From the NCBI GenBank assembly GCA_035295165.1, contig DATGJN010000085.1, forward strand, positions 34,707-98,706: a stretch of 64,000 nt of DNA. Direction: 5' to 3'. Source of the DNA: a bacterium (GTDB lineage: Bacteria; Sysuimicrobiota; Sysuimicrobiia; Sysuimicrobiales; Segetimicrobiaceae). Positions 1 through 64,000 of this stretch are shown piece after piece. The position numbers were made by a program, and so were the translations under genes. Positions within the stretch are counted from its first letter, which is position 1; every line of letters starts with the position of its first letter. The notes below the pieces were generated by a model that was not told the origin of the DNA, made no database searches, and saw only the letters and a program-made list of their open reading frames with translations.

Positions 1-672
1 CACGCGGAGGGCCTCCGGCACCGACCAGCCGCCGTTCGGGTCGATCCGGAGCCGGCACGCGGCCCCAAACCGCGCCCGCAGCAGGCGCAGCGCCTCAACT
101 TCCTCTTCGGGCGACAACACGCCGCCTTTGAGCTTGAGCACGCGGAACCCGTAGCGCCGCACGAACTCCTCGGCCTCGGCGACCATCGCCTCAGGAGTGG
201 CCACGGCGTCGCCCCAGCCGTGCATGCCCAACGGGGCGCGGGGCGTTGGCCTCCCGGCGGGTGTGTCCAACCAGTCGTCCGGGGTGGCGAACTTGAAGAA
301 GAGGTACGCCGACATCGGCACGCGATCCCGGACGGCCCCGCCGAGCAGGTCTGCGACGGGACGTCCCACGGCCCGCGCCGCCAGATCGAGGCAGGGCAAC
401 TCAAAAGCGCTCTGCACTCGCGGGCGACCCGGAAAGAGCGTCCGGAGGTGTTCCCGGCGGAAGGGGTCCATGCCGATCAGATGCGCCGCCGCCTCTTCGA
501 GCTCGACCTGCGCCTGCGTGCCGCCGGGCATCTCCCCCAGCCCGGTCAAGCCGTCGTCGCTGCGCACCTGGATGACGTTGCGAAGCGCATACGGCTGATG
601 GCAGCCGATCACGTTCCGCAGCGGGAGATCCGGCACGGCGACCACGGTTACCTTCACAGCGGTGATGCGCAT
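1..672 (-). CDS. enolase-superfamily protein, glucarate dehydratase-related (GudX-like). It is partial because the 3' end runs off the window
   Basis: An open frame runs from an ATG at 670-672 (minus strand) to nt 1. The translation [15 protein letters not shown]...KLKGGV...RIDPNGGW carries the mandelate racemase/muconate-lactonizing motifs also seen in the divergent neighbour. It is absent from the ORF track because there is no stop inside the window. Confidence 0.75.
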
Positions 673-882
673 GCGTCACCCCTCTCGTGTCGAGGCGGGT
701 GGATCCACCGAGTATTCTACCCGGCCAGCGTCGCGCGCCGCCAGATCGGCAGGTCACCGTCGCGTGTCGACGGAACCTGGCCCCGGGACGAGGTGTGCGG
801 AGTGACCGAGTGGAAGACCTGTACTAGTTCACGTGGGAGCGGGGGCCGGCTCGTTCGGTTGCCGCTTGCGATCGGCAGGAGC

Positions 883-2142
883 ATGAAACCGCCACGAGTC
901 GCGGACATCCGCGCCACCACGGTCACCGTGCCGCTCGAGGCTCCGCTGCTCCACAGCAACGGAGCGCACTGGGGCCGGTTTGTGCGCACCATCGTCGAGG
1001 TCGAATCGGAGAACGGCCTGATCGGCCTTGGAGAACTCGGGGGCGGTGGAGAAAGCGCCGAGCGCGCGCTCGTGGCTCTCAAACCGTATCTCGTCGGCCA
1101 CGACGTGTTCGACCTGGAGGCCCTCCGCTTCAAGATCTGCAATCCGACCGCCAGTCTCTACAACAACCGGACGCAGCTGCATGCCGCGGTCGAATTCGCG
1201 TGCCTCGACATCGCGGGGCAAGCCCTGGACGTGCCCGTCCACGATCTCCTTGGAGGGCGCCTGCGCAACACGATCCCGTTCGCCAGCTACCTGTTCTTCC
1301 GCTATGCGAACCCGGCCATGGGCGTCGGCGAGGTGCGCACCGTCGATCAACTCGTCGCACACGCCCGCGACCTCAGGGACCGACACGGGTTTCGCACGCA
1401 CAAGCTCAAGGGCGGAGTGTATCCGCCGGACTATGAGCTGACGTGTTTCCGCGCCCTGGGGCACGCGTTCCCGGCCGACTCGCTCCGCTATGACCCCAAC
1501 GCCGCCTTGAGCGTCGAAGAGGCCATCCGCTTCGGACTCGCGATCGAGGACCAGCGGAACGATTACTTGGAGGATCCGACCTGGGGCCTGAACGGTCTGC
1601 GCCGCGTCCGCGAGCGCGTCCGCGTGCCGCTTGCGACCAACACCGTGGTGGTCACCTTCGAACAGCTGGCGGCCAACATCCTCCACCCGGCCGTGGACGT
1701 GATCCTGCTCGACACGACGTTTTGGGGAGGCATCCGGCCCTGCATTAAAGCCGCGGGGGTGTGCGAAACGTTCCAGCTCGGGGTCTCGGTGCACTCCTCG
1801 GGGGAGCTCGGCGTCCAGCTCGCCACGATGCTGCACCTCGCCGCGACGATTCCGAACTTTACCTTCGCGGCCGACGCGCACTATCATCACGTCACGGACG
1901 ACATCATCGCCGGAGGCAAGCTCCGGTACCGCGACGGCCACATGACCGTACCGGACGGGCCTGGGCTCGGCGTGCGCCTCGACCGTGAGAAGCTCGGGCG
2001 CTATGCCGCCCTGTACCGAGAGCTCGGCGGCTATCCCTACGATCGCGACCCCGGCAGGCCCGACTGGTATCCCCTCGTCCCGAACACCCGATGGGCGGAT
2101 CCCGGGGTGGCATTGTCTCTCGAGGACCGACCATGCGCCTGA
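883..2142 (+). CDS. gudD: glucarate dehydratase (enolase superfamily)
   Basis: The internal start at 883 ([14 protein letters not shown], preceded by GGCAGGAG) is in frame with ORF 220..2142. The motifs [21 protein letters not shown] and RYDPNAALS match the GudD family. Confidence 0.85.
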
Positions 2143-2168
2143 CCCTGGGAGGCGCGGGCCCGATGCGC

Positions 2169-3365
2169 CTACCGGCGCAGCTCGACGCGGCGTCCTTCCG
2201 CCGCCGATAGATATCCCGCGTAGACGGTTTCCACGACGTCCCGCCCCAGCCGGCCGTCGGCCCGCGGTGTGCGCCCCGTGGCGACGCACTCCACAAAGTC
2301 CTGAAGCGCGTGGACGTGGCCCTGCGCCCAGTCCTCATCCGGTGCCGGGGAGCTCCAGCCGGCCTTCGTCTCAAGCTTCTCCATGAGGTACTCGCGCTCA
2401 AAGACCCCCGGGCTCGGCGCAAACGCCTGCACCAGGCCGGTGTGTTCCATGTTGCACTTGATGTGCGCGTTCGAGAGGAAGATCTGCAGGCTGCTCTCCA
2501 TCCCGCCCAGCACCGACTCCGACGCCCACACGATGCCCCGGCTGCCGTCCTCGAAGGTGATGATCAGCGCCCCCCAACTCTCGACGTCGACCCACCCCTC
2601 GCCGACCCAACGCTGCGGTTGTTCCCGAAATCCGCGCGTCTCGGTCAAATCGCCGACCTCCGCCACGACGGCGCGCGGCCGAATCGCGCCGCCGAAGCGC
2701 CGGATGCCCTCCTGCCGCTTCAAGTACAGCATCGCCCCGACCGGATGCACGCCCAGTTGGAACAACGCCCCGCCCCCGGCGTATCGCCACTCCCGCGAAT
2801 ATGGGGAGTGCGACCCGCTGTGGCACTCGCCGCCGCGCATTTCCAAGATCACGCCGTCCGACGCGGCCATCAACCGATCGGCCTTCACAATCGACGGGGC
2901 GTACACCCAGTTCTCAGCGTACATCAGGTGCACGCGGGCCCGCTCCGCCGCCGCGACCATCGCGTCCGCGCTTTCCACGGCCGCCTGCAGCATCGTGGTG
3001 CGCGACACGCTCCGCGCGTCGGCGTCCGGCGCCAGCTGATCCCCGCTGAACGCGGTCAGCGGCTTCGCGCAGATCACATGCTTGCCGGCCGCCGCGGCCC
3101 GCTCGGCCATCGGCCGGTGCAGATGGTTCGGCACGCACAGGTCCACGACGTCGACGTCGGGCCGCCCAAGCACGTCGTCGTAGTCGTCACACACGTCGGG
3201 AACGCCGTGCTTCCGCGCGTAGCTCACGGCCCGGTCCTTGGATCGGCTCACGACGGCCAGGATGCGCACGTCGTGCCCCGTCACGGACGCGTACGATCGG
3301 GCGCGCGTCTCGGCGAGGAACCCTGCGCCGATCATCGCGACGTTCACCTGGGGTTTCTTGGCCAT
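2169..3365 (-). CDS. Gfo/Idh/MocA family NAD(P)-dependent oxidoreductase
   Basis: A 398-aa ORF. It has the N-terminal Rossmann fold VAMIGAGF and the typical Gfo/Idh/MocA alpha/beta C-terminal domain. Confidence 0.85.
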   Translation of the reverse strand: MAKKPQVNVAMIGAGFLAETRARSYASVTGHDVRILAVVSRSKDRAVSYARKHGVPDVCDDYDDVLGRPDVDVVDLCVPNHLHRPMAERAAAAGKHVICAKPLTAFSGDQLAPDADARSVSRTTMLQAAVESADAMVAAAERARVHLMYAENWVYAPSIVKADRLMAASDGVILEMRGGECHSGSHSPYSREWRYAGGGALFQLGVHPVGAMLYLKRQEGIRRFGGAIRPRAVVAEVGDLTETRGFREQPQRWVGEGWVDVESWGALIITFEDGSRGIVWASESVLGGMESSLQIFLSNAHIKCNMEHTGLVQAFAPSPGVFEREYLMEKLETKAGWSSPAPDEDWAQGHVHALQDFVECVATGRTPRADGRLGRDVVETVYAGYLSAAEGRRVELRR

Positions 3366-3446
3366 CGGTCACCTCGCCCTCTCGACTCGCCGCATCCGGC
3401 GGCCCCCGTCCGCGCGATCGCCTTCGCACCGCCGCCGACCGGACCG

Positions 3447-3929
3447 CTATCGGTCAACGGGGGCAAACGTTTTGATGAAGTTGATGACATGCCACCGGTC
3501 CGCGTCCGCGATCTTGTCCTTGAATCCCGGCATCGGCGTGCCGGGCATGCCGTCCGTAATCCAGAAGTACAGCCGCCCGTCGGGGTGCGTATGTCCCGAA
3601 CCGAAATGCGCCCAGAAGTCGATCGGGCGCGGGAACAATCCGGCGGCGTCCGGTCCGTCTCCGCGGCCGTCCACCCCGTGGCAGACCTGGCAGTACGCAC
3701 GGTAGACCCGCTCGCCGGCCGCCAGCGATGCCGGCGTCGGAGGAAACGGATTACGTCGGGCGTCAATGGCGTCGGGTGCGGGGGGCGCCGACACCAGGGC
3801 CCGTGTAGCCATGATCGCAGCCAGCCCCACGGCCGCGAGTGCGACACCAAGCAGGAGCGTTCTTCGGTCCGGGATGGGCCGCACCTTGACGATCGACCTG
3901 AACTCTTGCGCGCACGCGGTACGCTCCAA
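3447..3929 (-). CDS. class I c-type cytochrome with N-terminal membrane anchor
   Basis: It has the heme-binding motif CQVCH, a downstream Met ligand region (GMPGTPMPGF) and an N-terminal hydrophobic helix. It lies immediately upstream of, and is co-oriented with, the Gfo/Idh gene. Confidence 0.8.
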   Translation of the reverse strand: MERTACAQEFRSIVKVRPIPDRRTLLLGVALAAVGLAAIMATRALVSAPPAPDAIDARRNPFPPTPASLAAGERVYRAYCQVCHGVDGRGDGPDAAGLFPRPIDFWAHFGSGHTHPDGRLYFWITDGMPGTPMPGFKDKIADADRWHVINFIKTFAPVDR

Positions 3930-4113
3930 GCTCTACGACGTCATCCGCACCGTTCCCTCGGGCTTGCACGTCGCGTCGTTCGCCCCCGCGTCCCGCCGGG
4001 CCGCGACAGGTCGTGTAGGAGCCCAGCGTGCGGTATGGAACAGTACGGCTGGACGGTCGCGGTGGCAACGGCGCATGGGTCGACCGCCGACGCGTTGGAA
4101 GGAGGCTCGGGCT

Positions 4114-4497
4114 ATGGGACGGGAGAGCATATCGGTCAGCGGGGTACACAAGACGACCGGATATTCGCACGCGGCCAAGGCCGGCGGCTTTGTCTTTGCC
4201 GCAGGACAGATCGCCCAGGATGTGAACGGAAACCTCGTGGGCAAGGGAGACATCGAGGTGCAGGCCGTCCAGATCTTCGAGAACCTCAAGGCCGTGCTGG
4301 CGTCGGCGGGAGCGACGCTCGATGACGTCGTGAAGCTCACGACGTATACGACGAGCGTCACTTACCGAGCAAAGATCGCGGAGGTGCGGGCGCGGTACTA
4401 CCATACGTACTCCCCGCCCAACACGTTCCTCGTGGTGGCAAGCTTGGCCATGCCAGAGTACCTGTTGGAGATCGAAGCCGTGGCCGCCCTGCGCTGA
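4114..4497 (+). CDS. ridA: RidA/YjgF family reactive-intermediate deaminase
   Basis: Internal ATG at 4114 preceded by GGAAGGAGG; 127 aa. The sequence contains GYSHAAKAGGFVFAAGQIA...VKLTTY...PARSAV-like motifs of the YjgF/RidA fold. Confidence 0.85.
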   Translation: MGRESISVSGVHKTTGYSHAAKAGGFVFAAGQIAQDVNGNLVGKGDIEVQAVQIFENLKAVLASAGATLDDVVKLTTYTTSVTYRAKIAEVRARYYHTYSPPNTFLVVASLAMPEYLLEIEAVAALR

Positions 4498-4609
4498 CGG
4501 CCCGGGTCGGGTGTCGGCGACGTACCGGCATCGGGCGCAGGGACTGCGAGCGCGTCTCTGGCACAACCCACCGGATCCCGTCGGGGCGGCACGCCAGGGG
4601 GGGCCTGGG

Positions 4610-5524
4610 CTAGCGGATGCCGGAGGGGCTGGCCGTGAGTCCCCAGCGAGTCGCCACCGACTCGCCGGGGCGCAGTACACGCACTCCGGTCCCGGTCCGA
4701 AACGCGTCAGGCGGGCACGTCATCGGCTCGACGGCGAGGCCCCGCCGGCGCTCGGCCGGGTCGGGGAGCGGATCGCCCGTGAAGAGCATCACGTGAGTAT
4801 ACCCCTCGTCGACCCACAGGACGGTGTCCTCGAAACGGATGCGCGCCCGTCCATCCGCGTCGCACCCCAGGCCGAAGTAGCAGTCATCGAGCTGCAGATC
4901 GCCGATCAGACGCGAGCGGCGCAAGTCATACGCGGTGCGGTCGACGGCCTCGGTGTCCCCCGTCGGCAGCCCAGGCGGGCCGATCAGCAGCCGCCGCGTC
5001 GCCGGCACGAGCAGGGTCGCCTCGTTCACCCCACCGCAGCGGCCCGCCAGGTAGGGATGGTGCCCCGCCCCATAGGGCCGCGCGCTCGCGCCGTCGTTTC
5101 GGGCGGTCGTCTCTGCCGAGAGCCCCGCGGCGGACAGCTCGTAGGAGACTTGGAGCGTCAACATAAAGGGATATCCCGGCTGGGGATAGATCGTCGTGCC
5201 GAGAACCACCCGCGACGCGGTGTGCGCGATCGCACACCACGGGACCCAGGCGGTGAGCCCGTGGATCGCACTGTGCTCGCTCACGCGATTGATCGGGAGC
5301 TGATGCTCCTCCCCATCGAACCGGTAGCGGCCGTCCCGGATGCGGTTCGGCCAAGGCAGCAGCGGCAGACCCCGGCTCCCGGTGACGACGTCGTGCTCGG
5401 CATATCCATCGAGGATGGAACGCCCGTCGGCGCTGTACTTCCGCAGTCCGCCGCCGAGCTCGACGGCCACGGCTGCGTGGCGGTCAAACCGGTTGCGGTA
5501 CTGCCGTCCGGTGGGAAGCCGCAT
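4610..5524 (-). CDS. aldose 1-epimerase family protein
   Basis: The internal start MRLPTGRQYRNRF is 12 nt downstream of the upstream gene's stop. The translation has galactose-mutarotase-like sequence and conserved His/Glu-containing blocks. Confidence 0.75.
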   Translation of the reverse strand: MRLPTGRQYRNRFDRHAAVAVELGGGLRKYSADGRSILDGYAEHDVVTGSRGLPLLPWPNRIRDGRYRFDGEEHQLPINRVSEHSAIHGLTAWVPWCAIAHTASRVVLGTTIYPQPGYPFMLTLQVSYELSAAGLSAETTARNDGASARPYGAGHHPYLAGRCGGVNEATLLVPATRRLLIGPPGLPTGDTEAVDRTAYDLRRSRLIGDLQLDDCYFGLGCDADGRARIRFEDTVLWVDEGYTHVMLFTGDPLPDPAERRRGLAVEPMTCPPDAFRTGTGVRVLRPGESVATRWGLTASPSGIR

Positions 5525-5535
5525 GTCGCGGGGCG

Positions 5536-6042
5536 CTAGACGAAGGGCTGCTCGAAGCGCCCGCGATGCGCGACCTCCGAGAGCGGCTTGCGCTGCTTCT
5601 TGCCCAGACCGCGGCGCTGCGCCGGGTAGCCAAACGGAACGATCGCCAACACGTCCAGGGCATCGGGGATGCCGAGGAGCGGCTTCACCTCGGTCAACCC
5701 CAGAAAGCCCACCCAGTTGGAACCGACCCCCGCCGCCCATGCCGTGAGGACCATCGATTGAATCGCGCGGCTCCCGTCCGAGACCGCGAATCTCGTCTTC
5801 TCGATCGCCACGACAATCGCGAGCGGCGTCTGTGCGACGTACGGCCCGCTTCGCGCCAATGCGCCCAACTGGCGGAGCACCTCCCGGTCCTCGACGACGA
5901 TGAAGTGCCAGGGCTGCCCGTTCATGCTGCTCGCCGTCAGCCGCCCGGCTTCGACGATCTGCCGGACGATCTCCGGCGGCACCGGCCGGTCTTGGTAGGC
6001 ACGCACGGCCAGCACGGTGCGAACCGCGTCAAAGACGTCCAT
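5536..6042 (-). CDS. nitroreductase family protein
   Basis: From the internal start MDVFDAVRTVLAVRAY, 169 aa, with NADH-oxidase/flavin-reductase-like nitroreductase-fold blocks (PSSMNGQPWHFIVV). Confidence 0.8.
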   Translation of the reverse strand: MDVFDAVRTVLAVRAYQDRPVPPEIVRQIVEAGRLTASSMNGQPWHFIVVEDREVLRQLGALARSGPYVAQTPLAIVVAIEKTRFAVSDGSRAIQSMVLTAWAAGVGSNWVGFLGLTEVKPLLGIPDALDVLAIVPFGYPAQRRGLGKKQRKPLSEVAHRGRFEQPFV

Positions 6043-6113
6043 CGCCCGCCTCCCCCAGAACTTCCGCCACGGGCCATCCGAGCGGTCGGCGGCCCGTTTC
6101 GTTCCTGCGCCTC

Positions 6114-6722
6114 TCAGCCCCCGTGGCGCTCCGCCTTGTCCTGCCTCACCCGCAGCGCCCAATGTCTGCGTTCTTCCCGGACGAAGCCCCACGTCTGTAC
6201 GAGCGCCCATGCCTCGGCTTCCTGGGCCTCGTAGTCGTTCATCCGGCCGACGTGGTGCGCCAGCGCGATGTGCGCGAGCTCATGGGCGACCTCCGCGACG
6301 ACAATCGCGTCGGCTGCACGCTCCAGCATCGGCGACAGGTACAGCATTCGGGCGTGAGGGGCCCGCGGCAACACGATCTCGTCCGGCGGGTGTACGGTGA
6401 CTGGAAACGGCCACAACCCAGCTCGCATCAACGGATGGGGGATGAACCACGAAAACGAGTCTTCGTCGGACGCCGCTTGTTGGAGCAACCGTTCGTACCA
6501 GTCGTCAGGAAGTCGCCGGAGCACCTCTGCGATCGCCCGGCATCGCCGGTTCGCGTCCGGACCGCTGAATCCGCTCTCCGTAGTCGGCCAGAGCGCCGTC
6601 CAAAGGACGGTCTCGAGCGCCCGGTGGTAGGTGGGGCCTGTCCTGGCAACGCGCTCCCGCATCGCGACCCTGCCCTTCTCCGGGTTCCATTCTAGATCGG
6701 ATCGTTCATCCATCGCATTCAC
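6114..6722 (-). CDS. hypothetical protein with HExxH metallopeptidase-like motif
   Basis: A 202-aa ORF containing AEVAHELAHIALAHH (HExxH plus a downstream His), reminiscent of ImmA/IrrE-type zinc peptidases. No other domain was recognised. Confidence 0.5.
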   Translation of the reverse strand: MNAMDERSDLEWNPEKGRVAMRERVARTGPTYHRALETVLWTALWPTTESGFSGPDANRRCRAIAEVLRRLPDDWYERLLQQAASDEDSFSWFIPHPLMRAGLWPFPVTVHPPDEIVLPRAPHARMLYLSPMLERAADAIVVAEVAHELAHIALAHHVGRMNDYEAQEAEAWALVQTWGFVREERRHWALRVRQDKAERHGG

Positions 6723-7035
6723 CTCGCTCCATCACAATCCCCCTCACCCGCCGTCCGCGACCTGGGACGCGCATATCTACTATGCTCAGGGCAATCTATG
6801 GGAGTTTCTCACCCCCTGCGATGCCGATGAGGTCCAGTCTATGACATTCACAGAACGATTCTGCGCCGGTGTGCCCAACCAACCCCCGTTTCGGTCCCCT
6901 CGGATGAAGGATTTCGCATCCTCGGAGTGAGGATTCCGGGCTCGCGGGTGCTGGCAGGGGACGTCTCGGAACACAGCTAAGAGTCCGAGCGATCGCCCGC
7001 CGCCGTCAGGTCACGGCCGGGCAAAAGGGGCCGCC

Positions 7036-8040
7036 ATGGAACAGCGCCTGCTCGGAAAGACAGGCCTCCGCGTCTCCGCCCTCGGCTTCGGTGCCGGCGC
7101 AGTCGGAGGCCTGTTGGTGCGCGGCGAACGCGCAGACCAGACGCGGGCCGTCGCGCGAGCGCTCGATGCGGGCATCACGTACTTCGATACGGCGCCGAGC
7201 TACGGCGACGGACGCTCGGAGGAGAATCTCGGCGCGATCCTCGGCGAACTACGCGCGTGGCGCCGCGTCGCGGTCGGCACAAAAGTCCGCCTGCAGCCGG
7301 CTGACCTCGCCGATCCGGCTGCGGCCATCAGGCGCTCGTGCGAGGCCAGTCTGCGCAGGCTGGGGTGCGATGCCGTCGACCTGCTGCAGCTTCACAATCC
7401 CATCGCCAGCAGCGCCGCCGACAACACGGTCACCGGCAGCAGCCGCCCGGTTCCGCTGGACGTGGTCACCGGTGCCGTTGCCGAGGGGATGCGCGACGTT
7501 GTGGCACAGGGGCTCGCCCGACACGCGGGTTGCACTGGCCTCGGCGACGCGCGCGCCCTGCACGCGCTCGTCGCGAGCGGCGCGTTCGCCACCGTTCAGA
7601 CCTACTTCAACGCGATCAACCCGAGCGCCGGCGTCGCGGGCGCCGCCGGCGGCGAGCAGGACTTCGCGGGACTGATCGGCGCCGCCGCGACCGCGGGCCT
7701 CGGGGTCGTTGCGATCCGCGTCATGGCCGCAGGCGCCCTGCTCGCGCGGCCGCAGCGACACCGAAACGCCGGGGATCCCGGCGCGCTGCTGGTCGACGGC
7801 GCGCGGTACAACCGCGACCTCGAACGTGCCCGCGAGATACAAGCGATCGCCGCTGAGCTCACCTACGACGGCCCGCTCGAACTCGCGCTGCGATTCGTCC
7901 TCGCCGCACCCGGGATCTCGACGGCGTTGGTGGGGTTCTCGAGCCCCGAACAGCTCGACGACGCGCTGCGCTGGACCCGCCGTGGTCCTCTTCCTCGGGC
8001 CGCGATCGACCGTGTTGTAGATCTGGCCCGCCGCCCGTGA
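7036..8040 (+). CDS. aldo/keto reductase
   Basis: The 334-aa ORF begins LGKTGLRVSALGFGAG and has the AKR signatures ITYFDTAPSYGDGRSEENLG. Confidence 0.9.
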   Translation: MEQRLLGKTGLRVSALGFGAGAVGGLLVRGERADQTRAVARALDAGITYFDTAPSYGDGRSEENLGAILGELRAWRRVAVGTKVRLQPADLADPAAAIRRSCEASLRRLGCDAVDLLQLHNPIASSAADNTVTGSSRPVPLDVVTGAVAEGMRDVVAQGLARHAGCTGLGDARALHALVASGAFATVQTYFNAINPSAGVAGAAGGEQDFAGLIGAAATAGLGVVAIRVMAAGALLARPQRHRNAGDPGALLVDGARYNRDLERAREIQAIAAELTYDGPLELALRFVLAAPGISTALVGFSSPEQLDDALRWTRRGPLPRAAIDRVVDLARRP

Positions 8041-8176
8041 AGGCCGGAGAGAACCCTCCCAGATCCGCGCGTTGGAATGCCGGGCCGCAGCGCGCTGCGG
8101 CCCGGCACCTTGTCCTGCGCAGGTGACGAACCGCGCCCGACCCGCGACCGCGGTGCCTGTGCGGTCACCGACGACG

Positions 8177-8627
8177 CCACTTGGACGTTGCCCGTGGTCG
8201 GCTTGGCGCGTTCCGTCTTCGGGTTCGTCACCTCGAGCACGCCGTCCTTGTGGACGGCCTTCGCCCCCTCGCCCTTGACCTCGCTCGGCAGCCTGCGCGT
8301 GAAGGTGCCGGCCCGAACCTCCCGGCGGTGATACGTATCCGTCGGTTCACATTCCGCCCAGCTCGCCGTGGATGGTGATGGTGCCGCTCGTCACTTGATG
8401 TTGAGGTTCTTCGGATCGATGTTCGGGAGTTCGGCTCTGACCACGACGTCGTTCTCCGTCTCGAACACGTCGACCACCGGCTCCCAGATCATCGCCGTCA
8501 TGCCCACGCGCTCCGCCCGAACGCGGCGCGTGGCGTAGAATTCATCGAGGAGCCGGTTCACGGACCACCGCAGCGGGGCCTTCACGGCCGTTGACGGGAT
8601 CCACGGATGCGGGGCTTCCGACCCCAT
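8177..8627 (-). pseudogene. Hsp20/alpha-crystallin small heat-shock protein gene disrupted by an in-frame TGA and a local double frameshift
   Basis: The N-terminal part (WEPVVDVFETENDVVVRAELPNIDPKNLNIK) stops at a TGA. The next block, VTSGTITIHGELGG, is encoded in the -1 frame. The C-terminal block YHRREVRAGTFTRRLPSEV...DGVLEVTNPKTERAKP is back in the original frame. It then continues as a long tail overlapping the AKR gene. Confidence 0.6.
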
Positions 8628-9254
8628 GCTTGGCCGGGCAACACCCGTTGCCCGATCCCTACTTCCCGTGCCCTCCGACGCCAATTCCCCTCCACCGTGG
8701 TGGGCGAGGCGCTCGCGATGATCGTCGGCACGATCGCCGGCGGAGCCGAGGTCAGTTCGCGGGACGAGTGCCAGGAGAGATTCCTCCTGGCTGCGCGGGA
8801 ATCGGAAATCGAGTGGGCGGACGCTCGGGATCGATCCGACCGCGTGCACTAAGAGCGCACCCGCACACCACTGGCTCGACGCGCCGCCGTGTCTGTCGCC
8901 CGCTGCAATCCAATCACCAGTGCCGCGCCGGGAGAAATGGCCGAAGAGCCTAGTCCTTTCGCATGAGTGGTCCGGTGACGACGCACCACCGGCTGGGAAC
9001 TAAATGCTGGGGAGCAGATTCGACGGTGACAGCCGGATGGTGATTGAGACCGATGCGAGGATCGCTCCGAAGCGGTGTTCGATGAGCAGCTCCCCATCTC
9101 TGCGTGGACGTCCGTTCCGCGCTCAACCTGCGGAGCGATCCCCCCCGCTCGAACCTCGCGGCGCCCGGCGCACGCCGGAGACGCCCCATCCCATCAGCTA
9201 GGCTAGGCGCGACAAATCGGCAGCAGGTTCCAGAACCAAAAGGAGGCGATGTAG

Positions 9255-10910
9255 GTGGGCGGCGGTAACAAGACGCGCTCCGTTCTGTATCTCGTCATCA
9301 CGGCACTGCTCGTCCTCGCGATCCCCGGGTGGTATGTGAATGCGACCGCTACGGTGGCTCACGCCCAGACCTCCGGCAACGGTGGCGGCGGCGGCGCGGG
9401 TGGTGGCGCCGGCAACGGCAACGGCTTGCCCGGTAACCCCGGGACCACCGTAGTGGGTGGCGGGACCGGCGGCTCCGGAGGGGCTGCGGGTACGACCGGC
9501 GGTAGCGGCGGGCACGGCGGCGCCGGAGGCGCGGGCGGCAGCAACAACACCAATACCTCCGGCAACGGCGGTAACGGCGGCGCGGGCGGCAGCGGCAGCA
9601 ACAGCAACAGCGACGGTGGCAACGGTGGTAGCGGCGGGGCCAGCTCAGGAGGCAGCGGCGGCACCGGTGGTGCCGGCGGAGCGAACAACGGGAACGGCGG
9701 CGCCGGCGCCGCCGGCGGCGCGGGCGGCAGTTTCAACACCAACAACTCAGGCAACGGCGGCGCGGGTGGCGCCGGCGGAGCCAGTCAGAATAGCACTGGC
9801 AATACCCCGGCCGGTGGCAATGGCAACGGGGGCGCCGGTGGCACCGGCGGCGCGAATTCCGGTGGCAGCGGCGGGACCGGTGGCGGGGGTGGCACCGGGA
9901 ACGGCAACGCCGGCGCGGGTGGCGCCGGCGGCAACGGCGGCAACGTCGGCGGCACTGCCACCGGCGGCAACAGCAATAACTCCGGAGACGGCGGTGCCGG
10001 CGGGGCCGGTGGGACCGGCGGCATCAACAACGGCGACGGTGGAAGCGGCGGGACTGGCGGAGCCGGCGTCGGCGGGAGCAGCGGCGGGACCGGCGGCACC
10101 GGTGGCGCCGGCAATGGGACCGGCGGCGCGGGCGGCACGGGCGGCGCGGGTGGTACGGCCAACAACACCGCCTCCGGCAACGGCGGTGCGGCTGGCGCCG
10201 GCGGAGCCGGCGGCAATACGAACGGCGGCGGCGGCGCGGGCGGTCTCGGCACGACAGTCGCCGGCGGTAACGGAGGAGCGGGTGGTAGCACGAACGGGAC
10301 CGGTGGGGCCGGCGGCGCCGGTGGTGCCGGCGGGAACGCGAACATCGGTCAGACGACCGGGCCAGGGGCGCTGGGCGGCTCTGGGAATGGCGGCGCCGGC
10401 GGCAAGGGCGGTGCCGGTGGAAGCAGCAATGGCATCGGTGGGACCGGTGGGGCTGGCGTAAACGGCGGGGCCGGCGGGAACAGCAACGGTGACGGTGGAA
10501 GCGGCAGCGCCGGCGGCAGCGGCGGCAACAGCAACGCCAACGGCTCCGGCAACGGTGGCGCCGGCGGCAATGCCGGTGGTGGTGGTAGCAACAACGGCAC
10601 AGGTGGTAACGGCGGGGCGAGCGCCGGCGCGGCCGGCGGCAGCAACAACGGCAACGGCGGCGGCGGCGGCGCGGGCGGTGGCGGCGGCAACAGCAACACC
10701 AACGGCTCCGGCAACGGTGGGGCCGGCGGCACGGGAGCGACGGGTGGCAACAGCAACGGCAATGCGTCCGGCTCAGCCGCTGGGACGAACGAGAACGGCA
10801 ACGGCGGCGCGGGCGGTGGCGGTGGTACCGGCGGGAACAATAACGGCGGCAACTCCGGCAACGGCGGCGCGGGCGGTAATGGCGCTCCAGGCGGGAACAA
10901 CAACAACTAA
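9255..10910 (+). CDS. secreted glycine/asparagine-rich (Gly-Gly-X)n repeat protein, PGRS-like
   Basis: GTG start with a perfect AGGAGG 8 nt upstream, and an N-terminal signal peptide (LVLAIPGWYVNATATVAHA-Q). About 500 aa follow of GGAGGxGG / GNGG / NSNGNG repeats with almost no hydrophobic or aromatic residues. A perfect hairpin terminator follows. Confidence 0.75.
   Translation: MGGGNKTRSVLYLVITALLVLAIPGWYVNATATVAHAQTSGNGGGGGAGGGAGNGNGLPGNPGTTVVGGGTGGSGGAAGTTGGSGGHGGAGGAGGSNNTNTSGNGGNGGAGGSGSNSNSDGGNGGSGGASSGGSGGTGGAGGANNGNGGAGAAGGAGGSFNTNNSGNGGAGGAGGASQNSTGNTPAGGNGNGGAGGTGGANSGGSGGTGGGGGTGNGNAGAGGAGGNGGNVGGTATGGNSNNSGDGGAGGAGGTGGINNGDGGSGGTGGAGVGGSSGGTGGTGGAGNGTGGAGGTGGAGGTANNTASGNGGAAGAGGAGGNTNGGGGAGGLGTTVAGGNGGAGGSTNGTGGAGGAGGAGGNANIGQTTGPGALGGSGNGGAGGKGGAGGSSNGIGGTGGAGVNGGAGGNSNGDGGSGSAGGSGGNSNANGSGNGGAGGNAGGGGSNNGTGGNGGASAGAAGGSNNGNGGGGGAGGGGGNSNTNGSGNGGAGGTGATGGNSNGNASGSAAGTNENGNGGAGGGGGTGGNNNGGNSGNGGAGGNGAPGGNNNN
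9370..10900. repeat. degenerate tandem GGC/GGN-rich coding repeats (low-complexity DNA)
   Basis: About 1.5 kb of imperfect ggcggcgccggcgg-type repeats produces long ORFs in most frames on both strands (Gly-rich, Ala-rich and antisense Pro-rich). Confidence 0.8.
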
Positions 10911-10931
10911 CGCCTGAGCACGTCGTAGATC

Positions 10932-10966
10932 GGGGCGGGGCATGCGACTCGTGCATGCCCCGCCCT
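10932..10966 (+). terminator. rho-independent terminator
   Basis: A perfect 13-bp GC stem (gggcggggcatgc / gcatgccccgccc) with a 7-nt loop, followed by tcgtcgttgttgtg, directly after the stop of the Gly-rich gene. Confidence 0.75.
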
Positions 10967-11115
10967 CGTCGTTGTTGTGAACATCCCTACGCGACGCGCG
11001 CCCCGCGCCGACGTCGCGTGGCCGCGCGGAACGTACCGTCTGTCGCCCGACGAACTGGGGCACACACTGCAAGGGCAGGCCGATACACGGTGAGAAACGA
11101 GGCGCGAACGGGCCG

Positions 11116-14100
11116 GTGAAGACTCCTTCGACCGACGACGAGCACAACCCGCGGACACCGCTCTCCATGCTCATCGTCGGAGACCGCCCAACCGACAGTG
11201 CCCTGGTGGTCGACAAACTTCGCCAGCACGGGTTCGACGTCGAGTGGCACCGCGTGGAGCACGAGTCGGACTACCTGGCACGCCTCAGCCCTGAACTGGA
11301 TGTCATCGTGGTCGACGACGGCCTGCTGCAGGTGGACGCCCGCCGCGCGATCGCGCTGGCGAAGGACCGCAACCTCGATGTGCCGATCGTCGTGGCCGTG
11401 GCGGCGCTCGGAGACGAAGCCGAGGCGTTGGTGAGCCGGTGGGGCGCCACCGATTGCGTGGTCAAGCCACACCTGCCGCTGCTTGCGCACGTGGTGGAAC
11501 GAGCGCGGACCCACCGACGCCTGCGACACGAACAGACGCAACTCCGCCGACGCTTGGACGCGTTCGTCGAAAATAGCTACGACGCCCTCGCGTTGATCGG
11601 TGACGATCTGAGAGTTCGGTACGCGAGCCCCTCGATTCGCCGCGTCATGGGCATCGAACTCAACGATTTCGTCGGACACGAAATTCTGGAGTTCGTGCAC
11701 GCCGATGACCACGAGCAGGTCCGCCGCGCCTACGACGCGCTCCGCCGCGATCCGACCCGCACGCAGGCGTCGCTCATCAGGCACCGACACGGAGATGGGT
11801 CCTGGCGCTTGGTGGAGATCACCCGCCGCAACCTCCTCGCCGAACCCAGCGTGCGCGCCATCGTGGTCAACTTCCGGGACGTGACGGAGCGCGAAACGGC
11901 GCAGAACGCGCTGCAACAAAGCGCATCGCGGTATCGAGGTTTGTTCGAGAGGGTGCCCATCGGACTGTACCTGACCCGCACCAACGGGACGTTCGTGGAC
12001 GCCAATCCAGCGTTCCTCGAGATGCTCGGGTATCCGGACCGCGCCACCCTTCGAGGAATCAACGCGACCTCGCTGTACGTCGACCCGGGCGCCCGCGAGC
12101 GGCTCACCGAGGCGCTCGAACGCGACGGTGTCGTGACGGGGTGGGAAAGCGCGCTCCGTCGGCGGGACGGCACGATCCTCTGGGGACGAGCGAACGTGCG
12201 CGCCGTTCACGACCCGACCGGCGAGGGGGACGGCCTCGAAGGCGCCATCATCGATATCACCGACCAACGCGCCGCCGAGACCGCCCTGCGGGACAACGAG
12301 CAGCGTTTCCGCGCATTGATCGAACACGGTTTTGATATCATCCTGCTCCTCGACCGACGCGGCATCATCCAGTACGCCAGCCCCTCCGCCGAGCGCGTCC
12401 TCGGCTACGAGCCCGACGCTCTCCTCGGCCGCGACCGCCTCGAGCTCGTCCACCCCGACGACCGCGCCGAACTGCGGCATCGGTTTGCGAGCCTGGTCGA
12501 GCACCCGGACGGGCAGGCGTTCACGCAAGCTCGGCTGCGGCACCGGGACGGCACGTGGCGCTGGACGGAGTCGGTGGCGACCAACCTGCTTCATGATTCC
12601 AGTGTGCAGGCCGTGGTGGCGAACTACCGCGACATCACCGTGCGAAAGTTGGCAGAGGAAGAGAACCAGCGACGTGCGGCACACCTCGAGACGATCAACG
12701 CGATCGTGGCGGCCGCCGTGTCGGCGCGCGACCTGGGGCAACTGCTGGAGCACACGGTCGACCTGACGCTCCACGCGCTGGGGCATACGATGGGGGGCAT
12801 CTGGATCGGGACGGAACATCGGGGCAGCGGCATGTCGGCGGACGTGGGCCCGTCGATCCTGCGGGCGGCGGCGTCGCTGGGGCAGGTCCTTGACGCCTCG
12901 GAGGCCGTCGCGGACGCGCGTGCGCCCGACGCGCACGGGTTGGCATCCGTAATGAAGGGCCTCGGCATTCTCGCCTGGATCGCCGCGCCTATCCGGGCCG
13001 GGGGACGCGCGATCGGGGGCATCGCCGTGGCGTCACCGGTGCCGTGCGCGTGGCGCCCGGACGAGACTGCGCTCGTGGAGACCGTGGGACGGCAGATCGG
13101 CGAGGCGGCCGAGCGGCTGGATCTGTTGCAACGCGCCGAACGGCGCACGGCGGAGTTGTTGGCGGTCACAGACCTCGGCCGCCGGCTCCGCGAGGCGGCA
13201 AGTGTGACCGACATGTACCCCATCATCGTCGAACACGCCATGCAGGTGCTCGCGAGTGAACACGGAGCCCTCGCGCTCTTGAACGAAGACGAAGAGTCCT
13301 TCACGCGGGTGTACGCGAGGGGGGTCTCAACGGAACCGCCCGGATCGACGTTCCCCGCGGCCGGCAGTCGATCGATGGAGGTTGTGCGAACGGGCATCCC
13401 GCGTGTGGCCAAAGATATCGGCGAGGAGCAGCGTCCGCCGTGGATGGATCACTTCAGCTACCGAGACTTCGGCCCGTACCTCGTGGTGGCGGTGCGATCC
13501 GAAGCGGAGAGCATCGGGACCCTCACGCTGCTCCGACGGAAGACCGGCCAGGATCGATCGTTCAGCGAGGACGACGTGCGCGTGCTGATGGGGATTGCCG
13601 AAATCGCCGGCTCGGCCATCCGGCGAGGACGCCTGCAACAAAGCCTGGAGCAATCGTACATCGAGATGGTGCTCGCGCTAGCCCGGGCCGTGGACGCCCG
13701 GGACAGCTACACCGGCGACCACAGCGAGCGCATCGCCGCACGAGCCGTCGCAACGGCGCGAGCGCTCGGATGCACCGACGATGAGACACAGACCATCCAT
13801 TGGGCCGCGTTGCTGCATGACATCGGCAAGCTCAGCGTGCCCGATCAGATCCTCAAGAAGCCCAGCCCGCTCACGGCGGCCGAGTGGGATGTCATGCGCG
13901 AGCATCCCACGATCGGCGAACAGATCTTGCGGCCGATCGAACGGATGCATGGGGTCGCCGCGATCATTCGCCACCACCACGAACGATGGGATGGTACGGG
14001 CTATCCCGACCGTCTGCAGGGCGACGAGATCCCGCTCGGGGCCCGTATTCTCGCGGTGGCCGACGCCTACAGCGCCATCATCGATACTCGAGCGTACGAC

Positions 14101-15288
14101 GCGGGCAGGCCCAAGAACGAGGCGATCGCGGAGATCCGCCAGTGCGCCAGCACGCAGTTCGATCCCGCCGTCGCCGACGTCTTCTGCCGTGTGATCGAGC
14201 ACGCCGACGCGGCGATCGTCCCGGTCGCGGAGATGGCCTCTGCGGGCAATGAGTCCATCCGATCACTGGCCTCGGCGGTGGTACAGCCGTTTCAGCAAAA
14301 CCGGCACCTCCGCCGCGCCGCCCCGGCGGTGGCGGACGTGGCACAACGACTCCTGCGGCCCCTCGATCTCACGGCCGTGCTCGAGGCGATCCTGAGCCAG
14401 ATCCAGAGTGTGTTCGGGTATCCGATCTGCGGCGTGCTTCTGCTGGATGAGCGGACCCGAGAGCTGCGCGTGGCCGCCCAGCGCGGGTTCGATCCCGATG
14501 TCGTGACCGGACTGCGGCTCCGGGTCGGCGAGCAAGGGATCGCCGGCTGGGTCGCGCAGCGGGGACGGTCCTACTACGCGCCTGACGTTACCCTGGATTC
14601 TCTGTACGTCGCGGGGTCATCGTCCGCGCGGTCGAACGTCGCGTTTCCGCTGATGGTCGACGACCGGACAATCGGTGTCCTGGACGTCGAGAGCCCGAGC
14701 GTCGACGCGTTCCCGAAGGAAACCCGCGAATTCCTCGCGACGTTCGCGGTCCTCGCCGCGCTTGCCATTCTCCGCGCCCAACGGGACGAGAATCTCAGCG
14801 AGCTCGCGCGCACCGACGGGTTGACCGGCCTCGCGAACCATCGGGCGATCCTGCAGGATCTCGAGCGCGAGATCGTACGCGCCCGCCGCAGCGGCCACCC
14901 CGTGTCGGTGGCGCTCGTAGAGATCGATGGGTTCAAGCGGCTCAACGACAAGTTCGGTCACCTGCAGGGCGATCTGGTGCTGCGGGAGGTGGCCGACGTG
15001 CTCCGCCGGCATTCTCGCGCCGGCGATCTCGTCGGGCGGTTCGGCGGCGACGAGTTCGTGCTGGTGCTGCCCCAGGCGACAAAGAACGTGGCCGCACAGA
15101 TCGTGGAGCGAGTGCGGGGGCACGTCGAGGAGATCCGCGTCCCGGGCAACGAGCGCACGTTGAGCGTCAGCATCGGACTGGCCGCCCATCCCGCCGACGG
15201 CGACGATCCGGACGGTCTTCTGGAATCGGCAGATCACGCCATGTATCAGGCGAAGCGCAACGGCGGCAACCGCGTGTGCGTAGCCTAA
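11116..15288 (+). CDS. multidomain c-di-GMP signalling protein: REC-like – 3x PAS – 2x GAF – HD-GYP – GAF – GGDEF
   Basis: A 1390-aa ORF. N-terminal receiver-like fold (LIVGD...DVIVVDDG...CVVKP). Three PAS blocks. GAF domains. An HD-GYP domain (HDIGK ... HHERWDGTGYP). A C-terminal GGDEF domain with intact RxxD I-site and GGDEF motif (RAGDLVGRFGGDEF). Confidence 0.9.
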   Translation: MKTPSTDDEHNPRTPLSMLIVGDRPTDSALVVDKLRQHGFDVEWHRVEHESDYLARLSPELDVIVVDDGLLQVDARRAIALAKDRNLDVPIVVAVAALGDEAEALVSRWGATDCVVKPHLPLLAHVVERARTHRRLRHEQTQLRRRLDAFVENSYDALALIGDDLRVRYASPSIRRVMGIELNDFVGHEILEFVHADDHEQVRRAYDALRRDPTRTQASLIRHRHGDGSWRLVEITRRNLLAEPSVRAIVVNFRDVTERETAQNALQQSASRYRGLFERVPIGLYLTRTNGTFVDANPAFLEMLGYPDRATLRGINATSLYVDPGARERLTEALERDGVVTGWESALRRRDGTILWGRANVRAVHDPTGEGDGLEGAIIDITDQRAAETALRDNEQRFRALIEHGFDIILLLDRRGIIQYASPSAERVLGYEPDALLGRDRLELVHPDDRAELRHRFASLVEHPDGQAFTQARLRHRDGTWRWTESVATNLLHDSSVQAVVANYRDITVRKLAEEENQRRAAHLETINAIVAAAVSARDLGQLLEHTVDLTLHALGHTMGGIWIGTEHRGSGMSADVGPSILRAAASLGQVLDASEAVADARAPDAHGLASVMKGLGILAWIAAPIRAGGRAIGGIAVASPVPCAWRPDETALVETVGRQIGEAAERLDLLQRAERRTAELLAVTDLGRRLREAASVTDMYPIIVEHAMQVLASEHGALALLNEDEESFTRVYARGVSTEPPGSTFPAAGSRSMEVVRTGIPRVAKDIGEEQRPPWMDHFSYRDFGPYLVVAVRSEAESIGTLTLLRRKTGQDRSFSEDDVRVLMGIAEIAGSAIRRGRLQQSLEQSYIEMVLALARAVDARDSYTGDHSERIAARAVATARALGCTDDETQTIHWAALLHDIGKLSVPDQILKKPSPLTAAEWDVMREHPTIGEQILRPIERMHGVAAIIRHHHERWDGTGYPDRLQGDEIPLGARILAVADAYSAIIDTRAYDAGRPKNEAIAEIRQCASTQFDPAVADVFCRVIEHADAAIVPVAEMASAGNESIRSLASAVVQPFQQNRHLRRAAPAVADVAQRLLRPLDLTAVLEAILSQIQSVFGYPICGVLLLDERTRELRVAAQRGFDPDVVTGLRLRVGEQGIAGWVAQRGRSYYAPDVTLDSLYVAGSSSARSNVAFPLMVDDRTIGVLDVESPSVDAFPKETREFLATFAVLAALAILRAQRDENLSELARTDGLTGLANHRAILQDLEREIVRARRSGHPVSVALVEIDGFKRLNDKFGHLQGDLVLREVADVLRRHSRAGDLVGRFGGDEFVLVLPQATKNVAAQIVERVRGHVEEIRVPGNERTLSVSIGLAAHPADGDDPDGLLESADHAMYQAKRNGGNRVCVA

Positions 15289-15438
15289 CGGACTCCCTCG
15301 AGCGCATCGATCGGCGTAACAAGTTCATCACCTCTCGCGTCGACCGACATCCAAACGCCCCGTCCGAGGTTATTCATGCGTGAACCACGACAGAGAGTGC
15401 GCGCCTCTCTGATTCCGCCACACAAGGAGGCACCGCCC

Positions 15439-15645
15439 ATGCGTCAACTGGTTGCAGCGATCCTGGTGGGGGGCGCGCTCTCGACGAGCATGTCCGGAGC
15501 CTTTGCCAACGACATCGCGGAGCGGTCGTTCCCGCGGCACAACGGGTACGTCGCAGCGGAGGACCAGAACCAGGCCGCGCCGATGACCCCGGTCGACAAC
15601 CGGGAACCGCCCAACTACCCGACGTCGACGAGCCAGAACCAGTAG
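15439..15645 (+). CDS. small exported hypothetical protein (68 aa)
   Basis: The internal ATG has AAGGAGG 8 nt upstream. Signal peptide MRQLVAAILVGGALSTSMSGAFA, followed by a hydrophilic tail. Confidence 0.5.
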   Translation: MRQLVAAILVGGALSTSMSGAFANDIAERSFPRHNGYVAAEDQNQAAPMTPVDNREPPNYPTSTSQNQ

Positions 15646-15710
15646 CGCCGGCGCGGCAGACTGCGGCGGCCGTCGCGAGCCAATCGCTGGTCGTCCCTCC
15701 CCCCGTGGTC

Positions 15711-15745
15711 GTGTGACGAAAACGTGACACGATACCTGTGACATT
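15711..15745. promoter_or_regulatory. array of three direct TGTGAC(A) half-sites upstream of the aldehyde oxidoreductase operon
   Basis: TGTGAC at 15712, GTGACA at 15725 and TGTGACA at 15737, spaced 12-13 nt apart, in an AT-richer stretch just before the 2Fe-2S subunit gene. Confidence 0.35.
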
Positions 15746-15837
15746 AGTAGGTGAACTCGGTCTCTCCCGCAGCACCGATTCGCGCGCTCGGAGGTGGCCC
15801 CGCATTGAACGGAGATCCCACGGATCGTCGCCGCCAG

Positions 15838-16341
15838 GTGGCGGTGCTGGCGGCGTCTCCTCTCGCCCCGATCCCCTCGGGCGCTCGCCGTCTCGCCGTC
15901 AACGGAACCGTCCACAGCGTTCGCCTCCCGCCGGATACCCCGCTGCTGTATGTCCTCCGAGACGAATTGCATCTGCACGGACCGCGCTTCGGCTGCGGGC
16001 TCGGTCAGTGCGGGGCGTGTACGGTCCTGCTCGACGGCACCGCGGTGCGGTCATGTACCCTCCCCGTTTCCGCCGTCGGCGACCTGCCGGTCACGACCCT
16101 GGAGGGCCTGGGTACCCCCGATCGGCCGCATGCGGTGCAGCAGGCGTTCATCGAGGAACAGGCGGTGCAGTGCGGGTACTGCATCAACGGCTGGATCATG
16201 ACGACGGTGTCGCTCCTGGCGAAGACGCCCAATCCGAGCGACCCCCAGATTCGGTCCGCCTTGTCGGGCTTGATCTGCCGCTGCGGCGCGCACATGCGGA
16301 TCTTCAGGGCGGTCAGACGCGCCGCTCAACAGCGGAGCTGA
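15838..16341 (+). CDS. (2Fe-2S)-binding subunit of xanthine dehydrogenase-family aldehyde oxidoreductase (IorA/CoxS-like)
   Basis: It has the two cluster motifs CGxGxCGAC (GCGLGQCGACTV) and QCGYCxxG...CRCG. The start is uncertain (GTG at 15751 or 15838). Its stop lies 8 nt before the large subunit. Confidence 0.8.
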   Translation: MAVLAASPLAPIPSGARRLAVNGTVHSVRLPPDTPLLYVLRDELHLHGPRFGCGLGQCGACTVLLDGTAVRSCTLPVSAVGDLPVTTLEGLGTPDRPHAVQQAFIEEQAVQCGYCINGWIMTTVSLLAKTPNPSDPQIRSALSGLICRCGAHMRIFRAVRRAAQQRS

Positions 16342-16348
16342 GGGAGAG

Positions 16349-18634
16349 ATGCGCATGCGGCGCCCATGGGCTCTCTCTCGACGCCGGTTCCTCAAGACCT
16401 CAGGTGCGATCGTCGTCGCCTTCGCGATGCCGCCGGCGGTCCTTGGCTCGCACCCGGACGCCGCCGGGGCCGCGCCGGCTCGAAACGCCTCGGCGGACCC
16501 GGCACAGTTGGATTCGTGGTTGGCGATCGCTGGGAACGGCAGCGTCACGGTGCTCACAGGCAAGGTCGAGCTCGGGATGGGCGTGTCGACAGCCTTTGCG
16601 CAGATCGTGGCCGAGGAACTCGACGTCCCCGTCCGGGCGGTTTCGGTCGTGATGGGAGACACCGCGAGGACACCCGATCAGGGGGGCGTAGGCGGAAGTA
16701 CGTCGATCTCGATCGGCGCCAAGCCGGTCCGGCAGGCGGCCGCGGAGGCCCGGCGGGTGTTGTTGGACCTTGCGTCGGCCCGCCTCGGGGCGCCGGCCGC
16801 CCAGCTCTCCGTCCGCGATGGCGTCGTACGGCGGGTGGACGACCCGACCCGCACCGCGTCGTACGGGGAGCTGATCGGTGGACGACACTTTGATGTCGCG
16901 CTCACAGCCGGCGGTGGAAGCTACACGCTCGGTGTGACGGGGAGCGCCCGGCCGAAATCTCCGGACCAGTACACGATCGTCGGCACCTCGGTGCCGCGCA
17001 TTGACATCCCTGACAAGGCGACCGGCCGGTTTACGTATGTGGTCGACGTGCGTGTCCCCGGTATGGTGCACGGCCGGGTCATCCGTCCTCCGGTCCCCGG
17101 GGCAACACTGCTCCGCGCCGAAGACGCGCCAGGCGTGCCGGGGTTGATCAAGGTCGTGACGAGAGGAAACTTCGCCGGGGTCGTGGCCGAAACCGAGTGG
17201 GGCGCGATTCAGGCGGCGCGAACGCTTACCCTGAAGTGGTCCATCACGACCGCGACCTGGCCAGCCATGGCCGACCTGTACGCTGCGATGTGGGCCATGC
17301 CCGCCCGCACACGCCGGGTGATGGCACAGGTCGGCGATGTGGACGGGGCCTTGGCGTCGGCGGGTCGCACGATTCAGGCCCGCTACGAGTGGCCCTTCCA
17401 AGCGCACGCGATGATGGGCCCCGGTTGCGCGGTGGCCGAGGTTCGTGATCGAGGGGCCACGGTTTGGTCAAGTACGCAGCATCCGCACCAACTCCAGCGG
17501 GGGATAGCCGAACTACTCGGCTTCCCGGCCGACGCCGTGCATGTGATCTGGGTGGAAGGCGCCGGCTCGTACGGCCGCTCCGGGGCCGAAGACGTGGCGG
17601 GTGACGCCGCCCTGCTGTCGCAGGCCGTGGGCCGGCCGGTGCGCGTGCAGTGGATGCGAGCAGACGACACCGCGTGGGACCCCAAGGGACCGCCGGTCGT
17701 CATGGCGGTCCGCGCGGGCTTGGACGAGCGAGGGACCATCGTCGCCTGGGACTACCTGGCGCGCGCGTTCTCCGGCAGCGGGATTCCGCCGAGCCCGGCC
17801 ACCGCGGGGAACCTGCTCGCGGGTCAGTTGACGGGACGGTCGGCGGCAGGCGTCGACGTCCCCACGACCGTGCAAGAAAATTACGCGTTCGCGGCCAAAC
17901 GCAAAGTCGGCGAGATCGTCCCCTGGCCCCAAGACGGCTCGCCGCTGCGCACGTCCAACCTGCGGGCTCCCAGCCAGCCGGCCACCACGTTTGGCGGGGA
18001 GTCGTTCGTGGACGAGATCGCGGCCGCCGTCGGGGTCGATCCGCTGGAGTTCCGCCTGCGCTATCTCCGGAACCCGCGCGACCTCGCGGTGGTGCGAGCG
18101 GCCGCCCAGCGTGCCGGGTGGACCTCGCGACCGTCGCCGCAATCGGGCATCTCGCGCTCGGGCCTGGCCACGGGCCGCGGCATCGCCTACGCGCCGCGCG
18201 GCAACACCTTGGTTGCGACCGTCGCCGAGGTGGAGGTCAACCAGGCGACCGGACAGGTCCACGTGACTCGCCTGGTGATCGCCCACGACTGCGGGTTGAT
18301 CATCAACCCGGATGGCCTCCTCGGGACGATTGAGGCAAACGCGGTGCAGTCGACGAGCCGGTCCCTCAAGGAGGAGGTACACTGGGGTCCGTCCGGCGTG
18401 ACCAGCGTGGATTGGGTCACGTACCCGATTCTTCGGGCGCCGGAGATCCCCGATCACATCGAGGTCGTCCTGATCAACCGCCCGGATCTGCCGCCGTTTG
18501 GAGCCGGGGAACCTGCGTCGGTGACGACGGCGCCGGCCATTGCCAACGCGATCTTCGACGCGACGGGCGCGCGGTTACGCACCGTCCCGTTCACGCCTGC
18601 GCGGGTCAAGACCGCGCTTCAACACCGCGCCTAG
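16349..18634 (+). CDS. molybdopterin-binding subunit of xanthine dehydrogenase-family aldehyde oxidoreductase (IorB-like), TAT-exported
   Basis: 761 aa with a twin-arginine signal (SRRRFLKTSGAIVVAF), GAGGGA upstream, and the aldehyde-oxidase/xanthine-DH a/b hammerhead and MoCo-binding blocks. Confidence 0.9.
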   Translation: MRMRRPWALSRRRFLKTSGAIVVAFAMPPAVLGSHPDAAGAAPARNASADPAQLDSWLAIAGNGSVTVLTGKVELGMGVSTAFAQIVAEELDVPVRAVSVVMGDTARTPDQGGVGGSTSISIGAKPVRQAAAEARRVLLDLASARLGAPAAQLSVRDGVVRRVDDPTRTASYGELIGGRHFDVALTAGGGSYTLGVTGSARPKSPDQYTIVGTSVPRIDIPDKATGRFTYVVDVRVPGMVHGRVIRPPVPGATLLRAEDAPGVPGLIKVVTRGNFAGVVAETEWGAIQAARTLTLKWSITTATWPAMADLYAAMWAMPARTRRVMAQVGDVDGALASAGRTIQARYEWPFQAHAMMGPGCAVAEVRDRGATVWSSTQHPHQLQRGIAELLGFPADAVHVIWVEGAGSYGRSGAEDVAGDAALLSQAVGRPVRVQWMRADDTAWDPKGPPVVMAVRAGLDERGTIVAWDYLARAFSGSGIPPSPATAGNLLAGQLTGRSAAGVDVPTTVQENYAFAAKRKVGEIVPWPQDGSPLRTSNLRAPSQPATTFGGESFVDEIAAAVGVDPLEFRLRYLRNPRDLAVVRAAAQRAGWTSRPSPQSGISRSGLATGRGIAYAPRGNTLVATVAEVEVNQATGQVHVTRLVIAHDCGLIINPDGLLGTIEANAVQSTSRSLKEEVHWGPSGVTSVDWVTYPILRAPEIPDHIEVVLINRPDLPPFGAGEPASVTTAPAIANAIFDATGARLRTVPFTPARVKTALQHRA

Positions 18635-18721
18635 CGGGGTTGGCGCACTCAGCCCCGCGCGGATCCCGGGCTCCAGCGGGTTCGCGGTCAGCCGGAGCCC
18701 ACGCGTTCCATAGTCCTCCGC

Positions 18722-19501
18722 TCAACCCGGCACAGGAGCCAGCACCCGGACCGGGCTCCCGCTCCCGTCCACGATCTTCAGCGGCGCCGCGATGACCACC
18801 GCGCCGGTGGGCGGAACTCGATCGAGATTGCAAAGGCTGGCCAGCCCGAACTTTCCAGCCCCGTGCATGATCGCGTGGTTGGAAAAGGGCGGGTCGAAGG
18901 TACCGGCCTGGCCCGCATCGGTCCCCACCGTCTCGACACCCACCCCGAGGATATCCCGTTCTCTGACCAGGAATTCGGACGCCGACTTGTGAAAACCGGG
19001 GCTGTGTGCGCCGTCGTTACGCACATTGAGGAATTTCTTGGGGTCGCGGCGCTTGCTCCACGCCGTGTACAGTAGCACCCACGACGCGGCGGGGATGCGG
19101 CCGTACCGCGCCTCCCAGGCCGCTATGTGCGCGGGCATCACCAAGTAGTCCTGATTGCGCTCGACCTCGACCGTCACATCGATCACGACCGCCGGGCCGA
19201 CGAAGTTGCGGGCCGGAATCGTGTCGCAGGCGTTGTTGGGTAGGTCCTTGCCTGTGACCCAGTGGATCGGCGCATCGAAGTGCGTTCCGGTGTGCTCCCC
19301 GAGGTGCACCGTGTTCCAGTACCAGGCCGGCCCCCGGTCGTCATAGCGAGAAATCGCGTCCATGGAAAACGGCGGGGATGGACCGAACATGGGCGGCAGA
19401 CCGATGACGGGTGTTCCCGGCTCCAGCGGTTGCGTGAGATCCACGACCTTGACCCGTTGCGCCCTGAGCTCCTCGACCAGCTGCCCCAACACGCTCGCCA
19501 C
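18722..19501 (-). CDS. cyclase family protein (kynurenine formamidase-like)
   Basis: 259 aa with the HxGTHxDxPxH motif (HLGEHTGTHFDAPIH). Confidence 0.85.
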   Translation of the reverse strand: MASVLGQLVEELRAQRVKVVDLTQPLEPGTPVIGLPPMFGPSPPFSMDAISRYDDRGPAWYWNTVHLGEHTGTHFDAPIHWVTGKDLPNNACDTIPARNFVGPAVVIDVTVEVERNQDYLVMPAHIAAWEARYGRIPAASWVLLYTAWSKRRDPKKFLNVRNDGAHSPGFHKSASEFLVRERDILGVGVETVGTDAGQAGTFDPPFSNHAIMHGAGKFGLASLCNLDRVPPTGAVVIAAPLKIVDGSGSPVRVLAPVPG

Positions 19502-19580
19502 GTCACGGCTCCCTTCCGGTCAGTTCTCTCGTTCGTTCCGAACCTTGCGTGACCGACCCATCCGAGTCTCTCAGATGCTG

Positions 19581-20159
19581 TCATTCCTTCGGGGCGCGCC
19601 AACTACGTAGCTGTCGCTGGAATTGAAAGCGGTTCTCCAGCATGGAGAGGTCGGTCAAGTAGACCGGCGGGCCCGTGGCCTCCACTTTCGCCACAAGGGT
19701 CGTCAAGGCATTCGCCCGAAGCGCGTCATCGAACGCAGCCGTGAACTCCGCGACGGTGTGCACCGTCGACGTGCGCGGCACACCGGCGGCGGCGGCGATT
19801 CCGGCGATGTCGCTCCCGGTCGCGGTCGCCGTGGGAAACCCGCCCACGGAAAGGAGACTCTCGTTGTCAAACACGACGTGCACGAGGTTGCGCGGACGAT
19901 AGCGCGCCAAGGTGGTCAGGGCGCCCAGGTTCATCAAGATCGACCCATCCCCGTCCAGCACGACCACCTGCAACTCCGGACGCGCGAGTGCGATCCCCAA
20001 CCCCATGGAGGAGGCGAGCCCCATCGCGTGCAGCAGGTAGAAGAACCCCGGCCGATGTCCGAGCGACTGCAGCTCCGCCGACACGGCTCCCATGATCGTG
20101 ACCACGACACACCGTTCCAGCCTCGGATAGACCGCCCGCAACGCGTCGATCCGGAGCAT
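19581..20159 (-). CDS. comE: sulfopyruvate/phosphonopyruvate decarboxylase beta subunit (ComE-like TPP-binding domain)
   Basis: 192 aa with the TPP-binding GDG...N region (VVLDGDGSILMNLGAL...NES). Confidence 0.75.
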   Translation of the reverse strand: MLRIDALRAVYPRLERCVVVTIMGAVSAELQSLGHRPGFFYLLHAMGLASSMGLGIALARPELQVVVLDGDGSILMNLGALTTLARYRPRNLVHVVFDNESLLSVGGFPTATATGSDIAGIAAAAGVPRTSTVHTVAEFTAAFDDALRANALTTLVAKVEATGPPVYLTDLSMLENRFQFQRQLRSWRAPKE

Positions 20160-20196
20160 CAGTCCGTCACCGTTGGCAGCCGGCGGGTGCGAGCGG

Positions 20197-20709
20197 TTAG
20201 TCTTCCCACATCAGATCCCGGCACAACAGGAGCGCGACCGGCTTGAGCGACGACTCCGCCAACGTTTGCGCTTGTCCGATCCGATGCGCCACGTGGGTGG
20301 GCGCGTCCAACCGTTCGTAGGGGATATCGAGGGCCCGCAACACGGGCTCAGTTGCCCCGCCGCCCTCGGTCTGCCATGGATCTCGCTCGCCGAACTCGCC
20401 GCGGTAGCTGATCAGCATCAGCAGCGGGATCCGGTAGAGGCGCGCCAGCGAGACGATACCGTTCACGCTTGCGAGCAGCCCGTGGTTCTGCAGGAGCATC
20501 GCAGACTTTACTCCCGCCAGGTACGCGCCCGCAGAAATACCGACCCCTTCTTCCTCCTTGGCGAGACGCACGAGAATCATCTCCGGGTCGTCTTCCGCGA
20601 TCTGCAGCAGGTGCACGAGCCACGTCTCCGGGAGGGCAGAAAGCAGTCTGATTCCACAGGATTTCAACGCGTCGTAGACCATTCGCGAGTTCTTTACGGA
20701 AACCGGCAC
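20197..20709 (-). CDS. comD: sulfopyruvate/phosphonopyruvate decarboxylase alpha subunit (ComD-like TPP pyrimidine-binding domain)
   Basis: 170 aa. The N-terminal TPP-enzyme PYR domain lies directly upstream of the ComE-like gene, the split arrangement typical of ComDE. Confidence 0.75.
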   Translation of the reverse strand: MPVSVKNSRMVYDALKSCGIRLLSALPETWLVHLLQIAEDDPEMILVRLAKEEEGVGISAGAYLAGVKSAMLLQNHGLLASVNGIVSLARLYRIPLLMLISYRGEFGERDPWQTEGGGATEPVLRALDIPYERLDAPTHVAHRIGQAQTLAESSLKPVALLLCRDLMWED

Positions 20710-20929
20710 GTTCGCCTCGACGTCTTCATCATTGTCCTCCTCGAACGATGCCCGGCCCTGAAACCGCTACGATATTCACCCGCCGGCGGACGAACGCCTG
20801 CCCTACCCGCGGCCCCGGTCGGGCGGTCCTGCGCGCGCACCGGAGATGCCCTCTCGTTGGATCGCGGGGATCGGCCGAGACGGCGCAGACGGGGCGCCGT
20901 GCCACGGATCAGGCGATGGTTGCGCGTCC

Positions 20930-21826
20930 TCATACGGCGCGCAGCGCCTCGCTGACCCGCCGAATCGCGTCGCGGTGCGCCCGCGGTGAGGAGAGGCCGA
21001 CCCGCATCGTGCTTACGCTGACATGGGTCCCCCCGATCGCCCGCCACTCCGCGACAACACGCGCCCACTCGGCGGGCGACTCCGCATACCCGAGACGGCG
21101 CTCAAGCCCGATGGTCCCGGCATCGCGGCCGGCTTCCTTGGCGTATGCTCGAATCTTCGCGACCATCGCGCGGTAGCCGTCCGTGACCGGGGGAAAGCGG
21201 GACGTGGGTGAGACAATACCTCCCCCGGCCATCCATCCGTCCGCCATCCGCGCCACGCGCCGGAACACGGCATCGCTCTCCCCGCCCATCCAGACCGGAA
21301 TCGGACGCTGCACCGGCAGTGGGTTAATCCCGGCGCGGTCGATGTGGTGCCAGCGGCCATGGAAGGTGACGATCTCCTGCGTCCAGAACGCCCGCAGCAC
21401 CGCGACCTGCTCCTCAATGCGCTGGCCACGAGACTTGAAGTCTGCCCCAACCGCCTCAAACTCCGCGCTGTTCCAGCCGACGCCAACACCGAGGCGGAGC
21501 CGCCCGCCGCTCAGCAGGTCGACTTCGGCGGACTGTTTGGCGACGAGGGCGGTTTGGCGCTGGGGCAGTACCAGGATGCCGTTCGTGAGTTCGATGCGAC
21601 TCGTGACCCCTGCGAGATAGCCGAACAGGACGAACGGCTCGTGGAACATGTCCCGGTGCGTGTATCCGAGCCAGTTGTCCTCGCGCGGTACGACGCCAAG
21701 GATGTGGTCGTACGCGATGAGGTGATCGTACCCGAGATCCTCCGCCGCCCTGGCGAAATCTGCAGCGTCCGAAGGATCCGCCCCGAGCTCCGTCTGAGGG
21801 AATACCACGCCGACCTTCACGAGCAC
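20930..21826 (-). CDS. LLM-class F420-dependent oxidoreductase (luciferase-like monooxygenase family)
   Basis: 298 aa. Sequence blocks are typical of TIGR03619-like F420-dependent LLM oxidoreductases (GVGVGWNSAEFEAVG..., HHIDRAGINP). Confidence 0.8.
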   Translation of the reverse strand: MLVKVGVVFPQTELGADPSDAADFARAAEDLGYDHLIAYDHILGVVPREDNWLGYTHRDMFHEPFVLFGYLAGVTSRIELTNGILVLPQRQTALVAKQSAEVDLLSGGRLRLGVGVGWNSAEFEAVGADFKSRGQRIEEQVAVLRAFWTQEIVTFHGRWHHIDRAGINPLPVQRPIPVWMGGESDAVFRRVARMADGWMAGGGIVSPTSRFPPVTDGYRAMVAKIRAYAKEAGRDAGTIGLERRLGYAESPAEWARVVAEWRAIGGTHVSVSTMRVGLSSPRAHRDAIRRVSEALRAV

Positions 21827-22133
21827 CCTCCGGCAACTCGTTGTCGCTTAGCGGGCCCAGCGGGCATGCGAACGCCGCTGCGCCCCGTCGATGTCGCGAA
21901 CCATTTCTCGTCTCGCCGCTCGCATTCCCGCGGAACGGCCTCCCGACTCGCACGCCCGGGTTGCCCGTGGCTTCTCCGCGGCCGACCCGCGCCGCCATGT
22001 CGTTGGCCGTCGCGCCACTGTCCTCTCCCTTGCACGCTCGACGACAACGTAATCCTGGAAGCCGAGCGAATGGAGTGGCCCCAGATGACGGCGACCGCGC
22101 GGGTAGCGAAGCGTGATCGTGTACCTGTCTGGC

Positions 22134-22946
22134 TCAACGTGATGTCTTGCTCCGAGGTGCCCCGGGATCGGCACGTTCCGTCAACACCACCAAGCCATGA
22201 GGATTGCGCAGCAGCAGTCGCTGGCGGCCGGCGTCGATGAGCCCCTGCAACTGCCACCGGCTGACAATGCGACTTGCGGTGTACAGCGTGGTCCCGGCCA
22301 GTCCGGCCAGATCTCCGCGCGAGAGCGGCATATCGAGCAGAACGCCCCCGTCCACTTTGCGGCCGGCGTGATCGGCCAACCGCAGGACGGCCTGTGCGAG
22401 CCGTTGTTCCGCCCGATCCGCAACCTGCTCGGAGAACCGAGATTGCATCTCGAGCATCCGCGCGGTCACGATGCGAAGGACGTTGACCACAAGCGCAGGG
22501 TACCGTGCGAACAGGGTGGCGATCGTCCGACTGTCCCATACCAGTGCTTCCGCCGGAGCGGTCGCTTCGGCCGACACGGGGTACGTCGTTCCCCTTAACG
22601 CGGCGACGGTGCCAAACGCGTCACCGTGCCCGATCACCTGGATGATCACCTCCTGCCCGTCCTGGTGCACGAGCGTGAGCTTGATCTTGCCGCGGACAAG
22701 CACGTACATCGCGACCGCAGGGTCTCCCTGGCGGAACAACAGCGCCTTGCGGGGCGCCCGCGCCCGACTAGAGACTCGCACGACAGACGCGCGGGCGGCC
22801 GGCGAGAGGCCCCGGAACAGCGCGACAGGCCCAAGAAGATCGTCCGACTGGTCCACGGGCACCCTCACCACCTCCACGTGGAGCCGCGCGGCTCTGTGGT
22901 TCCGCCGGTCCGGGACACGCGCAATGCAAGTCCTCGGCCGCGACAC
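22134..22946 (-). CDS. Crp/Fnr family transcriptional regulator
   Basis: A cNMP-binding fold (LFRGLSPAA...FRQGDPA...YVLVRGKIKL) plus a C-terminal HTH (RGDLAGLAGTTLYTASRIVSRW). The true start is probably downstream of the first ATG. Confidence 0.8.
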   Translation of the reverse strand: MSRPRTCIARVPDRRNHRAARLHVEVVRVPVDQSDDLLGPVALFRGLSPAARASVVRVSSRARAPRKALLFRQGDPAVAMYVLVRGKIKLTLVHQDGQEVIIQVIGHGDAFGTVAALRGTTYPVSAEATAPAEALVWDSRTIATLFARYPALVVNVLRIVTARMLEMQSRFSEQVADRAEQRLAQAVLRLADHAGRKVDGGVLLDMPLSRGDLAGLAGTTLYTASRIVSRWQLQGLIDAGRQRLLLRNPHGLVVLTERADPGAPRSKTSR

Positions 22947-23169
22947 CCGTGGATTCCGAAGACTACCGTTGGGGTTCGATCTCGGGCATGCGGAATCCCG
23001 GCGCCGTCAAGGTGAGGCCACCATGGCGAAGCCACATGCGCATCTCTAATCTCTTCTCTCTCGTTCACTTCAACGATTACGTCGGTCCGCTCGCCGTCCC
23101 ATCACCGATCTGGTTCGACCGCGCCTATCATTCCGACCACGGATCTTGACGCAGCAGACCTCGCCGGCG

Positions 23170-23373
23170 TCATCCGCAGGCGCGGCGCAACGCATCGACC
23201 AGTTCGGTCGGAGAAATATGGTAGGCTTCGGCCACGTCCGCCACCGACTCGAACCGTGCAATCGGGCAGCCCACGCACGCCATACGACGATGGATAAACA
23301 CGCGCGCGGTCCGCGGCCAACGCCGCAACACCTCGGCAACGGGGAGACGGGCAAGCATCGTGGGCGAGAGCAT
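23170..23373 (-). CDS. DUF1858 domain protein (small redox/NO-associated protein)
   Basis: An internal start gives about 67 aa: MLSPTMLARLPVAEVLRRWPRTARVFIHRRMACVGCPIARFESVADVAEAYHISPTELVDAL, which matches the DUF1858 pattern (CxGCP...ETLEEAA). Confidence 0.65.
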   Translation of the reverse strand: MLSPTMLARLPVAEVLRRWPRTARVFIHRRMACVGCPIARFESVADVAEAYHISPTELVDALRRACG

Positions 23374-23688
23374 ACGCCTCGAGGGTATCCAACCCGTGCG
23401 GGGATGTCTTTGCGCTGGAACAAAGCGCCGTACGCACGGAGATCGCATGCACGCTTCCGACGACATTACGCTGGGCAGCGGCCGTCCATCCTGCCGGTGC
23501 CCGGTGCCGCGATCGTGAGCTCCGCGACCACGAAGTCGAAGCCGCTGTACGATCACGTGTGCGGCGAGGCGACGATCGCCGAGCGCTGGAACCCGGTGAG
23601 CGCCTACAGTCGCGCGGGCCGGCGCGGCCCCACGAACCGAGGCCGCCCGGCGGTTACGCAGCGACTAGCGGTCGCGCCGCTGCCGCCA

Positions 23689-24861
23689 TCACCTCGAACC
23701 CACGTTGCCGGCGCCGCCGTCGCTGCCCCCGCCGATGGGGCTGTCGCTCGCGGTGCGCTTGGCGCTCGACCACGAACCGTCGTCGACGTACCCCGCGGGG
23801 CGTGGCGCCAGGTCGTCGGATCGCGTCGACCGCCCTACTCGTGCATACGCTCGGAGGGCCAAGGGGAACTCGGTGCGTGCCTGGATGCGTGGAACGTAGC
23901 CGAGCGCGGTGATCTTGGCGATGTCGAAGTGATAGTCACCCAAGAACACGTCGACGTCTCGCTGCCGCAGCTGTGCTATCTCAGGAATCTGCGCCAACCG
24001 GCCAACAATACGAACCAGAGGCACGGCGCGGCGGGCGACCCACGGAGAAATGGATGGACACCACGGGGACCGATCTAGCGCGTCGGACATCCAGCGGATC
24101 AACTCCCGCAGCTCATAGCGGCAGCCGTCCGTCACGTTGTACGCTTCCCCGTGAAGTCCGGCCTCCATGACCAGCAGATGAGCTGCCGCGACATCATCCG
24201 CATGGACCAGATCTACCACGTGACGCCCGCCGTCCGGGAGGGGGATCACGGGGAGGCGCATCGTAGTCACCGTTTGGGGGATGAAATACCGGTCGCCCGG
24301 GCCGTATACGATGCATGGACGCACGATCATGCAGCGGAGTCCACTTGTCACCGCCTCCCGTATCAGGCGTTCCGCCCGAACTTTCGAGATCCCATAGGCC
24401 GACGACGCATTCACGGGGGTCTGTTCGGTGGTCCCCTGCGCAAGATGGTCACCGTACACTGCGACTGAACTCGTGTACACAAGCTGGGTGACTCCGCTCG
24501 CCTCCGCGGCCTCCAGAAGCCGCCGGGTGCCTTCCACATTGGTCTCGTAGATCTCCGCGCCAGTGCCATTCCGAAACCCCAGTTCTGCCGCGGCGTGGTA
24601 GATCTCCCCGACGCCGTCGCACGCCTTCCGTAAGCTCGCCGCAGCGCTCAGGTCGCCGACGGCAACAGACACCGATGCGCCAAAAAGGACACGGGCCCTC
24701 GCCGGGTCGCGTGCGAGCACGCACACGGAGCGCCCACGGGCCAGCAGCGCGTGCACGATCGCACGCCCCACCATGCCGGTGGCTCCGGTCACCAGGGCGG
24801 ATCGCCGCCTCGTGGACCCGGTGGTGTGGGGCCGCCCGCTCACACCGGCATCGACGGACAT
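23689..24861 (-). CDS. NAD-dependent epimerase/dehydratase family protein (SDR, 3-beta-HSD-like)
   Basis: Rossmann motif ALVTGATGMVGRAIV near the N-terminus. The start was chosen at the internal Met preceding it. Confidence 0.75.
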   Translation of the reverse strand: MSVDAGVSGRPHTTGSTRRRSALVTGATGMVGRAIVHALLARGRSVCVLARDPARARVLFGASVSVAVGDLSAAASLRKACDGVGEIYHAAAELGFRNGTGAEIYETNVEGTRRLLEAAEASGVTQLVYTSSVAVYGDHLAQGTTEQTPVNASSAYGISKVRAERLIREAVTSGLRCMIVRPCIVYGPGDRYFIPQTVTTMRLPVIPLPDGGRHVVDLVHADDVAAAHLLVMEAGLHGEAYNVTDGCRYELRELIRWMSDALDRSPWCPSISPWVARRAVPLVRIVGRLAQIPEIAQLRQRDVDVFLGDYHFDIAKITALGYVPRIQARTEFPLALRAYARVGRSTRSDDLAPRPAGYVDDGSWSSAKRTASDSPIGGGSDGGAGNVGSR

Positions 24862-25307
24862 CCCGTTAGGCACGCTGCTGTACAGGTGCATCGGCTCCTC
24901 CGTTGCTGACGCGGTGCTTGAGACGTCGGCAATCCTGGCGGCGAGATCGGCTTCGAGGACGCCCCGAAAACCTGGCCAGGGCACGCGCGAGCCCGCGAAA
25001 GCCTCGCGCTACCGACCACGCCATCCGCACCTCTGGTGGCTCGGCGCGCACTGACGACGGACACGAAACTCCCCCAAGGAGATGCGTCATCGGACGGGAC
25101 CCTACACAATCGCATGATCGGCCACCTGCCTGACTATTCGACACTCACCCCGGAACGTACTTGTCCTGAGTTTCCGATTTGGCTGGGCACTGGAAACCAG
25201 GGTGATGTGTCGAATGCCCTTATGGATGCAGGCATGCGCGCAATGATGACGCTGGGAGGGCGGTCTCGTCTCTTCGTTCGAACCTTTCGAACGCCGCGTT
25301 TCTGATC

Positions 25308-26102
25308 GTGGACGGAGGTTGGAGCGGTGGCCCCGCGGGCACGACACGCCATTCAGCAGTGTGGGATGACAAAGGGAAACGGGTGGCATCTTACGGGACA
25401 TGGGTTCCATACGCAGGCGTTGCGGCACGATTCTTAGCCGCTGTGCTGCTCGCCGTCGCGGCGGTGTTTTGGTACCTCGGGAACAGATTACGCGGCCCAG
25501 TTGCGGTTGAAAGGCCTGGGGCCGTTGTTAGCGGCTTTATGATCGTTATCTGGGCTCTATCAATATGGACGACGCTCGTCGCGTTCTACGCTTACGGGGT
25601 GCAGCTGTATGAAGTGCATCTGTTTTCGCGACCGCCGGTGGACCGGATTGCTCCCATCACTGTGCTGACCGCCGCGATCACCTTCTTCACAATCCTGTAT
25701 ATGACAAAGACGCACGGATGGAAGGTCGCTCTTGGCAGCGCGTTTGTCGGTGCCGCCGCGGCTCCAATGATCTTTGAGCTGCCATTTGATCTCATCGTCA
25801 TGGCCCGAACCGTCCCTTCCATTCCTCCTGCTCCAACACTGTATAGAGAGCTTTTCTTCTTTCCCTTGTTCATCGCCGAGATTTCGACAATCGCCCTCCT
25901 CACGCTGCTCCCTTCGATGAGGATATCAAGCTACACACTATACTCGCTTGCGGCAATGTTCTTTGTGTTCGCAGTGTGGGCGGTGTTAGGCTTCCACTAT
26001 CCAACCGATCCGATTCCCTACGCACTGAACGCCGTATCCAAGGTGGTGAGTTTCGTCAGCGTGATCACGCTCTTCTTGGATGGAAAGAACGCCAAGACCT
26101 AG
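25308..26102 (+). CDS. hypothetical integral membrane protein (about 6 TM segments)
   Basis: 264 aa with multiple hydrophobic helices. The locus has noticeably lower GC than its surroundings. No recognisable family. Confidence 0.55.
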   Translation: MDGGWSGGPAGTTRHSAVWDDKGKRVASYGTWVPYAGVAARFLAAVLLAVAAVFWYLGNRLRGPVAVERPGAVVSGFMIVIWALSIWTTLVAFYAYGVQLYEVHLFSRPPVDRIAPITVLTAAITFFTILYMTKTHGWKVALGSAFVGAAAAPMIFELPFDLIVMARTVPSIPPAPTLYRELFFFPLFIAEISTIALLTLLPSMRISSYTLYSLAAMFFVFAVWAVLGFHYPTDPIPYALNAVSKVVSFVSVITLFLDGKNAKT

Positions 26103-26282
26103 TAAGCGAACATTGCCCGTTTGGCACGATCTTGGGGGACGATCGGATCCGCTCGGAGACGGAACTCCGCCTCATGCTCCTCGTGGGCACGGCGTGGGTG
26201 CGCGTCCCGAGGAGCGATTTTGCGTGTCGCCGAATCTCGCCGCGCCATCGCGGCTCGTACTCTATACCGCTGGCGCCTGCGA

Positions 26283-27257
26283 CTATCGGAGCGCAGCGAA
26301 TCGATCGGTTGCGCGGATCAGTTCTTGGGTGACGCTCGGATTATCGGGAGAGTGCCCCGCCTGGTCAACGATCACGAGCTCGGCACGTGGCCACGCGTGT
26401 TTGAGCTCCCATGCGTTCGCAATCGGGGCCTGGAAGTCAAAGCGCCCGTTCACGAGGATACCAGGAGTGTCGATCAGCCCATCGGCGCCTCGGAGCAGGC
26501 TACCGTCTTCGATCCACGCATCGTGTCGGACGTAATGGGTAACGAGACGCGCAAACGCCATGGCAAACGCAGGATCGGTGAACCTGCGGGCCAACCCACG
26601 AGTCGGCGGCCACGCGGGTGTCGCGGACTCCCACAGACACCACGCGAGCGCGGCCCGCCGGCGCACCGCAGGGTCTGGATCGTGCAGCAGTCTATGGTAT
26701 GCCTCGACGAGATCGCCGTCTCGCTCGCCAACCGGCACAGCGGTCCGCAGGCGTTCCCACTCCTCGGGAAAGAATGCGGCCACACCGCCACGGAACAACC
26801 AGTCGAACTCCTTGCGGCGTCCAGTTGTGACGCCAAACAGGATCATCTCCGCGACCCGAGCCGGGAACCGCTCGGCGTAGGCGAGCCCCAACGTGCTGCC
26901 CCATGATCCGCCGAACACTAACCACCGCGCGACGCCCAGGTAGTAACGCAACCGCTCGATGTCCGCTATCAGGTTCGACGTGTTGTTGCTCGCCAAGTCG
27001 GTATCGGGTTCGCTTGCGTGCGGCAGACTCCGCCCGCAGCCCCGTTGATCAAACAGCACGACGCGATAGGCGCTGGGATCGAACAACCTGCGGTGCCACT
27101 CCGTACACCCGGAACCCGGCCCGCCGTGCAGAACGACGGCGGTCTTCCCGTGCGGATTGCCACACGCCTCCCAGTAGACGAGGTTGCCGTCACCAACCTC
27201 CAACATGCCGTGCTCGTATGGTCTGATCTCTGGATACAGACCTCGCATGATGGCCAC
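26283..27257 (-). CDS. pip: prolyl aminopeptidase (proline iminopeptidase), alpha/beta hydrolase
   Basis: 324 aa with HGGPGSG...GGSWGSTLGLAYA (nucleophile elbow) and the typical Pip family layout. Confidence 0.9.
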   Translation of the reverse strand: MAIMRGLYPEIRPYEHGMLEVGDGNLVYWEACGNPHGKTAVVLHGGPGSGCTEWHRRLFDPSAYRVVLFDQRGCGRSLPHASEPDTDLASNNTSNLIADIERLRYYLGVARWLVFGGSWGSTLGLAYAERFPARVAEMILFGVTTGRRKEFDWLFRGGVAAFFPEEWERLRTAVPVGERDGDLVEAYHRLLHDPDPAVRRRAALAWCLWESATPAWPPTRGLARRFTDPAFAMAFARLVTHYVRHDAWIEDGSLLRGADGLIDTPGILVNGRFDFQAPIANAWELKHAWPRAELVIVDQAGHSPDNPSVTQELIRATDRFAALR

Positions 27258-27500
27258 GGCTCCTCTTCCGTTCCTGAATTCACCGCCTGGTACGGGACGC
27301 CGGCCACCCGCGCGTCAGCGCTCCGTCGTCCCACCGGCGGGACGGGCAGCGCGTGCGCGGACGCCGGGCGGCATACGTCCATGCCACTCGTTCTGACGCG
27401 AGAGTGGAGCCGAACGACGCGCCCGAAGCACGTTCCTCCAGCGCCCGCGATCGTTCGTGGACACAGTCCCGACCGCAAACGGACGGGTCGCACGTCATCC

Positions 27501-28760
27501 TCACCGCCCGGGATCACCCTGTTCGCGGTCCGGCACGTACACAGATGGCACCGCCCCACTATATGGCCCCGCACCGCTGCGTTGCGGCACGAGCACCATC
27601 TTCCGATGATCGCGTGCAAACCGCCCGGCGAGCGCGTCCCGCAGCCAGTCCGCAAGAAACGGGTAGATTTCCAACCCCGCAATCCCCGCCTTCCCCGAGA
27701 CGCGGTGAAACTCGTTCTCAAACACCCAAAGCTCTTTGGGACCGCCGAGCTCCTCGAACAGCGCGACCGCTTCCTCCAGGTGCGACAGCGGATCGTACTC
27801 GCCCGTGACCAGCAGCGTCGGGCACGTGACGTCCGTGCCGTACCCGGCGGTCGTCATCTGCGCCGCCATCGCGTCGAACGCGTCTTCGTCGGTCATGCCC
27901 GCCATGTACATGAACATCTGCTTGAACCGCGGCGAGGCTTCCTCGAAGATCGACACCTTCGGCCCGTACACCGCGTGGGTGGTGGCGAGGGCGCGCACGC
28001 GCCGATCCATCGCGGCGACGCGAGGCCCCCAGTGCGATCCGAAGCTCACACCACACACGCCGATGCGCTCCCCGTCGACCTCGGGGCGCCCCGTCAAGTA
28101 GTCAACAGCCGCCTTCGCCGCTCGTTCGTAGTTGTCGACGGTCACCCAGAGCTTCCGGAGATTGCTCACGCCCTGACCAGGGCCGTCGATCACCAGAACA
28201 TGCATCCCCCGTGCGGCGAATGCGTTGTCGAGCGGATTCGGGGCCGCTTCCTTCGTCATATCCATGCCAGGCAGCAAGAGGATGGTCGCCGCTTTCCCGC
28301 GTTCTCCGCCGAGGTGCAAGAGCGCGCTGATCGTCCGCCCCTCCCACGGGATCTCAACCTTCTCGATCGCGTAGTCGGCCAGCGCGATCACGTGATCGAA
28401 GCACTCCAGAAGCTTCCCGTGGAAGTACCGCTTTTCGGGTTGGTCATCCTCGAAGATCGCGTGCTGCGCCTCCCGGTACGTCTGCGCCGCCCGCCAAAAC
28501 AGCGACCGGGCGGTCTCCCGGTGCCCTGCTGCAAGCGCCGCCCGCGCGATCGCTTCCGCATGCTTCGCGTCCCGGTAGAGTGTCCGTGGAATCATCCGGT
28601 AGCTCTTCACCTCGGCCGGCACGTCCCGCTCGTCGTTCGCGAAGTTCTGCACGCGACCCGTCTGCTTCACCGCCAGATCCAAGATCCACTGCTGGCCGTC
28701 CCGCCGCCGTTTCAATTGCGGCCCACCATCCTGCGCGCTGGTCCGGTCCCTCGTCACGCT
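27501..28760 (-). CDS. alpha/beta hydrolase (dienelactone-hydrolase / dihydropseudooxynicotine-hydrolase-like)
   Basis: GVSFGSHWG nucleophile motif with a long N-terminal cap region. The start was set at a GTG preceded by GGAGGGG, so the 5' end is uncertain. Confidence 0.7.
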   Translation of the reverse strand, partial: SVTRDRTSAQDGGPQLKRRRDGQQWILDLAVKQTGRVQNFANDERDVPAEVKSYRMIPRTLYRDAKHAEAIARAALAAGHRETARSLFWRAAQTYREAQHAIFEDDQPEKRYFHGKLLECFDHVIALADYAIEKVEIPWEGRTISALLHLGGERGKAATILLLPGMDMTKEAAPNPLDNAFAARGMHVLVIDGPGQGVSNLRKLWVTVDNYERAAKAAVDYLTGRPEVDGERIGVCGVSFGSHWGPRVAAMDRRVRALATTHAVYGPKVSIFEEASPRFKQMFMYMAGMTDEDAFDAMAAQMTTAGYGTDVTCPTLLVTGEYDPLSHLEEAVALFEELGGPKELWVFENEFHRVSGKAGIAGLEIYPFLADWLRDALAGRFARDHRKMVLVPQRSGAGPYSGAVPSVYVPDREQGDPGR

Positions 28761-29142
28761 CGTCACCCCTCCGATCTGATCCGCGTCGCGGGACTTCCCG
28801 CGCCGGTGCCGCTCACGTCCGCGCCACCAGCACCGCGAGCGTCGCCGCCATCGCAACGACGACTCCTCGAGGCAGCGTCTTCGTCGGCGTTGTCCCGCCT
28901 CCTTGAACCGCCGCGCGGACGGTACGTCCAGCGCCACGGCATCGCTCGCGCTGGAAGTGTGGGGCACGATGAACCAGTAGGCACCCGATCTCCTCGATGG
29001 CTGAGCCAAACTGGATGGGCTACTGACGTCGCGCCGACTCGATCACCGCACGGGCGTTTGGCGGCCGGCTCGCAATTCGATCACTTCCTTTCCTCTTGGA
29101 ACCAGCCGGCGGATGAAGCAGTGTCACCGCAGCGGCGCGTCT

Positions 29143-29172
29143 TGTGAATCTTCACATTGTGAACGTGTGAAG
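29143..29172. promoter_or_regulatory. operator-like array of four TGTGAA half-sites including two overlapping perfect palindromes
   Basis: TGTGAAtcTTCACAtTGTGAAcgTGTGAAg lies in an AT-rich stretch 70-100 nt upstream of the ATG at 29241. The TGTGA half-site is the one recognised by Crp-family regulators. Confidence 0.5.
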
Positions 29173-29240
29173 CCCATGAAATATGAAGGCGACTCTGCCG
29201 GGTAACATCCTAGAAGACTAGAGATAAGGAGGAGATCCCG

Positions 29241-29597
29241 ATGCTGGTCAGACAGGCGGGCGTAGGCGTGTTGATTCTGGCGCTCGCGTTCGCAGGCATG
29301 AACACCCTGCCCGCGGCGCTGCCACAAGCACACGCGCAAAGCTACGGCGTCGCCGGCACGATCTTGGGGCTCGCCATCATCGCGGGCGTCGTCTACCTCG
29401 TTTCCCGAGATCGGGACGGCGTGTACCATCGCTACTACTACGGGAGGTATAACGGGCCGCATTACCGGTACGAAGGAGCCTACTACAACGCGTACCCGCG
29501 GTATCACGATCGATACTATCGCGGTCCCTTGCCGGGCCGGTGGCGTAGCAACGAGGGGTGTGTGGGCGGACCGCCCTGGGTTGCGGAGTGCCGCTAG
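29241..29597 (+). CDS. small secreted/membrane-anchored Tyr/Arg-rich protein
   Basis: ATG with AAGGAGG upstream. N-terminal hydrophobic segments are followed by YHRYYYGRYNGPHYRYEGAYYNAYPRYHDRYYRGP and a CxxxxxxxxC C-terminus. Confidence 0.6.
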   Translation: MLVRQAGVGVLILALAFAGMNTLPAALPQAHAQSYGVAGTILGLAIIAGVVYLVSRDRDGVYHRYYYGRYNGPHYRYEGAYYNAYPRYHDRYYRGPLPGRWRSNEGCVGGPPWVAECR

Positions 29598-29617
29598 CGC
29601 GCACGAACGGTCCTACA

Positions 29618-29659
29618 CGAGGGGGCCCGGAGCCGCGATCGTGGCTTCGGGCCCCCTCG
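29618..29659 (+). terminator. GC-rich hairpin, probable terminator
   Basis: cgagggggcccg ... cgggccccctcg forms a 12-bp stem 20 nt after the stop of the Tyr-rich gene. There is no T-tract. Confidence 0.4.
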
Positions 29660-29824
29660 TACACGGCTCCGGAGCTGACGCCGGCCCGGCACCAGATCCG
29701 GCCGCGCGTACGTCCGTACGTCCCCGCTGGATCAGTCGGCGGGCGAACACAGAGATACGAGCGTGTCGATGCTTGGGGGGCAGAGCTTGCTTCCGCCACA
29801 TCTGCGCGATGGTGACAATTGATC

Positions 29825-29973
29825 ATGCGAACCATCACTCTGGAAGAACACTACGCAAGCCCCGCGTTTCTGGAAGGCCCTGGGCGAAAGCTGATCAACT
29901 GCCAGTCAGCTCCACCGACAGGGAACGGATCGCCCATGGCAATGCCGAACGCCTCCTTCGATTCTTTGCGTGA
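29825..29973 (+). pseudogene. relic of an amidohydrolase-2 (COG2159) gene retaining only the N- and C-terminal ends
   Basis: MRTITLEEHYASPAFLEGPGRKL (the typical N-terminus) is joined out of frame to ...TDRERIAHGNAERLLRFFA* (the typical C-terminus). The roughly 850 bp expected between them are missing. Confidence 0.55.
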
Positions 29974-30086
29974 GGTGGCAATCTAGCGCCTCAGTATCGC
30001 CAAGCGCTGACCGGGAATGCTCCGCGCCCCGACGTCACCCGCGCTGACGTCGTAAGCGAGCAAGGGATCCGCCAAAACGGGTGCGA

Positions 30087-32147
30087 TCATCCCTCCTCCC
30101 CGGCGGGAGGCGGCGTATCCCGCATCACTTCCACCATGGCGTCGAATGCGGCTTGACCGGCGGAAAAGTCGAACGTGTCCACGGCTTCATCGGGGATCGC
30201 CGATACTCCTGATGTGAGACGGTTCAGGCCCGCCCAGCCGTCGCGCATCCATACCGTCCCGGGCAGAATTCGATCGGTGACGTGCGCGCGAGCGTGGAAC
30301 TCTCCCCGACCGTTGAAGATGCGGATCGGTGCGCCGTCCTCCAAACCCCGCGCCGCGGCATCGTCCGGCGAGATCCACAGGTTCGGCTCCGGGTCGAGCC
30401 GCGCGAGCGTTGGAAGCGCCTGGCCGTGGTCGTAGAAACTGTGAAACCTGGTGAGCGTCCGTCCCTGGCGAAAGATCAATGGATAGCGGTCGGAGGCGGC
30501 CAGCGGCGTGTAGACTGGGAGGGCTGGGAGCCCAAGCGCCTTCGCTCGCGCCGAATAGAACTCGATCTTGCGCGATGGGGTCGGGAAGGAAAGATCAGGG
30601 TGGGCGACGTGGGAGATGCGCAGAGCCCGCATCCCTCCCTCGGCACGCAGCGCAGCAACGGTGGCGCGGCCCGTGGCCGGATGATCGAGAAGCGCGTCGA
30701 TCGGCCCTTCGTCTGTGTCCCACGGGAAGAAGTCCGCGAGACCCAGGCGACGTCCCAGCTCCCGAAGGATCCAGGTGATCGACCGCGCCTCGCCGGGCGG
30801 GTCGAGGACCTGCGGCATCAGGTAGAGATGGGTGTTGGTGCTCTTGCAGCCCAGCTCCTCAAGCCACGCCGTGGCGGGGAGGACCACGTCGGCGAAGCGT
30901 CTCGCCGTATCGTTCATGAAGAGGTCGTGGCTAACAACCAGGTCGGCACGCGCGAGGCCCTCGGCCAGGCGCTCGGCGTCCGCGAAGGAGGAGAGCATAT
31001 CTGTCCCGAGGAGGAAGAGCACGCGGACGCGGCCGTCCAGCAGGGCCTCCGTGATCCGGGCCATCTGGTTCGGGATGTAGCGTCCGGCCGTCCGCCGTTC
31101 CATGGCGGTGATGTTCCCAAGCGCCTGGCCGTGGCTTGCGGCGCCGTGGCGCGGACCGAAGCCGCCACCGGGTATGCCGAGGTTTCCCGTGAGCGCGGGC
31201 AGGCATGCGACGGCCCGTGCGCCCTGCCACCCGTTCGCGCCCTTATGCATCGAACTGCCGCCGAGCAGGATCATCGAGGGCCGCGTCGCGCCGTAGCGGC
31301 GCGCGAGCGCCACGATCCGATCGGCGTCAAGCCCGGTCTCGCGCGCCGCCCACTCGGGGGTATAGGCTTTGACGTGCTCCCTCAGCTGGTCGAACCCGAC
31401 CGTGTGCGCTTCCACAAACTCACGATGATGGAGCCCCTCGCCGACGAGCACGTGCATCATCGCCAAGGCGAGCGCCGCATCAGTTCCCGGACGGATCACG
31501 AACACCTCGTTCGATTGCGCCGCCGCCTCCGTGTGGCGAACGTCGACGGTCACCACCCAGGCCCCGCGGCGCTTCGCCGCCGCGAGATGGCGCCCGGTAT
31601 TCGGCTGGCTCGCCAGGTTCGCCCCCCACAGCAGGATCAGGTCGGCATGTGCGCCCATGTCCTCCTTCGTGTTCGTCTCGATGGGGCCGGTGAGTCCGAT
31701 CCCGAAGCCCCCGAGCCCCCAGCAGATCATCGCCGGGTGCCACCACTGGCAGCCGTAGAAGTTGGCAAACCGTCGCAACAGCTGAGAAGCGATGCGTGTC
31801 CCGTAGTTGTTGGCGAAGTGGCCGTGGCCCTGCCACAGCCCCACCGCCTCTCGCCCCGCCGATTGCATGCGTCTCGCGATGAGGTCGAGCGCCTCGTCCC
31901 AGCTCACCGGCCGCCAGCCGGTGTCTCTCCGGTCGCGGACCAGCGGCGCGAGTAGCCGCTTCGGGTTGTCGATGATCTCCCCCGAAGCGTGCCCGCGGAT
32001 GCACAGGAACCCACGGCTGTCCGGGTTCTCAGGATCGCCCTTGACGCCGATGAGTCGCCCGTCCTCCACCTCCACGAGCATCCCGCAGAGTGTGGGATGG
32101 CAGTTCATGGGGCACATCGTTCGGATCGTCCGGCGCATCGAACCCAT
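30087..32147 (-). CDS. molybdopterin-dependent oxidoreductase (formate dehydrogenase / DMSO reductase superfamily, cytoplasmic)
   Basis: N-terminal 4Fe-4S motif CPMNCHPTLCGM...C, the molybdopterin oxidoreductase blocks, and a C-terminal MGD-binding beta-barrel domain. Start chosen at the internal Met just before the Cys motif. Confidence 0.85.
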   Translation of the reverse strand: MGSMRRTIRTMCPMNCHPTLCGMLVEVEDGRLIGVKGDPENPDSRGFLCIRGHASGEIIDNPKRLLAPLVRDRRDTGWRPVSWDEALDLIARRMQSAGREAVGLWQGHGHFANNYGTRIASQLLRRFANFYGCQWWHPAMICWGLGGFGIGLTGPIETNTKEDMGAHADLILLWGANLASQPNTGRHLAAAKRRGAWVVTVDVRHTEAAAQSNEVFVIRPGTDAALALAMMHVLVGEGLHHREFVEAHTVGFDQLREHVKAYTPEWAARETGLDADRIVALARRYGATRPSMILLGGSSMHKGANGWQGARAVACLPALTGNLGIPGGGFGPRHGAASHGQALGNITAMERRTAGRYIPNQMARITEALLDGRVRVLFLLGTDMLSSFADAERLAEGLARADLVVSHDLFMNDTARRFADVVLPATAWLEELGCKSTNTHLYLMPQVLDPPGEARSITWILRELGRRLGLADFFPWDTDEGPIDALLDHPATGRATVAALRAEGGMRALRISHVAHPDLSFPTPSRKIEFYSARAKALGLPALPVYTPLAASDRYPLIFRQGRTLTRFHSFYDHGQALPTLARLDPEPNLWISPDDAAARGLEDGAPIRIFNGRGEFHARAHVTDRILPGTVWMRDGWAGLNRLTSGVSAIPDEAVDTFDFSAGQAAFDAMVEVMRDTPPPAGEEG

Positions 32148-32511
32148 GGACTTCCTCCTGGTTCCCGTCTCGGCCGGTGACGCCGAGCGACGTGACGGGT
32201 CGCTGCGGACACCACCGATGATTCGAGCAATCCGGCTGGCGCGCCCTCCTTCGTCCGGGCCACATGTGTTCGTGGGAACAACGAGACGCACAATACGAGC
32301 TCAAGAGCAGCCGGAATCGTCGACTAATTCAGCCTATGCATGCCGATGTCCCGCGTGCTCGGCGGCCCGATATGGATCGCGGCATACGAATTTGCAACGT
32401 CGGCCGAATCCGCGCGAGGAGGGGCTCTGTTCGGCACACTAAAGTTGGGGCACGCACCAGACTCCGTGTTCGATGGATCGCTCCGGAACGAAGGACGTAA
32501 AGCCCAGACGG

Positions 32512-32565
32512 TCATGTCGATTTCGAGCTAACGCGTTCGACTAAGTAGTGAACGAAGCACCGGCA
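32512..32565. repeat. copy A of a ~50-nt conserved intergenic element
   Basis: gtcgatttcgagctaacgcgttcgactaagtagtgaacgaagcaccggc is about 80% identical to a second copy at 37052-37107. Confidence 0.5.
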
Positions 32566-32589
32566 GCCAACTGAGAATCGGAGGGGCAC

Positions 32590-33372
32590 ATGACAACGAG
32601 AACGGAGTATGCACACGGCGAGTTTTCCTGGGTCAACCTCGGCACGACTGATCCCGCGTCCGCGAAGCGCTTCTACGGCAGCCTGTTCGGGTGGGAATGT
32701 GACGACATGCCCGCCGGACCGGAAATGACGTACACGATGTGCCGGTTGAAGAGCCACTACGTGGCGGGGTTGTATGGCTTGGATACGAGAACGTTGTCGC
32801 AAGGCGTCCCGCCGCACTGGCTTCCGTTCATCAATGTGAGGAGTGCGGACGACGTCGCGACGAAAGCGTCGCAGAGTGGCGGGAGGGTCCTGTTCGGTCC
32901 GAACGATGTCCTCGACGTCGGCCGGAGTGTGGCGATGCAGGATCCCACCGGCGCCCACTTCGCGGTATGGCAGGCGAAGAAGCATGTCGGCGCCGGGGTC
33001 ATCAACGAACCCGGTGCGATGTGCTGGAATGAACTGATGACCCCTGACGTCGGCCTCGCACGGCAATTCTACTCCACGACATTCGGCTGGACCGCCGAGC
33101 TGGTCGATATGAGCGCGGATAGCACGTATACGATCTTCAAGGCTGGCACGACACAGGTCGGAGGCATGATGGCGCGACCGCCGCAGATGAAAGATATTCC
33201 CCCGCACTGGCTCACCTATTTTGGCGTTGCCGACTGCGACGGTACCGCCGCGAACGTCGGGGAGCTCGGCGGGACGGTACTCAGGCCGCCGACGGACATC
33301 CCGAACATCGGCCGCTTCGCGGTATGCAGGGATGGGCAGGGCGCGGTGTTCGCGGTCTTCAAGGGCGCCTGA
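32590..33372 (+). CDS. VOC family protein (two tandem glyoxalase/bleomycin-resistance/dioxygenase domains)
   Basis: GGAGGGG before the ATG. 260 aa with two repeated VOC-fold halves (FSWVNL...HFAVW / WNELMT...VFAVF). Confidence 0.85.
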   Translation: MTTRTEYAHGEFSWVNLGTTDPASAKRFYGSLFGWECDDMPAGPEMTYTMCRLKSHYVAGLYGLDTRTLSQGVPPHWLPFINVRSADDVATKASQSGGRVLFGPNDVLDVGRSVAMQDPTGAHFAVWQAKKHVGAGVINEPGAMCWNELMTPDVGLARQFYSTTFGWTAELVDMSADSTYTIFKAGTTQVGGMMARPPQMKDIPPHWLTYFGVADCDGTAANVGELGGTVLRPPTDIPNIGRFAVCRDGQGAVFAVFKGA

Positions 33373-33387
33373 ACACCACTGCGGGCC

Positions 33388-33427
33388 GGGCGGCGGGGGT
33401 GATCGATGCGGTCTCACGCCCGCCGCC
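33388..33427. terminator. GC-rich hairpin between convergent genes
   Basis: gggcggcggg ... cccgccgccc forms a 10-bp stem with a 20-nt loop between the VOC gene and the convergent hydrolase gene. Confidence 0.3.
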
Positions 33428-33556
33428 CTCGAGGCAAGGAAGACGGTTCCTGAATTCAACAGTTCGGCTGGACGCGATGACGGGAACCGCGGTTTGCGCT
33501 TTTGCCTCGCTCCCCCGTGTCGCGGCGTCGGTCGGGCCCGGGGCCGGCATCCGGCG

Positions 33557-34261
33557 TCACGTACTGACGAGCTCGCGGATGAACTCCCCTGCGATGCGGC
33601 CAATGGCTCGCCCGAGGTCCTCCTGAGACCGCGGTTCCCGAGGGGCGCGGAACGAGTGGTCGGCCCCCGGCACCACGTGCAGGCGCGCCAGCGGGCGAAG
33701 CCGGTCGACTACGGCCTCGATGAGGTCGATCCTCGCGAGGGCGTCCCGGCTGCCCTGGATGAAGAGCATCGGGCGACGGATGTGCGGGAGATGGGCGTCC
33801 CGCAGTTGTCCGGGCTTGCCCGCCGGATGCAGCGGATATCCGAAGAACACCAACCCCGCCGCAGCGAACGCGTCCGTTTCCTGGGCGGCCAGCATCGACG
33901 CCACCCGACCGCCCATCGATTTCCCGGCGGCAACTACCGGCCGGTTTCCATCCTGCGCGACATGGGCGAGCACGGCGCGCCAGGGCTCGACCAGCGACGC
34001 GGCGGATCCGGGAAGGCGCCGTCGGGACTCCATGTACGGAAAGTTGAAGCGCAGCACCGAGATACCGGCACCGGCCATCTCGTGAGCAGCCCCCATTAGA
34101 AACGGATGCGTCATTCCAGCGCCGGCACCATGGGCAAGAACGCAATCGGCACATGGCCGGCGCGCGCGAGTCCACACAGCGGACACGGGATGGGCCAGGG
34201 CCTCGAGCTGGAGCTGACACGGATCGTCGCGCACGCTCGGCGGGATGACCTGGTCAGCCAT
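33557..34261 (-). CDS. alpha/beta hydrolase family protein (dienelactone hydrolase-like)
   Basis: 234 aa with the GKSMGGRVAS nucleophile elbow and a C-terminal His region. Confidence 0.8.
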   Translation of the reverse strand: MADQVIPPSVRDDPCQLQLEALAHPVSAVWTRARRPCADCVLAHGAGAGMTHPFLMGAAHEMAGAGISVLRFNFPYMESRRRLPGSAASLVEPWRAVLAHVAQDGNRPVVAAGKSMGGRVASMLAAQETDAFAAAGLVFFGYPLHPAGKPGQLRDAHLPHIRRPMLFIQGSRDALARIDLIEAVVDRLRPLARLHVVPGADHSFRAPREPRSQEDLGRAIGRIAGEFIRELVST

Positions 34262-34572
34262 CGACGCGCCTCCTCCGCTCCCACGGCTTTGGAGCAGCCA
34301 GTTCCGCGCGGGATTTGCATCTCCTACCCAATGCGGCGTTCATTGCCCCGCTGAATGACGGAGCGGCGTCGCGGCGATCCGCTGACTAGGGACAGGCGCG
34401 GCACGCGGGAGATACCGAGCCGTGGAATGAGGAGGCATCCTGTCCGAGCACGCGGAAGACACGCACGATTGTGCCGAGGCTGTCCCGACCGGGCAGGCGG
34501 CGCGTTTTCACAGTCGTAGTTGCCCGGCCGCAGAAGCCATGAGCCGTGTCTGGAAGGGGTGCACTGAGCCAT

Positions 34573-35418
34573 ATGCCGTCCGTTGCCGACAAACGCCGCG
34601 TGTTTCGCCGGCTCCATGAGTCCGGATGCTTTGTCATTCCCAACCCCTGGGACGTCGGGACGACGCGCTACCTCCAGCATCTCGGGTTCAAGGCGCTTGC
34701 GACCACGAGCGCGGGGGCGGCGTTCTCGATGGGGCTGCCCGATGCGGACTGGGCACTGACGCGAGATCCGATGCTTGCCCACATCCGCTCGATCGTGGAC
34801 GCGGCTGATGTACCCGTGAACGCGGACTTCGAGTCGGGGTATGCAGACGAGCCCGCGGAACTTGCCCAAAACGTGCTGCGGTGCGTCGAGACAGGCGTTG
34901 CAGGGCTGTCAATTGAGGATTCGACCGGCGACGCATCGAGGCCGCTGTATCCGTTCGACCTTGCCGTGGCCCGCATCCGCGCGGCGCGCGCCGCGATCGA
35001 TCAGGTTGGTGGCGATGTGTTGCTCGTCGGCCGGACTGAAGGGTTCATCGCCGGGGCACCCGACCTTGACGAAACGCTGCGGAGGTTGAAGGCGTATGCG
35101 ACGGCTGGTGCCGATTGTCTGTACGCGCCCGGGATTCACACGCGCGAGCAGATCCGGGCGGTGGTCGAGGCAGTGGCGCCGAAGCCGGTCAATCTCCTGA
35201 TCGGCGGCGCGATCGGGCTGACGGTCAACGACGCGGCAGATCTCGGAGTTCGTCGGATCAGCGTTGGCGGTGCGCTTGCGCGGACCGCCTGGCGCGGGTT
35301 CATGCGCGCGGCGCGGGATCTCGCCGCCGGGAAGTTCGACAGTTTTTCGGACGCAGCGTCGGGAGCCGATCTTAACCGCCTGTTTACCGACGACGCAAAA
35401 CGCCGCTTGCCATCCTAG
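34573..35418 (+). CDS. isocitrate lyase / PEP mutase family protein (methylisocitrate lyase / oxaloacetate decarboxylase-like)
   Basis: TIM-barrel ICL/PEPM blocks (GCFVIPNPWDVG, ADFESGY, GLSIEDS). The KxCGH motif of true PEP mutases was not seen. Confidence 0.8.
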   Translation: MPSVADKRRVFRRLHESGCFVIPNPWDVGTTRYLQHLGFKALATTSAGAAFSMGLPDADWALTRDPMLAHIRSIVDAADVPVNADFESGYADEPAELAQNVLRCVETGVAGLSIEDSTGDASRPLYPFDLAVARIRAARAAIDQVGGDVLLVGRTEGFIAGAPDLDETLRRLKAYATAGADCLYAPGIHTREQIRAVVEAVAPKPVNLLIGGAIGLTVNDAADLGVRRISVGGALARTAWRGFMRAARDLAAGKFDSFSDAASGADLNRLFTDDAKRRLPS

Positions 35419-35615
35419 GCGTGCTCCATGCGACGCGCCACCCCGGTAGGCCGGCACGTTGGGTTCCGCCAGCGAGCAACTAGAGGCTGAGGGACCCATG
35501 ACTCGGACGGAGACCACGGTGAGGTCGACACACGGCATGAGGAACGACCGTCACGCCAGGCGGTGGCGCGAACAGGTCAACCGTCACGCTGGCAAGCAAT
35601 GCCGGTGAACGGGCC

Positions 35616-36092
35616 ATGCGACTGTACTTGGTTCACCATGCCGAGGCGAAACGAGAAGACGAAGACCCTGCCCGGCCTCTCACAGCGCTGGGCGTGCAGG
35701 ACGCCCGCAGGGTCGCCCGCTATGCTACGAAGCAGGGACGTGTGCGCGTCGGCCGGATCTTCCACAGCGGCAAGACTCGTGCGGAGCAAACGGCCAGGGT
35801 CTGGGCGGAATCTCTGCTCGATGCCCAGGTTGTCCACGTCGATGATCTCGGCCCGCAGGCTGACCCGACGATCTGGGCAGAGCGCCTGGCCACGGAGACC
35901 AGCGATGTGATGCTCGTCGGCCACTTCCCCCATCTGGCGAGGCTCGCGGCGCGACTCCTGTGTGCGCACGATGGCGAGGTATTGACGCCGTTCAACGGCG
36001 GGATCACCTGCTTGGAACGGACCGGTTTGGGTCGCTGGGCGATCCACTGGATGCTCGCTCCCGACGTCATTGACGATGAATCAGGCCGGTGA
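35616..36092 (+). CDS. sixA: phosphohistidine phosphatase SixA (histidine phosphatase family)
   Basis: N-terminal RHG-type motif (LYLVHHAEA) and C-terminal His (LVGHFPHL). 158 aa. Confidence 0.8.
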   Translation: MRLYLVHHAEAKREDEDPARPLTALGVQDARRVARYATKQGRVRVGRIFHSGKTRAEQTARVWAESLLDAQVVHVDDLGPQADPTIWAERLATETSDVMLVGHFPHLARLAARLLCAHDGEVLTPFNGGITCLERTGLGRWAIHWMLAPDVIDDESGR

Positions 36093-36283
36093 AGATTCGC
36101 GCCGGGATTCCCAAACCATTGACCGACCAATCTGGGACGCAACCACACGGCCCAGTCGCCACAACCGGCGCATCACAAGATGACCGCAACCACCATCGTT
36201 CTGCGCCTCTCGCCTCTACGGGCGGTGGATGGGGCGATGTTGCCGAGCGCCTTGCCCGTAGTTGATCGCAGGACTGGCGCCAA

Positions 36284-36793
36284 TCACCGGAATGTCGAGT
36301 CCGCCGCCGCGAGGGGGGCGTAGTCCACTTGCCAGTCTTGCCCATTGTATCGTAGCCGTGCCTGTATCTGTCTCGTGATCGCCGCCGCCCCGGGGTGCGG
36401 TACCACGCTCGCCGTGAACGCCGCAGTTGCCACATCACCGCCGACGGTGATACGCATCCCGGAAAGATCGAACGCGACGAGCTGGACGCGATGCAAGGAC
36501 GCGGGCCACTCGGCGGGGCGATCGTACGTGAATCGTTCCACCCATGCCTGCGAACCGGCCTCCGCGGCGTGAAGGAACCCGTCGTACACCTGTGTGACTG
36601 CGTTCGCGATCAGCTCCGCGGGAGTCGATGGGTAGCCAATCACCAGACCGGCTGCCTGATCCGCCGCGACGGCCGCAGCGGCCCAATGCCACGGAGGTAC
36701 GTCCGGAAACGGGGCTGCGGCCCACGCGGGCGCGGCGCCGACGCATAGACAGATCGTGACCGCGGCGACCCACCTTCCGACTCCTGCCTTCAC
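36284..36793 (-). CDS. secreted hypothetical protein (signal peptide, NTF2-like tail)
   Basis: Signal peptide VAAVTICLCVGAAPAWA followed by a 140-aa soluble domain. Confidence 0.55.
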   Translation of the reverse strand: MKAGVGRWVAAVTICLCVGAAPAWAAAPFPDVPPWHWAAAAVAADQAAGLVIGYPSTPAELIANAVTQVYDGFLHAAEAGSQAWVERFTYDRPAEWPASLHRVQLVAFDLSGMRITVGGDVATAAFTASVVPHPGAAAITRQIQARLRYNGQDWQVDYAPLAAADSTFR

Positions 36794-37051
36794 GGGGATC
36801 GATCTCCTCTCCCTGGCTCCCTACCCTTATATTCCGAGGGTACCGTGCCCGTTTCCACTTCCGAAAGCAACGCGGGACGCGGCCGCACTCGAATCGGTCG
36901 TCACGGCTTCACACGACATGATCACGCCGGGGATCGGCGTCGAGGCCCGGATCAGCGCGGTTTTGATGTCACTGGCCTGGGAAAGATAACGAGCTCGCCT
37001 CAACCCGCTTCGCGCCGGACCGAAGCCACAGTTCGTCCACACGCGCGCGGA

Positions 37052-37107
37052 TCGTTGTCGATTTCGAGCCGGCGCGTTCGACTATCCAGTGAAACGAGAA
37101 GCGCCGG
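37052..37107. repeat. copy B of the ~50-nt conserved intergenic element
   Basis: gtcgatttcgagccggcgcgttcgactatccagtgaaacgagaagcgccggc, in the divergent intergenic region before the DoxX gene. Confidence 0.5.
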
Positions 37108-37191
37108 CGTCCCGCATGGTCCACATGCGGGTGCGTCGCGCGGGCCACGCCGAGCGAGAACGGCGATCAGGCAGGACGGAGGACCCTAATT

Positions 37192-37629
37192 ATGAGCTAC
37201 GCACTGTGGATCGACCAGGGGCTACTCGCGCTCCTGTTTCTGTTCACCGGCGGAATCAAGTTGATACTTCCGCTTGATCTGTTGACGAAGCAGATGCCGC
37301 TCCCGGGTCTGTTCGTGCGATTCGTTGGGGTGGCCGAGGTGTTTGGCGCGCTCGGCCTGATTCTTCCGGGCGTGCTGCGCATTCGACCGAGCCTAACACC
37401 GCTGGCGGCGGCGGGGTTGGTGGTCGTCATGGTTGGTGCGACCGGGTTCACGCTGGCCACGGGAGGTGGGGCGTTGGCGGTAATTCCGCTGGTGGTTGGG
37501 CTCGGCGCGGCGTTCGTCGGCTACGGCCGCTGGCGACTCGTGCCGCACGTCGCTGGCGGCGGATTTGCCTCCACGGGTACGAGGGTTGCGGCCAGGCCGG
37601 CCACTACAGGATCAACGCCAGACTGCTGA
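37192..37629 (+). CDS. DoxX family membrane protein
   Basis: Four hydrophobic helices with a DoxX-like pattern (LLFLFTGGIKL..., FVGVAEVFGALGLILP). Confidence 0.75.
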   Translation: MSYALWIDQGLLALLFLFTGGIKLILPLDLLTKQMPLPGLFVRFVGVAEVFGALGLILPGVLRIRPSLTPLAAAGLVVVMVGATGFTLATGGGALAVIPLVVGLGAAFVGYGRWRLVPHVAGGGFASTGTRVAARPATTGSTPDC

Positions 37630-37761
37630 GGGCACGGCGCGGCTTGATGCGATACGATTCGCCGGGAATGTCGCGCGCGACAGTCTGAAGGCGCCGCGAT
37701 ACGCGCTACGCGGAGCCTCGGAGGAGCACGGGGCGGCGGGAAGGGGTGGAGGTGGCACACG

Positions 37762-38247
37762 ATGACACGTGACGTAAGCAAGGGGCGCGTTCGAGACTGG
37801 ATGGCGGCTCCCCGGCCAGCGATCACGCCGCGGACCACGATCGCAACGGCGCTCCGGTTGCTCCGGGAGCACGGCAGCGCAGCGCTCCCCGTGCTCGACG
37901 GCGCGGGGGTGGTCGGGTTGGTGAACGAGACGGCGCTGCTCCGGTTTACTCCATCCGAGGCGGTCACGGTTGACGCGTACGAACTGCGGGAACTGCTCGA
38001 CCACGTGACGGTGTCACGCGCCACCACGCCGGTGTCCGCGGCTGTGGCGCCGGACACACCGCTCTCCGCGGCCGCCGCGGCGATGCGCCTCGCGTGTGCA
38101 CCGGTGTTGCCGGTGATGGACGGCGATCGTCTCGTCGGGTTACTGCCGTGGACGCAACTGCTCGCGGCGGCGGCCGAAGACGCTCTGCGAGGCAATCGCC
38201 CGTCGGGCACGGCCGAACGCGGAGCATCCGCACCGTTTCATCTGTGA
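37762..38247 (+). CDS. CBS domain pair protein
   Basis: Two CBS-like repeats (WMAAPRPAITPRTTIATALRLLREHGSAALPVLD... / ...VAPDTPLSAAAAAMRLACAPVLPVMDGDRLVGLL). Confidence 0.8.
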   Translation: MTRDVSKGRVRDWMAAPRPAITPRTTIATALRLLREHGSAALPVLDGAGVVGLVNETALLRFTPSEAVTVDAYELRELLDHVTVSRATTPVSAAVAPDTPLSAAAAAMRLACAPVLPVMDGDRLVGLLPWTQLLAAAAEDALRGNRPSGTAERGASAPFHL

Positions 38248-38293
38248 CGTCGGCGACGGAGTAGCGCAGCACCGCATGGACGGTGCACGGGGC

Positions 38294-39922
38294 TCATGCC
38301 CGACTCCCCGCCGCCTCCTTGGCGGAGGTCACATGACGGCACTTGCGCCATAGGGGATCCGCGGAGACGACCCGTCCGTCCGGCGACGCCGCGGGCGTCC
38401 GGATCCCCACGGCGTTGATCGCGGCACCAACAAAGAACAACACGCACCCAACCAGCATGGCGAGATGAAATGCGTGCGTCGATGCAACACGGGCGGCGCT
38501 CTCAACCTCTCCGGGGACACCCGGTGCCACGGGATTGAGCGGGGCAACGTGCTGGCGAACGCTGGCGGACGATGTAGGGAGGTCCGGGACCAGGGTCGCC
38601 AGCGTGGTGTAGAAACTGGCCGTGACCGCGATGAAGATCAGGGCCACGGCAAGTTGTGGTCCGACATCGGAGATCGCCGTGTTGATCGCGGACGCGACCC
38701 CCGCGTGCTCGGCCGGGATCGAGGCCATAAGCGTTGCGGTGAGCGGAGCCACCATCATCATGGCACCGAGGCCGAGGAAGAGGAAACCGGGAAGGAGATC
38801 GATGACATACGCGCCCGGGGGAACAAACGTGGCGATTTGCCCAGGGCGCATGACCCAGCCGGCGCTCTGCGGAGGGACCCGGGTGAGCCAGGCCGCGCCA
38901 AGGCCCATGAGGAGCGGCCCCGCCGTCATAAACCACCGCGCTCCGTAGCGCGAGGCGAGCACGCCGAACCTCGTTGAGAAGAGCGCCATGAAGATGGCGC
39001 CGGGGACGGTGGCGACGCCGGCGGCCGCGGCGGTATACCCGAGGGTCCCCTGCACGAAGAGTCCGGAATAGTAGAACGTCACGGCGAGCGCCGCATAGAT
39101 CACCAGGGTCGACAGGTTCGTGACCGTGAAGTTGCGGGAGCGGAAGAGCGCGGGCGGGACGAGCGGATGGGACGCTCGGAGCATTCGCAGCGGCAGCAGC
39201 ACGGCGGCCGTCCCGCCGATGCCGAGCGCCAGAAACGCCTCCGGGCCATGCCACCCGCGCTGCTGGCCAGAGATCGTTCCGGAGACCAGTCCCCCTACCG
39301 CCAGGGCCGACAAGATGGTGCCGGGCACGTCGAACTGCCTCGACGCCGTTTCGTCGCGGCTTTCCCGTACAAACCGCTGCACCATCCACCAGGTGAACAC
39401 AACGACCGGGACGTTGACCAAGAACACCGCCCGCCACGACACCGTATCGACGAGCACCCCCCCGATGAAGGGCGCCAGGATTGTCAGTCCGGCCGAGGCG
39501 CCCGACCAAAGGCCAAAGGCACGGCCCTGCTCCTCGCCCGTGAACGTGGTGGTGATAAGCGCCAGCGACCCTGGCACGATAAATGCGCCGGCCACGCCCT
39601 GCAGGACGCGGAACACGACCAGCCACTCCATAGTAGGCGCCAGGCCGCTAAGGACCGACGCCACGCCGAACCCCAGTACGCCGAACGAAAACATCCGGCG
39701 CCGCCCGTACACGTCAGTGAGTCCTCCGGCCAGGATGAGCAGCGCGCTCTCTGCGAGCAGGTACCCATTGTAGACATAGGACTGCCCTTCCAGCACACCA
39801 AAGAAATGGGCGGGCAGGTCGCGCCCGATTCGAGGCAGGGCCACGGTCACGACGCTTGAGTCCAGAAACACCACGCACGACCCGAGGATCGCGGCGAGCA
39901 GCGTGCCGGTCTGATACCTCAC
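38294..39922 (-). CDS. MFS transporter, DHA2 (14-TMS drug:H+ antiporter) family
   Basis: 542 aa with MFS motif A (GGLTDVYGRRRMF) and 14 predicted helices. Confidence 0.9.
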   Translation of the reverse strand: MRYQTGTLLAAILGSCVVFLDSSVVTVALPRIGRDLPAHFFGVLEGQSYVYNGYLLAESALLILAGGLTDVYGRRRMFSFGVLGFGVASVLSGLAPTMEWLVVFRVLQGVAGAFIVPGSLALITTTFTGEEQGRAFGLWSGASAGLTILAPFIGGVLVDTVSWRAVFLVNVPVVVFTWWMVQRFVRESRDETASRQFDVPGTILSALAVGGLVSGTISGQQRGWHGPEAFLALGIGGTAAVLLPLRMLRASHPLVPPALFRSRNFTVTNLSTLVIYAALAVTFYYSGLFVQGTLGYTAAAAGVATVPGAIFMALFSTRFGVLASRYGARWFMTAGPLLMGLGAAWLTRVPPQSAGWVMRPGQIATFVPPGAYVIDLLPGFLFLGLGAMMMVAPLTATLMASIPAEHAGVASAINTAISDVGPQLAVALIFIAVTASFYTTLATLVPDLPTSSASVRQHVAPLNPVAPGVPGEVESAARVASTHAFHLAMLVGCVLFFVGAAINAVGIRTPAASPDGRVVSADPLWRKCRHVTSAKEAAGSRA

Positions 39923-40042
39923 GGCGCGGAATCCGCCCGCGGTCGGAAGCAGCCGGGAATCACCAAACGGACGCGTGTCACCTGCCGGCTGCGCGATCCC
40001 ACCGCAGCGACCCGACGGTGGCGGGCGGGTGGACGTCTCGCC

Positions 40043-40351
40043 TCAATCAAGCGCCACGAATACATCATTTCCCCGAACCCGCACCGCGTAGGTGGCGACG
40101 GGTCGGCGGGCCGGTCCCTTCGTCACCTGGCCCGACGTCACGTCAAACTGGCTGCCGTGCCAGGGGCATGTGACGGTGGCTCCTTCGAGATGCCCCTTGC
40201 CTAAAGGACCTCCCACATGCGTGCACTCGTTCGCGACCGCGTAGAACGTTCCGCCGACATTGAACAGGGCGATCGCTTTCCCTTCTACCGACACGACCGT
40301 CCCCGTCCCGGGCGCCACCTCGCCAGCGTGGGCCACCTTGACCTCTGCCAC
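40043..40351 (-). CDS. Rieske (2Fe-2S) ferredoxin
   Basis: CTHVGGPL...CPWHG Rieske motifs; 102 aa. Confidence 0.85.
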   Translation of the reverse strand: MAEVKVAHAGEVAPGTGTVVSVEGKAIALFNVGGTFYAVANECTHVGGPLGKGHLEGATVTCPWHGSQFDVTSGQVTKGPARRPVATYAVRVRGNDVFVALD

Positions 40352-40550
40352 GTGCGCACCTCCTCCCGGTCAGCGGCATGGGATCGGCACATCGTCTGCG
40401 ACGGTGCCTGCGCCGCCCGACCTCATCCGTGTACTCTTAGCGATCATCTCAAACGGCACGTCCGCCGCCACCTGTCGGCGGCGGCCCGAGGGTTCCTGCC
40501 ACGGGACGCTCATGTGTCCCGCCGGCATCAGACCGCCTGCTCCAGGTGGC

Positions 40551-41480
40551 CTACGTGCGTTCCAGATTCTCGCGATCCCACTGTCCCAACGTCGCGGCCG
40601 CCGCGTACGTGCTCTGCAGGAAGTCCAGCACCATCTCACGCGGATCCGTCGCGGCTCTCACGTCGTCGTACAAGAGCAGGAAGTTGGAGAATTCGGCGCT
40701 GTAGAACGCCGACGCGGGGCGGATGTGCGCGTCCTTGAAACCGAAGGGTTCGGGCGCCGCGTACGAGTAGAATGCCGGGCCGGCGAGGCTGCCGCTGCCC
40801 GGCCAAAAACCGCAACTGCTCACTTCGTGGGAGTACCCTTCGCGGGTGACCGGGTCGGCGTCTTCGCGCACCGGCGCGCGGAGGCCGGAAAACCGAGTCA
40901 CGGCTAGGTCGAAGGTCCCCCAAAAGAAGTGCACCGGGCTCGCCTTCCCAATGAAGCGGGTCCGGAACTCCTTGAGGATGGCATCCGCCTTAAGCAGGAT
41001 GTGCCAGAATCGATGCGCATATGCCGCATCGTACGATGCGTGTTGACTGTCAAGTTCGAAGCGAATCGGATGCGGGACTTCAACTGGCATGGTCCAGATT
41101 TTGACGTTGATGCCGAGTTTCCGGAGCGTCGCCATTGCCTCGCGGTAGAAACCCGCAACCGACTGGGACCGTAACGGGATCGCTTCGGTACGTCCGTCGC
41201 TCGTTTGGAAGACCAGCGCATGGTCGATGAAGTCGAACGTCGCGTCAAACGTGCGTCCACCGGCCGGGATGGGCGTGGTGGTCAGTCCGCGCGACGTCAG
41301 GTAGAACGGAACCTGCCACCAGTGGTTGAGGTGGGGCGTGAGTTTCAGCCTGACCTTCCCGATGATCTGCGTCCACATATGGAGCGTGTGGTAAGTACCC
41401 GACCACGCCTCTAGCGGCAAAGCTGACCACGCCTCCGCGTCGCGTTGCATCTTGGAACTCCTTTCGTGTGCATCGGTCAC
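40551..41480 (-). CDS. conserved hypothetical protein (DUF5996-like, Ava_C0101 family)
   Basis: 309 aa, non-repetitive, with balanced composition and conserved blocks (HLNHWWQVPFYLTSRG, FFWGTFDL). Confidence 0.65.
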   Translation of the reverse strand: MTDAHERSSKMQRDAEAWSALPLEAWSGTYHTLHMWTQIIGKVRLKLTPHLNHWWQVPFYLTSRGLTTTPIPAGGRTFDATFDFIDHALVFQTSDGRTEAIPLRSQSVAGFYREAMATLRKLGINVKIWTMPVEVPHPIRFELDSQHASYDAAYAHRFWHILLKADAILKEFRTRFIGKASPVHFFWGTFDLAVTRFSGLRAPVREDADPVTREGYSHEVSSCGFWPGSGSLAGPAFYSYAAPEPFGFKDAHIRPASAFYSAEFSNFLLLYDDVRAATDPREMVLDFLQSTYAAAATLGQWDRENLERT

Positions 41481-41614
41481 ACGCAGCCAGGTCGCGCGAG
41501 ATACTGGCCGTGCCCGGACGGCCCTTCGACCGGTAGCCTCACTCCATCCTGCACCGCGGTGACGAGGGAACGCACCGCATTTCCTCTTGCTTGCGAGCGC
41601 AAAGACGCTCCCAC

Positions 41615-42052
41615 TTAGCGACGCCGGCAGGCATGACCGCGCGACCTGTGGTTCTTGTACCTCGGGTAGCGCCGCCTCCTCGACGAAATCAACCCGCGTC
41701 TCAGGATGTGAGCACCCGTCGGGAACGATCCGGCCCGCGTCACAGGAGTTCTCCAGGGACTGCGTCGTCTCTTTCGGATGTTCCTCCTCCGGAACCGCGA
41801 CAAGATTCGTTCAACCCGCCCGCGTACGGCCTCAGGAATCGAGCGCGTCTTGTCCGCGGCGAGTCGTTCCGGCCGTGGCAGCGCAAATGCCAGCTGTCCG
41901 GACGATTGCATACGTCCTCCCATCCGCCTACACTCGGGAGGAACGCATCCATCTCCACCTCCGGCGAACAGCGCGGCGTGCGCGTAGGCGACCATCAGTC
42001 CGATGTCGTGGGCGAGGAGTTTCGCGTGCGCGACACCGAGCGGCATCGCCAA
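41615..42052 (-). CDS. possible gene fragment / hypothetical protein
   Basis: The N-terminal 35 aa look protein-like (MPLGVAHAKLLAHDIGLMVAYAHAALFAGGGDG). The rest is Arg-rich, GC-skewed junk, so it is probably a remnant. Confidence 0.25.
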   Translation of the reverse strand: MAMPLGVAHAKLLAHDIGLMVAYAHAALFAGGGDGCVPPECRRMGGRMQSSGQLAFALPRPERLAADKTRSIPEAVRGRVERILSRFRRRNIRKRRRSPWRTPVTRAGSFPTGAHILRRGLISSRRRRYPRYKNHRSRGHACRRR

Positions 42053-42225
42053 CGCTTAGAGGTGCATGGCCGCGGGTTTAGCGGACCACCGTTTGCGCTC
42101 TGAGCTGCCGGTTGCGGAGTTACCGGTTGCCGCTATGCCGTCGGTGTTTCTTCATACGGGGTGCGGCTCGCGCGCGGGAGGCCGCTGAGATCGTCCCTGG
42201 CGGCTCAGGGCGCACCCGAGTGCGA

Positions 42226-43074
42226 TCATTCCGGCGCACCGTGGCCGGATGCGACCCGCACGACACCTCGGACGATGTCGCGAAACGCCTCGTCGAAATT
42301 CACGCCGTGAATACCCCAGGCGTAGTCGATCCCGTGGTAACGCATTCTCCACGAGCCGGCCCACCCTGGCACCGCCCGTTTGAACGCCAACGTGCCTGCG
42401 ACCACCGCCTCGTCCGCCGAGGGTGCAACCTGCGGCGAAGGAAACTGTCCCACCGTGACGCCCCACGCGGCAAAATCAGCGTCGGTCGGAAAGCGCACCT
42501 GCATGCCCAAATCCCGGGCCACGTCGGCGAATGCCACACGCTGATCGGCGCCGGCGGGGCTCTCGGCGCTCAGCAAGTAGGCCGCGGTGTACCCACGCAC
42601 CATGAGCACCGGCATGATCACCGGCCGTTGCCCCCGCCAGGGCTGTTCGCCCAGATCCGCCAGCGCCTTGTCGATCAGCGCGGGGACGAAATGCACGGTG
42701 AGGTTGAACGGTCGATCGTACGTCCCCTGGTCGTCGTGATGGTGATACGCGGCCAGTTGGTCCACATAGTCAAAGGATGCGACGAAAAGGTCCGCCTCCG
42801 CAGCCAATCTGTCGACCCGCGGATCGTGGGATAGCCGCGGCTCCCCGGAGACCTTCACGAGCACCTCGCGCAGGCATCGCGCGAATCCGGTCGGACGGCT
42901 GCGCCGGTCCGACCCTGTCACCACGGCGGTCGCCTGATACCGATTGCTCATGTCCTGGGCCCCGCTCGATCGGGCGACGGTCACAACGGGCGCGACGGAG
43001 ATCATGACGAGGAATAGCGCGAACGTACGCGACCGGCGCCGTGCTTGCCAATCCGTCATCGTCTGTCTCCTCAT
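42226..43074 (-). CDS. exported hypothetical protein
   Basis: N-terminal RR-containing signal (RRRSRTFALFLVMISVAPVVTVA) followed by a non-repetitive soluble domain. Confidence 0.65.
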   Translation of the reverse strand: MRRQTMTDWQARRRSRTFALFLVMISVAPVVTVARSSGAQDMSNRYQATAVVTGSDRRSRPTGFARCLREVLVKVSGEPRLSHDPRVDRLAAEADLFVASFDYVDQLAAYHHHDDQGTYDRPFNLTVHFVPALIDKALADLGEQPWRGQRPVIMPVLMVRGYTAAYLLSAESPAGADQRVAFADVARDLGMQVRFPTDADFAAWGVTVGQFPSPQVAPSADEAVVAGTLAFKRAVPGWAGSWRMRYHGIDYAWGIHGVNFDEAFRDIVRGVVRVASGHGAPE

Positions 43075-43196
43075 CGGTAATAACCATCTATATCGCATTA
43101 TAGGTTATTGCGATCTGTCACGGAACCCTCCCCCAGTCAAACTCCCATTGGCCGGCAACATGCTACGATGGTTGGCGACGGACATGGAGGCGAAGA

Positions 43197-43820
43197 TTGG
43201 AGCCGGGGCGACGCGAGCAGGCACCGGGGACCCTGCGCCTGCTTCAACAATTCGTCAACACGTACAACATCGAGCGAGAGCAGATCGGGTTGCGAACAGA
43301 GGAGTTCGCCTCCCCTGCCGACCTCCGCCGCTGGCTGGTGAGTCATGCGTTGCTGCCTCGAGACGCTCGGGTCCGTACACTCGAGCTCAAGCGTACCTTA
43401 GAGGTCCGTGAGGCGTTGCGCCGGCTCTTACTCGCACACAACGGATGGCCGATGGATTCGACCACCGTAGCGGTCCTGAACCGCCTTGCGCGGGATGCAC
43501 GGCTGGTGGTCCGCCTCCAACGCGATGGCCAGATGCGGCTCGAACCGGACGCGGCCGGCCTCACCGGCGCGCTCGGCCGCCTCCTGTCAGTGGCGTTTAT
43601 GGCGGAGATCGAGGGAACGTGGCAACGACTGAAGGCGTGCCGAAGATGCCACTGGGCCTTCTACGACCACTCGAGGAATCGGTCTGGAAGGTGGTGCGCC
43701 ATGTCAATCTGCGGGAACCGGACGAAGGCTCAAGCCTATCGGTCGCGTCATCGCGTGAAAACAAGGCCACGACCCCGGCTCGCATCGGCAATACTCCATG
43801 GGCGGGCACGAAGCCGGTAG
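43197..43820 (+). CDS. CGNR zinc-finger (ABATE domain) putative stress-responsive regulator
   Basis: C-terminal CRRCHWAFYDHSRNRSGRWCAMSICGNRTKAQAYRSRHR matches the CGNR zinc finger. Confidence 0.85.
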   Translation: MEPGRREQAPGTLRLLQQFVNTYNIEREQIGLRTEEFASPADLRRWLVSHALLPRDARVRTLELKRTLEVREALRRLLLAHNGWPMDSTTVAVLNRLARDARLVVRLQRDGQMRLEPDAAGLTGALGRLLSVAFMAEIEGTWQRLKACRRCHWAFYDHSRNRSGRWCAMSICGNRTKAQAYRSRHRVKTRPRPRLASAILHGRARSR

Positions 43821-44033
43821 ACGCGCAGGTTCTTTGCTGGGCGTGCTCTCCGTCATCACGCAACCACCATCCATCACCGCCTCGCGCCGCCAGGCTGAAT
43901 CGGCCCCCCCGCCGAGCACCCTTGTCGGCATAGGGGTCCGCGCGTTGGCGGGGAAGACTCCGACGGTACGGCTTGTCGGTCGTTGGGCCGACGGAGCGTC
44001 GGAGGAATGGGGAAGAAGGAGGGATCAGATAGG

Positions 44034-44495
44034 ATGCCCCGCGGCATCGTAGCGCACCGCGTGAGACGACGTGCAAACGAAGCACGCCCGACGACCATTC
44101 GGCTTAATCCCATCGGCATTATCCGATCGACCCTGAAGACGCGCGCCAACGCGCCCAAACAGGGTGCCGAGGGCGCGCCTGACGCGTGGCTCGAGGTAAA
44201 GGCGTCCGTCGTGCAAGCGCTCGACGGCATCGTCGTCGGCGACGAAATCATTGTCGTCACGTGGTTGCATCAGGCCCGGCGCAATGTGCTTAAAGTCCAT
44301 CCGCGCTCGGACAAGCGCCGTCCCCTGATCGGCGTCTTCGCGACACGATCCCCGGATCGACCCAATCCGCTGGGGCTCCACCGGGTCACCGTAAAGGCTG
44401 TTGCCAAGACTCGAGTGCTTCTCGGACCAATCGAGGCGATCGATGGCACTCCGGTCGTGGACATTAAACCGGTTCGCGTCGGCGTGCAGGACTAA
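44034..44495 (+). CDS. tsaA: tRNA (t6A37) methyltransferase TsaA/TrmO-like (YaeB family N-terminal domain)
   Basis: ATG with GAAGGAGGG upstream. The translation carries the RPNPLGLH motif and the TsaA beta-barrel blocks. Confidence 0.8.
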   Translation: MPRGIVAHRVRRRANEARPTTIRLNPIGIIRSTLKTRANAPKQGAEGAPDAWLEVKASVVQALDGIVVGDEIIVVTWLHQARRNVLKVHPRSDKRRPLIGVFATRSPDRPNPLGLHRVTVKAVAKTRVLLGPIEAIDGTPVVDIKPVRVGVQD

Positions 44496-44722
44496 TGTGG
44501 CGACGGCCATCTAGATGGGAAGTCTGCCTACCCTTCTACTGCGGGAGCGCGCGCATCAAGGGTATCGGCCTGCAAGGCGGTTGAACCATGCCGCGGGCAT
44601 CGGTAAGCGTGCCAGAGTGCCACCCCCTCGTCCACGCTCGACACCCCAGTCATGGCTTGCGCCTGGCTGTTCAGTCGCCAAGCGCCACGTCACCGGCTCA
44701 GAGGCACGACCGGCCGCTTGGG

Positions 44723-45490
44723 TCAGAAGTAGTTCGACGTGATCCCGCCGTCCGCGACCATCACGCTGCCGTTCACCCAGGTGGATTCATCCGACGCGAG
44801 ATAGAGGGCCAAGTTGACGATGTCCTCCGGCCGCCCGAAACGTCCCATCGGAATGCGGTTGAGACGGAGCTGTTTGGCCTCGGGGTTGTTGAGCAGCCAA
44901 GACGTGAGCAGAGGCGTTTCGATCGGGCCGGGCGCGATCGCGTTCGTGCGGATCTGCTTGGGGCCGAACTGGACCGCAAGTGATTTCGTGAGCGCGATGA
45001 CCGCGCCCTTGCTCGCCGTGTAGGCGTCCTGCGGCACGCTGCAGCCGACCAATGCGACGAACGACGCGATGTTGATGATCGACCCGCCCCCGGCACGCAG
45101 CAGTTCCGGAATTCCGTGTTTGCAGCAGAAGTAAATACCTTTGAGGTTGACGGCCATGACCTGGTCCCATACGGCCTCCTCGACGTCCACGACCGAGCCG
45201 TCGCGCTCGGGGAAGATCCCGGCGTTGTTGTACAGGACGTCCAGGCGGCCGAATGCCTTGACGCCTGTCCGCACCGCGTCCCGGACCTGCGCCTCCCGTG
45301 AGACGTCGACCGCAACGGCGATCGCGCGCCCGCCGCTGCGGCCGATCTCCGCGGCGGTATCCTGTACCGCCTGCGCGGAGACGTCGGCGGCGACGATTTG
45401 CGCGCCCTCTCGCGCGAAGGTCAGGGCCGCCAGCCGGCCCATCCCCCCTCCCGCGCCGGTGATCAACGCGACCTTGTCACGTAGCCTCAT
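44723..45490 (-). CDS. SDR family oxidoreductase
   Basis: TGAGGGMG cofactor motif, NNAG, and the catalytic YxxxK (YTASK). Confidence 0.9.
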   Translation of the reverse strand: MRLRDKVALITGAGGGMGRLAALTFAREGAQIVAADVSAQAVQDTAAEIGRSGGRAIAVAVDVSREAQVRDAVRTGVKAFGRLDVLYNNAGIFPERDGSVVDVEEAVWDQVMAVNLKGIYFCCKHGIPELLRAGGGSIINIASFVALVGCSVPQDAYTASKGAVIALTKSLAVQFGPKQIRTNAIAPGPIETPLLTSWLLNNPEAKQLRLNRIPMGRFGRPEDIVNLALYLASDESTWVNGSVMVADGGITSNYF

Positions 45491-45571
45491 GTCTCTCTCC
45501 TCTCCTGACCCCGTTGGGAGCGTACCTAAGCCCGCGCCGAGCGGGAAACGAACAGTGGGCCCTCCGCCGCC

Positions 45572-46933
45572 TCAGGTGCGCTCAAGGTAGCGCTCCCGCT
45601 CCCAGCACGTGACGACGCGGTCGAACTCGCCCTGCTCAACCTCGGCCGCGTGTGCGTAGTGATCCACCACCACTTCGCCGAGCGCCTTCGTGGCGACGGC
45701 GCTGCTCCGGGCCGCCCGCGCAGCCTCGAGCAAGCCCCTCGGCATTCTCGGCAGGTCGGTCGCCTCGTACGCGTTGCCACGATACTCGGCCGGCGGTTCG
45801 ATCTGTTCGCGGACGCCGTGCAGGCCGGCCGCCAACATCGCGGTGTACGCGAGGTACGGGTTGACGTCGGCGCCCGGGATTCGGCTTTCGATCCGCAGCG
45901 AATTGCCCGACCCCACGAGCCGGAACCCGCACGTCCGGTTGTCCCACGACCACGCCATGTTGACGGGGGCCCAGCTGCCCGCGGCGTACCGCTTGTACGA
46001 GTTCACGGTGGGTGCGAGGAAGACGGCGAAGTCCGCCACGTGGGCGACGAGGCCCCCGAGGAAGTGGCGCATCATTGGCGACCAATCGCGGCCGCCCGAC
46101 CCCGCCTGGAACTGATTGTGCGTCCCGGCGGGGTCCCACAGGCTCACGTGCAGGTGGCAGCTGCTCCCGGTCCAGCGGTGATCCGGCTTCGCCATGAACG
46201 TCAGGGCCAGGTCTCGCGCCATCGCCATTTCCTTGGCGCCCTCCTTGAAGAGGACGTGTTGGTCCGCGGCCTCGACCGGGTCCCCGTACCGAATGTTGAT
46301 CTCGTGTTGCCCAGCGCCGGCCTCGCCCTTGCTGAACTCTACCGGAATGCCCGCCCCAAGCATGCGGTTGCGGATCTCGCGGTACAACGGTTCCGCCTTC
46401 GCGCCCTGGAGGACGTGGTAGTCTTCGAAGTACCAGCCGAACGGCTCGATGTCGTGGAACTGCTTCCGGTGGGCCGACTCGTACGTCTCGCGAAGTAGAT
46501 AGAACTCGAGCTCCGAGGCCATCTTGGCTCGAACGCCCAGCGCGCGGGCGGCGGCCACCTGCTGCTTCAACAGCGTCCGCGGGGACACCGACACAGCCTG
46601 TCCCTCCTCGTCGAGCACGTCGCACAGGACGAACGCGGTGCCCTCGCGCCACGGAGTCACGCGCAGCGTGCCGAGGTCCGGCACGGCCAGCCAGTCGCCG
46701 TACCCCTGCGCCCAACTCATGAGGCGGAAGCCGGGGGGGCACGTCATTTCCATCTCGGTCCCGAGCAGATAGTTGCAGCAGTGGATGCCGTGATCGGCGA
46801 CCTCGTCGCAGAAGAACTCGCCGGTCACGGCTTTGCCCATCAACCGTCCCTGCATGTCGGTGAAGGCCGTGATCACGGTATCGATCTGTCCGCCACGCAC
46901 CCGCTGCCGCAGTTCGTCAAGGGAAACTGACAT
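45572..46933 (-). CDS. glutamine synthetase family protein (GlnA3 / gamma-glutamyl-amine synthetase-like)
   Basis: 453 aa with the GS catalytic-domain blocks (EFY..., NSYKRY-like VNSYKRYAAGSWAP, RIPGAD). Confidence 0.85.
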   Translation of the reverse strand: MSVSLDELRQRVRGGQIDTVITAFTDMQGRLMGKAVTGEFFCDEVADHGIHCCNYLLGTEMEMTCPPGFRLMSWAQGYGDWLAVPDLGTLRVTPWREGTAFVLCDVLDEEGQAVSVSPRTLLKQQVAAARALGVRAKMASELEFYLLRETYESAHRKQFHDIEPFGWYFEDYHVLQGAKAEPLYREIRNRMLGAGIPVEFSKGEAGAGQHEINIRYGDPVEAADQHVLFKEGAKEMAMARDLALTFMAKPDHRWTGSSCHLHVSLWDPAGTHNQFQAGSGGRDWSPMMRHFLGGLVAHVADFAVFLAPTVNSYKRYAAGSWAPVNMAWSWDNRTCGFRLVGSGNSLRIESRIPGADVNPYLAYTAMLAAGLHGVREQIEPPAEYRGNAYEATDLPRMPRGLLEAARAARSSAVATKALGEVVVDHYAHAAEVEQGEFDRVVTCWERERYLERT

Positions 46934-47004
46934 GACGACATGCCTCCTGTGTCGATCGAGTCGCGCGATCGCGCATCGCGCTTCCCTAGCGCCGCACCAT
47001 CACG

Positions 47005-47304
47005 ATGGCCGCCCCCGGGTCAAACGGCGGCCTCGCCCGTTGCCGCGTCGGATGCGACCGCCGTGAGGCGCCCGGCCGCGTCCACGTTCGGACATTCCCC
47101 GTCCGCCTGGATCACAATCACGTTCGACCGCGGCGCGGTCGCGCGCGCATTCATGTCGATGGAAGGGACTGGGAACCACACGTCGGCAGCGCTCTAACAC
47201 TCACCCCGGGCACGGTTCACCGCGTCGGGGCCATGGACGATCTCACGCTCTCCCAAGTATCGACGCCGGATCCACGTGACGTCGTGCGAGTCGGGAGATT
47301 GTAG
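47005..47304 (+). CDS. possible small cupin-domain protein
   Basis: The 99-aa ORF has cupin-like motif 2 (GSALTLTPGTVHRVGAMDDLTL) and an HNH motif-1 remnant. No SD is visible, so it could be a decayed gene. Confidence 0.35.
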   Translation: MAAPGSNGGLARCRVGCDRREAPGRVHVRTFPVRLDHNHVRPRRGRARIHVDGRDWEPHVGSALTLTPGTVHRVGAMDDLTLSQVSTPDPRDVVRVGRL

Positions 47305-47558
47305 AACCGCTGGGGTGGCAGCCGGTCTCCTCGCGACTCGCCTCCTCGGCCGACCACGCAGTCGTCAGTCTCCGCGACATAACATCGCTACCGTAGCGGT
47401 CGGGTTCGGCAGGTCAGGGGTGTGGACCTCCGGGTCCCTACAGACTGATCCGAGTCACGTCCGACGGGTCCCGAGGCATCAGAGAGACAGGAGGTGTTTA
47501 GCCCGTCCCCAAGCTCGCGTGGGCATAGGCTTCGCTTCACGGAGCTCATGTCATCGGC

Positions 47559-47822
47559 TTACCGCCCTTCGCTGACCTGCAGGACCCGCACGCCACGCAT
47601 ATCCACCCAATAGCGCCCGTTCACATGCGCGAGGCGAATCAGGGCGGTGTCGCAAGAACGACAGCGCACCACCATCCCCATGGCGTGCGTGTACGCTGCA
47701 GATGCGCCAATCGGCTCGGTCGCTCCACACCCATCACAGGTTGCCAGGGGACTGGTCATTTCGAAGGGGAAGATCTCGCCGAGGACCCCTCCGGCAACAT
47801 TACCATCCAGCCTCGTTTCCAT
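47559..47822 (-). CDS. DUF6510-like small Cys-rich protein
   Basis: The internal start METRLDGNVAGGVLGEIF...CDGCG...VVRCRSC overlaps the upstream stop (ATGA). It is the usual small partner of an FAD reductase plus a molybdoenzyme. Confidence 0.7.
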   Translation of the reverse strand: METRLDGNVAGGVLGEIFPFEMTSPLATCDGCGATEPIGASAAYTHAMGMVVRCRSCDTALIRLAHVNGRYWVDMRGVRVLQVSEGR

Positions 47823-48580
47823 TACTCGCCTCCTGTCGGCCCGAAGCGCTCGGTTTTGATGAGGGTTGGATCGTACCCCAGCGCCGCAAGGCCCGTAGCA
47901 GCCGTCTCGACGAACTGCGTGGGGCCGCAGATGTAGGCGAGCGGACGGTCTTGGGCGGGCCATGCCACGTCCCGCAAAAGATCGCTGTCGATACGGCGCC
48001 CATACCCTGTCCACCCCGAGGGCTGTCGCCGGGTCAGCGTGTAGATCACCTTGAGCCCCGTCTCGCGCGCCGCTACGTCATCGAACTCGTTGTGGTAGAT
48101 CACCTCGTCTTGCGACCGCGAGGAGTACAGCAATCGGGTCGGCACGGTGCTAGCGCGCGCCCGCCGGTGCCGGAGCATGGCCATGAGCGGCACAATCCCC
48201 GACCCCCCGCCGACGAGCAACAGCGGCCCGCCCATGCTCGCCTCCCAGACGAAGTACCCTCCGATGGGACCCCGAAGCTCCAGGCGGTCGCCGCCGTGCA
48301 CCTCGTCAACCAAATAGGGCGACACCTCTCCATCGTCCAGCCGCTCGACCGTGATGGTCACCCTCGGGTTCTCCTCGGGAGGTGAGGCGATGGAATAGCT
48401 TCGCTCCGCCCGGTAGCCGTCTTCCGCGGTGAGCCGGACGTCCACGTGCTGGCCCGGGCGGTGCCCGGGCCAGTCCGGCACCATCAGTGTCAGGCTTCTC
48501 GCCCGCGGGGTCTCCATCCGTGTCTCTACGACCTCGCCGAGCTGCCAGGTCAGTCGCCGGCGTACCGCTGTTCCTTCCAT
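47822..48580 (-). CDS. ferredoxin-reductase-type FAD/NAD(P)-binding oxidoreductase
   Basis: RxYS FAD motif (AERSYSIAS) and GGSGIVP NAD motif; 252 aa. Confidence 0.85.
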   Translation of the reverse strand: MEGTAVRRRLTWQLGEVVETRMETPRARSLTLMVPDWPGHRPGQHVDVRLTAEDGYRAERSYSIASPPEENPRVTITVERLDDGEVSPYLVDEVHGGDRLELRGPIGGYFVWEASMGGPLLLVGGGSGIVPLMAMLRHRRARASTVPTRLLYSSRSQDEVIYHNEFDDVAARETGLKVIYTLTRRQPSGWTGYGRRIDSDLLRDVAWPAQDRPLAYICGPTQFVETAATGLAALGYDPTLIKTERFGPTGGE

Positions 48581-49224
48581 GGATCACCAAGATTGTGATA
48601 GCCGAGGGTCTCCCAGAAACCTGGCTCATCCGTATCGACCAGGCGCAGCCCCCGGACCCACTTTGCGCTCTTCCAAAAATACAGGCGAGGCACCAGCAGC
48701 CGTGCCGGGCCCCCGTGCTCAGGCGGGAGCGGCTCGCCATCGTACGCATACGCGATCCACGCCTTGCCTCCCGTCACTTCATCACGTGGCAGGTTCGTGG
48801 TGTAGCCGCCGTCGCAGAAGGCGATGACGTAGTCGGCTTCGGATTCGATCTGCGCCAGCAACGTGTCGACGGAAACCCCCTCCCAGTGCGTGTCCAGTTT
48901 CGACCACTTGGTCACGCAGTGGATGTCGACCGTGATCGACTCGTGCGGCAGGGCGCGCAGTTCGTTCCAGGTCCAGCGCTTGGGCTGCGCCACACTGCCC
49001 AGAATTGAAAAATCCCACCGCTCCAGCGGCGTATGAGGAGTCGGACCGGCCGACAGCACGGGAAACCCACGTTCCAGATACTGTCCAGGAGGGAGGCGCG
49101 CCGACACGTCGTTGCTCTGCCGACGTCCATGGAACGCGCGTGAGATGAAACTCTCTGGCACCTTGCCACCTCCCAGCAAACCGCTGCGTTCCTGTTCCAG
49201 CGGGACGCCGTCAGTCTGGTCCAC
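48550..49224 (-). CDS. sulfite-oxidase-family molybdopterin-binding oxidoreductase (cytoplasmic, YuiH-like)
   Basis: LPPGQ...FPVL and HCVTKWS Moco-binding blocks; 224 aa. Confidence 0.85.
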   Translation of the reverse strand: MDQTDGVPLEQERSGLLGGGKVPESFISRAFHGRRQSNDVSARLPPGQYLERGFPVLSAGPTPHTPLERWDFSILGSVAQPKRWTWNELRALPHESITVDIHCVTKWSKLDTHWEGVSVDTLLAQIESEADYVIAFCDGGYTTNLPRDEVTGGKAWIAYAYDGEPLPPEHGGPARLLVPRLYFWKSAKWVRGLRLVDTDEPGFWETLGYHNLGDPWKEQRYAGD

Positions 49225-49450
49225 GAGTCGCTACGTGGTTCCAGCAGTCCCTGGGGATTCCTGCGGCCAGTGTTCGGACAGGCGGACGGTCGACTGGATG
49301 CACGGCGAAGACGGGCACGGGGCGGCGCAGCGATCGCCCGTACCCAGGATCGCGCGTGCGGGATTCTTGTCCACGATGGCGGCGAACGTGCACCTCAGGC
49401 ATCTTGATTGGACCGCCGATCGGCGAGGAAGTGTTCGCGGGGATCTTCAG

Positions 49451-50689
49451 TCACGACGGTCGTCGGAGGACGAGGACGGCGTTGTGTCCCCCGAATCCGA
49501 ACGCGTTGGTCATCGCCACGTCAACCCGAGCCGGCCGTGCCGTGTTGGGGATGCAATCGAGGTCACACTCTGGGTCCGGGGTCTCATAGTTGATCGTCGG
49601 CGGCAGCACCGCGCGTTCGATAGCCAACGCACACACCGCGACCTCGACAGCCCCGGCGGCGCCAAAGAGATGCGCGGTCATGGATTTCGTCGAACTCACC
49701 GCAAGCTGAGCGGCGTGGTCACCAAACACGCGCTTGATCGCCACCGTCTCTAGGCGATCGTTCAGGATCGTGCTCGTCCCGTGAGCGTTGATGTAACCGA
49801 CCTGCGCCGGGTCCAGCGACGCGTCGCGAAGCGCTAGCCGCATCGCTCGCGCGGCTCCGTCCCCCTCCGGATCCGGCTGGGTGATATGGTGCGCATCCGC
49901 GCTCCTCCCGTACCCCGCAACCTCGGCGTAGATGCGCGCGCCGCGCCGCTCGGCGTGTTGCCATTCCTCGAGCAATACAATCCCGGCGCCTTCGCCCAAC
50001 ACGAACCCATCCCGGTGGGCGTCAAAGGGCCTCATCGCCTTCTCGGGAGCGTCGTTTCTCGTGCTCATCGCCCTCATGGCGCACAGCCCTGCGAGACTGA
50101 GGGGGGTGATGGCGGCTTCTGTGCCACCGCAGACCATCGCATCGGCCTCGCCGTGCTGGATCGCCCGCAGCGCGTCACCCACGGCGTGTCCACCAGTCGC
50201 GCAGGCCGACACAGCCGACGCATTCGGTCCGCGCGCGCCCGTGTCGATGCTCACCATGCCGGCCGCCCCGTTGATCATGAGACTGGGGACGAAAAACGGG
50301 CTCACACGACCAGGGCCGCGTTCCAACATGAGCCGGTGCTGTTCCTCCCAGGTCTGCGCTCCGCCGATCCCAGACCCAATGATCACCCCGACGCGTTCCG
50401 CGTTGTGGAGCGTGATGGCGAACCCGGCGTCCTCTAACGCGAGCCGTGCGGCGGCGAGCGCAAACTGCGCGAACCGGTCACTGCGACGGATCTCCTTCTT
50501 GCCCATGAAGTCACCCGGGTCGAAATCCAAGACCTCCCCGGCGATCTGTGTGTCGTACGGGCGAGCATCAAACGATGAGATCCGGCGAACCCCCGACCGG
50601 CCTTCGATGAGGCCACTCCAAAAGGCCGTCTTGCCGACCCCGACCGGAGTAACAACGCCCAAGCCCGTAAGCGCGACACGGTTGCCCAT
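49451..50689 (-). CDS. fabF: beta-ketoacyl-ACP synthase II
   Basis: The internal start ([13 protein letters not shown]) is preceded by GGAAGGGA. The Cys-His-His triad blocks are present (SACATG, HGTST, GHNAV). Confidence 0.9.
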
Positions 50690-51247
50690 AGTCGTCCCTT
50701 CCTCAGCACGGCCTTGACGCGCGACAGCGAGTCCTTCACCGCACAACGCCGGAGGCCTGCCCGGCAGTCCCCAACACAGCTCACTCACGAGGGTTCGGTG
50801 GGGGGAGCTGCCGGCGTGAGCGCCGGCCCGACGTCCGATTCAGTCACCCGGAGGGGAGAACCGCCGGCAGCCGATCACAGCGGGGCCGTACCGGACGACC
50901 CGGGCAACGGGGGCCGCATGAAGAGACTGCGCGCGCTGCGCCCAGCACGGCGCCCTGAGTGTCGCGCGCCACCTCAAACCGCGGCACGTACGGGCTGACC
51001 GACGAGCATCGGAACGATACGCGTTCGGGATGCACCGGTCGGTCCCGCATCGTCTCGCGGGGCCCCGCCGGTGCCAGGGCGCGAAAGAGACCTCAGGAGG
51101 CGGATCAGCGGGCGTCGCTTCGCGCCAGTGCGGCCCGACGATTGCGCAGGCACCTTCCGTCCTCGGCTCCCGGTACCGGTCGATCGACGCCGCAGCCGAC
51201 AGGGTCGTGCTGCACCGTCGGACGGTGGGTCGCCAATCACCACTCCG

Positions 51248-52006
51248 TCAGTCCGCTGCCCCACCGGGCTTGGGACGGCTCCGCGACTCAATCTCCGACA
51301 GAGGAAGCACGCTGTCGTCCTCCGCCAGTCCGCCTTGCTTGTACAGGGCACGCCGCTTCTGTCGGTCGCCCTCGGCGACCTCCCGGGCGTACGTCGCCAC
51401 CTGGTCCGCGAAGTCGCGCGGCACGACCACGACGCCGTCACCGTCCGCGACCACCACGTCCTCCGGTTTGACCAGCACACCTCCGCAGTTGATCGGCACC
51501 TGCTCCGCGTTGAACTCAAGGCGGGCCGGCCGGATGGTCTTCTCGATACGCGCGCAGTACACGCGGCATCCTTGTCGGATCAGCTCGTCGGTGTCTCGTG
51601 CTCCCCCGTTCGTCACCACGCCAACCGCGCCGCGAAGAATCCAGCTGAGCGTGTTGTTGGATCCCGCGAAGCCGACGCGAGTGTCGGCGCCATCGATGAC
51701 GACGACATCGCCAGCGTGGATTTCCATCTGCGGCCCCGAAGCCAACTGTCGGTACCAATCGCGGATGAACGCCCGCATCTCATCCGGGGTGCGTGCCGTG
51801 ACCGGGTGATTCGTCGGCACAAACCGAAGCGTGTGCGCGAACCCCACGAAACGGTGTGTGAGATTCACGACGTCCCGCACCAGTGGACGGATCGCCGGAT
51901 CCATGAGTCCGATATCCTGATAGCCGAGCATGTCCAATCCGTCCGCAACATCCGTCACGCGGAGTTCCCGATACAGGTCGAGCAACCGCTGCCGTTCCGG
52001 ATCCAT
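51248..52006 (-). CDS. RraA family protein (HMG/CHA aldolase / oxaloacetate decarboxylase-like), paralog 1
   Basis: GDVVVIDG...GxxDxxE-like blocks (RGAVGVVTNGGARDTDE); 252 aa. Confidence 0.8.
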   Translation of the reverse strand: MDPERQRLLDLYRELRVTDVADGLDMLGYQDIGLMDPAIRPLVRDVVNLTHRFVGFAHTLRFVPTNHPVTARTPDEMRAFIRDWYRQLASGPQMEIHAGDVVVIDGADTRVGFAGSNNTLSWILRGAVGVVTNGGARDTDELIRQGCRVYCARIEKTIRPARLEFNAEQVPINCGGVLVKPEDVVVADGDGVVVVPRDFADQVATYAREVAEGDRQKRRALYKQGGLAEDDSVLPLSEIESRSRPKPGGAAD

Positions 52007-52153
52007 GTGGCGCTCCCTCCCACTGTTGTGAGCGTCTCTCGCTGTTCGACTACCGTTGAGACACGTGTGCGGTTGGTGAGGTTTCACTTGGCGGCATCGC
52101 GGTCAGCGGCTCGATCACGAGCGCGGAACGCCTCAACGCCAGCTGCCTCTTGT

Positions 52154-53017
52154 TCACTTGATCCCTGTCGTCGCGATGCCCTCGGTCAGCAACCTCTCGA
52201 AGAACAGGAAGATCACGAAGATCGGAACGAGGCTGAGCGCCGACATCGCGAAGAGCGGGCCCCATTGGGATGCCTCGTTGAGGTCGAGGAACAAGTTCAA
52301 ACCCAGGGGAACCGTATACATCACCGGTTTGGTCAAGTAGAGCAACGGCCCCAGGAAATCGTTCCACGAGTTGATGAACGTGAAGATCCCCGTCGTCGCC
52401 ATCGCCGGCATGGACAGCGGGACGACAATGCGCAAGAACACCTGCCAATGGCCGCAGCCGTCGATGATGGCGGCCTCGTCGATTTCCCTCGGCAGCCCGC
52501 GGATGAACTGAACCATCAAGAAGACGAAGAACCCGTCGACCGCAAGCAAGCGGGGCACCACCAGCGGCAGATAGGTATTCAACCATCCGAAACGGAGGAA
52601 GAGGATGTACTGGGGAATGATCAGCACCTGGTAGGGTAGCATGATGGTCAACAGCATAATGGCGAAGAGGGTACCTCGAAGCCGGAACTGCAGCCGCGCG
52701 AAGGCATACGCCGCCATCGTGCACGAGCACACGTTCCCGAGCACCGCGACGCAGGCGATGATCAGGGAGTTCGCGAACAAGCGGCTGAACGACAGGTTCT
52801 GCATCGGATACCAGCCGCGTTGATAGTTGGCAAACGTCCACACCTTCGGCAGCAGCCCGACGTTCACGAAGATCTGAGCGCTCGGTTCGAACGACGCGCC
52901 CACCATCCACAGCACCGGGTAGAGCGTCGCCACCAGCAGGGCGATGAGCAGCACGTGGCGGGCCCCTCCGCCCAGGGTGGCGGTGAGGTGTCTCCGAGGG
53001 ATCGCGGCGGTATCCAT
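52154..53017 (-). CDS. carbohydrate ABC transporter permease (MalG-like)
   Basis: EAA loop region (IDEAAIIDGCGHWQVFLRIVVPL); 6 TM helices. Confidence 0.9.
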   Translation of the reverse strand: MDTAAIPRRHLTATLGGGARHVLLIALLVATLYPVLWMVGASFEPSAQIFVNVGLLPKVWTFANYQRGWYPMQNLSFSRLFANSLIIACVAVLGNVCSCTMAAYAFARLQFRLRGTLFAIMLLTIMLPYQVLIIPQYILFLRFGWLNTYLPLVVPRLLAVDGFFVFLMVQFIRGLPREIDEAAIIDGCGHWQVFLRIVVPLSMPAMATTGIFTFINSWNDFLGPLLYLTKPVMYTVPLGLNLFLDLNEASQWGPLFAMSALSLVPIFVIFLFFERLLTEGIATTGIK

Positions 53018-53023
53018 CCTGCC

Positions 53024-54031
53024 TCAGTCCGCGTAGTGCACCCAGAAACGCGCGCTCAGGAATGCCGCCCCAGTCAACACCGCGATCATGACCACCAGTA
53101 CCCATGCCATGGCCGCCGCATACCCCATGTCGTAGTTCACGAAACCCTGCTGATAGAGATAGAGGGCGTAGAGAAGCATCGAATCGGCGGGGCCGCCGGT
53201 GCCATTGCTGATCACGTAGGCGGAGGTGAAGACCTGAAATGCTCGGATCAGACCCAAAACCGTGTTGAAGAAGATCACCGGCGACAGCATGGGGATCGTG
53301 ATCTGGAGAAGCTGTCGCCACCGTCGCGCGCCGTCCACCGCAGCGGCCTCATAGAGGTCCTGGGGAATTTGACGAAGGCCGGCCAGGAAGATGATCATTG
53401 TCGCCCCGAACTGCCAGACATTCAGCAACACCAACGTATAGAGCGCGGTGCCCGGGCTCCCGATCCAACTCTGTCCCGTGATGTGAACCAGGGCGAGTAC
53501 ATGGTTCAGCATGCCGTCGATGCCGAACACCTGGCGCCACAGGACGGCAAGTGCAACGCTTCCGCCCAGCAGGGAAGGAAGATAGAACAGCCCCCGATAC
53601 AGGGTCAGGCCGCGGAGGCCGCGGTTCAGCACCAGCGCCAAGGCCAACGAGATCACGAGCACGGAGGGCACTGAGATCGCGACGTAGAGGACCGTCACGA
53701 CCAGCGACTGCAGGAAGCTGGGGTCCCCTGCTATCATCCGCCGATAGTTCGTGAGTCCCGTCCATGAGGGGGCGGACAACAGGTCGTAGTGCGTGAACGA
53801 GAGCCCGAGGGACGCCAGGAGCGGGCCGACCGTGATCCCGACGAGCCCGAGTAACCACGGAGCCAAGAAGAGATACGCGATACGGTCATCCCGACGGCGG
53901 GGCTTCGCCCCCGGGTGGCGCGGCCCCGCCGGCATCATCGCCGACTCGTGCCCGACCGACATGTTCGCATCTCGGCGAATGGGGGCCATGCGTCCCACCC
54001 GGGCGTGCGATGGATCACCCATCTCCGCCAT
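53024..54031 (-). CDS. carbohydrate ABC transporter permease (MalF-like)
   Basis: EAA loop (LYEAAAVDGARRWRQLLQITIPM); 6 TM helices. The start is uncertain. Confidence 0.85.
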   Translation of the reverse strand: MAEMGDPSHARVGRMAPIRRDANMSVGHESAMMPAGPRHPGAKPRRRDDRIAYLFLAPWLLGLVGITVGPLLASLGLSFTHYDLLSAPSWTGLTNYRRMIAGDPSFLQSLVVTVLYVAISVPSVLVISLALALVLNRGLRGLTLYRGLFYLPSLLGGSVALAVLWRQVFGIDGMLNHVLALVHITGQSWIGSPGTALYTLVLLNVWQFGATMIIFLAGLRQIPQDLYEAAAVDGARRWRQLLQITIPMLSPVIFFNTVLGLIRAFQVFTSAYVISNGTGGPADSMLLYALYLYQQGFVNYDMGYAAAMAWVLVVMIAVLTGAAFLSARFWVHYAD

Positions 54032-54035
54032 ATAC

Positions 54036-55442
54036 CTAGCGTATGGCCGCGTTGGTCTCGGAGAAAAAGGCCTTCACCGCTGACTCGACGCTCGCTTTCC
54101 CGAAGGCCACATTCGAATAGTTCCTCGCCAGGGCCTGGACCGCCGCGCTGTAGTTGGCCGGAAAGTCGACGATGGTGGGCTTGCCGGTGATGACCCCCCT
54201 GATGAACTGGAGGTAGTCCTTTGTCGCCGGCAACGCAGCACCCGCCTCGGCGATTTGCGCGTCCAACAACTTCGTCCCGGTCACAGCCCCGTTGTCCGAG
54301 GCGTACGCCTTCGCTCCGTCGGGGTCGTTGGTGAAGAAATTGATCCATGCCGCGGCGGTGGAGACGTTGGTACAGTTGGCCGCGATGGACAACCCGTTGT
54401 TCACGAGCACCTGACCGTTCCCGCTCGGACGCCTGGGGAAAGCGGCCAACTTCAACGTCCCCTTGCCGCTCGCCGTGAGCGGGGCCTGGATTGCGGCCAA
54501 CTGGTTCGCCGGCCGCTCGTCGAACATTGCTCTTCCGAGCGTGAGGTACCCCTGCTGGTTATCGCTCGGCTCCTCCTGCATCATGGCCGCCGTCACCGTG
54601 GCCCCCGCCTTGCGGAGGGTCTCCCACCAGTTCCAGTACTGCACCATGAGCTGTTCGGGAAAGCCCAGCTGCCCGCTCTTGGTGAAGACAGGTTGGCCAT
54701 GAGATGCGACCCACGCCCACAACAGGGAGTCGTCGCTGCCGCGCAGGTCGCTGGCGTACACACCGGACGGCAGCCTGTCCTTGGCGGCCAACAGCCACTG
54801 CTGCAGCTGGTCCCAGGTCATGTCCGCTGGCAACGGCGCGAGCCCTGCCTTCTCGGCCATCGTGGCGTTGTACATCCAGTTGTTGGTCGCCGACCCCGTC
54901 GGCACCATGTACAGCTTCCCGTCCCGGCCCCGACCGGAGTCTACGATTACCTTGGGAATTCCGGACACGTCAATCGCCCCTGACTGAACCAGGTCATCCA
55001 GCGGGCGCAGGGCTTGCCGGGTGTCGTACACGGTGAGGTACCGGACCTGCATTTGCGGCACGTCCGGAAGGTTATGCGCCGCGGCCTCGACCGTGAGCTT
55101 CTCCCAGTAGGTGTTGAAATCACCCACCGGCTGCCCGTCCAGCTTCGCCTTGGGGAACTTCTGCTGAAACAGCGCCATCACCGCCTGGGTTTTCCGGCTC
55201 CGCTCCCCGGTCCCCCACCAGGAGAACCCGATCTCGCCTTCGACCGGCCCTTTCCCGGGCGCCGGCGCGGCGTACCCGCTCTGCTCACCCTGAACTTCCT
55301 GGAGCAGGGCCGTCAGCCCGCCACTCGCTCCCAGCATGATGACCCCTTGACGCGCCAGAGCGAGAAAATCACGACGGCTTCGGACGGTACGGACCGCAGG
55401 ACGGCTCACATCGGTGGAGATTGATCGATCCATCGCGGGCAC
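54036..55442 (-). CDS. sugar ABC transporter substrate-binding protein (family 1), TAT/lipoprotein-type signal
   Basis: SRRDFLALARQGVIMLGASGG signal peptide; 468 aa with a solute-binding fold. Confidence 0.85.
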   Translation of the reverse strand: MPAMDRSISTDVSRPAVRTVRSRRDFLALARQGVIMLGASGGLTALLQEVQGEQSGYAAPAPGKGPVEGEIGFSWWGTGERSRKTQAVMALFQQKFPKAKLDGQPVGDFNTYWEKLTVEAAAHNLPDVPQMQVRYLTVYDTRQALRPLDDLVQSGAIDVSGIPKVIVDSGRGRDGKLYMVPTGSATNNWMYNATMAEKAGLAPLPADMTWDQLQQWLLAAKDRLPSGVYASDLRGSDDSLLWAWVASHGQPVFTKSGQLGFPEQLMVQYWNWWETLRKAGATVTAAMMQEEPSDNQQGYLTLGRAMFDERPANQLAAIQAPLTASGKGTLKLAAFPRRPSGNGQVLVNNGLSIAANCTNVSTAAAWINFFTNDPDGAKAYASDNGAVTGTKLLDAQIAEAGAALPATKDYLQFIRGVITGKPTIVDFPANYSAAVQALARNYSNVAFGKASVESAVKAFFSETNAAIR

Positions 55443-55568
55443 CTCCCGAAGAATCTTCGCTGATCCTACCCCTGAGCTCCCATCGCACCCGCACGTCGCC
55501 GCTGATCGAGTCCGGCGATTCCGCCGGCCTCTCCGGCCGCCTCCTCAGCGGCCGTACGCGGCGCCGCC

Positions 55569-56294
55569 TCACAAGCCTGCGTAGAAGGCTTCCATTTCTT
55601 CCACCGCGACGGTCTCGTCCAATGGCATCCCCAACTGCTGATAGAGCTCACGCCGCTTCACGGCGTCGTCGATCAAGATGCCTTTGGCGATCCGGACCAC
55701 GTCAAGTGCGACCTCCGCAGGGACGACGATGCACCCGTCGCCGTCACATCCGATGATGTCGCCCGGACGGACCAGGGCCCCGCCGCAGGCGACCGGCTCG
55801 TTCACCCCGGCAAACGTCACGCGCCCCGGGATGATGGTTCGACCTCGCCCGCGACACGCGACCGGGGTCTTCTGCAAGATCAGTTCATCGGTATCCCGTG
55901 CATATCCGTCCGTAACCACCCCGACCGCGCCCTTGGCGATCAGTCCAAGCGAGTTGTTCGACCCCCAGATGCCGGTCTCGGGGCATCCATCCGTTGCCGT
56001 GACCACCACGCAGCCTCGTCGCACGACACTGCCGATTTCGTTGCGTCCGTGCTCGGCAAACCACGTTGCGTGCGACCGGATCGCTCCCTCGGCCGAAAGC
56101 TTTGGCATGCGCACATTGGCCGGGAGCGCCCTCACCGTCACAGCCGGCCCCCAGAATCGCATGCCCTGCCAGAGCGGCCTGATGCGTTCGTCCATCAGTG
56201 TCAAATCCTGTCTGTCCACGGCGTCCAGGGCATCGACCACGTCGGTGATTCGGAGGTACTTGAACTTGCTGGCCAGTTCATACATGTCGGTCAC
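55569..56294 (-). CDS. RraA family protein, paralog 2
   Basis: RraA fold blocks (GAVGVVTDGYARDTDE); 241 aa. Confidence 0.8.
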   Translation of the reverse strand: MTDMYELASKFKYLRITDVVDALDAVDRQDLTLMDERIRPLWQGMRFWGPAVTVRALPANVRMPKLSAEGAIRSHATWFAEHGRNEIGSVVRRGCVVVTATDGCPETGIWGSNNSLGLIAKGAVGVVTDGYARDTDELILQKTPVACRGRGRTIIPGRVTFAGVNEPVACGGALVRPGDIIGCDGDGCIVVPAEVALDVVRIAKGILIDDAVKRRELYQQLGMPLDETVAVEEMEAFYAGL

Positions 56295-56469
56295 GCTCTG
56301 CTACACCCCCTGTCTGCTCCGAGTAGGTAGCGCTACACCCGTGATGCGGCGTCGATCGATGAACGCACCTGCCTCCGTTAGAAGCGCCACGGCCACGATC
56401 CGCAGTCATCGTTGCTCAGGGCCGACGTGCCGTACATGTCGACCTGCCTCGTTGTGAGTGGCGTCCACG

Positions 56470-56934
56470 CTATGCACCCGTGTTGCCGAAGCCGTTTCGC
56501 TCCATTTGGCGAATCTTCTCCACGCGCCTCGCGGCATCTTCGTCCCCGCTGAATCGGGCCTGCAAGTACGTGCTGACCAGATCAACCGCCAGCCACGATC
56601 CCACGATCTTTGCTCCGATGCACATGACGTTGGCATCGTCATGTTCGACGCACTGGTGGGCGGTATGACCATCGTGGCAGATCGACGCACGAATTCCCCG
56701 AATCTTGTTTGCCGCGATCACCACACCGGCTCCCGTCCCCGCCACCAGGACCGCGCGGTCGGCGTTCCCGTCGAGGACGTCCGCGCAGACCCTCCGAGTG
56801 ACGTCGGGAAAGTCCACCGGCGTCTCATCGTAGCTTCCATGGTCGGTCACATCATGACCGAGATCCTTGACGGCCTGGATGATCACCGTCTTCAGCCGAA
56901 AGCCTGCGTGATCACCGCCGATCGCGACTCTCAT
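56470..56934 (-). CDS. rpiB: ribose-5-phosphate isomerase B / LacAB-type sugar-phosphate isomerase
   Basis: MRVAIGGDHAGF...GTGAGVVIAANK...CHD motifs; 154 aa. Confidence 0.85.
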   Translation of the reverse strand: MRVAIGGDHAGFRLKTVIIQAVKDLGHDVTDHGSYDETPVDFPDVTRRVCADVLDGNADRAVLVAGTGAGVVIAANKIRGIRASICHDGHTAHQCVEHDDANVMCIGAKIVGSWLAVDLVSTYLQARFSGDEDAARRVEKIRQMERNGFGNTGA

Positions 56935-57024
56935 GCCGGGCTCCTTTCCTGAGTCCCGCCGCGGACCACCGGATTCACCGCCATCCGTTGCGGTGCCCTC
57001 ACCGCGTTCCGCTGCCCTGGGGTG

Positions 57025-57750
57025 TCAGCGTTCCGCGCGGCGCGGTTCGCCGCCTCCATCGAGCCCGTACGACAGGATGTCCTCCAGGGCGCTGGATATG
57101 TGCTGATGCATGAGCTGCCCGGCATCGGCGCCGTCGCGCGCTGCAATCAGTTCGATGAGCCGGTGATGTTCCTCGATCGCGCGCACCGGCCGTCCAATGA
57201 TACGGATGGTTCGCGCCACCAGCATCTCGCTCTGCGATTGAAGCTGGCCCATCACGGCGGCCAGGTACGAGTTCCGAGCCGCGCGCATGATGGCCGCGTG
57301 CAGGTCACGGTTATAGACTCGGTAGGCGTCCATGTCGCCGGCGGCCAGCGCGGCTTCCCCCACGGACTGGTGTTCTCGCAGCCACGTGATCTCGTCTTCC
57401 GTGATGCGCGCGCACGCCAGGCGGACGCTGAGACTTTCGAGCGCGGCCCGAATCTCGTAGAGCTCCTTGATCTCCTGCTTGGTATGCTCCCGCACAAACC
57501 AGCCCTGGTTCGGTCTCTTGATCGCCAGTCCATCGCTCTCGAGGCGCTGCATCGCTTCCCGAACCGGCGTCGTGCTCACTTCAAGCTGCCGCGCAATGGC
57601 TTCCGGGCGCAGCGGCGCTCCAGGCTCGATCCGCCTGCTGACGATACTGTTCAGCAGCGCCTGGTAGACTCGTGCGCCCAGCGGCAGGCTGTTCGACAAC
57701 GGCTCAAGCGCCTGGGACTGGCTGCCGTTGGCGGGCTTACCACTTGGCAT
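57025..57750 (-). CDS. GntR family transcriptional regulator (FadR/FCD subfamily)
   Basis: N-terminal winged HTH (LRPEAIARQLEVSTTPVREAMQRLESDGL) plus an FCD C-terminal domain. Confidence 0.85.
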   Translation of the reverse strand: MPSGKPANGSQSQALEPLSNSLPLGARVYQALLNSIVSRRIEPGAPLRPEAIARQLEVSTTPVREAMQRLESDGLAIKRPNQGWFVREHTKQEIKELYEIRAALESLSVRLACARITEDEITWLREHQSVGEAALAAGDMDAYRVYNRDLHAAIMRAARNSYLAAVMGQLQSQSEMLVARTIRIIGRPVRAIEEHHRLIELIAARDGADAGQLMHQHISSALEDILSYGLDGGGEPRRAER

Positions 57751-58591
57751 AGACGGCCTTTACGTCAGTGAAGACGTCTCTCGCGGTGGGGCCGATGGAG
57801 AACGCTCCCTGTCCAGATTCCCTTCGGCCGCCGAACGGCACGCACGCCTGGCTTGCCGTTCCGTGGCTCAGGTGGATGATCCCAGCGTCGATTCCCGCAG
57901 CGAACTTGTGTGTCAACTCCGTGCGCGAGGTGAACGCCGCCGCCAGACCGTACCGCGTGTCGTTCGCAACCGCGATGGCTTCATCCGCGTCCCGTACGCG
58001 GATCACCGGCAGGATGGGCCCGAAGATCTCCTCGCGCGCCAGGGCAGACATGACGAACACGGCGGAGCGGGGTGTCAGCGACGCCGGCTTGAACACCACG
58101 GTATTGCCGTACGCGATGGCCGGCGCGATCTTCCGCACGGGGGTGATGACCGGAACATTCCAGGGGTTGATGGTTGCGACCACCCCGAGCGGCTCCAGGA
58201 CGGTGTGGCAGGAAACGCTCGTGCGCTCACTCGGAAATGTCTGTCCCAAGGGACATCTGGCCTGGCCGGCCATGTACCGCGCCACCACCACGGCCCGGGA
58301 CACCTTGCCCACGGATTCGCTGAGCGCTTTTCCCTGTTCCAGCATGACGACCTCGGCAAGATCGCTCTTCGAATCCTCCAGGAGCTGCGCGGACCGGTAG
58401 AGTGGCGCACCCCGCTGCGGTCCTAGCGTTCCCGCCCAACCAGGGAATGCGGCAGCGTCGACGTGAGCCGGTCCGGATTGGGGGAACTGGCCCAATTCCT
58501 GTTCGGGATGGGCGGGGCTATGGGTCGCATAGTCGCTCCCCGTCCCGGGTGGCACCCAGTCTCCGGCAATAAAATTAGCGTACGGCTGCAT
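57737..58591 (-). CDS. aldehyde dehydrogenase family protein carrying a ~200-aa in-frame internal deletion (probably non-catalytic or a pseudogene)
   Basis: The ALDH N-terminal half (EPLGVVATINPWNVP, GNTVVFKPASLTP) joins directly to the C-terminal EEIFGPIL...YGLAAAFTS...PFGG. The catalytic ELGGKSP / Cys region and the Rossmann GxTxxG are missing. 284 aa versus the usual 480-500. Confidence 0.7.
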   Translation of the reverse strand: MQPYANFIAGDWVPPGTGSDYATHSPAHPEQELGQFPQSGPAHVDAAAFPGWAGTLGPQRGAPLYRSAQLLEDSKSDLAEVVMLEQGKALSESVGKVSRAVVVARYMAGQARCPLGQTFPSERTSVSCHTVLEPLGVVATINPWNVPVITPVRKIAPAIAYGNTVVFKPASLTPRSAVFVMSALAREEIFGPILPVIRVRDADEAIAVANDTRYGLAAAFTSRTELTHKFAAGIDAGIIHLSHGTASQACVPFGGRRESGQGAFSIGPTARDVFTDVKAVYAKW

Positions 58592-58600
58592 GCGCGTCTC

Positions 58601-59764
58601 TCACTGCAGCGTCTGCCGGAGGATCCGCGTCATGTCGTCGACGCCCGTGCGGCGCGGGTTCACCGGGACGTTGCCGCTCGTCATGGCCTCTTCAACCACC
58701 GGGCGGACATGCTCCGCGCGCACTCCGTAGCCCGACAGGTCCTTCGGCATGCCGATATCGCGCGCCAACTCCCGCACGGCGCTGACCGCGCGGGCGGCCG
58801 CCTCCACACGCGAAAGATGCTCGACCCGTTCGCCGAGCGCGCGCGCCACATCCACGAACCGGTCCGGCGCAGCCACATAGTTGAACTCCATGACCGCCGG
58901 CAGTGTAACCGCCAGCACAATGCCGTGCGGCACGTGGAGGTCCCAGCTTCCGAGCGGCATCGCCAGGGCGTGCGCCAGCCCGAGACGCGTCGGGTTCATG
59001 GCGATGCCGGCCATGGTGGCGGCCAGCATCATGGCGTAGCGCGACTCGCACTTGCGCCCGTTGAGGGTGGCGCTGCGCAGGTGCCGGCCGATCAGCTCGA
59101 TGGCCCGCAGCGCAAGCGACGCCGAAATCGGTTGGCAGGCGTTGTTGGTGTAGCACTCAACGGCATGGGCGAGCGCGTCCATACCGGTGGCCGCGGTCAG
59201 CGTCGGCGGCAGTCCCAACGTCAGGTCGGGATCGCAGAGAGCCACCGCCGGATAGATGAGTGTGCTGCCGATCGCCACTTTTGTGCCGCTGCCCTCGTCC
59301 GTGAACACCGCCCACAGCGTGACCTCGCTCCCCGTGCCGGCCGTTGTGGGGATGGCGATCATCGGAAGCGGCCGGTTACGGATCTTGTGGAGGCCGATGT
59401 ACGACAGCGCGGGTCCTGGGTTCGTGGCGAGCGCCGCCACCGCCTTGGCCGTGTCGAGCGAGCTGCCACCGCCGACGCCGATCACGACATCGGCGGCGCG
59501 TCGCTTGAACTCGGCGGTGGTCTCGTCGATCAGGACCGACCCCGAATCCGGCTTCACGCGGTCGCACACATCGAATCCGATGGCGGCGTCTTTGAGGATG
59601 CGCATGACGTCTTCAAGAATCCCGGCCGCCGCGAGCCCCGGATCGGTCACCACGAAGGCGCGGGTGCCGCCCAAGGCTTTGATCCGCTCCGGAAGCGTCC
59701 GCAGCATGCCGCAGCCGAAATGTATGTCGGTGGGCACCGGGAAGAAATTAACCGGGATTTCCAT
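58601..59764 (-). CDS. iron-containing alcohol dehydrogenase
   Basis: The internal start is MEIPVNFFPVPTDIHFGCG. Motifs GGGSSLDTAKA and the His-rich metal site (LAHAVECY, HGIVLA) are present. Confidence 0.85.
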   Translation of the reverse strand: MEIPVNFFPVPTDIHFGCGMLRTLPERIKALGGTRAFVVTDPGLAAAGILEDVMRILKDAAIGFDVCDRVKPDSGSVLIDETTAEFKRRAADVVIGVGGGSSLDTAKAVAALATNPGPALSYIGLHKIRNRPLPMIAIPTTAGTGSEVTLWAVFTDEGSGTKVAIGSTLIYPAVALCDPDLTLGLPPTLTAATGMDALAHAVECYTNNACQPISASLALRAIELIGRHLRSATLNGRKCESRYAMMLAATMAGIAMNPTRLGLAHALAMPLGSWDLHVPHGIVLAVTLPAVMEFNYVAAPDRFVDVARALGERVEHLSRVEAAARAVSAVRELARDIGMPKDLSGYGVRAEHVRPVVEEAMTSGNVPVNPRRTGVDDMTRILRQTLQ

Positions 59765-59879
59765 TATCCGTGTCTGAACACCTTGTGTTGAAGGAGTCCA
59801 TCTGGCTCTTCGGGGACGAGTGTGACCGACGGCCCCATGAAAGGCTGTTCGGGCCCGTCCGAAACCCCCAATCCCGGGC

Positions 59880-61410
59880 ATGGTCGCGCTGGCCACCGAT
59901 TTCTCAGACACGTCCCCCTCGGCCTCCTTCTCGTCCTTGTTGGCCGCGACGATCGCCGGCTGCTACCCTGCGGGCCCCGGCAGCATCCCAAGCCGCCGCA
60001 CGATCGCCCCGAACAGCTGCGGTGTCAGGTGCCCCTCCGCCAACAGCAACCAGTAGTATCGCGCGTGTTTCACGAGCCGGCCACCCGTCTTCATCAGACG
60101 CTGCTGCAGACTCGTCAGCGACCACGTATCAATCCGTTTCGGCAGCCCGAACCGCCGCCACAAGTTGCCCAAGTTGTACGCGATCACGCTCAGCCACAGC
60201 CGCACCTCGTTCGCCCGGAACCGGTGGCAGCTCAGCCGCGTCATCTTCACCGCCTGCTTGCCTTCCTTGATCCACTGCTCCGCAGTCCCGCGCTTATTGT
60301 AGAACCGCACCACCGCGCGGCTGTCCGCCTCCAGAGTCGTCACGATGAACCCTACTCGCGGGAACAGTTCCTCGCAGTGGAACTCGATCTTCGCCACCAC
60401 TCGCCGCGCGATCTTCCAACTCGCGGCCTGGTACCGGAAGCTCTTGTACCGGACCACCGGCTTGTGACTGGGGCGTCCGACCGGCCGCGTGAGCAACTCC
60501 GCGATGGCCCGCTCCAATGTGTCGTTCGAGGGGATGCGAATAGCGTACTTTGCGTTCCGAGTCTCCAGGGCTTCGTAGAGCTCCGGCTTGGCAAAACCGG
60601 CATCGGCCCGGACGACCACGTCCTTGCCCTCCCGCTGCTGCCGCTCGAGCTCGGGCAGCAACACCTGGTCCCACTCCTCGGCGCTATGAACGTTGCCCGG
60701 CCGCAACTTCGCCGCCAGACAGTCGCCCTCCCGATTGAACAGCAGCAGCGGATGATAGCAGGTCGACTCAAAGTGCCCGTTATAGGCGCTCTGCTCCTGT
60801 TGGCCGTAGACGGGGATCTCGGTACTATCGATATCGAGCACCACCCGCTGCGGGGTGTCCATAGGATCCACCTTCGCGATCAACTCCCGGTTGATCGCAG
60901 CCAGCCCAGCGAGGTTCTCATCTTGGGTCAGCAGCTCTGTCTCGAAGGAGTGCGCCCGGGACGTCAGAGCGGCCCCGCGCTCCCAGAGCTGCTCGGCCCC
61001 GATCAGCCGGAAAGTTGGATCCTGGGAGAGGCGTTCAGCATCGTTCACGTCCTCGTACCCCGCCAATCGGCGGTAGACCGATTGCCGGACCAAGTCGGCG
61101 AGCGGGAACTGCGTGTTCGTGCCCCTCGGATCGGTCAAATGCTGCGCGATGAGTTCACTGAAGCCCAACCGCTCGTCCAGTTCGCGCACGAGGATGAGCC
61201 CGCCGTCGGAGGTGACCCGCGAGCCTTGGAATTCGATGCGGAGTCTGGGGTTAAACGAGAGCTGAAAGGGCTGATTTTGTGCTTCACCCATAGGATGCAG
61301 ACCTCTGCGGCGTCGCCATCGCGCTCAAACCCGCACAGATCAAGACGTTCGACGCATCTCCACAGTTTCCGTTCCGTCGTCACATCGGAAATCCGGGATT
61401 AAAGGACTGC
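59880..61410 (-). mobile_element. IS1380-family insertion sequence (ends approximate)
   Basis: The transposase gene is flanked by about 100 nt of non-coding DNA, wedged between the ADH promoter and the Ldh_2 gene. Clear terminal inverted repeats could not be defined by eye (weak AATCCCGG / CCGGGATT match near 59870 and 61391). Confidence 0.5.
59963..61291 (-). CDS. IS1380-family transposase (DDE)
   Basis: 442 aa. Blocks are colinear with ISEcp1/IS1380 transposases (VTSDGGLILVRELD, LDIDSTEIPVYGQQE, RADAGFAKPELYE, FYNKRGTAEQWIKEGK). Confidence 0.85.
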   Translation of the reverse strand: MGEAQNQPFQLSFNPRLRIEFQGSRVTSDGGLILVRELDERLGFSELIAQHLTDPRGTNTQFPLADLVRQSVYRRLAGYEDVNDAERLSQDPTFRLIGAEQLWERGAALTSRAHSFETELLTQDENLAGLAAINRELIAKVDPMDTPQRVVLDIDSTEIPVYGQQEQSAYNGHFESTCYHPLLLFNREGDCLAAKLRPGNVHSAEEWDQVLLPELERQQREGKDVVVRADAGFAKPELYEALETRNAKYAIRIPSNDTLERAIAELLTRPVGRPSHKPVVRYKSFRYQAASWKIARRVVAKIEFHCEELFPRVGFIVTTLEADSRAVVRFYNKRGTAEQWIKEGKQAVKMTRLSCHRFRANEVRLWLSVIAYNLGNLWRRFGLPKRIDTWSLTSLQQRLMKTGGRLVKHARYYWLLLAEGHLTPQLFGAIVRRLGMLPGPAG

Positions 61411-61426
61411 CCGGCGTCGATGGTCA

Positions 61427-62515
61427 TCAGGAGTAGCTCTCCTGTTCCAGGCAAGCGGGAAACTCGACATCCACGCGGCGGCCGAGATCCACCAGTTGCC
61501 GCACCACTTCGTCCGCGAGCGGCAGCCCGGACTCGCGGAAGCGGGCCTCCGTGTCGAACTCCACCTCCCCCGGAGCGAGTACGCGCGGAACGCCCGCGGC
61601 GGGCGGCGAGTTCTTGAGCATGCGCAGGATCGTGTCCATGCGCCGCGCGAACTCCGGCGCGGGCAGGAACAGATCCGTCCGCAGCGCGATGAACGCGTGG
61701 CCGAGGCCTTGCACCGCCTTCACGTTTTCGAGCGTGTTCAAATAGAGCGCAAAGGACGCGCCCGTCAGCACGCCGGACAGGATGTCGATGATAAACGAAA
61801 TGGCCGACCCCTTAGGACCGCCGAACGGCAGCACCACGCCGGCCAGCGCGGCTCGCGCGTCCGTGGTGGGTCGCCCTTCCGCGTCGATGGCCCACCCTTC
61901 CGGGATCGGCAGGTTGCGCTCGGCGGCGATGATGATCTTGCCCCGCGCCACCACGCTCGAGGACGCATCGAAGAGCAGCGGCCGTTCCTCGCCCGCGGGA
62001 ATGCCGACGGCCAACGGGTTGGTTCCGAGAATCCGCCCTCGTCCGCCGAAGGCCGCCATGTTGGGCGGGGCGTTGGACACCGCGCAGCCAATGTACCCTC
62101 GCCGGATCGCCTTGTCCACGTAGAACGCGGCGGCCCCGAAATGGTTGCTGCCGCGGACGCCCACGTAACCGATGCCGCTGGTTGCAGCAAGACGGAGCGC
62201 CTCGTCCATCGCGCGCGAACCGACCACCGGACCCAGGCCGTTGTCACCATCCACCAGCGCCACGGCCGCGTAGCGTGACTCCACACGGATCACCGGCCTG
62301 GCCTTCACGACCTTTGCCTCGAGCCGCCGCACGTAGACCGGCAGACGGATCAAGCCGTGCGAATCCACACCGCGCAGTTGGGCCATGACCAGACATTCCG
62401 CTACTTCGCGGGCGTCGTGCGCGGAAACATCGAGCCGCTCCAAGACGGCGCGCGAATAGGTGACCAGATCGTCCGACCGGAACCGCTGGGGCTTGTCGCC
62501 GGCGGTGTCGCTCAC
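61427..62515 (-). CDS. Ldh family oxidoreductase (malate/L-lactate dehydrogenase family 2)
   Basis: 362 aa with the Ldh_2 blocks (HGLIRLPVY, NHFGAAAFY, GTNPLAVG). Confidence 0.85.
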   Translation of the reverse strand: MSDTAGDKPQRFRSDDLVTYSRAVLERLDVSAHDAREVAECLVMAQLRGVDSHGLIRLPVYVRRLEAKVVKARPVIRVESRYAAVALVDGDNGLGPVVGSRAMDEALRLAATSGIGYVGVRGSNHFGAAAFYVDKAIRRGYIGCAVSNAPPNMAAFGGRGRILGTNPLAVGIPAGEERPLLFDASSSVVARGKIIIAAERNLPIPEGWAIDAEGRPTTDARAALAGVVLPFGGPKGSAISFIIDILSGVLTGASFALYLNTLENVKAVQGLGHAFIALRTDLFLPAPEFARRMDTILRMLKNSPPAAGVPRVLAPGEVEFDTEARFRESGLPLADEVVRQLVDLGRRVDVEFPACLEQESYS

Positions 62516-63159
62516 GTTCCGGAAACTCCGGGCTTGGCCAGGGGCGGCAGGTGCAGCAGTTCGATGGTGGTCTTGCCCTTGTTCAATTCCGCCATGATCT
62601 CCGCCTCGCGCAGGCGACGCCGCGCGGCGGCCTCCAGGATCTGTTCCGCCCGCTCCTTCGCCACGATCACGATGCCATCCGAATCGCCGAGCACGATATC
62701 ACCGGGACGTACGATCAGACCACCGAACTCAATCGGGATGTCGAGCGAGCCGAAACGCTCCTTCGTGCACGAACCGATCGCGAGGCCGCGGGCAAAAACG
62801 GGAAACCGACGCTCGGCGATGGCCTCGATATCCCGAGCCGCGCCGTCGATCGCCAGGCCCGCGACGCCTCTCGCCTGCGCGGCCACGGTGAGGACTTCCC
62901 CCCACGCGCCGGTTCGCAGATACCCGCCCAGAGTGGCTACGATGATCATTCCCGGCCCGGCCGCCGCCACGGCATGGTGCAGCATCAGGTTGTCCCCGGG
63001 CGGGCATACCACCGTGCACGCGATCCCGCACATGCGCGCGCCCGGCCACGCAGGGCGGATCGCGGGATCCACCATACCCTGGTGGTCCGCAGCCTCATAC
63101 AGTGTGGCCGGATCGAATCCGATAAACTGGTCGACGACGCGTTCTGCGCCGATCGTCAT
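62512..63159 (-). CDS. RraA family protein, paralog 3
   Basis: 215 aa; its start overlaps the upstream gene by 4 nt; RraA fold blocks are present. Confidence 0.8.
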   Translation of the reverse strand: MTIGAERVVDQFIGFDPATLYEAADHQGMVDPAIRPAWPGARMCGIACTVVCPPGDNLMLHHAVAAAGPGMIIVATLGGYLRTGAWGEVLTVAAQARGVAGLAIDGAARDIEAIAERRFPVFARGLAIGSCTKERFGSLDIPIEFGGLIVRPGDIVLGDSDGIVIVAKERAEQILEAAARRRLREAEIMAELNKGKTTIELLHLPPLAKPGVSGT

Positions 63160-64000
63160 TTGTGTGCTCCGCGGGTCGACGGTCCTCGCCTGCTTTCGGG
63201 GTGATGCAACTCGACACCGGCTAGCCCGGCCAGGTACTGCGCCGCGGCAGCAAAGTCCGCGTCGCCCTTTCCCGCGCCGCTCGCGGCCGAAAACACCTGG
63301 CCCACGATCGACGTCAGCAACAGCGGAACCCCCTGGGCACGAGCCGAATCGAGCGCGAGATTCACATCCTTCTTCATCAGGTCGAGTTTGAACCCCGGCT
63401 GGAACGACCCTTCCAGAAGAAAGCCAGGCAGCCGCGCATCCATCATCCTAGAATAGCCTGACGAGTCTTTGATGACGTTATAGAGAGTCGCTGGATCGGC
63501 GCCGCACCTGACCCCTAGCGCAAACGCTTCCCCGATCATGGCCAGATGAACCGCGGCCATCATCTGGTTGACGATCTTGACCACTTTGCCCTGACCTACC
63601 GGTCCGACATGCACGATCCGGCTCCCCATAGTTGCCAACAGCGGGCGGCAGTATTCTAGGAGGTCGGGATCGCCACCAACCATGATCGTGAGTGTTCCGG
63701 TCGCGGCACCCGGCGTCCCGCCGCTCACAGGCGCGTCGAGAACGCGACCGCCGACCGACGTGAGCGCGCGTTCGACGTCCTGCAACGTGAGCGCGGTACA
63801 AGTGGTCATATCGATCAGGATCTTCCCCTTGGAGAAGCCCCTCAACAAGCCATCGGAGCCGAAAACCGTCTCTCGGAGCTCGGCATCCGCGGGCAGAATG
63901 GTGACAATCGTATCCGTTGCGCGGGCTATTTCGGCGGGCGAGTGGAGAATGGTAGCGCCCAACTGGGCGAGTACGTCTGCGGGTGCGCGGCGCTTATGGA
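63156..64000 (-). CDS. 3-hydroxyisobutyrate / tartronate-semialdehyde dehydrogenase family NAD(P)-oxidoreductase (5' end beyond window)
   Basis: The frame stays open to nt 64000. The visible part aligns from the TILP region through the catalytic Lys block (GQGKVVKIVNQ) to the C-terminus. The N-terminal Rossmann motif lies outside the window. Confidence 0.8.
   Translation of the reverse strand, partial: HKRRAPADVLAQLGATILHSPAEIARATDTIVTILPADAELRETVFGSDGLLRGFSKGKILIDMTTCTALTLQDVERALTSVGGRVLDAPVSGGTPGAATGTLTIMVGGDPDLLEYCRPLLATMGSRIVHVGPVGQGKVVKIVNQMMAAVHLAMIGEAFALGVRCGADPATLYNVIKDSSGYSRMMDARLPGFLLEGSFQPGFKLDLMKKDVNLALDSARAQGVPLLLTSIVGQVFSAASGAGKGDADFAAAAQYLAGLAGVELHHPESRRGPSTRGAHK

Follow-up and report, generated by a model that had tools for sequence, protein, structure and literature searches.

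A frameshifted Hsp20 gene as a very probable pseudogene beside an aldo/keto reductase gene in a Segetimicrobiaceae genome

Next to an intact aldo/keto reductase (AKR) gene in the window analyzed here (the whole stretch of 64,000 nucleotides, or 64 kb), the minus strand carries a gene for a small heat shock protein (sHSP) of the Hsp20/alpha-crystallin family that no single reading frame covers. Is this gene truly broken, or does it only appear so? A preliminary description of the locus allowed for either a chaperone gene in decay or a pair of local sequencing or assembly errors, and a coding sequence split between frames could in principle also be translated by recoding or retain some reduced function. 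By comparing the locus with intact homologues, with syntenic relatives, and with other public assemblies of the same DNA, we conclude that it is very probably a genuine pseudogene, fairly young, derived from a class-A-like bacterial sHSP of about 150 amino acids (aa).

Results

The relic is convergent to the AKR gene and lies in a genome of 66.5% GC from an uncultured bacterium. In a three-frame reading of positions 7850 to 9000, the N-terminal Hsp20 sequence, MGSEAPHPWIPS...VDVFETENDVVVRAELPNIDPKNLNIK, runs in frame 1 of the minus strand (MGSEAP...PKNLNIK) from an ATG at 8627-8625 to an AAG at 8396-8394 and ends at a TGA (8393-8391), the in-frame stop after LNIK that had been described at the outset. 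The 14 codons of VTSGTITIHGELGG follow in the -1 frame (8394-8353), where they run into ATG TGA, and frame 1 picks up again at CEPTDTYHRREVRAGTFTRRLPSEV...VLEVTNPK...VQVA (8351-8175; the stretch as a whole is CEPTDTYHRREVRAGTFTRRLPSEVKGEGAKAVHKDGVLEVTNPKTERAKPTTGNVQVA). After VQVA, frame 1 stays open for 103 further codons to a TAG at 7865-7863, crossing the intergenic region and overlapping the AKR gene by 178 nt in antisense orientation. Two compensating 1-nt frameshifts 45 nt apart had been proposed; both exist, but they lie at 8394 and about 8352, a distance of 42 to 43 nt, and the second may equally be a 2-nt deletion (Table 1).

The span of 8041-8849 first assigned to the gene also has to be narrowed. 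The upstream part of the mechanical open reading frame (ORF), 8628-8849, has GC contents at the three codon positions (GC1/2/3) of 0.78/0.58/0.69, without coding periodicity in that frame, and does not belong to the Hsp20 gene; downstream of VQVA the values are 0.72/0.72/0.77 and periodicity is gone. The limits of the relic are 8172-8627 on the minus strand. A Pfam scan found no match for the read-through tail, for the overlapping plus-strand ORFs, or for the small upstream ORF. The latter (8697-8852, on the strand opposite to the relic) has a coding-like pattern and is an orphan, its sole match being itself.

Table 1. Features of the Hsp20 relic and its surroundings, in window coordinates
Feature	Position	Strand	Remarks
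AKR gene, intact, convergent	7036..8040	+	PF00248; synteny anchor and selection control, omega 0.17 versus L055
Read-through tail, noncoding	7863..8171	-	Intergenic DNA, then AKR antisense; intergenic GC1/2/3 flat, 0.72/0.72/0.77
Perfect 30-nt palindrome between convergent AKR and Hsp20	8078..8107	.	Inverted repeat of 15+15 nt, 100% complementary
TCG at the ancestral stop position	8172..8174	-	TAG in L055, TAA in P0001; stop loss by point mutation
Hsp20 relic, C-terminal fragment	8175..8351	-	CEPTDTYHRREV...AVHKDGVLEVTNPK...VQVA; V-Q-V (I-x-I type) motif; sHSP profile positions 92-148, 56.1 bits
Site of derived in-frame 6-nt deletion	8287..8288	-	FTR--RLP versus FTRTLPLP (L055) and FxRxxxLP (8/8 aligned homologues)
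Second indel site	8352..8353	-	Extra A in GGAATG, or equally the loss of 2 nt a few bases upstream; restores the original frame
Out-of-frame block VTSGTITIHGELGG	8353..8394	-	Strand with the conserved G-E at its end; encoded only in the -1 frame; profile positions 73-83 (vtddvLtikGe)
Premature in-frame TGA, product of the first frameshift	8391..8393	-	In all four assemblies
First indel site	8394..8394	-	1 base fewer than the intact homologue, CATCAA-GTGACG; from alignment with the DNA of P0001 (locus L014)
Hsp20 relic, N-terminal fragment	8394..8627	-	78 codons, MGSEAP...NLNIK; putative ancestral ATG 8627-8625; profile positions 14-72, 49.5 bits
Small hairpin GGGCAAC-GGGT-GTTGCCC	8636..8653	-	Ends 8 nt upstream of the ATG; no Shine-Dalgarno motif in these 8 nt

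As first reported, the Hsp20 domain can be read only by splicing the frames together. Only the spliced (artificial) product covers the Pfam HSP20 model end to end (positions 2-101/102; 53.2 bits against a cutoff of 20.8); neither the 152-aa mechanical ORF nor the N-terminal ORF alone has a Pfam HSP20 match, and the fragment that contains the out-of-frame block scores 19.1 bits, under the cutoff. With the closest intact homologue as query, sHSP representatives were collected, and 135 of the best 150 went into a custom HMM. On this HMM the spliced protein reaches 122.4 bits and the frame-1 read-through 101.8, the block contributing about 20 bits. None of 1,000 shuffles of the block matched the real score (mean, 107.6; standard deviation, 3.2), and when 72 out-of-frame peptides of another gene were substituted for it the maximum was 112.0. 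Read in the -1 frame, the block has a codon-position GC of 0.60/0.53/0.87, similar to the N-terminal and C-terminal fragments (0.63/0.42/0.88 and 0.64/0.52/0.89, respectively); read in the flanking frame, it has 0.57/0.93/0.50. Because the HMM gain on splicing, the shuffles, the substitute peptides, the codon-position GC, and the gap in the DNA alignment all agree, we regard the match of the block as beyond chance, and the question raised in the preliminary description, whether this segment is Hsp20-like at all, is answered in the affirmative.

A word-based protein search recovered two relatives only, the closest intact homologue P0001 (151 aa; 59 to 61% identity to the spliced relic) and a second intact homologue, P0002 (147 aa; 47% identity), in which a stop comes after a final ...VQVA or ...VEVA. 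A scan of genome and metagenome contigs with the spliced protein found no ortholog, only distant sHSPs at ≤45% identity, and did not recover the genome of the window itself. Most of the best 150 sHSP representatives listed are about 140 to 170 aa long; a functional Hsp20 would be one uninterrupted ORF of that length ending soon after the I-x-I motif, and the relic is not.

The frameshifts are accompanied by further lesions. Alignment of the homologues and the custom HMM show N-terminal W-D-P-F-type and C-terminal I/V-x-I/V motifs to be typical of the subgroup, and the relic has WIPS where the homologues have WDPF; a hypothetical additional pair of compensated indels in the N terminus, which would turn WIPS into W-D-P-V, gains only 2.6 bits. 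Within the alpha-crystallin domain AVHKDGVL is present, with an H replacing the conserved Y of AxYxDGVL, but the G-x-F-x-R-x-x-x-L-P strand lacks two residues relative to P0001, P0002, and six other sHSPs, and in VTNPK an N replaces a hydrophobic residue of the last strand. At the ancestral stop the nearest syntenic relative (contig L055, below) reads ...AQVA-TAG and the window ...VQVA-TCG, which bears out the early suggestion that the native stop was lost and that a tail now runs into the convergent AKR gene. Upstream of the ATG, P0001 has GGGAGGAG and the window has GCCCGGCCAAGC, the latter preceded by the small hairpin; no Shine-Dalgarno motif was found at the relic start, while 34 of the 45 called genes in the genome have GGAG, GAGG, or AGGA at -18 to -4.

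AKR homologues at 90%, 82%, and 81% identity led to three syntenic contigs. The closest, L055 (a sister lineage; AKR 90% aa identity; about 86% at the nucleotide level), can be aligned with the window across the AKR gene, the palindrome, and the C-terminal half of Hsp20 as far as about 8333, and homology resumes at 11151 after a jump of about 2.8 kb. Missing from the contig are the N-terminal half of Hsp20, the small ORF, and an entire 551-aa Gly/Asn-rich gene, although L055, as a single 2.3-kb Logan contig (SRR6788488), could owe this 2.8-kb deletion to an assembly chimera. Its Hsp20 remnant covers profile positions 95-148 only and reads ...FTRTLPLPSEV...TIPKTERTKPTTVKAQVA-TAG. Because this remnant keeps both FTRTLPLP and the TAG, the 6-nt deletion and the TAG-to-TCG change in the window are derived. 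In the other two contigs, L056 (AKR 82%) and L057 (AKR 81%), 326 to 363 nt separate the AKR gene from the conserved leader of the Gly/Asn-rich gene, and no trace of Hsp20 was found in this interval by profile, tblastn, or DNA alignment. Synteny was not found in the more distant AKR relatives P0157 and P0159, which, being nonsyntenic, are uninformative on whether Hsp20 is ancestral or was gained in the clade of the window and L055; AKR homologues at 62 to 66% identity are labelled as Thermomicrobia or Thermomicrobiales MAGs. At one and the same locus, Hsp20 is truncated in L055 and absent in L056 and L057, as would be expected of a dispensable gene, and we read the series of point indels in the window, partial deletion in L055, and absence in L056 and L057 as gene loss in this clade.

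Selection on the two genes was compared between the window and L055 with the Nei-Gojobori method. The AKR gene has an omega (dN/dS) of 0.17, with 19/19/78 differences at the first, second, and third codon positions, and the Hsp20 C-terminal half, a small sample of 53 codons, has an omega of 0.56 with 8/7/10 differences; the nonsynonymous excess in the relic versus the AKR gene has a Fisher p of 0.012. Derived replacements at conserved positions, polarized by eye with P0001, comprise Y to H, I to N, and the deletion in the window and Y to C, D to H, and G to C in L055. These comparisons point to relaxed constraint on the relic relative to the AKR gene, at an omega that over these 53 codons is still below 1.

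That omega, the GC3 that is still high, and the fact that gene callers annotated the 78-aa N-terminal fragment as a gene in three other assemblies might together suggest that a reduced function persists, the 78-aa peptide or its transcript being used, or an intact allele or paralogue preserving partial constraint through recombination. We consider this very unlikely. The 78-aa product would end after the first alpha-crystallin strands and has no Pfam match by itself, it lacks a Shine-Dalgarno sequence, its WDPF motif has degraded to WIPS, the N-terminal half is exactly the part that is deleted in L055, and no second Hsp20 was found in the 64-kb window.

Whether the lesions are real was addressed by retrieving the locus in other public assemblies through exact-protein look-ups with the AKR protein and the 78-aa fragment. 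Logan contig SRR5579872_2125 is 100% identical to the window over an overlap of 8,567 bp, JGI contig 3300027986 Ga0209168_10000273 differs by one single-nucleotide polymorphism (SNP; at 6478) over 7,581 bp, and the 110-kb ENA contig ERZ27279680 k141_1870033 differs by three (at 7663, 7681, and 9948) over 6,237 bp. The Hsp20 region is base-for-base the same in these three assemblies, with the TGA, both indels, and the TCG in each, and the four assemblies represent at least three data sets and three pipelines. Because the pipelines are different and the assemblies carry SNP differences elsewhere, it is not credible that all of them share a random consensus error; moreover, the ENA contig was assembled by MEGAHIT at k = 141 and, given how a de Bruijn assembler works, both indels, 43 nt apart, should co-occur in observed 141-mers. 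Length and domain content are normal for most other genes called in the window, the exceptions being an aldehyde dehydrogenase ORF and possibly a His_Phos_1 ORF, and with lengths this ordinary the window assembly is not error-ridden overall.

Had the two frameshifts been sequencing or assembly errors, the true gene would be one continuous Hsp20 ORF. Both indels do fall at short runs (AAG/G and GGA/A), and their joint restoration of the frame is a pattern that could arise from a local consensus error, but the runs are of only 1 to 2 nt, the TAG-to-TCG change and the 6-nt deletion are atypical of sequencing errors, and the gene is lost in relatives. With the Hsp20 region identical in four assemblies that differ by SNPs elsewhere, the error option raised in the preliminary description is largely refuted; we hold it to be extremely improbable and reject it.

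Programmed recoding, with a -1 shift at AAG UGA and a +1 shift at AUG UGA 43 nt later, would yield a full-length sHSP, perhaps in a stress-dependent manner; the chaperone would then be made only in particular circumstances, for instance heat or stop-codon starvation, with selection, not chance, preserving the exact return to frame. Programmed frameshifts are known from prfB (+1 at CUU UGA C) and dnaX (-1 at A AAA AAG), and the relic is like such genes in that a UGA in the incoming frame directly follows each junction, as it does in prfB; in addition, the spliced product is a good Hsp20, and coding periodicity is kept in all three segments. Unlike these genes, however, the relic has no slippery sequences, site 1 (C AUC AAG) being no X XXY YYZ heptamer and site 2 (GGA AUG UGA) offering no re-pairing option for tRNA-Met, and it would need two opposite and independent shifts whose inefficiencies multiply. 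Nor are the shift sites conserved: P0001, P0002, and 150 of the 150 representatives listed are ordinary single ORFs, and the region is deleted in the nearest relative. Since the gene is, in addition, without a stop codon or a Shine-Dalgarno sequence, has lost part of a conserved strand, is under relaxed constraint, and is deleted in syntenic relatives, we consider recoding extremely improbable. Reading of the TGA as an amino acid, by an alternative code or as selenocysteine, was considered and rejected, since homology and codon periodicity follow the shifted and not the read-through frame.

The palindrome between the two convergent genes is 100% conserved in L055, where the surrounding intergenic DNA is 73% identical; it probably acts as a transcription terminator hairpin in both directions, shared by the two genes and lacking a T tail. 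A scan of positions 7900 to 9300 found no consensus promoters or terminators, and an Rfam search at gathering thresholds and a tRNA scan, both of the whole window, found nothing. A noncoding leader at 8929-9254, about 330 nt long, is conserved in three lineages. Elsewhere in the window, about 190 residues are missing in frame from the interior of the aldehyde dehydrogenase ORF (57737-58591), which has a DDE transposase nearby. The N and C ORFs of a thiamine pyrophosphate (TPP) enzyme (19581-20709) looked like a split gene but were not counted as broken, since their sizes are those of two-subunit sulfopyruvate/phosphonopyruvate decarboxylases.

Discussion

Several features of the relic are those of bacterial sHSPs (PF00011; e.g., the IbpA/IbpB-type class A proteins of E. 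coli): when spliced, it has a full alpha-crystallin domain and a length of about 150 aa, and it has the AxxxxGVL, G-x-F-x-R, and C-terminal V-x-V (I-x-I type) motifs. It departs from them in its two frameshifts and TGA, in the loss of its stop, in the two residues missing from FxRxxxLP, in WIPS, and in the lack of a ribosome-binding site. With ordinary bacterial pseudogenes, on the other hand, it shares indels of 1 to 2 nt that give premature stops, a deletion of 3n nucleotides, relaxed constraint, and loss in relatives, and it differs from them in nothing of kind, the one mild oddity being that its frameshifts cancel within 43 nt. Disabling lesions relative to intact homologues in independently confirmed sequence argue for a pseudogene, and the extra lesions, together with partial or complete loss in syntenic relatives, bear out the decaying-gene option of the preliminary description.

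A 1-nt deletion after codon 78 brings the TGA into frame, such that translation would stop after the first alpha-crystallin strands. The second indel, 42 to 43 nt downstream, restores the frame either by coincidence or as part of one complex mutational (slippage or repair) event; by our estimate, the chance that two random indels in a 450-nt gene cancel within 43 to 45 nt is roughly 0.1. Because each indel alone gives an immediate stop, the restoration of the frame has no functional meaning. In addition, the stop has changed from TAG to TCG, 6 nt are lost from FxRxxxLP, a ribosome-binding site is lacking, and there are substitutions at conserved positions. A functional chaperone would not be produced, and the relic is presumably drifting toward deletion, as has already happened in part or in full in its nearest syntenic relatives.

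The good profile score and high GC3 (0.87 to 0.89) point to a recent inactivation; strong GC3 periodicity and a good profile score would be equally expected of a still-functional recoded gene. The pattern across lineages fits the rapid deletional removal of bacterial pseudogenes (Kuo & Ochman 2010; PMC2916853), and the 6-nt deletion fits the bias toward 3n deletions reported in pseudogenes (Danneels et al. 2018; PMC6054270).

For annotation, positions 8172-8627 on the minus strand should be labelled as an Hsp20 pseudogene and not as a 78-aa or 152-aa hypothetical protein, and spurious overlapping ORFs, such as one of 84 aa (8077-8331) and one of 125 aa (7863-8240), should be dropped. The locus also illustrates that a comparison of independent metagenome assemblies can settle the choice between a frameshift and a sequencing error without recourse to reads. 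The relic is ordinary as pseudogenes go and of little importance beyond annotation, and it offers a tidy small case of a dispensable gene lost along related lineages.

Features within and beside the Hsp20 relic

The N-terminal motif of the Hsp20 relic, a decaying small heat-shock protein pseudogene, is W-I-P-S (codons tgg atc ccg tca acg; 8590-8610, minus strand), and inserting a G after tgg and dropping one A of 'caa' would yield W-D-P-V-T, the usual WDPF-type motif. The W-I-P-S reading could thus reflect a further tiny compensated indel pair, but a relic edited in this way gains only 2.6 bits against a custom profile of small heat-shock proteins. The palindrome between this relic and the convergent aldo/keto reductase (AKR) gene is 100% conserved in syntenic contig L055, versus 73% identity for the intergenic DNA around it; it is probably a two-way terminator, one that lacks a T tail. 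The small ORF on the other side of the relic has a coding-like GC content by codon position (0.73/0.48/0.81), and it lies in a segment that is absent from all three syntenic contigs (L055, L056, and L057). A Pfam scan gave no match for this ORF, and a search of 5.8 billion proteins recovered only the ORF itself.

TABLE Features of the window, with coordinates and strand
Feature	Position	Strand	Remarks
Palindrome, perfect, 30 nt	8078-8107		TGCCGGGCCGCAGCG/CGCTGCGGCCCGGCA; between convergent AKR gene and Hsp20 relic
Small ORF	8697-8852	+	44 to 51 aa as called in other assemblies; divergent from Hsp20 relic
Conserved noncoding stretch, ~330 nt	8929-9254	+	Upstream of Gly/Asn-rich ORF
Gly/Asn-rich ORF	9255-10910	+	551 aa
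TPP_enzyme_C ORF	19581-20159	-	192 aa
TPP_enzyme_N ORF	20197-20709	-	170 aa; separate ORF adjoining TPP_enzyme_C
PEP_mutase gene	about 34573-35418
His_Phos_1 ORF	35616-36092	+	158 aa; profile match, 23.6 bits
Aldehyde dehydrogenase ORF	57737-58591	-	284 aa only
Regions next to aldehyde dehydrogenase ORF	58601-59911; 59963-61291

A Gly/Asn-rich gene and its possible leader

The product of the Gly/Asn-rich ORF begins with a hydrophobic segment, after which comes a long part rich in Gly, Asn, Ala, and Ser with internal repeats (GGAGG, GNGG, and NN runs); the ORF matches no Pfam family. An ORF of the same length occupies the matching position in L056; L055 has lost the gene by deletion. The noncoding stretch preceding it has a mean column identity of 76% across three lineages (the window, L056, and L057), in which the adjoining intergenic DNA cannot be aligned, and it includes the near-invariant blocks GAGAAATGGCCGAAGAGCCTAGTCCTTTCGCA and TGGGAACTAAATGCTGGGG. 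Of the 84 pairs predicted by RNAalifold, 7 show compensatory changes, but the covariation term is unfavorable for an alignment of only 3 sequences; a search of Rfam returned no match. This stretch may serve the Gly/Asn-rich gene as a leader or a regulatory region.

Other short or paired ORFs

The TPP_enzyme_C and TPP_enzyme_N ORFs look more like a two-subunit enzyme of the sulfopyruvate/phosphonopyruvate decarboxylase type than like a broken gene, and a PEP_mutase gene is present elsewhere in the window. The His_Phos_1 ORF covers only positions 1 to 76 of the 194 in that profile and may be truncated. The aldehyde dehydrogenase ORF, which has an Fe-alcohol dehydrogenase and a DDE_Tnp_1_4 transposase upstream, aligns to PDB 2d4e_A in two parts (residues 2-187 to 25-215 and 183-280 to 404-501), indicating an in-frame internal deletion of ~190 residues. 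By our reading of this alignment, the catalytic core would have been lost with the deleted segment, and the ORF is probably a second relic gene within the window.

Follow-up and report, generated by a model that had tools for sequence, protein, structure and literature searches.

A probably Sec-exported (GGX)n protein from an uncultured soil bacterium as a putative polyglycine-II sandwich

Within the 64,000-nucleotide stretch of DNA analyzed here (the window), a single open reading frame is glycine-rich. It raises the question of whether a chain built largely of Gly-Gly-X triplets is a real protein, whether it belongs to the mycobacterial PE_PGRS proteins that it resembles in composition, and what structure it could adopt. 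The coding sequence (9255..10910, + strand, stop codon included) specifies 551 residues from a GTG codon, which is the first possible start because an in-frame TAG lies directly upstream. A Shine-Dalgarno sequence, AAGGAGG, is found at 9241-9247 (+), 7 nt 5' of the start, and a terminator scan located a GC-rich, terminator-like hairpin at 10932..10966 (+), with 15 pairs and a loop of 5, followed by CGTCGTTGTT and having a folding energy of -36.5 kcal/mol (RNAfold). A JGI metagenome contig assembled independently carries identical DNA, with a called gene of 551 residues. The gene is genuine and monocistronic. Whether its product is abundant, as the preliminary description had supposed, is hinted at by one pointer, codon usage: 82% of the glycine codons in this gene are GGC or GGT, compared with 53% in the other genes.

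Searching for homologs returned one ortholog (L083, 541 aa), which is collinear with the window protein at ~76-77% amino acid and 73.5% nucleotide identity. The alignment extends over 1.7 kb at the DNA level, far beyond chance, while the gene neighborhoods of the two loci are unrelated. All conservation figures given here come from this single pair, and amino acid identities must be read against a composition baseline, as shuffled sequences reach ~52% identity in gapped alignments. Synonymous divergence between the two genes is ~0.86. Differences in aligned codons fall 82, 94 and 242 times on the first, second and third positions, so that 242 of 418 (58%) are third-position changes. Read in the glycine frame, the two genes give a dN/dS ratio of 0.21, against 1.7-2.4 for four of the remaining five frames, which bears out the earlier claim that this is a real gene. 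The fifth, antisense and Pro-rich, also has a low ratio (0.27) and runs uninterrupted for 513 aa in L083, as it might if the expressed frame were this one, or the Ala-rich +1 frame, or if the ORF were a non-coding GC-rich repeat. But the low antisense value is explained by a wobble position shared with the glycine frame; in the window the antisense frame is split into three ORFs, and it has no conserved start, Shine-Dalgarno sequence or signal peptide. The +1 and +2 frames have ratios of 1.7-2.1, and it is for the glycine frame that Shine-Dalgarno sequence, start, signal peptide and terminator are kept. We consider expression of another frame, or of none, very improbable.

Both AAGGAGGCGATG and the GTG start are retained in L083, and a perfect hairpin of different sequence (-46 kcal/mol) occupies the same place, so the strong expression signals noted earlier hold up in the ortholog. 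About 300 nt 5' of the start codon, a 27-nt block, AGAAATGGCCGAAGAGCCTAGTCCTTT (8933..8959, +), is identical at 26 of 27 positions to L083 5605-5631, although the two loci share neither the intergenic sequence around it nor the flanking genes. It is present once in the window and, among 83 loci, only upstream of the glycine-rich gene. An Rfam scan of positions 8000-11200 gave chance-level matches only, and none to this block. We take the block for a candidate regulatory element (promoter, operator or leader) that moves with the gene.

The 551-residue protein is 47.7% Gly, 14.7% Asn, 12.9% Ala, 8.2% Ser and 7.8% Thr. Its sole hydrophobic stretch is at residues 9-23, where the 15-residue hydropathy is 2.76, whereas the mature part nowhere exceeds 0.44. 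This stretch lies in a Sec-type signal peptide (residues 1-37; 9255..9365, +) with an n-region containing K6 and R8, an h-region from V10 to V28, and a c-region TVAHA; no RR motif is present. By the -3/-1 rule, the one guide used to place the site, cleavage probably occurs after AHA37 and before Q38 (AHA|QT). The site is kept in L083, and TVAHAQTSGNGG is identical between the orthologs. The signal peptide recognized in the preliminary description thus holds the lone hydrophobic segment and has a conserved cleavage site, and export of the product through the Sec pathway is strongly supported. Sortase and lipoprotein anchoring were rejected, since a scan of the protein found no LPxTG, Cys or lipobox.

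The mature region (514 aa; 9366..10907, +) alternates between (GGX)2-5 segments of 6-15 residues and linkers rich in Asn, Ser, Thr and Gly, with some Asp, which confirms on segmentation the triplets and Asn-rich spacers described earlier. The Gly-rich region begins at residue 41 and the C-terminus is GGNNNN. Strictly defined (GGX)n runs number 23, each 7-14 residues long, with X in the order Ala>Thr>Ser>Gly,Asn. A relaxed definition gives 31-32 segments compatible with polyglycine II (PGII), which in either ortholog make up 62-65% of the mature sequence. The mature protein contains 1 Phe, no Trp or Tyr, 3 Leu, 3 Ile, 6 Val, 5 Pro and no Cys, and with 4 Asp and 1 Glu as its acidic residues it is nearly uncharged. 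An internal tandem duplication (10376..10761, +) has a 162-nt (54-aa) period, ~2 copies and 80% identity (Tandem Repeats Finder scores 449 and 414). Three putative 'super-repeats' of 155 aa were rejected as too weak, their identities being 59-72% against the 52% expected from composition. A bacterial collagen-like protein, which would show long unbroken (G-X-Y)n with X and Y other than Gly and often Pro, Thr or charged, was also rejected: no run is longer than 15 residues, the second position is taken by Gly, and there are only those 5 Pro.

Our next question was whether such a protein had been seen before. Protein scans returned no matches with Pfam and NCBIfam (E<=10) or with PHROGs, and a search of PDB sequences (E<=10) was equally empty. 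With phmmer, no composition-corrected match was obtained among 1.84 billion representative proteins. In a local control under the same settings the L083 ortholog was recovered at E=1e-111, and the family is therefore absent from that library, with two provisos: correcting for composition suppresses matches of low complexity, and the library apparently lacks the window protein itself. A whole-protein homolog search found nothing at E<=1e-3 and one unrelated beta-propeller at E<=10, in an index of 8000 word-matched candidates saturated by generic GGAGG-type words. Exact look-up gave no record of the protein, whether its first residue was entered as V or as M, even though the gene had been called on the JGI contig. 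There was no tblastn match among plasmids and phages, and no viral contig scanned carried the conserved N-terminal motif.

Could this nevertheless be an ordinary PE_PGRS protein, or a PGRS-only protein, from a mycobacterial genome? The resemblance is real: tandem GGA/GGN triplets (here X = A, T, S, N or G) in runs of 3-5 with short turns, ~50% Gly, an extracellular destination, and a rule by which glycines are preserved and X is free, are all shared with PGRS domains (PMC9436101, PMC10216338). The GC content of the window, 66.5%, is also similar to that of mycobacteria. Sizes are comparable as well, with 27 helices in PGRS33 and 54 in Wag22 against ~32 segments in the window protein. However, the Pfam and NCBIfam scans detected no PE domain, in agreement with what had been claimed from the sequence, and where a PE domain of ~100 aa would be expected residues 1-37 form a signal peptide for Sec rather than ESX-5 export. 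The GRPLI motif, which in PE_PGRS proteins links the PE and PGRS domains, and the ESX secretion motif YxxxD/E (Y...[DE]) are absent from both orthologs. There is no Phe/Trp-rich hydrophobic 'foot' and no edge suited to insertion into the mycomembrane (1 Phe, 0 Trp/Tyr and 3 Leu in 514 residues), and the turns are Asn-rich and the faces near-neutral, whereas PGRS faces are negatively charged. Few indels separate the orthologs, in contrast to the rampant in-frame indels of PGRS domains such as that of pe_pgrs33 (PMC10216338). Together with the empty Pfam, NCBIfam and phmmer searches, which leave no detectable relationship to the PGRS region, these differences effectively refute a PE_PGRS identity, to which we assign almost no weight.

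The host argues the same way. Close relatives (97-75% identity) of a glutamine-synthetase-family protein encoded in the window are all metagenomic, and its best named matches, at ~60%, are from Longimicrobium, Gemmatimonadaceae and Chloroflexia/Chloroflexota MAGs. Mycobacterium does not figure among the best 120 matches. The host is an uncultured, high-GC soil bacterium and, as had been proposed, not a Mycobacterium, but one argument offered for the latter is weak: a luciferase-like monooxygenase of the F420 LLM kind, 10 kb from the gene, had been counted against a mycobacterial setting, and such enzymes are common in mycobacteria. A neighboring 1390-aa signaling protein has generic HD-GYP/GGDEF motifs and relatives of at most 51% identity among the matches listed.

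What fold might the repeats adopt? PGRS domains are predicted to form PGII 'sail' sandwiches (PMC9436101, PMC10216338), and Berisio and co-workers state that such a sandwich is kept only if the GGX glycines are preserved, with X left free (PMC10216338). Peptides synthesized as (Ala-Gly-Gly)n or (Pro-Gly-Gly)n form double-layered polyproline-II (PPII) sheets whose interior is Gly (bioRxiv 10.1101/2023.11.25.568672). Throughout the window protein and L083, runs of two or more consecutive GGX triplets are separated by short turns, as in PPII bundles. Within the GGX runs, Gly is conserved at 97.6% of first and 98.7% of second positions, while X positions are 40% identical, with swaps among A, T, S, N, G, K and H, and non-Gly linker residues are 62% identical. 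Seven small indels separate the two proteins, all of them in linkers and none in runs. On this one pair, then, the putatively inward glycines are nearly invariant and X is tolerant (PMC10216338). Preserved Gly, free X and linker-confined indels are the pattern predicted by a PPII sandwich and differ from what a drifting disordered region would show.

We propose, with a probability of roughly 55% for the explanation as a whole, that the gene encodes a Sec-exported PGII/PPII sandwich protein of non-mycobacterial origin that may work by being laid on a surface. Each of the 31-32 short GGX runs would form a left-handed PGII (PPII) helix of 2-5 turns, and the Asn/Gly/Ser/Asp-rich linkers would make tight turns, so that the helices could pack antiparallel into a flat two-layer sandwich. 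Inward glycines would form backbone hydrogen bonds, and the X residues (Ala, Thr, Ser, Asn) would cover both broad faces. With neither a PE/ESX-5 export module nor a hydrophobic 'foot', the product would be a hydrophilic sheet, either soluble or bound loosely to the wall. Instead of catalyzing a reaction, it may lay a broad flat face with a regular pattern on an extended surface, such as the cell envelope, a matrix polymer, ice or a mineral; binding of ice, mineral or matrix is speculation at this stage.

The principal alternative is an exported, intrinsically disordered Gly/Asn-rich polymer, serving as a hydrated matrix, hydrogel or entropic brush and selected for composition only. Extreme low complexity with no hydrophobic core is what such a polymer would look like, and no family or structure match was obtained from Pfam, NCBIfam, PDB sequences or phmmer that would say otherwise. 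AlphaFold2 gave a pLDDT of 27.7 for the whole protein from the single sequence, and 36.1 for residues 246-401 from a pseudo-alignment that held no real homologs (the remaining thirds of the same protein, with a single unrelated decoy sequence). Values this low fit disorder, but they are also expected in the absence of a true homolog alignment, and a disordered protein would give the same result. Selection on composition sits poorly with the position-specific conservation described above, with an observed identity of 77% rather than the 52% of shuffled sequences, and with so few small indels in slippage-prone DNA at this synonymous divergence. We therefore regard the disordered polymer as possible but clearly less probable. 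The earlier suggestion of a PPII bundle stands in so far as site-specific conservation fits it; the structure predictions were uninformative. Counting against the sandwich, there are no disulfides, hydrophobic core or capping elements that would obviously stabilize so large a sheet.

The same sequence logic could also serve an intermolecular PGII/3(1)-helix lattice of the sort found in polyglycine II crystals or spider flagelliform/GGX silk, giving an extracellular fiber, film or sheath in place of a monomeric sandwich. The protein is neutral and hydrophilic and has no capping or edge-protecting features, and GGX-rich silk is reported to hold PGII nanocrystals (PMC3808813). On the other hand, the runs are short (6-15 residues) and regularly broken by conserved turn-forming linkers, which favors intramolecular, hairpin-like packing, and the window and L083 have no genes for assembly, chaperones or ushers in common beside the gene. 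Such a lattice seems unlikely to us. A third possibility, present in the PGRS literature as the older beta-roll model (PMC11939664), is an RTX-like parallel beta-roll or beta-helix of Ca-binding, glycine-rich nonapeptides. GGxGxN is matched 12 times in the window protein and 23 times in its ortholog, but GGxGxDxUx and GGxGxD do not occur at all, the few acidic residues include only 4 Asp, almost no hydrophobic residues are available for the core of a roll, and Gly recurs with a period of 3, its autocorrelation peaking at lags 3 and 6 rather than 9. In its RTX form the calcium-binding role suggested earlier thus finds no footing, and we give the beta-roll hardly any credence.

Returning to the sandwich, its close structural analogs may include the antifreeze proteins (AFPs) of springtails (snow flea, Granisotoma), which are likewise secreted Gly-rich tripeptide repeats (PMC10235112; bioRxiv 10.1101/2022.09.07.506985). 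Their short PPII helices and turns build a flat two-layer bundle with Ala/Thr/Ser faces, an architecture that we propose the window protein shares, and antifreeze activity scales with flat area (PMC10235112; bioRxiv 10.1101/2022.09.07.506985). Springtail AFPs have 6-13 helices in 6.5-10 kDa, whereas the window protein would have ~32. They are also stabilized by disulfides, whereas the window protein has no Cys, and as animal proteins they share no homology with it. Other solved Gly-rich PPII bundles are the adhesin tip gp38 of the T4-like phage S16, the Obg N-domain, acetophenone carboxylase and ALK/LTK (bioRxiv 10.1101/2023.11.25.568672). Here too Gly-rich motifs are combined with variable loops able to recognize surfaces; however, bundles of the gp38, Obg and ALK kind are small domains within alpha/beta proteins, while the mature window protein is repeat throughout, and in contrast to gp38 the gene does not sit among phage genes, with PHROG and phage searches both empty. 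In plant class I glycine-rich wall proteins (GRPs) and spider-silk GGX proteins, a signal peptide is followed by (GGX)n and the role is extracellular and structural. These are eukaryotic and often Tyr/Phe-rich, so the likeness is analogy only, and for the plant GRPs examined molecular dynamics did not support stable bundles (PMC13243192).

Glycine-rich PPII bundles are a small, recently recognized class, comprising springtail AFPs, Obg, phage gp38, ALK and, by prediction, PGRS domains. The window protein is a new, Sec-exported, Asn-turn variant of this kind, if the fold assigned from its sequence is right. A PGRS-like sandwich would then be no peculiarity of mycobacteria or ESX-5, but could be exported by Sec in an unrelated soil lineage. 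It would also offer a natural ~32-helix example that is cysteine-free, aromatic-free and nearly uncharged, useful for learning what stabilizes such sheets and for protein design, and a candidate surface, ice or mineral binder. More tentatively, and on balance improbably, there may be a whole family of stand-alone ~32-helix PGII sheets in uncultured soil bacteria, Sec-exported and independent of disulfides or a hydrophobic core, which arose separately from PGRS domains and springtail AFPs, either bind ice or crystals over very large areas or assemble themselves into two-dimensional coats, and have perhaps been hidden by composition filters. Very large collections either lack the protein or fail to reveal it, which implies that the distribution of such proteins is probably underestimated, and exposes a blind spot of these collections for low-complexity glycine-rich proteins. 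MAFFT, for its part, took the glycine-rich protein for DNA.

The glycine-rich open reading frame (ORF) lies on the + strand at 9255..10910; it begins with GTG and codes for 551 residues. An in-frame TAG directly adjoins the GTG upstream, a Shine-Dalgarno (SD) sequence, AAGGAGG, stands 7 nt 5' of the GTG, and a GC-rich hairpin of 15 pairs lies 3' of the stop codon (10932-10966, + strand). The preliminary description of the ORF and its coordinates were correct. No other ORF in the 64-kb window is Gly-rich, and the GC3 of this one (0.80) is similar to that of neighbouring genes (0.68-0.89). GGC and GGT make up 82% of its 263 glycine codons vs. 53% in twenty other window genes. Codons in 9255-10907 are tilted to pyrimidine endings relative to those 20 genes, with AGC/TCC replacing TCG and ACC exceeding ACG, a bias consistent with either high expression via one tRNA-Gly(GCC) or a slippage origin of the repeat. 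An independent assembly, the JGI metagenome contig Ga0209168_10000273 (3300027986), carries the gene without a single base difference, and gene calling there also gave a 551-aa product. The Logan assembly of SRR5579872 (contig L081), another independent one made from short reads, agrees up to window position 9602, where the contig ends within the GGC-rich repeat; in many metagenome assemblies such genes are likely truncated or lost.

A metagenome scan returned one relative, on the 1.34-Mb contig Ga0209062_1000003 (L083). Its 541-aa ORF is collinear with the window protein, with 76% identity over 538 aligned positions and only 16 gap columns; nucleotide identity from SD to terminator is 73.5%. 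The SD, the GTG and TVAHAQTSGNGG are kept in L083, and a perfect hairpin of different sequence also follows its stop codon. Differences in aligned codons number 82, 94 and 242 at positions 1, 2 and 3. For this pair, dN/dS (Nei-Gojobori) is 0.21 in the glycine frame (dS about 0.86) and 1.7-2.4 in four of the other five frames, while the antisense Pro-rich frame, which shares its wobble positions, gives 0.27. The preliminary description had named expression of a different frame as a finding that would count against it; the conserved signals and the dN/dS pattern therefore point to the glycine frame as the expressed one. The Pro-rich frame was rejected as a product, being split in the window and having no conserved start. 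In L083 this antisense (PPAPP...) ORF starts with ATG and stays open over 513 aa (6075-7616, - strand); in the window it falls into three ORFs (9359-10906, - strand). It arises as a by-product of the GGN codons and can mislead gene callers; a GC3-GC2 heuristic chose it. The glycine-rich ORF very probably encodes a real exported protein.

Residues 9-23 form the sole hydrophobic stretch (15-residue Kyte-Doolittle mean 2.76 vs. a maximum of 0.44 in the mature part), with K6/R8 before it and P24-G25 and A35-H36-A37-Q38 after it. The N-terminus thus reads as a standard Sec/signal-peptidase-I arrangement, conserved in L083, with predicted cleavage between A37 and Q38 by the -3/-1 rule. A search of the protein for a lipobox Cys, a twin-arginine motif, LPxTG or a C-terminal hydrophobic anchor found none.

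The 551-aa protein is 47.7% G, 14.7% N, 12.9% A, 8.2% S and 7.8% T, and the mature part (residues 38-551) contains no Cys, Trp or Tyr, one Phe, five acidic residues, one basic residue and one His. A strict parse gives 23 runs of Gly-Gly-X (GGX) triplets of 7-14 residues, mostly 8 or 11, that is (GGX)2-3 plus GG, with X being A (27), T (13), S (7), G (5) or N (5). When small deviations are allowed, the window protein has 32 segments and the L083 protein 31, each of 6-15 residues and together covering 62-65% of the chain. Autocorrelation of Gly peaks at lags 3 and 6, and a recent tandem duplication of 54 aa lies in the C-terminal third. The linkers between runs are 3-9 residues of N/S/T/G/D, with NSNTNGSGN, SNNGN and INNGD recurring. 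Asn, Gly, Ser and Asp favour tight turns, and linkers rich in them are compatible with such turns. Long linkers repeat N-G-S/N-x-T, and there are 14 N-x-S/T sequons in the window protein and 11 in L083 (NANGSGNGG and NTNGSGNGG, for example; sites such as residues 426-433 and 480-487), which could be glycosylation sites or a mere effect of composition.

Conservation between the two proteins differs by site class. Identity is 97.6% for Gly at GGX position 1, 98.7% for Gly at position 2 and 96% for linker Gly, falling to 62% for other linker residues and to 40% at X, where swaps occur among A/T/S/N/G/K/H. All seven indel events (1-7 residues) are in linkers and none in runs. Shuffled sequences that preserve composition only reach about 52% identity in gapped global alignment vs. 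77% observed, evidence that the repeat pattern would be structural and not compositional alone. A polyglycine-II sandwich, two layers of antiparallel helices with Gly inward and X outward, needs the GGX glycines kept, chiefly the first, inward-pointing one, and leaves X free because hydrogen bonds come from the backbone only (Berisio and co-workers, PMC10216338). The synthetic peptides (Ala-Gly-Gly)n and (Pro-Gly-Gly)n form polyproline-II (PPII) sheets of two layers that have their glycines on the inside (bioRxiv 10.1101/2023.11.25.568672). The fixed Gly, free X and linker-only indels seen here are as predicted for such a sandwich. AlphaFold2 gave a pLDDT of 27.7 for the whole protein with no alignment, and 36.1 for residues 246-401 when other parts of the same protein served as a pseudo-alignment. 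Both runs were uninformative, and the fold therefore rests on sequence and evolution, from which we put the probability of a polyglycine-II sandwich in the secreted protein at roughly 0.55. Intrinsic disorder, in which the chain would have no such fold, is a serious rival, though we regard it as rather unlikely. If formed, the sandwich would be large, flat, hydrophilic and nearly uncharged, and its patterned faces would act on some extended surface; confidence in any specific ligand is low. Interest in this protein would be far greater were its fold, a broader family, or binding to ice or minerals to be established.

A PGRS-like or antifreeze-like reading had been proposed, and the architecture of GGX runs and turns is indeed common to the window protein, the PGRS domain and the springtail antifreeze protein. 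Identity as a PE_PGRS protein does not hold: the PE domain, already noted as missing, GRPLI and the YxxxD/E motif are all absent. PGRS sails have a hydrophobic 'foot', held to insert them into the mycomembrane (PMC9436101), whereas the window protein has none; PE_PGRS proteins are exported by ESX-5, but the window protein by Sec; and in-frame indels are many in pe_pgrs33 (PMC10216338) and few between the window protein and L083. A search of 1.84 billion representative proteins found no composition-corrected similarity. The preliminary observation is confirmed, and its interpretation is upheld in part. An RTX roll was likewise rejected, with 0 nonapeptide motifs. The protein does not qualify as collagen-like, and a phage origin was ruled out. 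In the limited literature covered, the Gly-rich PPII bundles described are springtail antifreeze proteins, Obg, acetophenone carboxylase, phage gp38, ALK/LTK and predicted PGRS domains. No report of a comparable stand-alone protein exported by Sec in other bacteria was found there, which does not prove novelty.

The family was not found in the protein collections searched, at settings under which the L083 ortholog scores E=1e-111 against the window protein. The exact protein was not in a 15-billion-protein collection, though its gene is called on the JGI contig; homology resources may systematically lack secreted proteins of low complexity. At 83% G/A/T/N, the protein is read as nucleotide by MAFFT auto-detection.

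Genes flanking the glycine-rich gene are of ordinary metabolism and signalling: aldo/keto reductase and nitroreductase genes upstream, a 1390-aa PAS-GAF-HD-GYP-GAF-GGDEF protein and a molybdenum hydroxylase downstream, and a luciferase-like monooxygenase gene 10 kb away. The 1390-aa protein (11116-15288, + strand) has three PAS and three GAF domains, an HD domain of HD-GYP type and a GGDEF domain at its C-terminus, and is predicted to both make and degrade c-di-GMP; its start lies about 200 nt past the glycine-rich gene and is absent beside the L083 ortholog. None of the window's flanking genes was found at the L083 locus, where the neighbours are an S41 peptidase region and trehalose-phosphate synthase/phosphatase. 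Homology between the loci is limited to the gene unit and a 27-nt block, AGAAATGGCCGAAGAGCCTAGTCCTTT, about 300 nt upstream (window 8933-8959, + strand; L083 5605-5631; 26/27 identical), with the other intergenic DNA around it unrelated. The gene therefore behaves as a self-contained monocistronic unit, and its neighbours are uninformative on function. The block has no second copy in the window and no Rfam match, and may serve the gene as promoter, operator or leader.

A non-mycobacterial host, as first proposed, was borne out by a glutamine-synthetase-family window protein. Its 97-75% relatives occur in metagenomes only, its best named relatives (about 60-62%) are from Longimicrobium, Gemmatimonadaceae and Chloroflexia/Chloroflexota MAGs, and no Mycobacterium is among its best 120 relatives; the source organism, judged from these relationships, is an uncultured lineage and not Mycobacterium. 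No Pfam-supported gene was found in the 1.2-kb stretch 8040-9255. At about 8200-8500 (- strand), and likewise in the JGI contig, are Hsp20/alpha-crystallin remnants in the order WEPVVDVFETENDVVVRAELPNIDPKNLNIK, an in-frame stop, VTSGTITIHGE in another frame, and YHRREVRAGTFTRRLPSEV...DGVLEVTNPK in the first frame again, a pattern suggestive of a frameshifted pseudogene. An intact IS1380-family DDE transposase (59963-61291, - strand; Pfam DDE_Tnp_1_4, E=1e-119) is about 50% identical to ISKpn23/IS1247-type transposases of proteobacterial plasmids.

What the first reader, a model, noticed from the sequence alone, without database searches (positions are those of the whole stretch)
11116..15288. 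1390-aa REC–PAS x3–GAF x2–HD-GYP–GAF–GGDEF protein combining c-di-GMP synthesis and HD-GYP hydrolysis
GGDEF–EAL tandems are common. A single polypeptide carrying an apparently intact HD-GYP phosphodiesterase (HD..HHERWDGTGYP) and an intact GGDEF with I-site, plus nine sensory domains and a receiver, is much rarer. It sits directly downstream of the GGX-repeat secreted protein, which fits a surface/biofilm switch, although the two genes are separated by a terminator. The receiver-like domain lacks the usual acidic pocket before the DD (IVGDRPTD), so it may be an atypical or pseudo receiver.
Basis: partly seen in the sequence, partly recalled or inferred. Interest (0 to 1): 0.6.

Follow-up and report, generated by a model that had tools for sequence, protein, structure and literature searches.

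The report
Multi-sensor HD-GYP plus GGDEF signalling enzyme
This is a real 1390-residue cytoplasmic signalling protein from an uncultured soil bacterium that carries a maker (GGDEF) and a likely breaker (HD-GYP) of the messenger c-di-GMP; this domain combination is already catalogued and widespread but has never been tested biochemically.

Summary
The ORF at 11116-15288 (+) is real and identical in two independent assemblies. That gives six sensor domains, not nine.

The GGDEF domain has every catalytic residue, the guanine-specific Asp and an RxxD I-site. The HD-GYP domain has all its metal ligands and the GYP motif. It has two departures: Tyr at the third-metal Glu position, which marks the binuclear type, and R-A-Y-D in place of the guanine-recognising RxY[K/R] motif. 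"Intact" therefore holds for the metal site but not for the specificity motif.

The receiver has the REC fold and keeps D23, D67 and K117. It has lost the first acidic residue (Gly), the Thr/Ser (Val) and the aromatic switch (Cys).

The HD-GYP–GAF–GGDEF core is not unusual. It aligns end to end in at least 59 of the best 150 50%-identity clusters, in about 40 species genomes across several phyla, and in a probable second copy in the same MAG. It is named in the literature (Seshasayee 2010; Galperin & Chou 2021). I found no biochemical study of any such hybrid.

Linkage to the Gly-rich repeat gene is not conserved.

Verdict: a new member of a known kind, of modest interest.

The parts
11116..15288 (+). 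Whole gene: 1390-aa REC-like/PAS x3/GAF x2/HD-GYP/GAF/GGDEF protein. The start is GTG at 11116; the alternative ATG at 11167 gives 1373 aa.
   Evidence: Residues before M18 align with relative P0255, which favours the GTG start.
11170..11469 (+). Atypical receiver (REC-like) domain, aa 19-118. G22-D23 replaces the acidic pair. D67 is at the phospho-acceptor position. V95 replaces Thr/Ser and C114 replaces the aromatic switch. K117 is kept.
   Evidence: Pfam scores 15-20 bits, below the cut-off of 30.2. PDB REC hits reach E 3e-4. Alignment A2 with CheY and relatives. AF2 model pLDDT 86 with a (beta-alpha)5 fold; top Foldseek hits are all REC domains.
11566..11895 (+). PAS domain 1 (aa 151-260), a paralogue of PAS3.
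   Evidence: PAS_4, 52 bits. (38% identity to PAS3, E 3e-27).
11929..12270 (+). PAS domain 2 (aa 272-385), of a different PAS type.
   Evidence: PAS_9, 43.7 bits. (only weak similarity to PAS1 and PAS3).
12304..12648 (+). PAS domain 3 (aa 397-511), the counterpart of the single PAS of relative P0255.
   Evidence: PAS_3, 61 bits..
12724..13116 (+). GAF domain 1 (aa 537-667).
   Evidence: GAF, 48.6 bits.
13195..13626 (+). GAF domain 2 (aa 694-837), joined to HD-GYP by a long predicted helix.
   Evidence: GAF_2, 53.7 bits. (helix at core residues 2-42).
13678..14172 (+). HD-GYP domain (aa 855-1019). Metal ligands are H869, H901-D902, H930, H954-H955 and D983; the GYP motif is 962-964. Y865 sits at the PmGH E185 position. 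K915-P-S replaces KPG. R992-A-Y-D995 replaces RxY[K/R].
   Evidence: HD_5, E 1e-40. (alignments to 5z7c, 4mcw and 4r8z). (family alignment). (roles of these residues in the literature).
14209..14295 (+). Poorly conserved, low-confidence linker (aa 1032-1060) between the HD-GYP cassette and the GAF-GGDEF cassette.
   Evidence: pLDDT below 50. (linker identity 25-38% against 53-74% for the domains in close relatives).
14362..14772 (+). GAF domain 3 (aa 1083-1219), followed by a roughly 30-residue helix leading into GGDEF.
   Evidence: GAF_2, 63.5 bits. (helix at core residues 381-411). (nearest solved GAFs are the PtsP and fRMsr types; no ligand can be inferred).
14809..15273 (+). GGDEF domain (aa 1232-1386). 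Key residues are D1271, K1274, N1277, D1286 (guanine-specific), I-site R1301-A-G-D1304, R1308 and G1310-G-D-E-F1314.
   Evidence: E 2e-45. (alignment to PleD). (these residues are invariant in the family).
10932..10966 (+). Terminator-like hairpin (15-bp stem, 11 G-C pairs) plus T-rich tail. It separates the upstream repeat-protein gene from this gene.

Best explanation
The gene encodes a soluble, cytoplasmic, multi-input enzyme of c-di-GMP turnover. It belongs to the HD-GYP-GAF-GGDEF hybrid family.

**Shown by sequence**
- The C-terminal GGDEF domain has everything a diguanylate cyclase needs to make c-di-GMP from two GTP, plus an RxxD I-site for product inhibition.
- The central HD-GYP domain has the full two-metal ligand set and the GYP motif. 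It lacks the Glu that holds a third metal.

**Inferred**
- The HD-GYP domain opens a cyclic dinucleotide to the linear form. The most likely reaction is c-di-GMP to pGpG. Its base-recognition motif is non-canonical (RAYD), so its affinity or specificity may differ from the norm.
- The protein is built as two cassettes, GAF2-helix-HD-GYP and GAF3-helix-GGDEF, tied together by a flexible, poorly conserved linker.
- In the expected parallel dimer, each GAF domain sets the activity of its own output through its helix.
- The N-terminal array (atypical receiver, three PAS domains, GAF1) biases the balance, so the protein switches between net synthesis and net degradation rather than running a futile cycle.
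- The input signals are unknown. The receiver may or may not still be phosphorylated.
For: - **Domains.** All domains score above Pfam cut-offs except REC.
- **GGDEF.** It aligns to PleD with D327, N335, D344, R359xxD362, R366, GGEEF and R390 equivalents all present. These residues are invariant across 19 family members.
- **HD-GYP.** It aligns to PmGH, PA4781 and V-cGAP3 with the H, HD, H, HH and D ligands and GYP present.
- **Third metal.** Tyr865 sits at the PmGH E185 position. In the literature this position separates binuclear, pGpG-producing enzymes from trinuclear, GMP-producing ones.
- **Constraint.** The HD-GYP domain is as conserved as the GGDEF domain: 59-73% against 53-66% identity in the near clade, and 40-49% against 39-47% in distant members. 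This argues that both are under selection.
- **Structure model.** The AF2 model of the core has pLDDT 83. It shows long helices entering HD-GYP and GGDEF, and a linker with pLDDT below 50 at aa 1032-1060.
- **Separate modules exist.** Stand-alone GAF-GGDEF proteins (about 334 aa, 58-60% identical) and GAF-HD-GYP proteins (45-48% identical) are found, which fits a two-cassette design.
- **Variable front end.** Relatives keep GAF-HD-GYP-GAF-GGDEF constant while the N-terminal sensors vary: REC-PAS-GAF, PAS-PAS-GAF, GAF-GAF or a membrane domain.
- **Location.** No transmembrane segment is present.
- **Prior inference.** PMC2952852 drew the same inference for 72 of 74 such hybrids.
Against: - No enzyme of this hybrid family has been assayed in any paper I could find.
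- The guanine-recognising Rxx(K/R) motif reads RAYD in this protein. Changes of that Lys to Gln or Asn shift HD-GYP enzymes to cGAMP.
- In the closest relatives this position is D, N, T, S, A, G or R. Most also have HQE instead of HHE, and two have RD instead of HD. Phosphodiesterase function may therefore be relaxed or altered in this clade.
- Reciprocal regulation, dimer geometry and all input signals are inferred, not shown.
- In many GGDEF-EAL hybrids only one domain is active.
Confidence: 0.55

Rival explanations
1. The protein is a diguanylate cyclase only. Its HD-GYP domain no longer turns over c-di-GMP and serves as a regulatory, nucleotide-binding or protein-docking module. This would parallel inactive RpfG-family HD-GYP domains and the degenerate domains common in GGDEF-EAL hybrids.
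For: - The specificity Lys is replaced by Asp (RAYD) and KPG reads KPS.
- The clade is variable at this position. Most members have HQE instead of HHE, and P0122 and P0123 have RD in place of HD.
- The literature notes that one domain of a hybrid is typically inactive. It also notes that HD-GYP domains act through protein-protein contacts, including with GGDEF proteins.
Against: - This particular protein retains every metal ligand and the GYP Tyr.
- Its HD-GYP domain is at least as conserved as its GGDEF domain.
- HdgA, which has Ser at the same motif position, still hydrolyses c-di-GMP.
Confidence: 0.2
2. The HD-GYP domain is active but acts on a different nucleotide than the one the GGDEF domain makes, for example 3',3'-cGAMP or another cyclic dinucleotide. 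The protein would then couple two messenger pathways, writing c-di-GMP while erasing another signal, instead of cycling one messenger.
For: - Rxx(K/R) recognises guanine. Swapping the hydrogen-bond donor for an acceptor (Gln or Asn) reprogrammes HD-GYP enzymes to cGAMP (bioRxiv 10.1101/600031).
- Here the residue is Asp995, which is an acceptor. One close relative (P0121) has the published RxxN signature.
- The best PDB sequence match is the cGAMP phosphodiesterase V-cGAP3, 5z7c.
Against: - RxxD has not been tested experimentally.
- V-cGAP3 itself carries canonical RPYR, so that match says nothing about specificity.
- The position is variable in the clade rather than fixed, which looks more like relaxed constraint.
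- The fused GGDEF has the guanine-specific Asp1286 and is not a Hypr type.
- No cGAMP synthase is known in this organism.
Confidence: 0.12
3. The protein is mainly a phosphodiesterase. Its GGDEF domain acts as a GTP or c-di-GMP sensor that tunes the HD-GYP domain, as degenerate GGDEF domains do for EAL domains in PdeA-type proteins.
For: The precedent comes from GGDEF-EAL hybrids, as general knowledge of the field, and is alluded to. An I-site is present that could bind c-di-GMP.
Against: The GGDEF domain is not degenerate. All catalytic residues are present and invariant in the family. PMC2952852 argues that HD-GYP proteins do not need a degenerate GGDEF for signal control.
Confidence: 0.08

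Closest known systems
HD-GYP/GGDEF hybrid proteins. [quoted passage not shown] 2010 (PMC2952852). An example is Sphaerobacter thermophilus P0193.
   Same: The HD-GYP, GAF and GGDEF domains come in the same order and align in one stretch over the whole 570-aa core at 34-67% identity. The GGDEF is intact and PAS partners are frequent.
   Different: The N-terminus here is a cytoplasmic array of atypical REC, 3 PAS and 2 GAF domains, not a membrane MASE9 domain. No full-length orthologue other than the protein itself was found among 5.8 billion proteins. RAYD replaces RxYR. None of these hybrids has been characterised biochemically, as far as I could find.
P0255 (1143 aa, metagenomic) and P0125 / HLJ60999.1 (989 aa, probably from the same MAG).
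   Same: P0255 has the architecture REC-PAS-GAF-GAF-HD-GYP-GAF-GGDEF and P0125 has REC-PAS-GAF-HD-GYP-GAF-GGDEF. P0255 is 57% identical over query residues 394-1390. P0125 is 60% identical over the core.
   Different: P0255 has a canonical receiver (40.9 bits; ED, D, S, Y, K) and only one PAS domain. P0125 has Glu at the phospho-acceptor position. The query has two extra PAS domains and a receiver with G, V and C substitutions.
PmGH from Persephonella marina (GAF-HD-GYP, PDB 4MCW), the structural reference for HD-GYP c-di-GMP phosphodiesterases.
   Same: A GAF domain precedes the HD-GYP domain. The H, HD, H, HH and D ligands and the GYP motif align (E 1e-32).
   Different: PmGH has E185 (trinuclear site; product GMP) and R314/K317. 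The query has Tyr865 and R992/D995.
Bifunctional GGDEF-EAL enzymes, such as SesC of Thermosynechococcus, CdgB of Azospirillum and DcpA of Agrobacterium.
   Same: Synthesis and degradation of c-di-GMP sit on one polypeptide with sensor domains deciding the balance. This is the working model by analogy.
   Different: The degrading domain is the unrelated HD-GYP fold. It lies upstream of GGDEF, and a GAF domain sits between the two. This is an analogy of function, not membership.
PmxA-type cGAMP phosphodiesterases: HD-GYP domains with RxxQ or RxxN (bioRxiv 10.1101/600031).
   Same: The fourth position of the Rxx(K/R) motif is non-canonical and carries a hydrogen-bond acceptor.
   Different: The residue here is Asp, not Gln or Asn. 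This variant is untested. The domain is fused to a guanine-specific GGDEF.
RpfX/RpfG-type response regulators (REC-PAS-HD-GYP, for example DVU2933) and aspartate-less or atypical receivers.
   Same: An N-terminal receiver is followed by PAS/GAF domains and an HD-GYP domain.
   Different: The receiver scores below the Pfam cut-off and lacks three conserved residues. No kinase gene lies nearby. An extra GAF-GGDEF cassette follows.

Membership tests
GGDEF diguanylate cyclase (catalytically competent) | GGDEF domain above the Pfam/TIGRFAM cut-off | tested here: met
   PF00990 scores 155 bits against a cut-off of 23.8. TIGR00254 scores 158 bits against 37.4.
GGDEF diguanylate cyclase (catalytically competent) | GG[D/E]EF motif plus equivalents of PleD D327, K332, N335, D344 and R366 | tested here: met
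   G1310-GDEF, D1271, K1274, N1277, D1286 and R1308 align to PleD. They are invariant in alignment A1.
GGDEF diguanylate cyclase (catalytically competent) | I-site RxxD five residues before GGDEF (product inhibition) | tested here: met
   R1301-A-G-D1304 is followed by LVGRF and then GGDEF. It aligns to PleD R359-A-I-D362.
GGDEF diguanylate cyclase (catalytically competent) | c-di-GMP synthesis from GTP | not testable with these tools
   This needs an enzyme assay.
HD-GYP cyclic-dinucleotide phosphodiesterase | HD-GYP-type HD domain (Pfam HD_5) | tested here: met
   PF13487 scores 139 bits against a cut-off of 27.2, covering 3-170 of 170 profile positions.
HD-GYP cyclic-dinucleotide phosphodiesterase | Two-metal ligand set H...HD...H...HH...D and the GYP motif | tested here: met
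   H869, H901-D902, H930, H954-H955, D983 and G962-Y-P964 align to PmGH H189, H221-D222, H250, H276-H277, D305 and Y285.
HD-GYP cyclic-dinucleotide phosphodiesterase | Glu at the PmGH E185 position (third metal; hydrolysis through to GMP) | tested here: not met
   Tyr865 occupies this position, as in V-cGAP3. This places the domain in the binuclear subgroup described.
HD-GYP cyclic-dinucleotide phosphodiesterase | RxY[K/R] guanine-recognition motif (c-di-GMP specificity) | tested here: not met
   The motif reads R992-A-Y-D995. The role of the motif is described.
HD-GYP cyclic-dinucleotide phosphodiesterase | KPG motif (main-chain contacts to the second base) | tested here: inconclusive
   The motif reads K915-P-S917. 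The contacts are made by main-chain atoms, so Ser may be tolerated.
HD-GYP cyclic-dinucleotide phosphodiesterase | Hydrolysis of c-di-GMP | not testable with these tools
   This needs an enzyme assay with Fe2+ or Mn2+.
HD-GYP-GAF-GGDEF hybrid family | Colinear HD-GYP, GAF and GGDEF aligning in one stretch with other members | tested here: met
   Single-stretch alignments over about residues 2-570 of the core occur in 59 of the best 150 representatives. More than 100 clusters cover 92-100% of the query. About 40 species genomes carry it.
HD-GYP-GAF-GGDEF hybrid family | MASE9 membrane sensor at the N-terminus (the subfamily named in the literature) | tested here: not met
   No transmembrane segment is present. 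The N-terminus is REC-like, PAS and GAF domains. The protein belongs to the wider family, not to the MASE9 subfamily.
Two-component receiver (REC) domain | Receiver (beta-alpha)5 fold | tested here: met
   The AF2 model has pLDDT 86. Foldseek top hits are all REC domains, with TM 0.76 to LvrB 8vc9. Caveat: the alignment used for the model was built from REC-bearing relatives.
Two-component receiver (REC) domain | Pfam Response_reg above the gathering score | tested here: not met
   The score is 15.2 bits in the whole protein and 19.8 bits for the isolated N-terminus, against a cut-off of 30.2.
Two-component receiver (REC) domain | Conserved residues equivalent to CheY D12/D13, D57, T87 and K109, plus the Y106 switch | tested here: inconclusive
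   D23 (D13), D67 (D57) and K117 (K109) are kept. G22 (D12), V95 (T87) and C114 (Y106) are changed. Phosphorylation is neither excluded nor expected to signal in the canonical way.
Two-component receiver (REC) domain | Cognate histidine kinase encoded nearby | tested here: not met
   No HisKA or HATPase gene lies within 10 kb on either side. No REC, PAS or H-box match occurs elsewhere in the 64-kb window (the probes were crude). An orphan kinase elsewhere in the genome is not excluded.

The most novel reading that the evidence does not exclude
The HD-GYP domain, with Asp in place of the guanine-recognising Lys/Arg (R-A-Y-D), may not hydrolyse the c-di-GMP made by its own GGDEF domain. It may instead act on another cyclic dinucleotide such as 3',3'-cGAMP. 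The polypeptide would then be a cross-pathway converter, writing one messenger while erasing another. That would also explain why HD-GYP and an intact GGDEF can share one chain without a futile cycle.
Probability: 0.12. Interest if true: 0.65.

Novelty: new member of a known kind. Interest (0 to 1): 0.3.

Why it matters
HD-GYP/GGDEF hybrids have been listed in censuses since 2001-2010, and nearly all are predicted to keep both activities. I found no report that any has been purified and assayed.

This protein and its relatives are numerous in soil Acidobacteriota, Chloroflexota and unclassified lineages. They would be a reasonable entry point for asking how a cell avoids a futile cycle when the maker and breaker of c-di-GMP are fused.

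The two-cassette layout (GAF-helix-HD-GYP, flexible linker, GAF-helix-GGDEF) gives a testable design. The variable Rxx(K/R) position in this clade gives a concrete substrate-specificity question.

For genome annotation the finding is ordinary. The public name 'PAS domain S-box protein' is correct but uninformative. 'Sensor diguanylate cyclase / HD-GYP phosphodiesterase' would be more useful.

Tried and rejected
- **Full-length protein search.** It was swamped by PAS-rich kinases. It showed only that no full-length orthologue exists apart from the protein itself. The C-terminal core had to be searched separately.
- **NCBIfam hits.** The hits to 'Tlr1612 family c-di-GMP phosphodiesterase' (195 bits against a cut-off of 1600) and 'NosR family' (173 against 400) are partial-domain matches far below cut-off. 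The Tlr1612 match covers only the PAS region, and the Tlr1612 paper adds nothing relevant.
- **Search with the N-terminal 150 aa.** It found only an 88-aa chimera-like fragment, P0241.
- **Rfam scan of the whole window.** It gave no hit, so no c-di-GMP riboswitch links the neighbouring genes to this enzyme.
- **Functional link to the Gly-rich repeat protein.** Rejected. A terminator lies between the genes, and no such gene sits next to four relatives.
- **Sensor ligands.** I looked for LOV, cNMP-GAF, bilin-Cys and FixL-type motifs and found none that is meaningful. The nearest solved GAF domains give no ligand inference.
- **Taxonomy.** Public names say only 'bacterium'. The species-genome scan had no hit above 36% identity over the full core, so the lineage stays unassigned.
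- **Technical dead ends.**
  - The afdb50 fold library was not available.
  - CheY could not be included in the AF2 alignment.
  - P0123 and P0131 have no contig on record.
  - Two reviews (PMC3591986 and PMC5309910) are not held.
- **Literature searches for an assayed HD-GYP/GGDEF hybrid.** They found none. This is absence in the held open-access library only.

Full report
**Observation**

The window holds a single uninterrupted ORF at 11116..15288 on the + strand, 1390 aa with a GTG start (translation). The same protein is called on two independently assembled metagenome contigs, ENA ERZ27279680 k141_1870033 (110,571 bp) and JGI 3300027986 Ga0209168_10000273. It is deposited as HLJ60709.1, 'MAG TPA: PAS domain S-box protein [bacterium]', at 1390 aa. 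It is therefore neither an assembly accident nor a pseudogene.

JGI and ENA start the gene at the ATG at 11167 (1373 aa). Residues before M18 align with the N-terminus of relative P0255, so I keep the GTG start.

**Domain architecture**

Pfam on the whole protein and on separate segments gives the following, in protein residues:

| Domain | Residues | Note |
|---|---|---|
| REC-like | 19-118 | 15-20 bits, below the 30.2 cut-off |
| PAS 1, 2, 3 | 151-260, 272-385, 397-511 | above cut-off |
| GAF 1, 2 | 537-667, 694-837 | above cut-off |
| HD_5 (HD-GYP type) | 855-1019 | E 1e-40 |
| GAF 3 | 1083-1219 | above cut-off |
| GGDEF | 1232-1386 | E 2e-45 |

The title of the finding is correct. 'Nine sensory domains' is not: there are six, plus the receiver-like domain.

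- There is no transmembrane segment. The best 19-residue hydropathy is 1.58, inside a GAF core.
- PAS1 and PAS3 are paralogues (38% identity, E 3e-27). Both resemble the single PAS of relative P0255.
- PAS2 is of another type.
- The three GAF domains are not recent duplicates of each other.

**The cyclase half**

The GGDEF domain aligns to PleD at E 3e-33. The matching residues are:

- D1271, K1274 and N1277;
- D1286, the guanine-specifying Asp, so this is not a Hypr-type enzyme;
- the I-site R1301-A-G-D1304, five residues before G1310-G-D-E-F1314;
- R1308, and the equivalent of PleD R390.

These residues are invariant in a 19-member family alignment. By sequence, this is a competent, product-inhibited diguanylate cyclase.

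**The phosphodiesterase half**

The HD-GYP domain matches V-cGAP3 (5z7c, E 2e-42), PmGH (4mcw, 1e-32) and PA4781 (4r8z, 3e-27). The metal ligands H869, H901-D902, H930, H954-H955 and D983 are present, as is G962-Y963-P964.

There are three departures from the PmGH reference.

1. **Third-metal site.** The position of PmGH E185 is Tyr865. According to Galperin & Chou, this Glu separates trinuclear enzymes, which hydrolyse through to GMP, from binuclear ones, which stop at pGpG.
2. **KPG motif.** It reads K915-P-S. The contacts there are made by main-chain atoms, so this may not matter.
3. **Base-recognition motif.** RxY[K/R] is described as largely responsible for c-di-GMP specificity. Changing its Lys to Gln or Asn reprogrammes enzymes to cGAMP. 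Here it reads R992-A-Y-D995.

The exceptions among hybrids cluster in the query's own clade: D, D, N, T, S, S and A, plus G in P0255. Most clade members also have HQE instead of HHE, and P0122 and P0123 have RD instead of HD.

Against reading this as decay, the HD-GYP domain is as conserved as the GGDEF domain. Identity is 59-73% against 53-66% in the near clade and 40-49% against 39-47% in distant members. In addition, HdgA with Ser at the same position still cleaves c-di-GMP. The metal site is intact; the substrate preference is an open question.

**The receiver**

The N-terminal domain has the receiver fold.

- PDB sequence hits to many REC domains reach E 3e-4.
- The AF2 model has pLDDT 86 with a (beta-alpha)5 topology. 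All top Foldseek hits are REC domains, and TM is 0.76 to LvrB. The model's alignment was made from REC-bearing relatives, which favours this outcome.

Alignment with CheY and relatives gives this mapping:

| CheY residue | Query residue | Status |
|---|---|---|
| D12 | G22 | lost |
| D13 | D23 | kept |
| D57 | D67 | kept |
| T87 | V95 | lost |
| Y106 | C114 | lost |
| K109 | K117 | kept |

The closest relative, P0255, has a fully canonical receiver (40.9 bits). The probable paralogue P0125 has Glu at the acceptor position. REC plus PAS1 is only 35% identical to P0255, against 57% for the rest of the protein.

No histidine kinase gene lies within 10 kb. No REC, PAS or H-box match occurs elsewhere in the window. 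The precise picture is that the phosphorylation chemistry residues are mostly kept, while the Thr/Tyr switch residues are lost.

**How common is the architecture**

A search with the C-terminal 570 aa returned more than 100 clusters covering 92-100% of the query at 34-67% identity. All had HD_5, GAF and GGDEF.

An exhaustive HMMER scan of 1.84 billion representatives listed 150 best hits. In 59 of them, a single alignment runs across the whole core. The list was cut off at E 1e-86 while such hits were still appearing.

In one-genome-per-species data, the full core occurs in about 40 species. These are mostly Acidobacteriota of many orders, with Chloroflexota, Limnocylindria and others, at 29-36% identity. 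Sphaerobacter thermophilus DSM 20745 has one, P0193.

P0125 is HLJ60999.1. It comes from the same accession series and the same JGI sample as the target. The organism therefore probably has at least two such genes; this is an inference from the accession numbers.

The N-terminal sensor array varies among relatives, while GAF-HD-GYP-GAF-GGDEF stays constant.

**Literature**

- Seshasayee et al. 2010 counted 74 HD-GYP proteins with a GGDEF domain, 7% of HD-GYP proteins. All but two had intact GGDEF motifs and 32 had PAS domains. The authors concluded that nearly all probably keep both activities.
- Galperin & Chou 2021 explicitly list a 'MASE9-HD-GYP-GAF-GGDEF' architecture and a REC-PAS-PocR-GGDEF-HD-GYP protein from Methanocella.
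- Deinococcus DR_A0342 has been noted since 2001.
- GGDEF-HD-GYP tandems are mentioned as routine in PMC6205966.
- I found no paper reporting enzyme assays of any such hybrid. This covers the held open-access library only.

**Layout and likely mechanism**

The AF2 model of the core has pLDDT 83 and pTM 0.69. It shows, in order:

1. a 40-residue helix leading from GAF2 into HD-GYP;
2. a low-confidence segment at aa 1032-1060 (pLDDT below 50);
3. GAF3;
4. a roughly 30-residue helix into GGDEF.

The linker is also the least conserved part, at 25-38% identity in close relatives. Stand-alone GAF-GGDEF proteins (about 334 aa, 58-60% identical) and GAF-HD-GYP proteins (45-48% identical) exist.

I therefore read the protein as two sensor-output cassettes on a flexible tether, topped by a variable N-terminal input array. 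The sequence features and the predicted layout are tool results. Dimerisation, reciprocal control of the two activities, and pGpG as the product are inferred by analogy. The analogies are GAF-HD-GYP (PmGH), GAF-GGDEF cyclases and bifunctional GGDEF-EAL enzymes.

**Neighbourhood**

- Upstream lies a 551-aa secreted-looking Gly/Asn/Ala-rich repeat protein (9255-10910), followed by a 15-bp G+C-rich hairpin with a T-rich tail (10932-10966).
- Downstream lie a 68-aa ORF with a strong Shine-Dalgarno sequence, then Fer2/molybdopterin oxidoreductase genes.
- The neighbourhoods of four relatives share neither the repeat protein nor any signalling partner.
- No riboswitch is present in the window.

The suggested 'surface/biofilm switch' link to the repeat protein has no support beyond the general role of c-di-GMP.

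**Verdict**

The protein is a new member of a catalogued, widespread, but biochemically untested hybrid family. Its own peculiarities are an expanded PAS array, a receiver that has lost its switch residues, and an RAYD base-recognition motif.

The most novel reading not excluded is that the HD-GYP domain acts on a cyclic dinucleotide other than c-di-GMP. I put this at about 12% probability.

Interest is 0.3.

Noticed in passing
window 9255-10910 (+): A 551-aa protein begins with a signal-like hydrophobic N-terminus (SVLYLVITALLVLAIPGWYVNATATVAHAQ). About 500 aa of Gly/Asn/Ala/Ser/Thr low-complexity GGxGG / NGNGG repeats follow. It has no Pfam hit on record, and its composition resembles PE_PGRS proteins. 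It ends just before the strong hairpin at 10932-10966.
   Followed up: partly
P0241 (88 aa, JGI, 1107-bp contig): This protein matches the query's receiver (around aa 31-64). It then jumps directly to the end of GAF3 ('DDRTIGVLDVESPNVDAVPKGTREF...FAVLAALAIL'). It is either a large internal deletion allele in a related strain or a chimeric assembly.
   Followed up: no
L083/L084 8001-10970 (P0125 = HLJ60999.1), compared with window 15805-18634 and L001 1-976: A 989-aa paralogue-like REC-PAS-GAF-HD-GYP-GAF-GGDEF gene comes from the same sample and accession series as the target. Its receiver has Glu at the phospho-acceptor position. Both copies lie near Fer2 + molybdopterin oxidoreductase genes and an MR_MLE enolase-family gene. 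This hints at an old segmental duplication.
   Followed up: partly
L086 4821-5993 and 6001-7773: In one relative (P0135) the gene is split. A 390-aa GAF-only ORF ends 8 bp before a 590-aa HD-GYP-GAF-GGDEF ORF. This is either a frameshift or a genuine two-gene arrangement.
   Followed up: no
Alignment A1: P0122, P0123 and most close relatives: P0122 and P0123 have RD instead of the catalytic HD and an insertion in the RxY motif. Most near-clade members have HQE instead of HHE. Three distant hybrids (P0193, P0210 and P0237) have Asn instead of the guanine-specifying Asp of the GGDEF domain (GxxxGN).
   Followed up: partly
window 15425-15645 (+): A 68-aa ORF with no Pfam hit follows the target 150 bp downstream. 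It is preceded by a canonical AAGGAGG Shine-Dalgarno sequence. No terminator-like hairpin was found between it and the target gene.
   Followed up: no
L085 11883-13868 (-) and L087 3783-5696 (+): An FtsH protease gene lies next to the hybrid gene in two different relatives (P0134 and P0133). This is not the case in the window.
   Followed up: no
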